Of a DNA stretch of 24,955 nt, positions 1-24,955 are shown one piece after another. The stretch spans positions 1 to 24,955 of the IMG/VR virus record IMGVR_UViG_3300033067_000776; one strand, 5' to 3'. Positions within the stretch are counted from its first letter, which is position 1. Each line of letters starts with the position of its first letter. Both the position numbers and the translations under genes were made by a program. Source of the DNA: a virus (taxonomy: Duplodnaviria > Caudoviricetes). The notes beneath the pieces are model-generated. The model saw only the letters and a program-made list of their open reading frames with translations. It did no database searches and was not told the DNA's origin.

Positions 1-21
1 TAAATCCCAGCTACATATCGA

Positions 22-74
22 GTTTAACTATGTGCAAATCCGAGCATCGGAACGGCCTGCACAAAGCCGCAAAC
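22..74 (-). other. Long imperfect hairpin downstream of the leftward operon
   Basis: Minus strand GTTTG(CG)GCTTTGTGCA...TGCACATAGTTAAAC pairs over ~14 bp including G-U pairs; inner stem CCGA-tgc-TCGG at 40-50; no U-tract follows. Confidence 0.45.
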
Positions 75-107
75 GTTATCTAATAATCAAAATGCTTATA
101 GTAGCGG

Positions 108-1091
108 CTAAAACTTTTTTTCGATAAAATATTCAATGCCGTTTTCTACAAATCTTTCCGCTTCTTTCTTGTTCCAATCTTCCCGATTTTCGGACAATAT
201 TTCTTTTATTTTTGCTTCGTTTGGAACTACCAATGTTAGCCCCGATTTTGTTGCGGCCTTTTCATCCACCATTCGCCACTTCCAAAGTTTTCTACCGCCA
301 GATGGTATTGTTGTAAAAACCTGTTTAAATGATGGGGCTGCTTGTTGGGCTTGACTGCTTGCTGTTTCCTGAATAATTACCTTGTTTTCTTCAATTTGGG
401 CTGAAATCTGCTCTTTCTTCTCCTCAATCTCTAAAAAAGCCCCATCATCCTCATTCTTAGCCGCCTCCTGCTGCTGTTTTTCTAAACCCTCAAGTAGTTT
501 TACCTTTTCTTTTTGCCCCGTAATGAGGCTGCGAATGGCCTTACAATCGTTCTGAAATTCTTCTAAAAATTCCTGATACTTGTTTTTGTTTCCGGTTTCA
601 AGGTTTACCAACCTTTCAATAGCCGTTAATTCAGCACTTGTTTTTGCCCCTGCAATTTTAGCCGAATACTCCATTTTGAAGTTATCCATGTGGCTGTGAA
701 TGGTGGCAATCCTTTGGTTTTCTAATTCTGCTAATCTTTGCTTTTCAGCCACCTCTTTACAAAGTTTTTGATACCGCTTATCAACGTCTGCTATTAATCC
801 ATCAACTTCAACTGAAATTAACTTTGCTCCTGCATCAACGGTTCTGCCACCTTGCAAATAAGGCTCTTTAAGTTTGGTTCTTTCTTCTTCAACAGTTTTG
901 ATTATTTTTCGGCAACCGTCAAGGTAGTTTTTAATTACTTCAAGATTATCTTCATTAAAAACAAGTTCTTTTTTCTTATCATATAAAGCCTGAATAGATT
1001 GCTCTGTTTTGGTTAAAACAATTTGCAATTTAGATTTTACTATTTCTGGCGTTAGGCTTTGTGGCTTATATACTGTTGTTGATTCATTCAT
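108..1091 (-). CDS. Coiled-coil protein of the phage recombination module (Gam/DUF1351-like)
   Basis: 327 aa, helical and E/K/Q-rich; EEERTKLKEPYLQGGRTVDAGAK and C-terminal RKLWKWRMVDE...GIEYFIEK resemble proteins found beside phage exonucleases; ATGA overlap with the exonuclease gene. Confidence 0.5.
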   Translation of the reverse strand: MNESTTVYKPQSLTPEIVKSKLQIVLTKTEQSIQALYDKKKELVFNEDNLEVIKNYLDGCRKIIKTVEEERTKLKEPYLQGGRTVDAGAKLISVEVDGLIADVDKRYQKLCKEVAEKQRLAELENQRIATIHSHMDNFKMEYSAKIAGAKTSAELTAIERLVNLETGNKNKYQEFLEEFQNDCKAIRSLITGQKEKVKLLEGLEKQQQEAAKNEDDGAFLEIEEKKEQISAQIEENKVIIQETASSQAQQAAPSFKQVFTTIPSGGRKLWKWRMVDEKAATKSGLTLVVPNEAKIKEILSENREDWNKKEAERFVENGIEYFIEKKF

Positions 1092-1807
1092 TGGTTTGGT
1101 TTTTTGTAGTTCAAAAATTTGTCAAATAATTTTTCTGCTTCAGCCATCCTTGTATTAAAAAACTTAAATTCTTCTATTAATTCTGTTTTCTTAAAAACAA
1201 CCTCTCCCATTTTGTAAGGATGCCCGTCTTTATAATGTGGGTGAAAAAATACTGCTCTACCTCTCGTTACATTTGCCCACTCAACCTGTGAGATTGTTTG
1301 CCAATAAACTTTAGGATTTAATGCTTTAAGTTGTGCTGGTGTTTCACATTCAACATGAGCCATGTGAACGGCAGGTGTCATGTAGCACTTAAATTCGGCA
1401 GTTTCACAATTAAAAAATTCTTCTCCTGTTTTTTCGTCAGTATAAAACAATAACTTTTCATTCATAAAAACAAAATCGTCTGGTGTAGATGCAAACCGTT
1501 TACCAAAAACAATGTGTTGGTTAGGCAGGTGTTTTACGCAAGAAGGAGTATTGCGTTTCCAATAATCAATAGCAATCGGCTCATAAGTTTGCCCCCACAA
1601 AGTTCCCTCTGTTTCTATGTTTCTATCAGAAGGTTGCCCGGTAATTTCTTCATGTACTTTGTTTCTGATATAAGTCATTCCACCATCACCAATTCCTTTT
1701 GGCGCACAAAGACAAGAAACAGGACTGCTTGTAATTTTGCCGAGCCTATTAGAAAACCACAATGTCGAATATGGTTCAATATCAGATATTCTACTTATTG
1801 GCAACAT
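1088..1807 (-). CDS. YqaJ-like/lambda-type exonuclease (PD-(D/E)xK viral recombinase family)
   Basis: Motifs WFSNRLGKITSS, WGQTYEPIA, STPDD, EFKC, YWQ in canonical order. Confidence 0.85.
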   Translation of the reverse strand: MLPISRISDIEPYSTLWFSNRLGKITSSPVSCLCAPKGIGDGGMTYIRNKVHEEITGQPSDRNIETEGTLWGQTYEPIAIDYWKRNTPSCVKHLPNQHIVFGKRFASTPDDFVFMNEKLLFYTDEKTGEEFFNCETAEFKCYMTPAVHMAHVECETPAQLKALNPKVYWQTISQVEWANVTRGRAVFFHPHYKDGHPYKMGEVVFKKTELIEEFKFFNTRMAEAEKLFDKFLNYKKPNQ

Positions 1808-2045
1808 TGAGTTCGTTTTTTAAGTCCTGAAAGGTTTGTCTTTTATCTTTTGGCGGATTTGCCTCAACAAAAGACTTAGAATACAATTCATGTGCTGCTG
1901 TTATTTTTTCAACGGCTGCATCTCTGGCTTCTTCAAAAGTATCTCCTTCTTCAAGGATTACGTTTGTTTCAAAGGTTTTCCACTTTTCAATACCTACGTC
2001 TATTATTTTTACAGACTCCCTTACTCTTACGTTTTCAAATTTCAT
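1791..2045 (-). CDS. Hypothetical phage protein
   Basis: 84 aa ORF with ATG start, co-oriented and overlapping the exonuclease start. Confidence 0.7.
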   Translation of the reverse strand: MKFENVRVRESVKIIDVGIEKWKTFETNVILEEGDTFEEARDAAVEKITAAHELYSKSFVEANPPKDKRQTFQDLKNELNVANK

Positions 2046-2065
2046 ATTGCTTTATTTAAAGTAAA

Positions 2066-2251
2066 TTACTTAGACACCAAACATTCCTTATCCCAGCTTC
2101 TTATTGATGTTCTTGTAGAAGTATTACTTTGATAAGTAGCTGTTTTATTTTTTCTATCTAATTTTAAAAGAGTATAGCTGGTAGCTTTTCTTTCTTTGGA
2201 TAGGTAGAACTTTTGATTGTCTTTTAGGTTTTTGAGTTTTGTGCTTTTCAT
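2066..2251 (-). CDS. Small basic hypothetical protein, first gene of the leftward operon
   Basis: 61 aa, ATG preceded by an A-rich leader, directly downstream of the candidate leftward promoter. Confidence 0.65.
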   Translation of the reverse strand: MKSTKLKNLKDNQKFYLSKERKATSYTLLKLDRKNKTATYQSNTSTRTSIRSWDKECLVSK

Positions 2252-2269
2252 TTTTTTTGATTTAGAAAG

Positions 2270-2301
2270 TAAAAATAATAACCTGTAACCAAACTACCAA
2301 A
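2270..2301 (-). promoter_or_regulatory. Leftward Bacteroidota-type housekeeping promoter
   Basis: Minus strand TTTG (2301-2298), 20-nt spacer, TATTTTTA (2277-2270; one mismatch to TAnnTTTG); a perfect TAnnTTTG also lies at 2326-2319 but has no obvious -33 element. Confidence 0.55.
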
Positions 2302-2308
2302 TAATTTC

Positions 2309-2322
2309 TTTGAAATTTCAAA
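2309..2322. promoter_or_regulatory. Perfect 14-bp palindrome, candidate operator
   Basis: TTTGAAATTTCAAA between the divergent promoters, flanked by direct repeats AAATAATTT (2299-2307 and 2322-2330). Confidence 0.45.
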
Positions 2323-2329
2323 AATAATT

Positions 2330-2359
2330 TTTGTGATTTAATTTGAATTACTATATTTG
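2330..2359 (+). promoter_or_regulatory. Rightward Bacteroidota-type promoter (-33 TTTG, -7 TAnnTTTG)
   Basis: TTTG at 2330-2333, 18-nt spacer, TATATTTG at 2352-2359, 18 nt upstream of ATG 2378. Confidence 0.75.
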
Positions 2360-2377
2360 TTCAATAATTCTAAAATT

Positions 2378-2623
2378 ATGGGTGAGCAAAAAAATATCAA
2401 ACCAGTAGAAAAAATTGATGTAAGAGATGAAATTCAATCCTACTTAAAAAGCATAAGAAGGCCGTTGTCTTACATTGCAAAACCGTACACAGATATACCA
2501 TACGGTAGTGTTTATTCAATATTTGAACAGAAGGTAATGGAGTTAAAACCAGAACACCTTGAACAAATAAACAACTGGCTAAAAGAGGATAATAAACTTC
2601 TTGTACAAGATTTTAAATTTTAG
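2378..2623 (+). CDS. Cro/XRE-like HTH transcriptional regulator
   Basis: 81 aa from ATG 2378 (the track's TTG at 2357 lies inside the -7 element); RRPLSYIAKPYTDIPYGSVYSIF resembles an HTH; first gene of the rightward operon. Confidence 0.6.
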   Translation: MGEQKNIKPVEKIDVRDEIQSYLKSIRRPLSYIAKPYTDIPYGSVYSIFEQKVMELKPEHLEQINNWLKEDNKLLVQDFKF

Positions 2624-2664
2624 GAACGGAGATTACGTTATCGTAGTTTTAGTTCCTTTTTTTT
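2622..2664 (+). terminator. Intrinsic terminator after the Cro-like gene
   Basis: Stem AGGAAC-G-GAGATTACG, loop TTAT, CGTAGTTTT-A-GTTCCT (15 pairs including G-U, one mismatch) followed by a T-tract to 2664. Confidence 0.75.
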
Positions 2665-2697
2665 ATTTCAATATCTTTTTCAAATTCCAAAATAAAA

Positions 2698-3324
2698 ATG
2701 GCGAAACGTTTTACCGACACAGAAATATGGGAACAAGATTGGTATATTGATTTACCTACAAAGTATAAATTAACTTGGAATTACATTAAAGATAAGTGTG
2801 ATAATTGTGGTATATGGCGACCAAATAAATCTTTACTTCAAAGAATTATTGGAGAGCCTGTTAATTTAGATGAATTTTTAACTTTTGTTAATATCGAGAA
2901 AGGGCGAATAACCATCCTGCCAACTGGTCGTTGGTTTCTCCGGGATTTCTTTATTTTCCAGTACGGCGACAAGTTTTCGCCAACCTCCCAAATTCACAAA
3001 GGAGCAATTAAGCAGCTTGTCGCCAATGGTGTTCATCCGAAGGAAATTTTAGGAAAATCAATAGGCGAAATACAAAACTATGATTTAGAAGAAGTTAAAG
3101 AGATAGCCTATTCAAAGGATATTAATATACTACTAATAGCTTATCACAACCCTTACCAAAGGGTTAAGGATAAGGTTAAGGATAAGGAATATGTATTAAG
3201 TTTAACTAACGCAAAAAAATCGAAAAATGAAAACGGGATTAGCGGCAATTTTAAATCACAGGGGGAAGAACTTATGGCTAAAAGACTGCATGAAGGAATT
3301 GAAGAAAAAAAACAAGTTCGATGA
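2698..3324 (+). CDS. Phage replication initiator/replisome organiser
   Basis: N-terminal MAKRFTDTEIWEQDWYIDLPTKYKL...CDNCGIW...WFLRDFFIFQYG winged-helix-type region plus KDKVKDKE linker; located between the Cro-like gene and the helicase. Confidence 0.65.
   Translation: MAKRFTDTEIWEQDWYIDLPTKYKLTWNYIKDKCDNCGIWRPNKSLLQRIIGEPVNLDEFLTFVNIEKGRITILPTGRWFLRDFFIFQYGDKFSPTSQIHKGAIKQLVANGVHPKEILGKSIGEIQNYDLEEVKEIAYSKDINILLIAYHNPYQRVKDKVKDKEYVLSLTNAKKSKNENGISGNFKSQGEELMAKRLHEGIEEKKQVR
3102..3187. repeat. Cluster of inverted and direct repeats inside the initiator gene (candidate origin)
   Basis: GATAGCCTATT/AATAGCTTATC imperfect inverted repeat (3102-3112, 3135-3145); AACCCTT-acca-AAGGGTT (3148-3165); tandem GGTTAAGGATAA x2 (3162-3185). 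Confidence 0.4.
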
Positions 3325-3718
3325 ATTAATTTCAAACGCAAGAAATTCCGGCCTTTCTTTTTCAGAAATGAATGAATTAGAAACAAGGGTGGCTATTGAC
3401 CAAATTATGTTTAAGGGGGCTGCAATTTGTGGTTGTCCTTTGCCGCAAACTGAATTATTTGCTAAGTATATAGCCGAAGAAATAAAAAACTACATTCTTG
3501 ATTTTGGGTATAGCGAACTAACTCTTGATGAAATAATTTTAGCGTTCAGGATTAACATAGGCCACCGAATTAAAAATTCATTAGGCGATGATTTGATTTG
3601 TGTTGATTTTTATGGACACGCAATAAATGTTTCTTTTATTGGTAAAGTTTTAGCAAACTATCTTGTAATTAGAAAATCACTTGATTCGAGAATATTAACT
3701 TTATTAGACGGATATTAA
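3227..3718 (+). CDS. Replication-associated protein, putative helicase loader
   Basis: 163 aa (in-frame alternative ATG at 3290 gives a shorter overlap); ELTLDEIILAFR...FYG...SFIGKVLANY pattern; lambda P-like position. Confidence 0.45.
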   Translation: MKTGLAAILNHRGKNLWLKDCMKELKKKNKFDELISNARNSGLSFSEMNELETRVAIDQIMFKGAAICGCPLPQTELFAKYIAEEIKNYILDFGYSELTLDEIILAFRINIGHRIKNSLGDDLICVDFYGHAINVSFIGKVLANYLVIRKSLDSRILTLLDGY

Positions 3719-3720
3719 TT

Positions 3721-5778
3721 ATGAATTGTCAAGAATTAAATACGATTGAGGGGTTAAAATTCATTCCGATAAACGGAAAGAAGATACCGACTGTAAAAGA
3801 GTGGCAGGTATCGGAATTAGAGCATGATTTAACGAACTGTGTTGGTGTTGGTATTGTTTGCGGAAAACTTAGCGGATATGTGGAAGCTATTGATATTGAT
3901 AGCAAGTATGATTTAACAGGCAAACTTTTTGAAAACTATAAAAGGCTAATCCACGAACTTGATAAAGAGTTGCTTCAAAAACTTGTAGTTCAAAAAACGA
4001 GAAACAATGGCTACCATTTTATTTACCGATGCTCCGTAATTGCAGGAAATTTAAAGTTAGCTAACCGACCAACAACAGACGATGAAAAAAGAGAAACCTA
4101 TAATCAAGAGTATAAAGCAGCGTTACTTAAAAACCCTGACGACACAACCGCAAAGCAAATAGCGGATAAAGTTTCAAAAAGCGACAAGGTTAGAGTTTTG
4201 ATTGAAACAAGGGGTGAAGGAGGGTATGTGGCTTGTTTCCCAACAGAGGGGTACGAACTTATTCATGGCGATTTTTATGGGATAAACGAAATAACCCCAG
4301 AACAACGGGATTTACTTCATGGTATCGCAAGGCAATTTAACGCTGTTTTAGAGCCTGCGACAATCCCAAAAGGGCAAGTGTCCAAAAGTTCAGGAAAGTC
4401 CAGCTTTGAGGCTTATAATGAGTCTGGTGACGTTTTAGGATTGTTGCAGCAGCACGGGTGGAAGGTAGTAAACCAAAAAGGCAATAAAACAGTATTTCTT
4501 AGACCGGGGCAAACTACTTCGCAGAGTAGCGGAAATTTTGACCATGATAAAAACTGGTTTAGTGTTTTTACTACAAGCACAGAATTTGACCCCCAACACG
4601 CCTATTTGCCTTATGCTGTTTATGCTGTTTTGGAGTGTAATAAAAACTTTTCAGAAGCAAGTAAAAAATTATATGAATTAGGGTTTGGGGATAGGCTTGA
4701 ACAAAAAGTAGAAAAAGAGAAAGCCCCAAGCACAAGGGTTATTCAGTCAAGGGTTGACCCCGAAAAAGAAGATTTTTCATTATTTGCCACTTCGGAGGAT
4801 TATGACAGCTATTTAGAGGCTGTTAGGGACGGTACTTTAAAAATGGGGCTTACTACCGGAAGTCCGGCTTTAGACGCTCATTTCGTCTTAAAAGAGGGTG
4901 CTTTCGTACATATCAACGGTATTGACAATGTAGGTAAGTCTGAAATTATTTGGTGGTTACTTTTGTTGGCAGCAATGTATCACGGGTGGAAGGGTGTAAT
5001 TTTTTCCAGCGAAAACACTTTAGGGGCTTTTATGCGAAGGATGATACAGTTTTATTGGGGTAAACCGTTAAGCGGAAACAATGTAATGTCGCAAAGCGAA
5101 TATGAAATAGCTAAGAAGTTTATTGAAAAACATTTTTTGCTCATAAAATCACAAGAAGATTTGTATAACTACAAGGATATAATTAACCTTGCCAAAATAG
5201 CAAAAAAGAAAGGCGATTATCAGTATGGAATGATTGACCCGTACAATAGTTTGAAAATTGATTTAAGTGGATATAGTAAACTTAATACCCACGAATATCA
5301 TTATGAGGCTTTGAGTGAATTAAAATCATACGGGCAAAAAAATAAATTTGGGTGGTTTATTACTCACCATGCAGTTACGGCAGCATTAAGATTAAAAGAT
5401 GCTGACAAAAAATACCCGGTTGCGCCACGAAAAGAAGATACAGAGCAAGGCGGCAAGGTGGCAAATAAGGCAGATGATTTCTTAACTATTCACCGTATTA
5501 CGCAACACCCTACTGATTGGATGATAAGTGAAATTCATGTACGGAAAATTAAGGACACAGAAACGGGCGGCAGACCAACGATATTAGAGTTGCCAATAAG
5601 ATTTGAAAGATATAAAGGTGGCTATGCCTATGTGGAAGTGGATGAATTTAAAGTGAGGGGTATTGACCCAATACAAGAATGGCATATAAAAAACGGAACG
5701 GCAGAGCAGTTAAATGTTTTTATAGAACCGAAACAAAGTTGGCAACCCTTTAGAGATAGTACAGATATAGGATTTTAA
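3721..5778 (+). CDS. Bifunctional primase-polymerase (AEP Prim-Pol) fused to a DnaB-like SF4 helicase
   Basis: VGIVCG...EAIDID, QKTRNNGYHFIY and IETRGEGGYV in the N-terminal half; Walker A GIDNVGKS and Walker B YGMIDPYN in the C-terminal half. Confidence 0.88.
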   Translation: MNCQELNTIEGLKFIPINGKKIPTVKEWQVSELEHDLTNCVGVGIVCGKLSGYVEAIDIDSKYDLTGKLFENYKRLIHELDKELLQKLVVQKTRNNGYHFIYRCSVIAGNLKLANRPTTDDEKRETYNQEYKAALLKNPDDTTAKQIADKVSKSDKVRVLIETRGEGGYVACFPTEGYELIHGDFYGINEITPEQRDLLHGIARQFNAVLEPATIPKGQVSKSSGKSSFEAYNESGDVLGLLQQHGWKVVNQKGNKTVFLRPGQTTSQSSGNFDHDKNWFSVFTTSTEFDPQHAYLPYAVYAVLECNKNFSEASKKLYELGFGDRLEQKVEKEKAPSTRVIQSRVDPEKEDFSLFATSEDYDSYLEAVRDGTLKMGLTTGSPALDAHFVLKEGAFVHINGIDNVGKSEIIWWLLLLAAMYHGWKGVIFSSENTLGAFMRRMIQFYWGKPLSGNNVMSQSEYEIAKKFIEKHFLLIKSQEDLYNYKDIINLAKIAKKKGDYQYGMIDPYNSLKIDLSGYSKLNTHEYHYEALSELKSYGQKNKFGWFITHHAVTAALRLKDADKKYPVAPRKEDTEQGGKVANKADDFLTIHRITQHPTDWMISEIHVRKIKDTETGGRPTILELPIRFERYKGGYAYVEVDEFKVRGIDPIQEWHIKNGTAEQLNVFIEPKQSWQPFRDSTDIGF

Positions 5779-5780
5779 TT

Positions 5781-5993
5781 ATGGCAATAATAAGAAACGT
5801 TCAAAACAATTTCCTGTATCGTTATTTGGGCGAAAACAAATATCGTAACTTAACAACATTGCAAGAAGGGGAAGTGCCGGAAGAAAAAGCAAGAGAAATA
5901 TTTAAAATAAACATTGAGGCAACAAGTATAATAAACGAATATCCAGAAGTTGAAAATATGATTAATAAACTACAATTAAAATTTGAAAAATGA
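5781..5993 (+). CDS. Hypothetical phage protein
   Basis: 70 aa, tightly packed in the operon, ATGA overlap with the next gene. Confidence 0.7.
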   Translation: MAIIRNVQNNFLYRYLGENKYRNLTTLQEGEVPEEKAREIFKINIEATSIINEYPEVENMINKLQLKFEK

Positions 5994-6301
5994 GTAAATT
6001 ATTTACAGGTTCAATCTGCCTTACAGATTTATTAGAGCAAGCAAAAAAAGCACACTCCGCTTTTAGTCGTTCACAAGCAAACAACAAGGTGTATGTAAAT
6101 ATCCTTGTTTGGGAAAACGATGAAAAAGATAAGTACGACAACACTCATTCCTTCCAATTAAATTCCCATAAAGACAAAAAAGAAGCGGAAGGGAAAATTT
6201 ATATTGGTAACGCAAAGCCAATAGAAAAGAAAGAGCCATTGCTACTAACAGTTGAAGATGCAAATACATTTATTCCCGGAGACGATGGACTACCCTTTTA
6301 A
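5990..6301 (+). CDS. Putative single-stranded DNA-binding protein
   Basis: 103 aa, beta-rich core (KVYVNILVW...KIYIGNAK) and acidic SSB-type tail GDDGLPF; in the replication module. Confidence 0.6.
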   Translation: MSKLFTGSICLTDLLEQAKKAHSAFSRSQANNKVYVNILVWENDEKDKYDNTHSFQLNSHKDKKEAEGKIYIGNAKPIEKKEPLLLTVEDANTFIPGDDGLPF

Positions 6302-6303
6302 TT

Positions 6304-6510
6304 ATGTACTTAGTTTGTAAACATAAAGACGATGGGACATTATTCATAACTACTCGTAAGTCGAGAGAAACAATGCTTAGTGTTTTATTAGGCTTAGGTC
6401 AAGAAATTGAATCAGTAGTAGAAAAGGAATTTGAGCATTATTCATCAGCAGTAGCCTACAAAAAAAATATTGAAGATGCGAATGATAAAATCCAACAAAG
6501 CCTTAATTAA
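6304..6510 (+). CDS. Hypothetical phage protein
   Basis: 68 aa, co-oriented, 2 nt after the previous stop. Confidence 0.65.
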   Translation: MYLVCKHKDDGTLFITTRKSRETMLSVLLGLGQEIESVVEKEFEHYSSAVAYKKNIEDANDKIQQSLN

Positions 6511-6527
6511 TATTCACTATTAATAAA

Positions 6528-7046
6528 ATGTTTGTGATGGGCTATTTTGAAAACTTACAACTACAAAAATTAGGACTTGCTCCAAAAACAACTGGTGCAA
6601 AACCAAAAAAGCCATTAAAAAAAATAAGCAATAAGAAAGCGGCTGAAATGAAAGAAGCTAAAACAGTTAATACCGATAGCGAATTAGATAAATGGTTTGA
6701 AGAAAGAAGAAAAGAAATGACAGGGGTGTGTGCTAATTGTGGTGGTAAAACAGGAAAGGATGATGATAAATTTTACCGACATTCAATAGCCCACATACTT
6801 CCAAAAAGAGATAGTATGTTTCCATCCGTTGCAACAGTAAATTATAATTGGGTTGAACTTTGTTTTTGGGGTAATAGTTGTCATTCAAAATATGATAGTA
6901 GTTGGGAAGCAGCAGCAAAAATGAGAATATGGCCTTTTGTAATTCACAATGTAAATATTCTTTATCCAAAATTAACATCAGAAGAAAAAGCAAGACTGCC
7001 AGAAGTCTTAATTCAAGAAATAAATCCTGAAAAATTTAACCCATGA
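6528..7046 (+). CDS. HNH-fold zinc-binding nuclease (NinG/Ref-like)
   Basis: Basic N-terminal arm; CANC...IAHILPK...NWVELCFWGNSCHSKYD; true start may be ATG 6537. Confidence 0.7.
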   Translation: MFVMGYFENLQLQKLGLAPKTTGAKPKKPLKKISNKKAAEMKEAKTVNTDSELDKWFEERRKEMTGVCANCGGKTGKDDDKFYRHSIAHILPKRDSMFPSVATVNYNWVELCFWGNSCHSKYDSSWEAAAKMRIWPFVIHNVNILYPKLTSEEKARLPEVLIQEINPEKFNP

Positions 7047-7216
7047 TAAAAACAGAAAAAATATTAACTGAACTAAGCAAGTATGATACAGTAGAAGAAT
7101 TATTTCTTAGCTTTGAGGACATTCGTACTTTCGTAGTTGAAAAATTACAAACAGAGCAAAAAGCATTGCAAGAAAAATCTTCCAGTATTGAAGAAAAAAT
7201 AGATTCAATAAAATAA
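7043..7216 (+). CDS. Small coiled-coil hypothetical protein (57 aa, not in the ORF track)
   Basis: ATG 7043 overlaps the upstream TGA (ATGA); MIKTEKILTELSKYDTVEELF...EEKIDSIK, stop TAA 7214-7216; fills the operon gap. Confidence 0.75.
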   Translation: MIKTEKILTELSKYDTVEELFLSFEDIRTFVVEKLQTEQKALQEKSSSIEEKIDSIK

Positions 7217-7224
7217 TATTTTAA

Positions 7225-7569
7225 TTGAAGGAAATACAAACATATTGGGAAGACCCAAAAGAATTAAAAGTAGTAGTACCAGTAAAAAAACAAAAGAAAA
7301 CTACTGTTATATTTCCACTTCCGGGGCATAGAGTTTTTGAACTAAACCTATCAACTGGTATTATTAATGAGGTTAAGCCCGAAAAACAAAACCTATCATT
7401 AGTGCCAGAGATTGATATTCGGACGGGGTTAGTATCGGGTTCAATAACACAAAAAAGAGGGAGTATAAAAATGAAAGAAGGTTGTATTTATACAACAGCA
7501 CTTAATGCTAAAAACGCAGATAAACATTTTCACAGAATCTTAAATAAAACATATAAAACTAAAAAATGA
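7225..7569 (+). CDS. Hypothetical phage protein
   Basis: 114 aa, TTG start, PGHRVFELNLSTG...GCIYTTALNAKNADKHF; ATGA overlap with groES. Confidence 0.65.
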   Translation: MKEIQTYWEDPKELKVVVPVKKQKKTTVIFPLPGHRVFELNLSTGIINEVKPEKQNLSLVPEIDIRTGLVSGSITQKRGSIKMKEGCIYTTALNAKNADKHFHRILNKTYKTKK

Positions 7570-7889
7570 ATTACCAAGAGTATCAACCATTAGAGGACAG
7601 GGTTTTAATAAAACCAATTAAAAATACTGAACCGGAAAAAACAGAAAGCGGGATAATAACCGAAATGGCTAAAAAGGAAACAGCAGAAGGTATGGTGGTG
7701 GCATCTGGTGAGGGGTTTGTAGCAAGGGATACAGGGGTGCTTGTTGGGAATGTTCTTAAGAAAGGAGATGTTGTTTTATATGGATTAAACGCTGGTATGC
7801 CACTTGATATACCAAGAGAAGGAGGGGGCAAAGATGAGTGTAGGTTGATGAGGGAAGGCGATGTATTAGCTCTTATAAAAAAATCTTAA
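7566..7889 (+). CDS. groES: Co-chaperonin GroES (Cpn10)
   Basis: QPLEDRVLIKP, mobile loop KTESGII, GMVVASGEG, LKKGDVVLY, LMREGDVLA. Confidence 0.92.
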   Translation: MNYQEYQPLEDRVLIKPIKNTEPEKTESGIITEMAKKETAEGMVVASGEGFVARDTGVLVGNVLKKGDVVLYGLNAGMPLDIPREGGGKDECRLMREGDVLALIKKS

Positions 7890-7908
7890 TAGAATTAAGA
7901 AGAAGTTG

Positions 7909-7937
7909 TAATTTAGCATCCAAAGCCTAAACTTTGG
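7909..7937 (+). promoter_or_regulatory. Possible internal promoter (-7-like) and start-codon-masking hairpin
   Basis: TAATTTAG at 7909-7916 (one mismatch to TAnnTTTG); CCAAAG-cctaaa-CTTTGG (7920-7937) covers the TTG start at 7934. Confidence 0.35.
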
Positions 7938-8773
7938 TAAAAACTCCTATAACGCAGGTGCTTTTAACTATTCCAAAAGCACTTCAAGACGAAATCACAC
8001 TTGATTCCGGCTTAAAACTGTACATTAGTCCAGATTATTCAAAAGAATGGCAAGCTGCCGTAACAGCCACGATTGCCGCACTCCCATTAAAAGTTAGTAA
8101 AAAAGACGAGGCCATAATTTCTCAACTTCAAGTTGGGGATGAGGTGGCTATGTCTTATCAGGTAGTTGCAGATTTTGAATTTAGGGGAGATGGCAAGCAG
8201 TTTATGCCTACAACGGAAGATGATAGGTATGTAAAGGAATTTGTTAATGGAAAAGGCGAAACTGTAAGGGTGTATGGACTTGCTAAAAGAAGTGGGTTTA
8301 AGGGGCTTACATGGGTGGCTACTTATCAAAACAAAAAAAGAGAGGTAATTGATGGGATTCAGGGAAGCGAAGAAGAAGTCGAAAAATGGCTTTCCCAGTT
8401 CCCGTTTGGCAAAACAGATATTTATAGTTTTAATAATTTATTTGAATATAATGGTCGGGATTATTGGAAAGCCTACCCAACGGATATTTTTGCAAAGAAG
8501 GTAAAAGGGCATTGGGTAGCGGTTGGAGATAGGGTTTTGTGTAAACCACTTGAAGAAGAAGTTCCAAATGAAATACTACTAAGTATTAATCATAAGGAAA
8601 CGGTAAAAATCAGATACCAAGACAGGGCAGTTGTGGTTAGCGGCGGTAAAAAACTTAACTTAAAAAAGGGGCAAATTGTAAGTTTTGAATCCCGTCACTT
8701 GGAAAAATATAAATTTGACAATAAAGACTATTATTTAATCAACGAAAGGCTTGTTCAGGGGATTTGGAATTAA
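7934..8773 (+). CDS. Tandem GroES-like (two-domain) protein
   Basis: Domain 1 ITLDSGLKLYI...ATIAALP...LQVGDEV...YNGRDYW...DIFA with a long insert; domain 2 AVGDRVLCKP...AVVVSGG...LKKGQIVSF...DNKDYYLINERLVQG; TTG start. Confidence 0.7.
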   Translation: MVKTPITQVLLTIPKALQDEITLDSGLKLYISPDYSKEWQAAVTATIAALPLKVSKKDEAIISQLQVGDEVAMSYQVVADFEFRGDGKQFMPTTEDDRYVKEFVNGKGETVRVYGLAKRSGFKGLTWVATYQNKKREVIDGIQGSEEEVEKWLSQFPFGKTDIYSFNNLFEYNGRDYWKAYPTDIFAKKVKGHWVAVGDRVLCKPLEEEVPNEILLSINHKETVKIRYQDRAVVVSGGKKLNLKKGQIVSFESRHLEKYKFDNKDYYLINERLVQGIWN

Positions 8774-8783
8774 AAAGTAAGCA

Positions 8784-9425
8784 ATGGCAAGAACAATCAA
8801 TGATTTGTACAATATTTCTGTTTACATTGTCAGGAAAGAACGTGGCATTTTCCTGAAGGTCGCTGATTTCAACCAAAACATGGATGCGGGAATATTAGAT
8901 GCTGTTGAGTTTTGGTTTAAGGGATATGGGGTAGACCAAGTGCTTCATGATGCGATTCGTCCATTAAGGGTTTATCAGCCATTTACAAGTAATAGCGGGG
9001 GTTTTGTAAATTATAATAGCAACTATATTCATCTATTGGGAAGTCCATTTACGGTTTATGGCTCTACGGTAACAAGCCTAAAGATGATTAATGAAGATGA
9101 GTTTGCAGACGCTATGACAAGCCAATTAAGAGCAATATCTAACGATTATCCAATAGCTATTGATACATCAACGGGCTTTTCTATTTACCCACAAACAACT
9201 CAAACAGGTGCTTATTGGTATTTGAGAAGACCAGTTGCCCCAACACTTGCTGTAACACAGGTAGGAAGGGCTGTTACCTACGATTCAGCAAACAGCGTTC
9301 AGGTCGAATTAAATGAAATGTATTGGAATAACGTAGTGGCAAGAGCATTAAAATATGCCGGAATTAACATGGATGAAAAGGGGGTTAGCGATTTTGCCAA
9401 TCAATTTGATGCAGAAACCAAATGA
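8784..9425 (+). CDS. Tail ring/tubular (head-tail connector) structural protein
   Basis: TINDLYN...IVRKE.G.F....FN N-terminus and YLRRPVAP motif typical of crAss-like/Bacteroidota podophage ring proteins; upstream of the stabilisation protein. Confidence 0.6.
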   Translation: MARTINDLYNISVYIVRKERGIFLKVADFNQNMDAGILDAVEFWFKGYGVDQVLHDAIRPLRVYQPFTSNSGGFVNYNSNYIHLLGSPFTVYGSTVTSLKMINEDEFADAMTSQLRAISNDYPIAIDTSTGFSIYPQTTQTGAYWYLRRPVAPTLAVTQVGRAVTYDSANSVQVELNEMYWNNVVARALKYAGINMDEKGVSDFANQFDAETK

Positions 9426-10069
9426 GTACCAAAAAAATAATAAGCGACCAAGTATTGCTAAAGCTATCAGGAGGCTTTGTAGATAATTCTTTCCCGGTTG
9501 ACGAGAGGGATATATGGAAGGCGTTAGAACAAAAAATTAATGATACATTTAAACTAAAGCATTTTTCTGAAACATTGCCTTCGGGAGAAACAATTCCTGA
9601 TTCAACGATGATTGCTACATATCCAAATAATACCGTAACATCAACAAGCAACGGGAAATCAACTACACCGCTTCCAATTAATCCAATATCGCTACCCAAG
9701 AACATGGGTATATTTTTGATTTACGACCCGAACAATCCCGATATAATGTTTATACCGCTTCAACGTGGGCAACTTTCATTATTAAAAGCTGATACACTTC
9801 TTAATGATTTAGGAGGACAGATTGGGTATGACGCAAAGAACAACATTATAACTTTTACAAAAGACTTAACTATGCTTGGCATATCAAGTGTAACGCAGGA
9901 ACTTTGTGTATTTGATATGTCGCAATATTCATCAACAGCAGTTTTGCCAATACCAGCAGATATGGAAGAAAAAATTATAATTGAATTGGTGCAAGAGTTT
10001 TCGCAGGTAACACCGGAATCTGGTATAGTAAACCCTATTACAAGCGCAAATCAAAAGGCTAACCAATGA
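9422..10069 (+). CDS. Tail ring/structural protein
   Basis: 215 aa; LPINPISLPKNMGI and LPIPADMEEKII motifs; translationally coupled within the tail cluster. Confidence 0.55.
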   Translation: MSTKKIISDQVLLKLSGGFVDNSFPVDERDIWKALEQKINDTFKLKHFSETLPSGETIPDSTMIATYPNNTVTSTSNGKSTTPLPINPISLPKNMGIFLIYDPNNPDIMFIPLQRGQLSLLKADTLLNDLGGQIGYDAKNNIITFTKDLTMLGISSVTQELCVFDMSQYSSTAVLPIPADMEEKIIIELVQEFSQVTPESGIVNPITSANQKANQ

Positions 10070-10839
10070 CAGTAACAAGCCTTGACCAAATAGTAAAAAA
10101 CATTCTGCTTAAACGCAGGTATCCCATACACTGGTATATTGACTTTCTTATCCCCGCTAAAGATTGTTTAAGAGAACTTTCTTTTGACTTACCACTAAAA
10201 ACATTGCGCTATCAAATACTAACTTTAAATTCAATAAACCAAGCAGAGCTACCAACTGATTATGTTGATTATGCAAGAGTATTTGTAAGAGTTGGTCAAT
10301 ATCTACATCCGCTTGTTGAAGAAAATTCATTAGATACCATTCCCAATTACGATAGCAATTTTACAGAACAGCCCTACACATCAGGAGTTGCTTCCATATC
10401 CACAACAACTAATAATTTATATACCGGATATGCTGCACCCTATTGGTATATGGTAAATTGGAATAGTTATGGAGAAAATACGGGAAGGCAATTTGGCGGT
10501 GTGGGTACAATGGCAGATACTTTTAAAATTGATACTACAAGAAATATTATTAAAATAAATGAGTATCTCAGCATAACAGAGGTTGTTCTTGTTTATATAG
10601 GGGATGGGTTAGATGCCGATTCGGCTACCCATATAAACGCCTATTGCCAAAGCTGTATTGAAGCGTATTGTATGTGGCAATTTAAAGAAAATAACAGAAC
10701 CTATTCCACCGGAGAGGCACAGGTAGCAAAACAAGAATATGATAAACAATACAATATTTTAAGGGCAAGGTTTTCGGATTTAGGATTAGACAAGTTTAAG
10801 AGAATTGCACAAGGAAATGCAATAGCAATAAAACAATAA
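10066..10839 (+). CDS. Tail ring/structural protein
   Basis: 257 aa; LRELSFD...LPTDYVDYARV...VVLVYIGDGL...LRARFS pattern of tail tubular-type proteins. Confidence 0.6.
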   Translation: MTVTSLDQIVKNILLKRRYPIHWYIDFLIPAKDCLRELSFDLPLKTLRYQILTLNSINQAELPTDYVDYARVFVRVGQYLHPLVEENSLDTIPNYDSNFTEQPYTSGVASISTTTNNLYTGYAAPYWYMVNWNSYGENTGRQFGGVGTMADTFKIDTTRNIIKINEYLSITEVVLVYIGDGLDADSATHINAYCQSCIEAYCMWQFKENNRTYSTGEAQVAKQEYDKQYNILRARFSDLGLDKFKRIAQGNAIAIKQ

Positions 10840-10840
10840 A

Positions 10841-11125
10841 ATGGTTTTTCAGGGCAATACAACCTCAACAGCAACAAGCACAGCAAAAACGATACCCGCA
10901 AGTATCGTTTCTTTTAGTATTGCAAATAAAACAGGGGGAAGTATTACGGCATCGGTTGGGATATTATATGGGAGTACGTTTTATATAATATACAATAAAT
11001 CTCTTGCAACGGGAGAAGGGTATGTATATCCCGGTCAGCCGATTACTCTACCAACTGGTTATCGTGTGTTTGTGAGTGTGTCGGGGAGCGCAGATTACTA
11101 TTTTAGCATAAAACCGAATGAATAA
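10841..11125 (+). CDS. Small beta-rich structural protein
   Basis: 94 aa, T/S/G/Y-rich with alternating hydrophobic strands; within the tail cluster. Confidence 0.5.
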   Translation: MVFQGNTTSTATSTAKTIPASIVSFSIANKTGGSITASVGILYGSTFYIIYNKSLATGEGYVYPGQPITLPTGYRVFVSVSGSADYYFSIKPNE

Positions 11126-11385
11126 TGGCTGCACCAGCAATAACATTAGGGGCGGGGCAAGTATTGATTACAAATTCTACAAGTGTTCTTGGTATTTATT
11201 CCGTTGACAATAAGGTGCAGTTCGGAACAGTAGCTTTGGTTAATGATTTATCAGATAAAGTAACAGTAAATGATTCTGTAATGTATGATAAGGACAAAGT
11301 GCAATCTACATTAATTTATGGAAGCACTTTATACCTTTTAATTGATGAAAAATATATTTCTGGTATAGAAACTGATTTACCATAA
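11125..11385 (+). CDS. Divergent GroES-fold protein
   Basis: 86 aa; LGAGQVLI...SVLGI...QFGTVALV...VTVNDSVMY...YGSTLYLLIDEKYISG follows the Cpn10 strand pattern; TAATG overlaps on both sides. Confidence 0.55.
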   Translation: MAAPAITLGAGQVLITNSTSVLGIYSVDNKVQFGTVALVNDLSDKVTVNDSVMYDKDKVQSTLIYGSTLYLLIDEKYISGIETDLP

Positions 11386-14300
11386 TGCTAATAGAAAAAC
11401 ATTCTTTTGACGGGGGTTGTGACGGCGATTCAAACCAAAGAGAGTTGCCGCCTAATGTTCTATTAAATCTTATGAACGCAAGGGTTGGGGTAACCCAATA
11501 TGGTAGAGATAAAAGAATTGAAAACATACCCGGCACAACCCAAACTACAAATAATAATATCCCTCCTTATGGTACAAATAAATACATAGGAAGTTGTGTA
11601 GATGAAGTAAGAAAGTATATACTTTTTTTTCTGTGTAATACGTTTTCTGACCATGCGATTTACTGTTATGATATTGCAAATGACATAACCTATGGTGTTT
11701 TGTATGACAGTCAGGTTACAGGAGGATTAGGCTTTTCAAATTCATATCGAATAGATAGAAATTGTAAGGTTGTTGGCGATTTGTTATATTGGACAGATAA
11801 TAATAATCAGCCAAGAAGAATTAACTATATCGCAGCAATTAAAACAAATCATCCCTCTTTTTCAACAACAGTTACTCCGTACACCAATCCCATAAGCCAA
11901 TCTGTTATTTCATGGATTAGAAGACCCTATGGGCTTCCAGTTAATGCTACAAAAATAGTGGCAGGCGTTACTACAAATTTTATAAAAACATTTGCAGGGC
12001 AATTTGCATCAGCTCTTATTTATAGAGACGGAGAGCCATCGGTTGTAAGCGTTCCATCTGCTATGATAAATTATAATTTAGAGACAGATACCTATGATGA
12101 TATACAGGTGACATTCCCTCTCGCAGAAATTTTTGACCAAGATGTTCAAATAATACAGTTATTAGTAAGATATGATAACAGCCCGGATTATTTTATTATA
12201 AAGCAATGGAATAAGGCTAATGCAACAGATTTAGCACAAATAAATGCACATAATAGTGGCATTACAAATCTGACTTATAATTTTTACAATGATTATAATG
12301 GAGATGCCTTTGGCAAAGCGGAATCGGTAAAACCTTTTGATAATATTGGGTTGACCGTAAAGACCATTGAATATGCTGATAATAAAATGTTTCAAGCAGG
12401 GTATATAAAGGGGTATAACACACCCACAACAACGTCTTTAAACTTCTCGTTAGTATCCGGTTCGGGAGCTACTGGTTATACGCAAATATGGAAATCATAT
12501 AGCACTTACCAATTAGCAATTCAATTTAGAGATAAATCAAAAAGAAAATGTTCTGTCGTTACAAACTCATCATTAATTGTCACTATACCAGATAGAACCA
12601 TATCTTTTAGTTCTTATACTACTGGAATAAACTGGGCGGTTTCAAACGCATTGGCTACAACGGAAATACCCGACTGGGCTTATTACTATGATATATTAAT
12701 TACAAAAAACCTTCGTACTCGAAACTTTTTTACTGCAAACGGCTTCCCAATCCAATATGCAAAAAAACAACCGGACGGTACATATATTTACCAAAATAAC
12801 TATGATGCTTTTGTAACTGGTATAGCCCTTTCTACAAACTTAATGAGTTCGGATGGTATAGGATATTTATTTACAGAAGGTAGTGGCGATACTGCCAGAA
12901 TTTATTTAGCATCTACTGCAACCGTATATTCTCTTCAAGTAATAGACCAAGATGCACAAAATATAATAGTGCAACCTCAAAACATAGGGAATGGGTTGTC
13001 GTCAGTCGGGGTTAGATATGAAATATATACTCCGTATCAAAAATTAGAGAATGAGCCATTTTACACTACTGGTCAATCCTTTACTATTACAAATCCAACA
13101 ACATCATCAAGGGTTTATTCAACAACATCAGGAATTATAAGCGGAGATGTATATAGGTGGTATGACCAATTATTAGAATTTATGTCTCCAAATAATAAGG
13201 TGAGATGGGATAGTTGGACTAATATTTATGGGGAAGGAAACAAGACTTCTTTGTTGGGGCAGGTAAACAAGATGGATTTTGTTAGTTGGAGTAATACGAA
13301 AATTGAAGGGGCGCAAGTAAATGGCTTGTCAACTTTCGATGCTCTTTCTGAAAAAGCAATATCTGGTATAGGGGGAATAAATAAATTACAGTTAGCTAAT
13401 AAAGTATCGGATTTAGGACAAGGAAACATTATGCTTGCTATTGGGGCAACCGAAATAGCCTCTTTATACATAGGTGAGGTAACCGTACAAGGGGCATCAA
13501 AAACGGCCTATATAGCAGAATCCGAAAGGGTAATAGGCTCTGTAAATGTATTAAATGGTAGTTATGGAACAATAAACCCGGAGAGTGTTGTTCAGTACTT
13601 AGGAATGGTTTTCGGATTTGATGCGAATAATGGAGTAATTTGGCAATATTCCCCCGCTGGCTTAGAGCCGGTAAGCAGGTACAAAATGACCCGTTTTTTC
13701 CAACAGTATGCAAAGGGATATTTAGCATCTTCAACAGGAAATTTGGATAATATCAATGGATTCCACCATATCCCATTTGGAATAGACCCATTTCATAAAG
13801 AACTTGTTTGTGGACTTCCCGGACTCATCTATTCAAACTATGCAAATACACTACCAAGCTATTCGAGCATTCCCTCTTATGCGACATCAATAATAAACAG
13901 ATTTGATATTTATGACCAGTTGCAAAAAGATATGTGCTATAAGTTTGAGGAAAATAAATGGGGTTCAAGCATGAACTATGGTGCAGAGGGTTACGAAACC
14001 GTAGAAAATGTGATGTATGGATGGAAAAACGGTAGAATGTGGAGTTTTAATACAAATACAACTAATTGGAATACTTTTTTTGGCACACAAGCCCCACTTA
14101 GAGTATGTTTCACAGGGAACATAAACCCCTCCTTGATGAAAGTGTTGAATAATATCGCTATTGAAGGGGATGGAACTATTCCTAATTTCACAGTAGCATT
14201 GACGGCTATACCAAATCAACAAATAACCGACCTTTCTTCCGCAGATACGGAAGTGGGGTCAACAGTGTTAAAATGGATGGTAAACGAAGGCGTAGCAGAG

Positions 14301-14513
14301 GCTTCGTTTTGGGCAGATAGACTATCCCCTAATAATAGTATAGGTGGTACGGCTGAACAAAAATTATTTACGGGCGACCCGTTAAGAGATTTTAGTATAT
14401 TTGTAATGGTAGAATACCAAGCATATACAGGTCTAATGTATGTTAATTATATAAATATTGGGTTTGATGTATCTAAGGGTATGAAAAACCTTATTAATGT
14501 AGTTAACTCATAA
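11385..14513 (+). CDS. Tail stabilisation/muzzle protein (P22 gp10-like, crAss muzzle-like)
   Basis: 1042 aa; N-terminal FDGGCDGDSNQRELPPNVLLNLMNAR, LLYWTDNNNQPRRIN, YGTINPESV; beta-propeller-like composition; follows the ring proteins. Confidence 0.75.
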   Translation: MLIEKHSFDGGCDGDSNQRELPPNVLLNLMNARVGVTQYGRDKRIENIPGTTQTTNNNIPPYGTNKYIGSCVDEVRKYILFFLCNTFSDHAIYCYDIANDITYGVLYDSQVTGGLGFSNSYRIDRNCKVVGDLLYWTDNNNQPRRINYIAAIKTNHPSFSTTVTPYTNPISQSVISWIRRPYGLPVNATKIVAGVTTNFIKTFAGQFASALIYRDGEPSVVSVPSAMINYNLETDTYDDIQVTFPLAEIFDQDVQIIQLLVRYDNSPDYFIIKQWNKANATDLAQINAHNSGITNLTYNFYNDYNGDAFGKAESVKPFDNIGLTVKTIEYADNKMFQAGYIKGYNTPTTTSLNFSLVSGSGATGYTQIWKSYSTYQLAIQFRDKSKRKCSVVTNSSLIVTIPDRTISFSSYTTGINWAVSNALATTEIPDWAYYYDILITKNLRTRNFFTANGFPIQYAKKQPDGTYIYQNNYDAFVTGIALSTNLMSSDGIGYLFTEGSGDTARIYLASTATVYSLQVIDQDAQNIIVQPQNIGNGLSSVGVRYEIYTPYQKLENEPFYTTGQSFTITNPTTSSRVYSTTSGIISGDVYRWYDQLLEFMSPNNKVRWDSWTNIYGEGNKTSLLGQVNKMDFVSWSNTKIEGAQVNGLSTFDALSEKAISGIGGINKLQLANKVSDLGQGNIMLAIGATEIASLYIGEVTVQGASKTAYIAESERVIGSVNVLNGSYGTINPESVVQYLGMVFGFDANNGVIWQYSPAGLEPVSRYKMTRFFQQYAKGYLASSTGNLDNINGFHHIPFGIDPFHKELVCGLPGLIYSNYANTLPSYSSIPSYATSIINRFDIYDQLQKDMCYKFEENKWGSSMNYGAEGYETVENVMYGWKNGRMWSFNTNTTNWNTFFGTQAPLRVCFTGNINPSLMKVLNNIAIEGDGTIPNFTVALTAIPNQQITDLSSADTEVGSTVLKWMVNEGVAEASFWADRLSPNNSIGGTAEQKLFTGDPLRDFSIFVMVEYQAYTGLMYVNYINIGFDVSKGMKNLINVVNS

Positions 14514-14531
14514 TTTTTAAACTTTTAACTG

Positions 14532-15122
14532 ATGGGATACTATAATTGGGCAAATAAACAGCTTGAACAGCTTCTTGCCAAAGACCCTACTTATACAAGA
14601 AGCAAGTTTCCGGGTATGCAACTTGGAATGGCAAATCAAACTATTAATTCCCGTATTCCGGGATCAGATAAGTTTGCAAGGAACATTATGTCTTCGGGGC
14701 AATCATCCTTTAATAGTGCCTCAAAATACGCCACAGATGCCTCACAGCTACTTGGTGTCAATGCGGGGATACAGGGGCAAACAGACCAATCTTTAGGCGA
14801 CTTACAGTTGCAGGAGGCTGATTGGAAGAAATTTGGTCTTCAAAATTTGAATCAAGCGTATGGAGTAAATGCTGCCGAAGACCAAAATGTATATGCAGAC
14901 CAACTTAGAAAATATGAAACAGAAGCACAGATAAGAGGGGCGCAGGCGGCTAATAAGTTGGCTAAAAGGCAAGCACTATGGAATACGGTTGGCGGGATTG
15001 TTAATCTTGGGTTAGGAGCTTTTACAGGCGGTGCGACTTCTGCTGCATCTGGAATAGGTAAAATGTTTAGTGGTAATAAGAATCCATCAGGCTCTTCAAA
15101 CTATAAGCCAGTTTATAAATAA
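14532..15122 (+). CDS. Putative ejection/pilot (internal virion) protein
   Basis: 196 aa, Q/A/N-rich helical body and Gly/Ala hydrophobic C-terminal segment LWNTVGGIVNLGLGAFTGGATSAASGIG; position after the muzzle gene. Confidence 0.6.
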   Translation: MGYYNWANKQLEQLLAKDPTYTRSKFPGMQLGMANQTINSRIPGSDKFARNIMSSGQSSFNSASKYATDASQLLGVNAGIQGQTDQSLGDLQLQEADWKKFGLQNLNQAYGVNAAEDQNVYADQLRKYETEAQIRGAQAANKLAKRQALWNTVGGIVNLGLGAFTGGATSAASGIGKMFSGNKNPSGSSNYKPVYK

Positions 15123-15134
15123 AAAGTAATACTG

Positions 15135-16568
15135 ATGCCACTCGATTTACATGGTTTTTATCCCAATAACGCTCCAAACCAATCTCTATTTAAAATAGCT
15201 GATACTTTGCAGGATAACACAAGGTATAAGCAAGAGGTAGATTATAGAAATCAAAAAGAAAAAGAGGCAAAGGCACAACAAAATAGACTTTTAAATCTTA
15301 GGGAAATAGACCAAGATACTGATTTGGCTAAATTTAAAACAGGAGAGCAAAGGATAGATGATTATACGCAAAAAGAATTAGCCAGTATTAAAAATAAGGC
15401 TCTTACGGAATATGTTGACCTTGACCCCGTAGAAGCAGAATATAAGCTATCTAATGATATGCAACAATTAATAAATTGGCATGGTGCTGTAAAATCAAAT
15501 ATAGATAAAATAAAAGAAGGGCTATCTGGATTTCAAAAAACATACTCTAATACAAACCCTCAAAAAGCACATGAACTTGCTTACTTAGAATTAGCTAATG
15601 ATTTTTTAGAAAAGGATGCTAATGGAAGTGTAATAAGAAGAGACCCTTCGTTAGTAAAATCAAGAGATTACATATCCGACCTAAATACTACTGAAAAATT
15701 AAGTCAAATCGTAGATGATGTGACCCCATTCTCAAAGTATATTCAATCTTTTAAGCCTCAAAAAAGTGGCGCAAAGGAATACACAAATAAAAATGGGTAT
15801 GCCGTAAAGCATGGATATACAGCCGAGGTAACCCCATTTTCAGAAATTGAAATAAATGAGGATGGGAAACCAATTGGGGTAAAATTAAAATCAGAAGACT
15901 TTAATTATAGGGATGGTGAAACCTTAAAAATGTTGCCAGAAAGCCAATTTGAACAAATGATGCAAGTTCCAGAAGTAAGGGCTTCAATAATTGGGATGTG
16001 GGCAAAGAACAAAGCTGATTTTGAATCTCAAACGGGTTCAAAAATAACTCCTGCTAACGAAGATAAAATGTTGCGTGGATTTTTATATGATGAAATAAAA
16101 AATAACAATCTTGACCAGCATTTTTTCAAACCAGATGATGCGGTAATAACGCCAAGAATAACCATAAATAATAATACCGGAAACCGTAGCCAAGATAGTA
16201 AAATAGACCTCACAGAGTATCCCGATGCGCCAAGCGGGGGCAAAGACATAACAGCATTAATGCAAGGGGTTGATGTAGTTAGTTTGGTTACGGGTAAAAA
16301 ATTTGCAGCCGAAAAAATAATTTACAACCCTTCCACACAAAGGATAACTGTTACCGACCCGGTTAGTCATAAGCCAGAAGAAATGAGTTTAACGACATTT
16401 ATTCAAAATGCAAAACCACAGAATCCGGCATCTGATATTAAGTTTTTGCAAGGGTTAAGAAATCCAATTACAGGAGCAAAGCCACAGCAGCCAAAGGATA
16501 TTAAGAATACAAGAGTAGCTCCGAAGTACAAAGGATTAGATAAAAACGGAAACCCAATATTTGAATAA
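15135..16568 (+). CDS. Putative internal virion/ejection protein
   Basis: 477 aa, helical N-terminal half, no cysteine, between the pilot-like gene and the large cargo gene. Confidence 0.5.
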   Translation: MPLDLHGFYPNNAPNQSLFKIADTLQDNTRYKQEVDYRNQKEKEAKAQQNRLLNLREIDQDTDLAKFKTGEQRIDDYTQKELASIKNKALTEYVDLDPVEAEYKLSNDMQQLINWHGAVKSNIDKIKEGLSGFQKTYSNTNPQKAHELAYLELANDFLEKDANGSVIRRDPSLVKSRDYISDLNTTEKLSQIVDDVTPFSKYIQSFKPQKSGAKEYTNKNGYAVKHGYTAEVTPFSEIEINEDGKPIGVKLKSEDFNYRDGETLKMLPESQFEQMMQVPEVRASIIGMWAKNKADFESQTGSKITPANEDKMLRGFLYDEIKNNNLDQHFFKPDDAVITPRITINNNTGNRSQDSKIDLTEYPDAPSGGKDITALMQGVDVVSLVTGKKFAAEKIIYNPSTQRITVTDPVSHKPEEMSLTTFIQNAKPQNPASDIKFLQGLRNPITGAKPQQPKDIKNTRVAPKYKGLDKNGNPIFE

Positions 16569-19500
16569 TGCCTGAATTAACCCCACAACAAAAAGCACAA
16601 TTAGATAGCAATATCAGGGCTATGCTTAGTAAGGGAGCAAGTCAGGATGATGTTATTGCCTACTCAAAAGATTTCAGAAATAAATACGATGTTGCAATCG
16701 TTGAGCCATCAGTAAAAAAAAAAGTTGGCATATTCGCCTCTGGGGCAAAATTACGGACTTCTTCTCCCGCTACCAGTTCCCTCTTAAATGGAGGGGGTGG
16801 AGAAGGGGGTGAGACAGTTCAAAGAGGCATTGTTTCAAAATCTTTAGGAATAGACAAGTCTCCTGAATATGATATTGCAGATTTGAATGAACTTCTTTCT
16901 AAAAGAGAAAAACTTAATAAGTCTCCCATACCTGAATATGTTTCAAAAAATGTAGAAGGGGATTTTTTGGGAACAACAAAAAGAGTAAAAGAAAAAAATC
17001 CACAGTACGATAGCTATAAGTCTGAATTAGCTGACATTAATTCTCAAATAGAAGATAAGACCATGAAATCTTCTAAGCATCTTGGACTTGACCCTGACAT
17101 TGCTAATAAAGTAATACAGGACTTTCCAAATGAAACTAATCTTAATAATTTAAAACAAAGAGCATCTCTTATTAATGAAAATCCAATTCAGTACGAAAGG
17201 ATTTCAGCAGCCCACCAAAATCAGCAAAAGATAGCAGAGGTAGCAGGAAACCATGTAGCTAATCAGTACAATGATTTAAACCAGCATGGTGGTACTTACA
17301 TTGGCTTGGTTCAAAACCTGCCAGAGCAGATTGATATTATTAATCAAAACCTGACAGGTAAAGACAGAGACAGGGCTATTGAGAACCTTCGCATATCAAG
17401 CGGACATAATCTTAATGCTACCGTTCCTGATATACAATATGAGTATGAACATTCAGGACTGAAAGAAAAAGGAATAGATGCTGACCAATATGCGGGGTTG
17501 CTTACACTGAAATATTTTAGTCCTAAAAAATATGAGCAAGCAGTTAAGTTTATTAATCAGGGGGTTGAAAAATTATACGAACACTCAATAGATTTTCAGG
17601 GCGGCGGCATGGCTCCAGGTGGATTAGGCGCTTCACATACTTACGAAAATACAGACCCGACAGGGGGTAGGTTATCTCAAAAAACAATTTCAGAACAAAC
17701 ACAACAGGAACAAACCTTGCATGAATTACTTTCTATTGGAAGGAATAACGCTAAAGATTACCTGATAGAACACAACAACTCCTTAAACAAACAATATTCA
17801 GAAGCAACAACACAGGAGCAGCAAGATGCTATTGCAGCAAAGTCATTGCAGAATGTTATGGCGTTAAAATCAATAGCACAAAATGAACAGCATGATGCAG
17901 AAAGATTTCCACTCCAACATAAGATGCAGTTGGAGCAAATGGCCAAAGAATTAACACAGGAAAAGGGAGAGAATGTTATTAATTACTTTTTTAGAAAACT
18001 TGCCGAGGGTGCAGATGCTCCAAGAAAATCATTTGAAAACTTTGCAACAGCAACATTTGGAGGACGTAAATCCAATACAGAACTTCAAAGAAGGAGAGGA
18101 GGGGAATCTATTATAGAACAACAGGATGAAATATTGCCATCTTCATACGGTGCAAACACAATGCAGAGTTTACCTGTTTTTTCTAAAGACACAAAGGAAG
18201 CAGTTCAAAAAATAAAGGAAGACAAGTCCTTATCCTCTTTTGAGAAGAAAGAAAAGATACAGGATTTAGCAGATGATGTTATTAAAAACAATAAAGTTGA
18301 CTGGGTAACGAATCCTGAATTTGGAAAAACAAAGAACCTTTTCAGTCTGGCTACTCTTTACGGCAATGCAAATATGTTAGCTGGATTATCAGAACTTGCG
18401 CTTGAAACAGTAGGGCTTAAAGGTTTGGGGGCTGGTAAGTTTTTAAGTGCAGGACTTCCAATGTATGTAATGGAAGAACAAAATCAGTATAAGGAAGCGG
18501 TAAGTAAGGGGCTTTCAAATCCAGAAGAATATGCCGTTGCAAATGCACTACCCATGTTTTTACTTGCATCCGGTGTATCTCAATTAGATGTTGCAAAAAG
18601 AGCATTGGGTGGTACAGAGGCGGCAAAGGTTTTGGAGAACATGACTGAAACAGAGTGGGCTAATATAGCCAGTAAAAATTCAAGAAGGATAAGTGCTATA
18701 AAAAATTCGTTAGGCAAGACATTACATTCATCCTCGGACTTATTGTTAAGGTTTGGAGTTGCGCCCCAAGTTGCACAGGCATTTATCAAGCAAGGTATGT
18801 TTGATGATAGCAGGACGGTAGGTGATGCTATTGATGAATCGGTAAAAAATCTCGGTAACTCTATAATAGATGCAGGTGGATTACTGTTATTGACAGGTGT
18901 AAAAAATTATAAAGAAGTTTCTCCAACACTAAAGGCTTCTATCTGGAATATATCCCAACACCCTGAATTATCAGTTAAAGAAATAATAGATCAGGTTGAG
19001 CAAAAACAAATAACACAGGAGGTTGCTGATAGCAGGATAAAAACGATAAAACAGATTGAAGGGATAATAAATGAAATCCCAACACACAATAAAAAGAACC
19101 AGCTTTTAACGGACAGGCAGCGAATGGATTTATTGGTAACTAAGTTACTTAAAGACGGAGGGGATAAAAAAGCTGAAAATGAAATCTTATCAAAAAAACA
19201 AGATGAAGTAGTTCCTGAAAAACCAGATGAATTAAAAGAGATAGCCGACCAAGCCTTAAATAAAGTGCCGACAGAAGGCATTACAGATGAAATGAATCTG
19301 CAAGCGGCTATTAAAACTTATGGTAAGGATAAAGTAAAAGAAGCTATTGAAGCAAGCCTTCCATTGGAATTAAAAAAGAATGAAGATGAATTAGCTTCAA
19401 TCGAAAATCCAAAGCAGGGAGATATTGACTTCCATAATGAGCAAGCACAGGAAATAAAATCAAAACATGAAGCTGCTTTAAAAGAACTGGCAGATGAAAA

Positions 19501-20524
19501 TACACCGGATGAAGTAGCATCAGGGGTATCTGGTAGTGCATTGAAAGATGTGGATTTAGTAAAAGATAATGGTAAAAAAATAATATCAAAGGCTTTAGGG
19601 GAAAATGGAAATGATGCTTCTGATTTTAAGAATACTAAAGTAGTTGATGATAATGGCAAGCCAAAGCAAGTATTTCATGGCACTTGGGCGGATGCGCCTT
19701 TTGAGGATTTTAAAGAAGGGGATACTTATTTCACAGATAACTACGATACGGCTAAAATGTTTGGCAGCAATAGAGAAGGCGGGGTTGATACAGAGAATAT
19801 GGATATGCAGGGCAAGCCATTTGTAATGGAAGTTACAGATACGAAGGGGAAGAAGCATAAAATGGTTATTGCCAATACCGACATGGCTTCTATTTTTTCA
19901 GATTTACAATACGATGTATCACCTGTTGGAGAGTGGGGTAAAGAAGACTTAAATGCTTTTGATGCAAGCTCAATAGAACACCACTTCGGTATCCCTGAAA
20001 ATAAAATAAAATCGTTTAAGATAGAGGAAAGGCAAGTTGGTAAAAATGTTGATGATTTTGGTGTATCAAGACATTATATAAATTTAGAAAACCCTTTGAT
20101 AATAGATGCTAAAGGCGACATTTGGAATGGTTCAAAAGGCGGTGATATTCAGGGTAAAATAAACGAAGCAAGGGAAAGCGGAAAACATGATGGAGTTATA
20201 GTTAAAAATATAGTTGAAGGCGGTTTAGGCAATCCAGACACAAAGCCCACCACTACCTATGTTGTATTCAACAAAAATCCCAAAGCCCCCACCCAATACA
20301 CAGAAGCAGCAACACCAAAAGAGCAAGCCCAAAAAATAGCAGACCTAACAGAGAAAAGAGATAGGGATATAGCAGTAGCGAGTAAGCCGGAAATTAAGAT
20401 GGAATTTGTGCCAGCAAAAGATTTAGTGGATAGCAAAGACCCCGTAAATAACAAGAATTTACACAACGATATAAAAGACCGATTTAAAAAATTAAAAGAA
20501 ATCTTAGATTGCTTACATGGCTAA
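16568..20524 (+). CDS. Large internal virion/ejection protein with C-terminal ART-PolyVal-like ADP-ribosyltransferase domain
   Basis: 1318 aa; hydrophobic Gly/Ala helices at about 18340-18900; residues ~1019-1235 KVVDDNGKPKQVFHGT...YFTDN...A...YINLENP...HDGVIVKNIVE...YVVFN. Confidence 0.7.
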   Translation: MPELTPQQKAQLDSNIRAMLSKGASQDDVIAYSKDFRNKYDVAIVEPSVKKKVGIFASGAKLRTSSPATSSLLNGGGGEGGETVQRGIVSKSLGIDKSPEYDIADLNELLSKREKLNKSPIPEYVSKNVEGDFLGTTKRVKEKNPQYDSYKSELADINSQIEDKTMKSSKHLGLDPDIANKVIQDFPNETNLNNLKQRASLINENPIQYERISAAHQNQQKIAEVAGNHVANQYNDLNQHGGTYIGLVQNLPEQIDIINQNLTGKDRDRAIENLRISSGHNLNATVPDIQYEYEHSGLKEKGIDADQYAGLLTLKYFSPKKYEQAVKFINQGVEKLYEHSIDFQGGGMAPGGLGASHTYENTDPTGGRLSQKTISEQTQQEQTLHELLSIGRNNAKDYLIEHNNSLNKQYSEATTQEQQDAIAAKSLQNVMALKSIAQNEQHDAERFPLQHKMQLEQMAKELTQEKGENVINYFFRKLAEGADAPRKSFENFATATFGGRKSNTELQRRRGGESIIEQQDEILPSSYGANTMQSLPVFSKDTKEAVQKIKEDKSLSSFEKKEKIQDLADDVIKNNKVDWVTNPEFGKTKNLFSLATLYGNANMLAGLSELALETVGLKGLGAGKFLSAGLPMYVMEEQNQYKEAVSKGLSNPEEYAVANALPMFLLASGVSQLDVAKRALGGTEAAKVLENMTETEWANIASKNSRRISAIKNSLGKTLHSSSDLLLRFGVAPQVAQAFIKQGMFDDSRTVGDAIDESVKNLGNSIIDAGGLLLLTGVKNYKEVSPTLKASIWNISQHPELSVKEIIDQVEQKQITQEVADSRIKTIKQIEGIINEIPTHNKKNQLLTDRQRMDLLVTKLLKDGGDKKAENEILSKKQDEVVPEKPDELKEIADQALNKVPTEGITDEMNLQAAIKTYGKDKVKEAIEASLPLELKKNEDELASIENPKQGDIDFHNEQAQEIKSKHEAALKELADENTPDEVASGVSGSALKDVDLVKDNGKKIISKALGENGNDASDFKNTKVVDDNGKPKQVFHGTWADAPFEDFKEGDTYFTDNYDTAKMFGSNREGGVDTENMDMQGKPFVMEVTDTKGKKHKMVIANTDMASIFSDLQYDVSPVGEWGKEDLNAFDASSIEHHFGIPENKIKSFKIEERQVGKNVDDFGVSRHYINLENPLIIDAKGDIWNGSKGGDIQGKINEARESGKHDGVIVKNIVEGGLGNPDTKPTTTYVVFNKNPKAPTQYTEAATPKEQAQKIADLTEKRDRDIAVASKPEIKMEFVPAKDLVDSKDPVNNKNLHNDIKDRFKKLKEILDCLHG
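16714..16812 (+). other. A10 slippery site and -1 frame extension (candidate programmed frameshift or transcriptional slippage)
   Basis: GTA AAA AAA AAA GTT (A10 at 16714-16723); -1 frame reads SWHIRLWGKITDFFSRYQFPLKWRGWRRG then TGA at 16810-16812. Confidence 0.55.
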
Positions 20525-20933
20525 AGAAAAAGACGATATTGAATTTGAAGAATTGCTTGCTGAAAAAAGGCATAAGGAGCTTGCAGGTAAATTGTCAGGA
20601 ATTGCTACGGCATTAAATAAGCCAGAAAAAGAAGATAAAGCAGTAGCCGATGCCATAAAAGAAAGTGCCAGAGCCTCCCAAGCGGTGGCAGATGCTATTA
20701 AGAACATTCCACAGCCAAAAACACCTGATGTAAAAGTTCAAATATCACAGCAGGAAATAGTAACTTCGTTGGAGGGTATTTGCAAGAGAATAGAGGATAG
20801 CAACAAGGCAGTAGTTGAAGCGATGGGAAAGAAACTTTATGTGGACAAATTCAAAATAAGAAACATGGGTGGTGGAACACATGAAGCAGATGTATTTTAC
20901 AAACCATTGAAAGAAGTAATCATTAAAAAATAA
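20517..20933 (+). CDS. Hypothetical phage protein
   Basis: 138 aa, charged and helical with AVADAIK repeated twice; overlaps the cargo gene stop. Confidence 0.7.
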   Translation: MAKEKDDIEFEELLAEKRHKELAGKLSGIATALNKPEKEDKAVADAIKESARASQAVADAIKNIPQPKTPDVKVQISQQEIVTSLEGICKRIEDSNKAVVEAMGKKLYVDKFKIRNMGGGTHEADVFYKPLKEVIIKK

Positions 20934-20938
20934 ATATT

Positions 20939-21349
20939 ATGCCAAAAGGTACAACCACAGCAAACGACACAATTAATGCCATACTAAGGGCGGTTGACCC
21001 TGCATGGCGAAGTGGGGCAACGAGATACGTTTCCCTGCATACAGCAACGCCGGGTGCAGCAGGAGACCAAACAACCAATGAAGCAACATTTGGTGCTTAT
21101 GCAAGAGTAGCCGTTACTGCCGCCACCGGGTTTTCAGCAGCAGCAGCAGGGGCAACAGCAAATACGGGGCTTATACAGTTTCCTGAATGTACGTCAGGCT
21201 CTAATACGGTAACGTATGTTGCTATTGGTACTGCATCGAGTGGTGCAGGGCAGCTACTTTATTTTGGGGCTTTGACTTCAAGTAGAGATATTTCAACGGG
21301 TATTCAGGCTCAATTTGCTATTAGTTCATTAAGCGCAACTGAACAGTAG
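20939..21349 (+). CDS. Minor tail/tail-fibre-associated structural protein
   Basis: YVSLHTATPG...NEATFGAYARVAV...NTGLIQFP...AIGTASSGAGQLLYFGAL pattern of a widespread ~130-aa phage tail protein family. Confidence 0.65.
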   Translation: MPKGTTTANDTINAILRAVDPAWRSGATRYVSLHTATPGAAGDQTTNEATFGAYARVAVTAATGFSAAAAGATANTGLIQFPECTSGSNTVTYVAIGTASSGAGQLLYFGALTSSRDISTGIQAQFAISSLSATEQ

Positions 21350-21369
21350 GTAAACTAAGGTTTTATTGC

Positions 21370-21377
21370 TATCTTTG
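21370..21377 (+). promoter_or_regulatory. Bacteroidota -7 promoter element upstream of the HNH gene
   Basis: TATCTTTG is a perfect TAnnTTTG, 10 nt before ATG 21388 in a 38-nt intergenic gap; no clear -33 element. Confidence 0.6.
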
Positions 21378-21387
21378 AAAGAAAAAA

Positions 21388-22182
21388 ATGAGCCATAAAA
21401 TACAAAGCGAAGAATTAATGGAATTAGCGGTCTCTTTATATAAACAAGATGTTAGCGGAAATAATATTGCTAAAAAATTAGCCGTATCGCCTAATACAGT
21501 TTACAGGATGTTGCACAGTTCTGGTGTTTATGTAGCGGGTAGGACGGAAACTAAGCCTTGTAGAATTTTAGTAAAAGGAGATGTTGCTAATAATATTATA
21601 TCGGATTACGAGAATGGGATGGGGTGGAAGGATTTAGAGAAAAAATATGGGTACAAGCAATACTCTATGAGAGAAGCAGTAAGGAGAAGTGGTACTAAGA
21701 TTAAAGACCACGGGGCGCAAAGGCGAAGAGTTTATAAAAACGAGGAAAAAGAAATAGTAAGATTGTATTGCGAACAGAAATTTAGCCAAGTACAGATTGC
21801 AGCTAAATTAAAAATGGCTCAAACTGTTGTAAGTAGGGTTTTAATAAGTAATGGCGTTTCTACAAACGTAGGTAAAAGGTTAGACCAGCATCATAGTTGG
21901 AAAGGGGGCTTATCTAAAAATGAAGATGGGTATATTTTAATTAGGGACAATTATTTCCCAGAAATGTTGAATAGAAGTGGTTATGTATTAAAACATAGAA
22001 TTGAAATGGCTAAATACTTAAATAGACCTTTAACAAAAAACGAATCAGTGCATCATATTGACGGGGATAAAAATAATAACGACATTAGTAATCTTCAATT
22101 AAGAATAGGCAAGCATGGTGTTGGTGTAACGTATTGTTGTCAAGAGTGTGGTTCTAAAAAATTAAAACCAATGGAATTATAA
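21388..22182 (+). CDS. Free-standing HNH homing endonuclease with three N-terminal HTH repeats
   Basis: WKGG...DGYILI...GYVLKHR...VHHIDGDKNNNDISNLQL; three Y..G.S...IA.KL.....V.R.L...GV-like repeats; C-terminal CQECG. Confidence 0.88.
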   Translation: MSHKIQSEELMELAVSLYKQDVSGNNIAKKLAVSPNTVYRMLHSSGVYVAGRTETKPCRILVKGDVANNIISDYENGMGWKDLEKKYGYKQYSMREAVRRSGTKIKDHGAQRRRVYKNEEKEIVRLYCEQKFSQVQIAAKLKMAQTVVSRVLISNGVSTNVGKRLDQHHSWKGGLSKNEDGYILIRDNYFPEMLNRSGYVLKHRIEMAKYLNRPLTKNESVHHIDGDKNNNDISNLQLRIGKHGVGVTYCCQECGSKKLKPMEL

Positions 22183-22337
22183 TGGAACATCCAAAATACT
22201 CATGTAGCAAATGCGGGATGGCTGTTATAGTTATTCCCGATGAAAAGCCGATAAAGGCGTGCAAGTGTGAAAATGCTACGGTGGTAGCTAACATGGAAGC
22301 AACAGTAATAAGATGTACGGGTGGAATAAAAGCATAA
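22182..22337 (+). CDS. Small Cys-rich protein (51 aa, not in the ORF track)
   Basis: ATG overlaps the HNH stop (TAATG); MEHPKYSCSKCGMAVIVIPDEKPIKACKCENATVVANMEATVIRCTGGIKA; stop is 1 nt before the next ATG. Confidence 0.75.
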   Translation: MEHPKYSCSKCGMAVIVIPDEKPIKACKCENATVVANMEATVIRCTGGIKA

Positions 22338-22338
22338 A

Positions 22339-23199
22339 ATGGCAGGATTTAAAACCATAGGAGAAGTTGTTAATGCTGAATTGAACGGCAATGTAAGAAA
22401 TTACATTTGGCGAAAAACCCCTTCGCAAACAACTGTTACAGGCTTATGGTTTGATACTTCCATGTCTCCCGGTATGCCGCCACCGCAATATTACATTGGA
22501 GCAATTACCACAGCTACACAGTTAAAGCAATCAACAGACGGAGGTTTGTATCATGGCCCAAATGTTTCTCCTTCTGAAAAGTTTTTGAGAGGGATGACTA
22601 CAATGGCTAATGCAGTAACGGCATTACCAATGAATACTATCCTTTGCGACTATCTTTTGTTTTATCCTTTCATAGATGAAGGAACAACAGATGCACAAAC
22701 AATGACCAATGTAAATACCCTACCAAGATATACAGACGGCAAAGGGGTTCAGGTAATGGCAATACAAACAAATGCCGGAACGGGTGGGCAGCAGTTCTTT
22801 TTTACATATACTAATTCAGATGGGGTTGGTGGAAGGATAAGCCAAACGGTAACGATGAATACCTCAACAGTAGTTGGGAATGTTTTAGGCAGCAATACAG
22901 CAACGGTAAACGCATCAAATCCATTTATAGGATTGCAATTAGGTGATAGTGGTGTAAGAAGTATCGAAAGTGTAACGATGCTCGGTATTGATACGGGGCT
23001 ATTTGCTTTGGTATTGGTAAAGCCATTGGCGCAACATTGTTTCAGAGAGGTAACAGTACCTTATGAAAAAGATTTTTTAGTCCCGACAACGGATTTAGTA
23101 AGAATATATGATGATGCCTTTTTGGGGATGCTTTGTTTGCCTTTGGGAACATTGGCGGCAACCGTTCTTCGTGGGGATATAAAAGTAATTTGGAATTAA
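22339..23199 (+). CDS. Putative tail/virion structural protein, paralogue A
   Basis: 286 aa, T/G-rich beta composition; LPRYTDGKGVQ, YTNS, LQLGDSG and RIYDDA shared with the next gene. Confidence 0.55.
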   Translation: MAGFKTIGEVVNAELNGNVRNYIWRKTPSQTTVTGLWFDTSMSPGMPPPQYYIGAITTATQLKQSTDGGLYHGPNVSPSEKFLRGMTTMANAVTALPMNTILCDYLLFYPFIDEGTTDAQTMTNVNTLPRYTDGKGVQVMAIQTNAGTGGQQFFFTYTNSDGVGGRISQTVTMNTSTVVGNVLGSNTATVNASNPFIGLQLGDSGVRSIESVTMLGIDTGLFALVLVKPLAQHCFREVTVPYEKDFLVPTTDLVRIYDDAFLGMLCLPLGTLAATVLRGDIKVIWN

Positions 23200-23217
23200 T
23201 AATTTAAAAAAAACACA

Positions 23218-24393
23218 ATGGCAGGCTTTTCAAGTAACGACCAAATAATAAATGCTCTTAGTTTAGGGCAAAAATGGGATACGTCCTTCGGTAAAAACTT
23301 TAACCCAACAGCAGCAGCAGTAGCTAACGAATGGCACATGATGGCAAGAGGGGCGGGTAATCCTGCCGCCGATGCTATATTTGATGCAGGTGCTAACCTT
23401 ACTTTTCAGGCAGTAGAAGATTCAACAGCAAGTGCAGGTTGTTTGCAACACGGGGGTAATGTACAGGCATCAAGTTTTTATAAGTTTCTGTTAAGCGGTC
23501 ATGTAGTTTCGGCAGCAGCAACGGTAGTTCCTTGTACAGTAGCCCTACTTGATGTGATAGGGTTTTATAGGGTTACTTCGGTAACCACCACCACTGCACA
23601 GGCAACTACTAATACATTGGGGCGTAGTGCAACATTTACAGCCGATGCAGGAACAGATTTAATGACTTACACAAGTGTAACAAGTTTACCAAGTAACATT
23701 TTAACAGGGACAAGGGTAAGGCTTACAACAACAACAACCTTACCTGCACCTTTAGCAACAGCAACCGATTACTATGTAATAAGAATGAGTGATGGAACTT
23801 TTGAGTTAGCCACCTCTTATGCCAATGCTATTGCAGGCACACAGATTGATATTACAACAACAGGAACAGGCACACATACGATAACATGGCTTTTACCAAG
23901 ATATACAAATGGTGCAGGGGTACAGGCTATATTTTTCAATCCTGCCGCAACAGCGATGGGTGCAGCTACACCAAACCTTTCATTAGGTTATACCAATTCA
24001 GCACAAGTAGCATCAAGGGCAACCCCAACAGTATTACCTATTGGTAAAACAGCAGCTTCAAATAGCCACATACTTTATACAGGTGCAACAGGTACAGGAA
24101 AGTATAATTACATGACGCCATTGCAGTCAGGGGATAGTGGTATTGCAGAAATAAACACTATTCAAAATTCAATATCTTATGTATCGGGAACTTATACCGT
24201 TGCATTGGTAAAAGAGATTGGACGTTTCCCGTTAAGTACATTGGGGTTAGCAAGTGAAAGGAACTTTTTATTTGAATATCCAAGTATGCCAAGAATTTAT
24301 GATGGGGCAGCTTTATACTTTGCTTTAGGTAGTGGTGTTGCGACACCTGCTTCAAGTGCGATTTCAGGGATGCTAACTTTTATTTATGGGTAA
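23218..24393 (+). CDS. Putative tail/virion structural protein, paralogue B with an inserted beta domain
   Basis: 391 aa; LPRYTNGAGVQ, YTNS, LQSGDSG, RIYDGA; extra ~85-aa insert TGTRVRL...LPAPLATATDYYVI...FELATS...IDITTTGTGTH. Confidence 0.55.
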   Translation: MAGFSSNDQIINALSLGQKWDTSFGKNFNPTAAAVANEWHMMARGAGNPAADAIFDAGANLTFQAVEDSTASAGCLQHGGNVQASSFYKFLLSGHVVSAAATVVPCTVALLDVIGFYRVTSVTTTTAQATTNTLGRSATFTADAGTDLMTYTSVTSLPSNILTGTRVRLTTTTTLPAPLATATDYYVIRMSDGTFELATSYANAIAGTQIDITTTGTGTHTITWLLPRYTNGAGVQAIFFNPAATAMGAATPNLSLGYTNSAQVASRATPTVLPIGKTAASNSHILYTGATGTGKYNYMTPLQSGDSGIAEINTIQNSISYVSGTYTVALVKEIGRFPLSTLGLASERNFLFEYPSMPRIYDGAALYFALGSGVATPASSAISGMLTFIYG

Positions 24394-24955
24394 TGCTAAT
24401 AGCGAACTATTCATACATTAATCAGATTTGCGGCCATAACCATAGCGGCATAACAAACCCATGCCAATTTATAAGACCTCATGTAATGAGAGGTTATTAT
24501 GGGCTATCTCAAAATAGTGATGTTATTGAGCAGGTAAAAAGAGATGGATTCCCAACAGGAACAAACCCACCGTACACCTTAGTAATGGGTGATAAGGGTG
24601 CTTTATTAAGTTCAACTACTACTATTAGCGGTTCGTCAGAAGTGACATCTGCAATGGCAATGGGGTTGGCAGCACAATCAGCATTAACCGGAAGCGGAAC
24701 GATAAGCGGCAGTTTATCATTAATCATTCAACTTGCTTGCGATATACTTGCATCAGGGGATATATCCGCTTCATTAGTAGGTAAATTAGAAATGGCTTCT
24801 GCATTAGCAGGTAGCGGCGACCTAACGGCATCACTTAACCTAATAGCGTTTGTAGTTTCCGCATTAACAGGTAGCGGGACAATATCAGGAACATTTAAGG
24901 GTAACGCCTCTTTAGCCGCCGATATTAGTTCTTCATCAACATTAAGCCCTGAAAG
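24393..24955 (+). CDS. Putative tail fibre/structural protein with 20-aa repeats (3' partial)
   Basis: ATG overlaps the upstream TAA; open to the window end: MLIANYSYINQ...SALTGSGTISGSL...SALAGSGDLTASL...SALTGSGTISGTF. Confidence 0.7.
   Translation, partial: MLIANYSYINQICGHNHSGITNPCQFIRPHVMRGYYGLSQNSDVIEQVKRDGFPTGTNPPYTLVMGDKGALLSSTTTISGSSEVTSAMAMGLAAQSALTGSGTISGSLSLIIQLACDILASGDISASLVGKLEMASALAGSGDLTASLNLIAFVVSALTGSGTISGTFKGNASLAADISSSSTLSPE
24621..24955 (+). repeat. Degenerate 60-nt (20-aa) tandem repeat
   Basis: Units start near 24621, 24681, 24741, 24801, 24861 and 24921 (gcattaaccggaagcgg, gcattagcaggtagcgg, gcattaacaggtagcgg). Confidence 0.7.

Follow-up and report, generated by a model that had tools for sequence, protein, structure and literature searches.

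Several described systems resemble the locus analysed here. According to the accessible text of PMC5009743, Thermus thermophilus dnaX (tau/gamma) carries a run of nine at which A-added transcripts arise, giving a shorter product with a common N-terminus. The same text describes potyvirus P3N-PIPO, where a polymerase that slips at a low level on a run of A fuses the N-terminus of the main protein to a hidden overlapping frame, and lambda gpG/gpGT and the T7/T3 capsid extensions, where a phage morphogenesis gene is recoded in a conserved way to yield two products with a common N-terminus. In Citrobacter rodentium tssM1, slippage on A11 results in two lengths of a type VI secretion envelope subunit, and both lengths and their ratio are needed there (PMC4256274, accessible text). 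Phage T2 agt, a contingency locus, exemplifies frame-shifting A runs within phage genes (bioRxiv 2025.10.21.683753, accessible text). The crAss001 gp45/gp46/gp47 and T7/P22 ejection proteins are encoded by cargo genes behind a muzzle gene, and gp45 has been proposed to insert into the membrane (PMC10172136, accessible text).

The site reported here differs from each of them. dnaX is a chromosomal replisome gene, whereas the present shift would occur about 50 codons into a phage virion gene and lead into a selected tail of 20-45 residues. Slippage restores the full length of TssM1; here frame 0 is already full length and slippage would give the short form. P3N-PIPO belongs to a plant RNA virus and depends on a viral polymerase and a GA6 site. 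The lambda, T7 and T3 cases are ribosomal, lie near the 3' end and lengthen a short protein, while here a giant protein would be truncated near the 5' end. T2 agt is a DNA-level on/off switch, and the accessible text of the preprint reports no selected alternative frame. The likeness to crAss001 cargo comes from gene order, and the word "frameshift" is absent from the main text of PMC10172136. Literature searches, in which few subscription papers were covered, found no description of such a site.

Our locus lies in a stretch of 24,955 nucleotides (the window) from a tailed phage (Caudoviricetes; IMG/VR record IMGVR_UViG_3300033067_000776). The features are collected in Table 1. The first A of the A10 run is the last base of codon 49 of the giant gene, and codons 50 to 52 are AAA. 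A first-pass annotation had singled out this run as the longest homopolymer, followed by a hidden frame, and its letter-level claims were borne out. The next-longest runs in the window have a length of 8, length 9 being absent; codon reading bounds the -1 frame by TGA 16702-16704 and TGA 16810-16812, with no ATG, GTG or TTG; and the 29 residues of the tail include 4 W, 3 F, 1 Y, 7 K/R and 1 D. GC content over 16724-16812 is 53.9% (about 54% had been claimed), which only 0.5% of equal-size stretches reach. A AAA AAA is, as stated, an in-frame X XXY YYZ heptamer, a pattern common in the window. Since the upstream TGA shuts the frame, the tail is without an ordinary start of its own. The predicted product has 81 aa with one A gained and 72 aa with one A lost. 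We hypothesize that RNA polymerase would slip on A10 and lengthen some of the transcripts by one A. Besides the 1318-aa protein, the gene would then encode an isoform of 81 aa in which the same hairpin carries a cationic, aromatic tail.

Table 1. Coordinates of the putative slip site and surrounding features in the window.
Feature	Position	Strand	Basis
Muzzle-like tail gene, synteny anchor	11385..14513	+	phrog_14478 E 5e-20; weak crAss_MUZ_C; tblastn match to Elemovirus
196-aa small gene of trio, C-terminal Gly-rich hydrophobic segment	14532..15122	+	ORF listing
477-aa medium gene of trio; stop overlaps giant-gene start	15135..16568	+	ORF listing
1318-aa giant gene, likely virion cargo/ejection protein (frame-0 product)	16568..20524	+	third of small-medium-giant trio behind muzzle-like gene
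N-terminal two-helix hairpin (helices 6-21, 26-43), common to both predicted products	16568..16696	+	AlphaFold model mean pLDDT 80; conserved columns
Upstream TGA shutting -1 frame	16702..16704	+	frame reading
A10 putative slip site	16714..16723	+	letter count; A9-A11 in 17/18 homologous loci
-1 frame tail, 29 residues + TGA	16723..16812	+	net charge +6, 8 aromatics; completes predicted 81-aa isoform
Weak ART-PolyVal match, residues 1027-1087 of giant protein	19646..19828	+	Pfam E 3.8e-4

The first-pass annotation had named the giant gene a large ejection protein. The virion part of this label is made likely by N-domain homology to Pachyviridae giant proteins (the N-domain profile matches Gundel_1 gp074 and phi13:2 gp126) and by the positional counterpart phi18:3 gp123, annotated in GenBank from MS/MS, the window protein being tied to this group through its N-domain only. 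Ejection into the host we infer from gene order and, by analogy, from PMC10172136. A motif similar to the C-terminal one of the medium gene is found in 12 of 18 loci. For the small gene, tblastn against cultured phages gave no useful match and its equivalence there is one of position. Fold and PDB searches with the hairpin returned generic matches only (best ESM Atlas score 0.83, uninformative). The ART-PolyVal (PF18760) match scores 21.7 bits against a gathering cut-off of 31.2 and is thus weak; the single-sequence structure model of this region (pLDDT 49) was too poor for a fold search. It lies within a swappable segment, P0002 being 98.6% identical across residues 1-1013 and divergent in the ART part.

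Further information was obtained from homologous loci, picked by N-domain homology and independently of run presence. Of 18 distinct loci, 17 have A9-A11 behind the N-terminal hairpin. False matches (L011, L020, L060), a locus that stops short of the site (L010), repeat contigs or identical sites (L008, L009, L013, L026/L059, L061, L064) and re-fetched loci were left out of the counts. As the first-pass annotation had anticipated for homologues, AAG interrupts none of the 17 runs, and just one of the 17 tails is shorter than 19 residues. Given the codon usage of each gene, the joint probability that all Lys codons of the runs are AAA is 1.3e-12 (the loci are not independent), and these all-AAA runs include four genes whose AAA share is 0.21-0.35. 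The rest of 20 giant genes (93,145 nt) holds no run of at least 9 A, and none of its 9 other KKK is all-AAA. Among long homologues the Lys motif occurs in 40 of 45, where the downstream linker has 31% Ser+Gly, versus 10% in the five without it (p 0.002). The site is missing from L002 and from 5 of the 45 long homologues, and is therefore dispensable in some lineages. Prophage homologues numbered 0 of 28 stretches and 0 of 17 pattern matches in genome contigs; a locus search with the single window sequence gave no matches, and tblastn of the N-domain against cultured phages nothing useful.

Selection on the -1 frame was assessed against synonymous shuffling with frame-0 residues fixed. Over the 17 loci, the summed tail length is 474 versus 250±39 and the aromatics are 108 versus 75±6, values reached by 0 of 3000 shuffles. 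Right behind the run, stop avoidance has z -5.1 and aromatic excess z +5.6, and 15 control offsets stay at |z| ≤2.2; the signal is limited to the first 20-30 codons. With a single locus drawn from each of 9 clusters, four draws under a context-aware null gave z between -3.0 and -4.3 for stops and between 3.1 and 4.4 for aromatics. The +1 frame past the run is also short of stops (z -3.0), as it is at control offsets. Selection on an overlapping frame, which the first-pass annotation had read from the window alone, thus holds across the family at about 5 SD and does not from the window by itself: its tail is within chance (p = 0.18 for length, 0.19 for aromatics) and is likewise non-significant under the context-aware null. 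Its proposed helical periodicity did not stand, as the helical moment is not above that of residue shuffles (p = 0.34), nor did an amphipathic helix common to the tails (p<0.05 in 0 of 18). Strand periodicity exceeds shuffles in 0 of 18 tails, Arg is not enriched in the 17 loci (63 versus 65 expected), and family-wide the -1 alignment score beats frame 0 in just 86 of 171 pairs. What the tails have in common is positive charge and aromatic content. Judged from these sequence comparisons, the predicted short product is very probably real and under selection.

In cultured Bacteroidota podophages, chosen by synteny, the run is at the same place in all nine records examined. In five cultured lineages the summed tail length is 164 versus 48.5±19 and the aromatics 42 versus 27.9±3.6 (shuffle null). 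Calle_1 and phi38:1 differ by three changes in the tail, all silent in frame 0 and altering two -1 residues. Five cultured GenBank records carry A9, which breaks the giant gene into a small ORF and a long ORF. One of them, Panino, was sequenced by Nanopore alone and its run is for that reason likely undercalled. In four Baltivirus/Bacelvirus records as deposited, the frame set by the ATG contains A AAA AAG; a search for independent Baltivirus sequence bearing on A9 versus A10 gave the same four genomes. Elemo records open at the run. A clean A10 spans the junction, and these openings presumably reflect an assembler that cut the circular genome at an extreme k-mer, not length variation. Elemo is not named in PMC7077304. 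The predicted -1 tail of phi38:1 (P0091) includes the peptides AFGIEFYLWSGSFK and FGWFR; the corresponding peptides for the window phage are ITDFFSR and YQFPLK. Raw spectra are public for phi38:1, from free virions as well as from infected Cellulophaga baltica (PXD066074 / MSV000098485), and the proteome methods name only phage and host genome FASTA as the search database; "gp101" is absent from the supplements of PMC13288928.

A scan for a -1 motif gave 24 matches (one on a contig that stops 45 codons on), in every case where a long ORF begins and in the -1 frame of that ORF, behind many unrelated N-termini. At positions free of the scan pattern, W or Y comes next in 20 of 20 sequences, and 17 of the 20 have Y six residues upstream. 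In the same comparison -1 codons vary at their second base as much as at the third (535 versus 502 differences), which is no textbook pattern. One sub-family keeps its -1 motif while the N-terminal domain changes; the window tail is without this motif.

The selected frame could also be a by-product of frame 0. Where a Ser/Gly-rich spacer comes after a KKK linker, the -1 frame acquires W, F and Y and has few stops, an automatic outcome of the genetic code when T-ending codons precede Gly, Ser or Thr; taken singly, the window agrees with the null, and most tails do not align. This we consider improbable, as the null that holds frame-0 residues fails by about 5 SD, other KKK are never all-AAA, run-less linkers are not Ser/Gly-rich and the -1 motif outlives its own N-terminal domain. 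A run that mainly cuts giant-protein output, or that is a DNA or antisense-terminator signal, with a tail that merely disposes of the truncated product, is more improbable still. Slippage would reduce full-length yield, and TssM depends on the product ratio (PMC4256274, accessible text), but disposal predicts early stops and stops are avoided instead. Promoter or terminator matches are absent in the window, and an adjacent antisense hairpin of at most -8 kcal/mol is found in 4 of 19 loci, the window not among them. The run could otherwise act at the DNA level: replication slippage would silence the giant protein in part of the progeny, whose genomes would be the source of the short product. 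Phage A-run contingency loci are known (bioRxiv 2025.10.21.683753, accessible text), A9 breaks the gene in the five cultured records, and short called proteins in protein collections resemble shifted longer ones (P0014/P0037, P0016/P0015, P0027/P0026, P0057 and P0023, the last with no DNA placement found; P0013 is +1-like), from assemblies of unspecified type. On the other hand, the T2 locus rate of 7e-4 (same preprint, accessible text) is low for steady selection on a frame of 25-30 codons, all 20 non-isolate motif matches are in frame, and undercalling is likely in Panino. Moreover, contigs from five of eight sequencing runs (X1-X5) hold an indel-free copy of the site and no length variant of the window phage, with the qualification that contigs drop rare variants, X1 is possibly the source run, and X6, X7 and X17 have no cover of the site. 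The one RNA run covered by the analysis yielded no contig at this locus. We regard a contingency locus as quite unlikely, slightly less so than a by-product.

Ribosomal -1 frameshifting on A AAA AAA would yield the same 81-aa product. The heptamer sits in frame, the four Baltivirus/Bacelvirus records named above offer A AAA AAG as deposited, and phage frameshifts without stimulators and sites open to both mechanisms are known (PMC5009743, accessible text). However, seven bases suffice for the ribosome, yet the runs have 9-11 A in 19 of 19 loci and occupy all three codon phases. These loci never use A AAA AAG in frame, although in bacteria it is the stronger frameshift site. Nor is a 3' RNA structure shared (z<-2 in 3 of 19 loci; window z -1.5 to +0.9 over six segments, pseudoknots being outside the model). 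Run length and phase thus point to slippage of the polymerase more than to the ribosomal heptamer. Bacterial RNA polymerase slips efficiently on 9 A or T (accessible text of PMC5009743 and PMC6260861); that of E. coli slips less on A than on T runs (PMC6260861, accessible text), and the host type here would be a Bacteroidota polymerase. Given a real product, the polymerase is probably its origin rather than the ribosome, and we give recoding by polymerase slippage at A10 a probability of about 0.58; the ribosomal reading is unlikely, although it ranks above the other alternatives.

Regarding function, we predict a membrane-binding tail. Through the N-terminus that both forms share, the short one would enter the particle along with the long one, and at ejection the cationic aromatic tail would make contact with the cell envelope; this pairing is the least certain part of the proposal and we advance it tentatively. 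It is tempting to propose, with still more reserve, that in Pachyviridae, Pervagoviridae, Elemovirus and uncultured lineages the slippage-made microprotein could be a fourth ejection component hidden in the giant cargo gene. Its conserved aromatic cationic tail would be the working part, its N-termini would be interchangeable, and the co-packaged protein would serve to break through or seal the envelope of the host.

Cultured model phages, GenBank genes split at the run and the public phi38:1 virion and infection proteome are new here, and the proteome is able to test the isoform. If real, it would be a protein missing from all annotations of a widespread aquatic Bacteroidota phage group, and it would explain why the largest virion gene is split into a small and a long ORF in five GenBank records. 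Productive polymerase slippage would then be a conserved route to tailed-phage particles, beside ribosomal frameshifting.

The first-pass annotation described an A10 run behind the N-terminal domain (N-domain) of the 1318-aa giant virion gene and a 29-residue -1 frame segment, the tail, after it; all its sequence claims on the run and this frame hold on recheck. One extra A in the window yields an 81 aa product, and one A fewer yields 72 aa. The homologue comparison it proposed bears out the run as well. Among 18 distinct loci collected by N-domain search, window included, 17 carry A9-A11 directly 3' of the N-domain, and all Lys codons of the run are AAA, even in four genes with an AAA share of 0.21-0.35 (joint probability 1.3e-12, for loci that are not independent). 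Outside the site, 93,145 nt in 20 such genes contain zero runs of 9 A, and none of their nine other KKK is all-AAA. We therefore conclude that the constraint acts on nucleotides. The Lys motif is present in 40 of 45 long protein homologues, some of which duplicate the loci, and a related contig recurring in three sequencing runs has A11 at the same place. The exception, L002 (6001-6250), is a homologue with a Gln/Pro/Thr-rich linker that lacks the A run and further on has only A6/T6 runs; the site is absent from some lineages.

The genetic code can mislead at this point: a Ser/Gly/Thr linker is enough to put W, F and Y into the -1 frame. Our null kept frame-0 residues fixed and redrew synonymous codons from each gene's own usage. 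The proposed selection on the -1 frame stands for the family and not for the window's tail alone, which does not stand out (p 0.18 and 0.19). The tails of 17 loci add up to a length of 474, where the null gives 250+-39, and hold 108 aromatics, where it gives 75+-6 (both 0/3000); W (p 0.002) and F (p 0.0003) are enriched, R is not. In 20-codon windows, the -1 frame at offset 0 gives z of -5.1 for stops, 5.6 for aromatics and 6.0 for hydrophobics. At offset 10, which overlaps it, the signal is weaker, and the 15 remaining offsets stay within 2.2. The result survives a context-aware null and one-locus-per-cluster sampling. The +1 frame also lacks stops at offset 0 (z -3.0), but three control offsets give -2.6 to -3.2, so this deficit is not peculiar to the site; the +1 tails are anywhere from a few to about 50 residues long. 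Linkers hold 31% Ser+Gly after the Lys motif against 10% in five homologues without it, the pattern to expect if the linker is dictated by the -1 frame.

Cultured records picked by synteny (elemoA_7-9A, Calle_1, phi38:1, Gundel_1, phi13:2, phi19:3, phi18:3, phi46:3 and Panino) all have A9 or A10 near the giant-gene start and a -1 tail of 24-44 residues (9/9). For five cultured lineages, summed tail length is 164 against 48.5+-19 under the null, and aromatics 42 against 27.9+-3.6. A result that counts against the -1 frame is that the three differences between the Calle_1 and phi38:1 tails are all frame-0 silent, and two swap a -1 residue for another hydrophobic one. Five records were deposited with A9, and this splits their giant gene into two annotated ORFs, one short and one long. 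Panino was sequenced by Nanopore only (PMC11590407), and L099 and L100, metagenomic relatives whose N-termini are the same, carry A10 in frame; A9 is thus likely a sequencing undercall. The phi13:2 protein gp126 (87 aa, labelled 'structural protein') consists of the N-domain continued into a third frame.

Several tails share IGFG-x-WFFG. A search for A runs followed by this motif retrieved 24 loci. In all of them the motif is in the -1 frame of an ORF that carries on past the run (in one case for 45 codons, to the end of the contig); the 20 non-isolate loci have a start codon in frame with that ORF. Among the N-termini before it are the window's hairpin, further helical domains and short repeats. 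Since the scan fixes the motif, the evidence comes from the free positions alone. Removal of one duplicate and three near-identical records leaves 20 loci: W or Y follows the motif in 20/20, Y lies six residues upstream in 17/20, and the frame-0 wobble base varies least (366 pairwise differences vs 535 and 502). The window's tail falls outside this sub-family. Run and tail are nearly identical between phi13:2, with a window-type N-domain, and phi19:3, phi18:3 and phi46:3, with an unrelated one. Against a conserved tail sequence, a family-wide tail alignment fails (the -1 score exceeds that of frame 0 in 86/171 pairs). The best pair, L015/L063, chosen post hoc, is identical at 16/21 positions, with frame-0 wobble differences at 4/21 in the tail vs 18/41 in the N-domain (p 0.09). 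The helical periodicity claimed for the tail was not recovered: 0/18 tails exceed residue shuffles in helical or strand moment.

We favour, at a probability of about 0.6 and from sequence, RNA polymerase slippage, in which the enzyme would slip on the run and insert one A. The threshold of 9 fits the RNA:DNA hybrid and known slippage cases (PMC5009743, PMC6260861, PMC4256274). Runs of 9-11 occupy all three codon phases, G follows in 18/19, none of the runs has A AAA AAG in frame, and no downstream RNA structure, promoter or terminator common to the loci was found. Ribosomal shifting is an unlikely substitute. Switching at the DNA level (bioRxiv 2025.10.21.683753) is less probable still. The tail as a by-product with no second product is improbable beside the family-wide -1 frame signal, and pure down-regulation by the run is the least credible reading.

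Short database proteins resembling shifted forms derive from assemblies of unknown type and do not discriminate between slippage and these rivals. P0023 and P0089, 81-aa called proteins on at least two contigs (up to 33.7 kb), join the N-domain to a strongly helical-looking Arg/Phe/Trp tail; a search of viral contigs did not find them, and in their lineage the short form may be the default frame. P0011 shares N-domain and Lys motif with P0040, then runs through a long hydrophobic stretch to its end at 93 aa. Others (P0032, P0033, P0046, P0047, P0059 among them) have apparent signal peptides and 3-6 repeats resembling the N-terminal hairpin.

The window, a 25-kb phage segment, encodes a primase-helicase, GroES-like proteins, virion proteins, a muzzle-like protein matching Elemovirus and then the 196-, 477- and 1318-aa genes; one of the virion genes upstream has a match in Cellulophaga phage Calle_1. 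The N-domain profile finds Gundel_1 gp074 (E 3.5e-6) and phi13:2 gp126 (E 4.8e-7, Z 1000), and does not match the N-termini of phi18:3, Elemo, Calle or Panino; outside the N-domain, pairwise similarity between this trio and the cultured ones is absent. The phi18:3 annotation lists all three genes of its trio, small, medium and giant, as virion proteins on the strength of MS/MS. From links to cultured phages and to crAss001 (PMC10172136), we infer a Bacteroidota host and an ejection role. The N-terminus common to both predicted products is modelled as a two-helix hairpin (pLDDT 80), for which no specific structural relative was found. The end of the medium gene (16529-16568) keeps its motif in most loci, its stop overlapping the giant gene's start. 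Related contigs join or leave the window sequence near 16474-16497 and 16701, which suggests recombination boundaries around the N-domain. P0002 is near-identical to the window's giant protein before residue 1013 and in the last 80 residues, with about 620 different residues in place of the swappable segment; PMC5512222 gives the polyvalent-protein context.

Features of the window and deposited records with a divided giant gene
Feature	Position or accession	Remark
Swappable giant-protein segment	19606-20284	weak ART-PolyVal match
Two adjoining GroES-like genes	7566-7889 and 7934-8773	second with 195-residue N-terminal extension
HTH + HNH endonuclease gene	21388-22182	inserted among tail or fibre genes
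Records with split giant gene	KC821633 66118-66393, KC821608, NC_021794, NC_021792, PP540027	L073, L076, L078, L079, L075

The class of slippage mechanism is already known, and we found no description of conserved slippage near the 5' end of a giant virion gene in the open-access literature. New here are the cultured models, the split GenBank genes, the modularity of tail versus N-terminus and a public test set for the predicted product (PMC13288928). Net charge is positive in all 19 tails (+1 to +8) and aromatic residues are abundant in most, a composition that suggests action at membrane interfaces. Membrane-tethered assembly, lysis help and superinfection exclusion are possible roles for the predicted isoform; the function we tentatively favour is that the short form would be co-packaged and act at the envelope during ejection.
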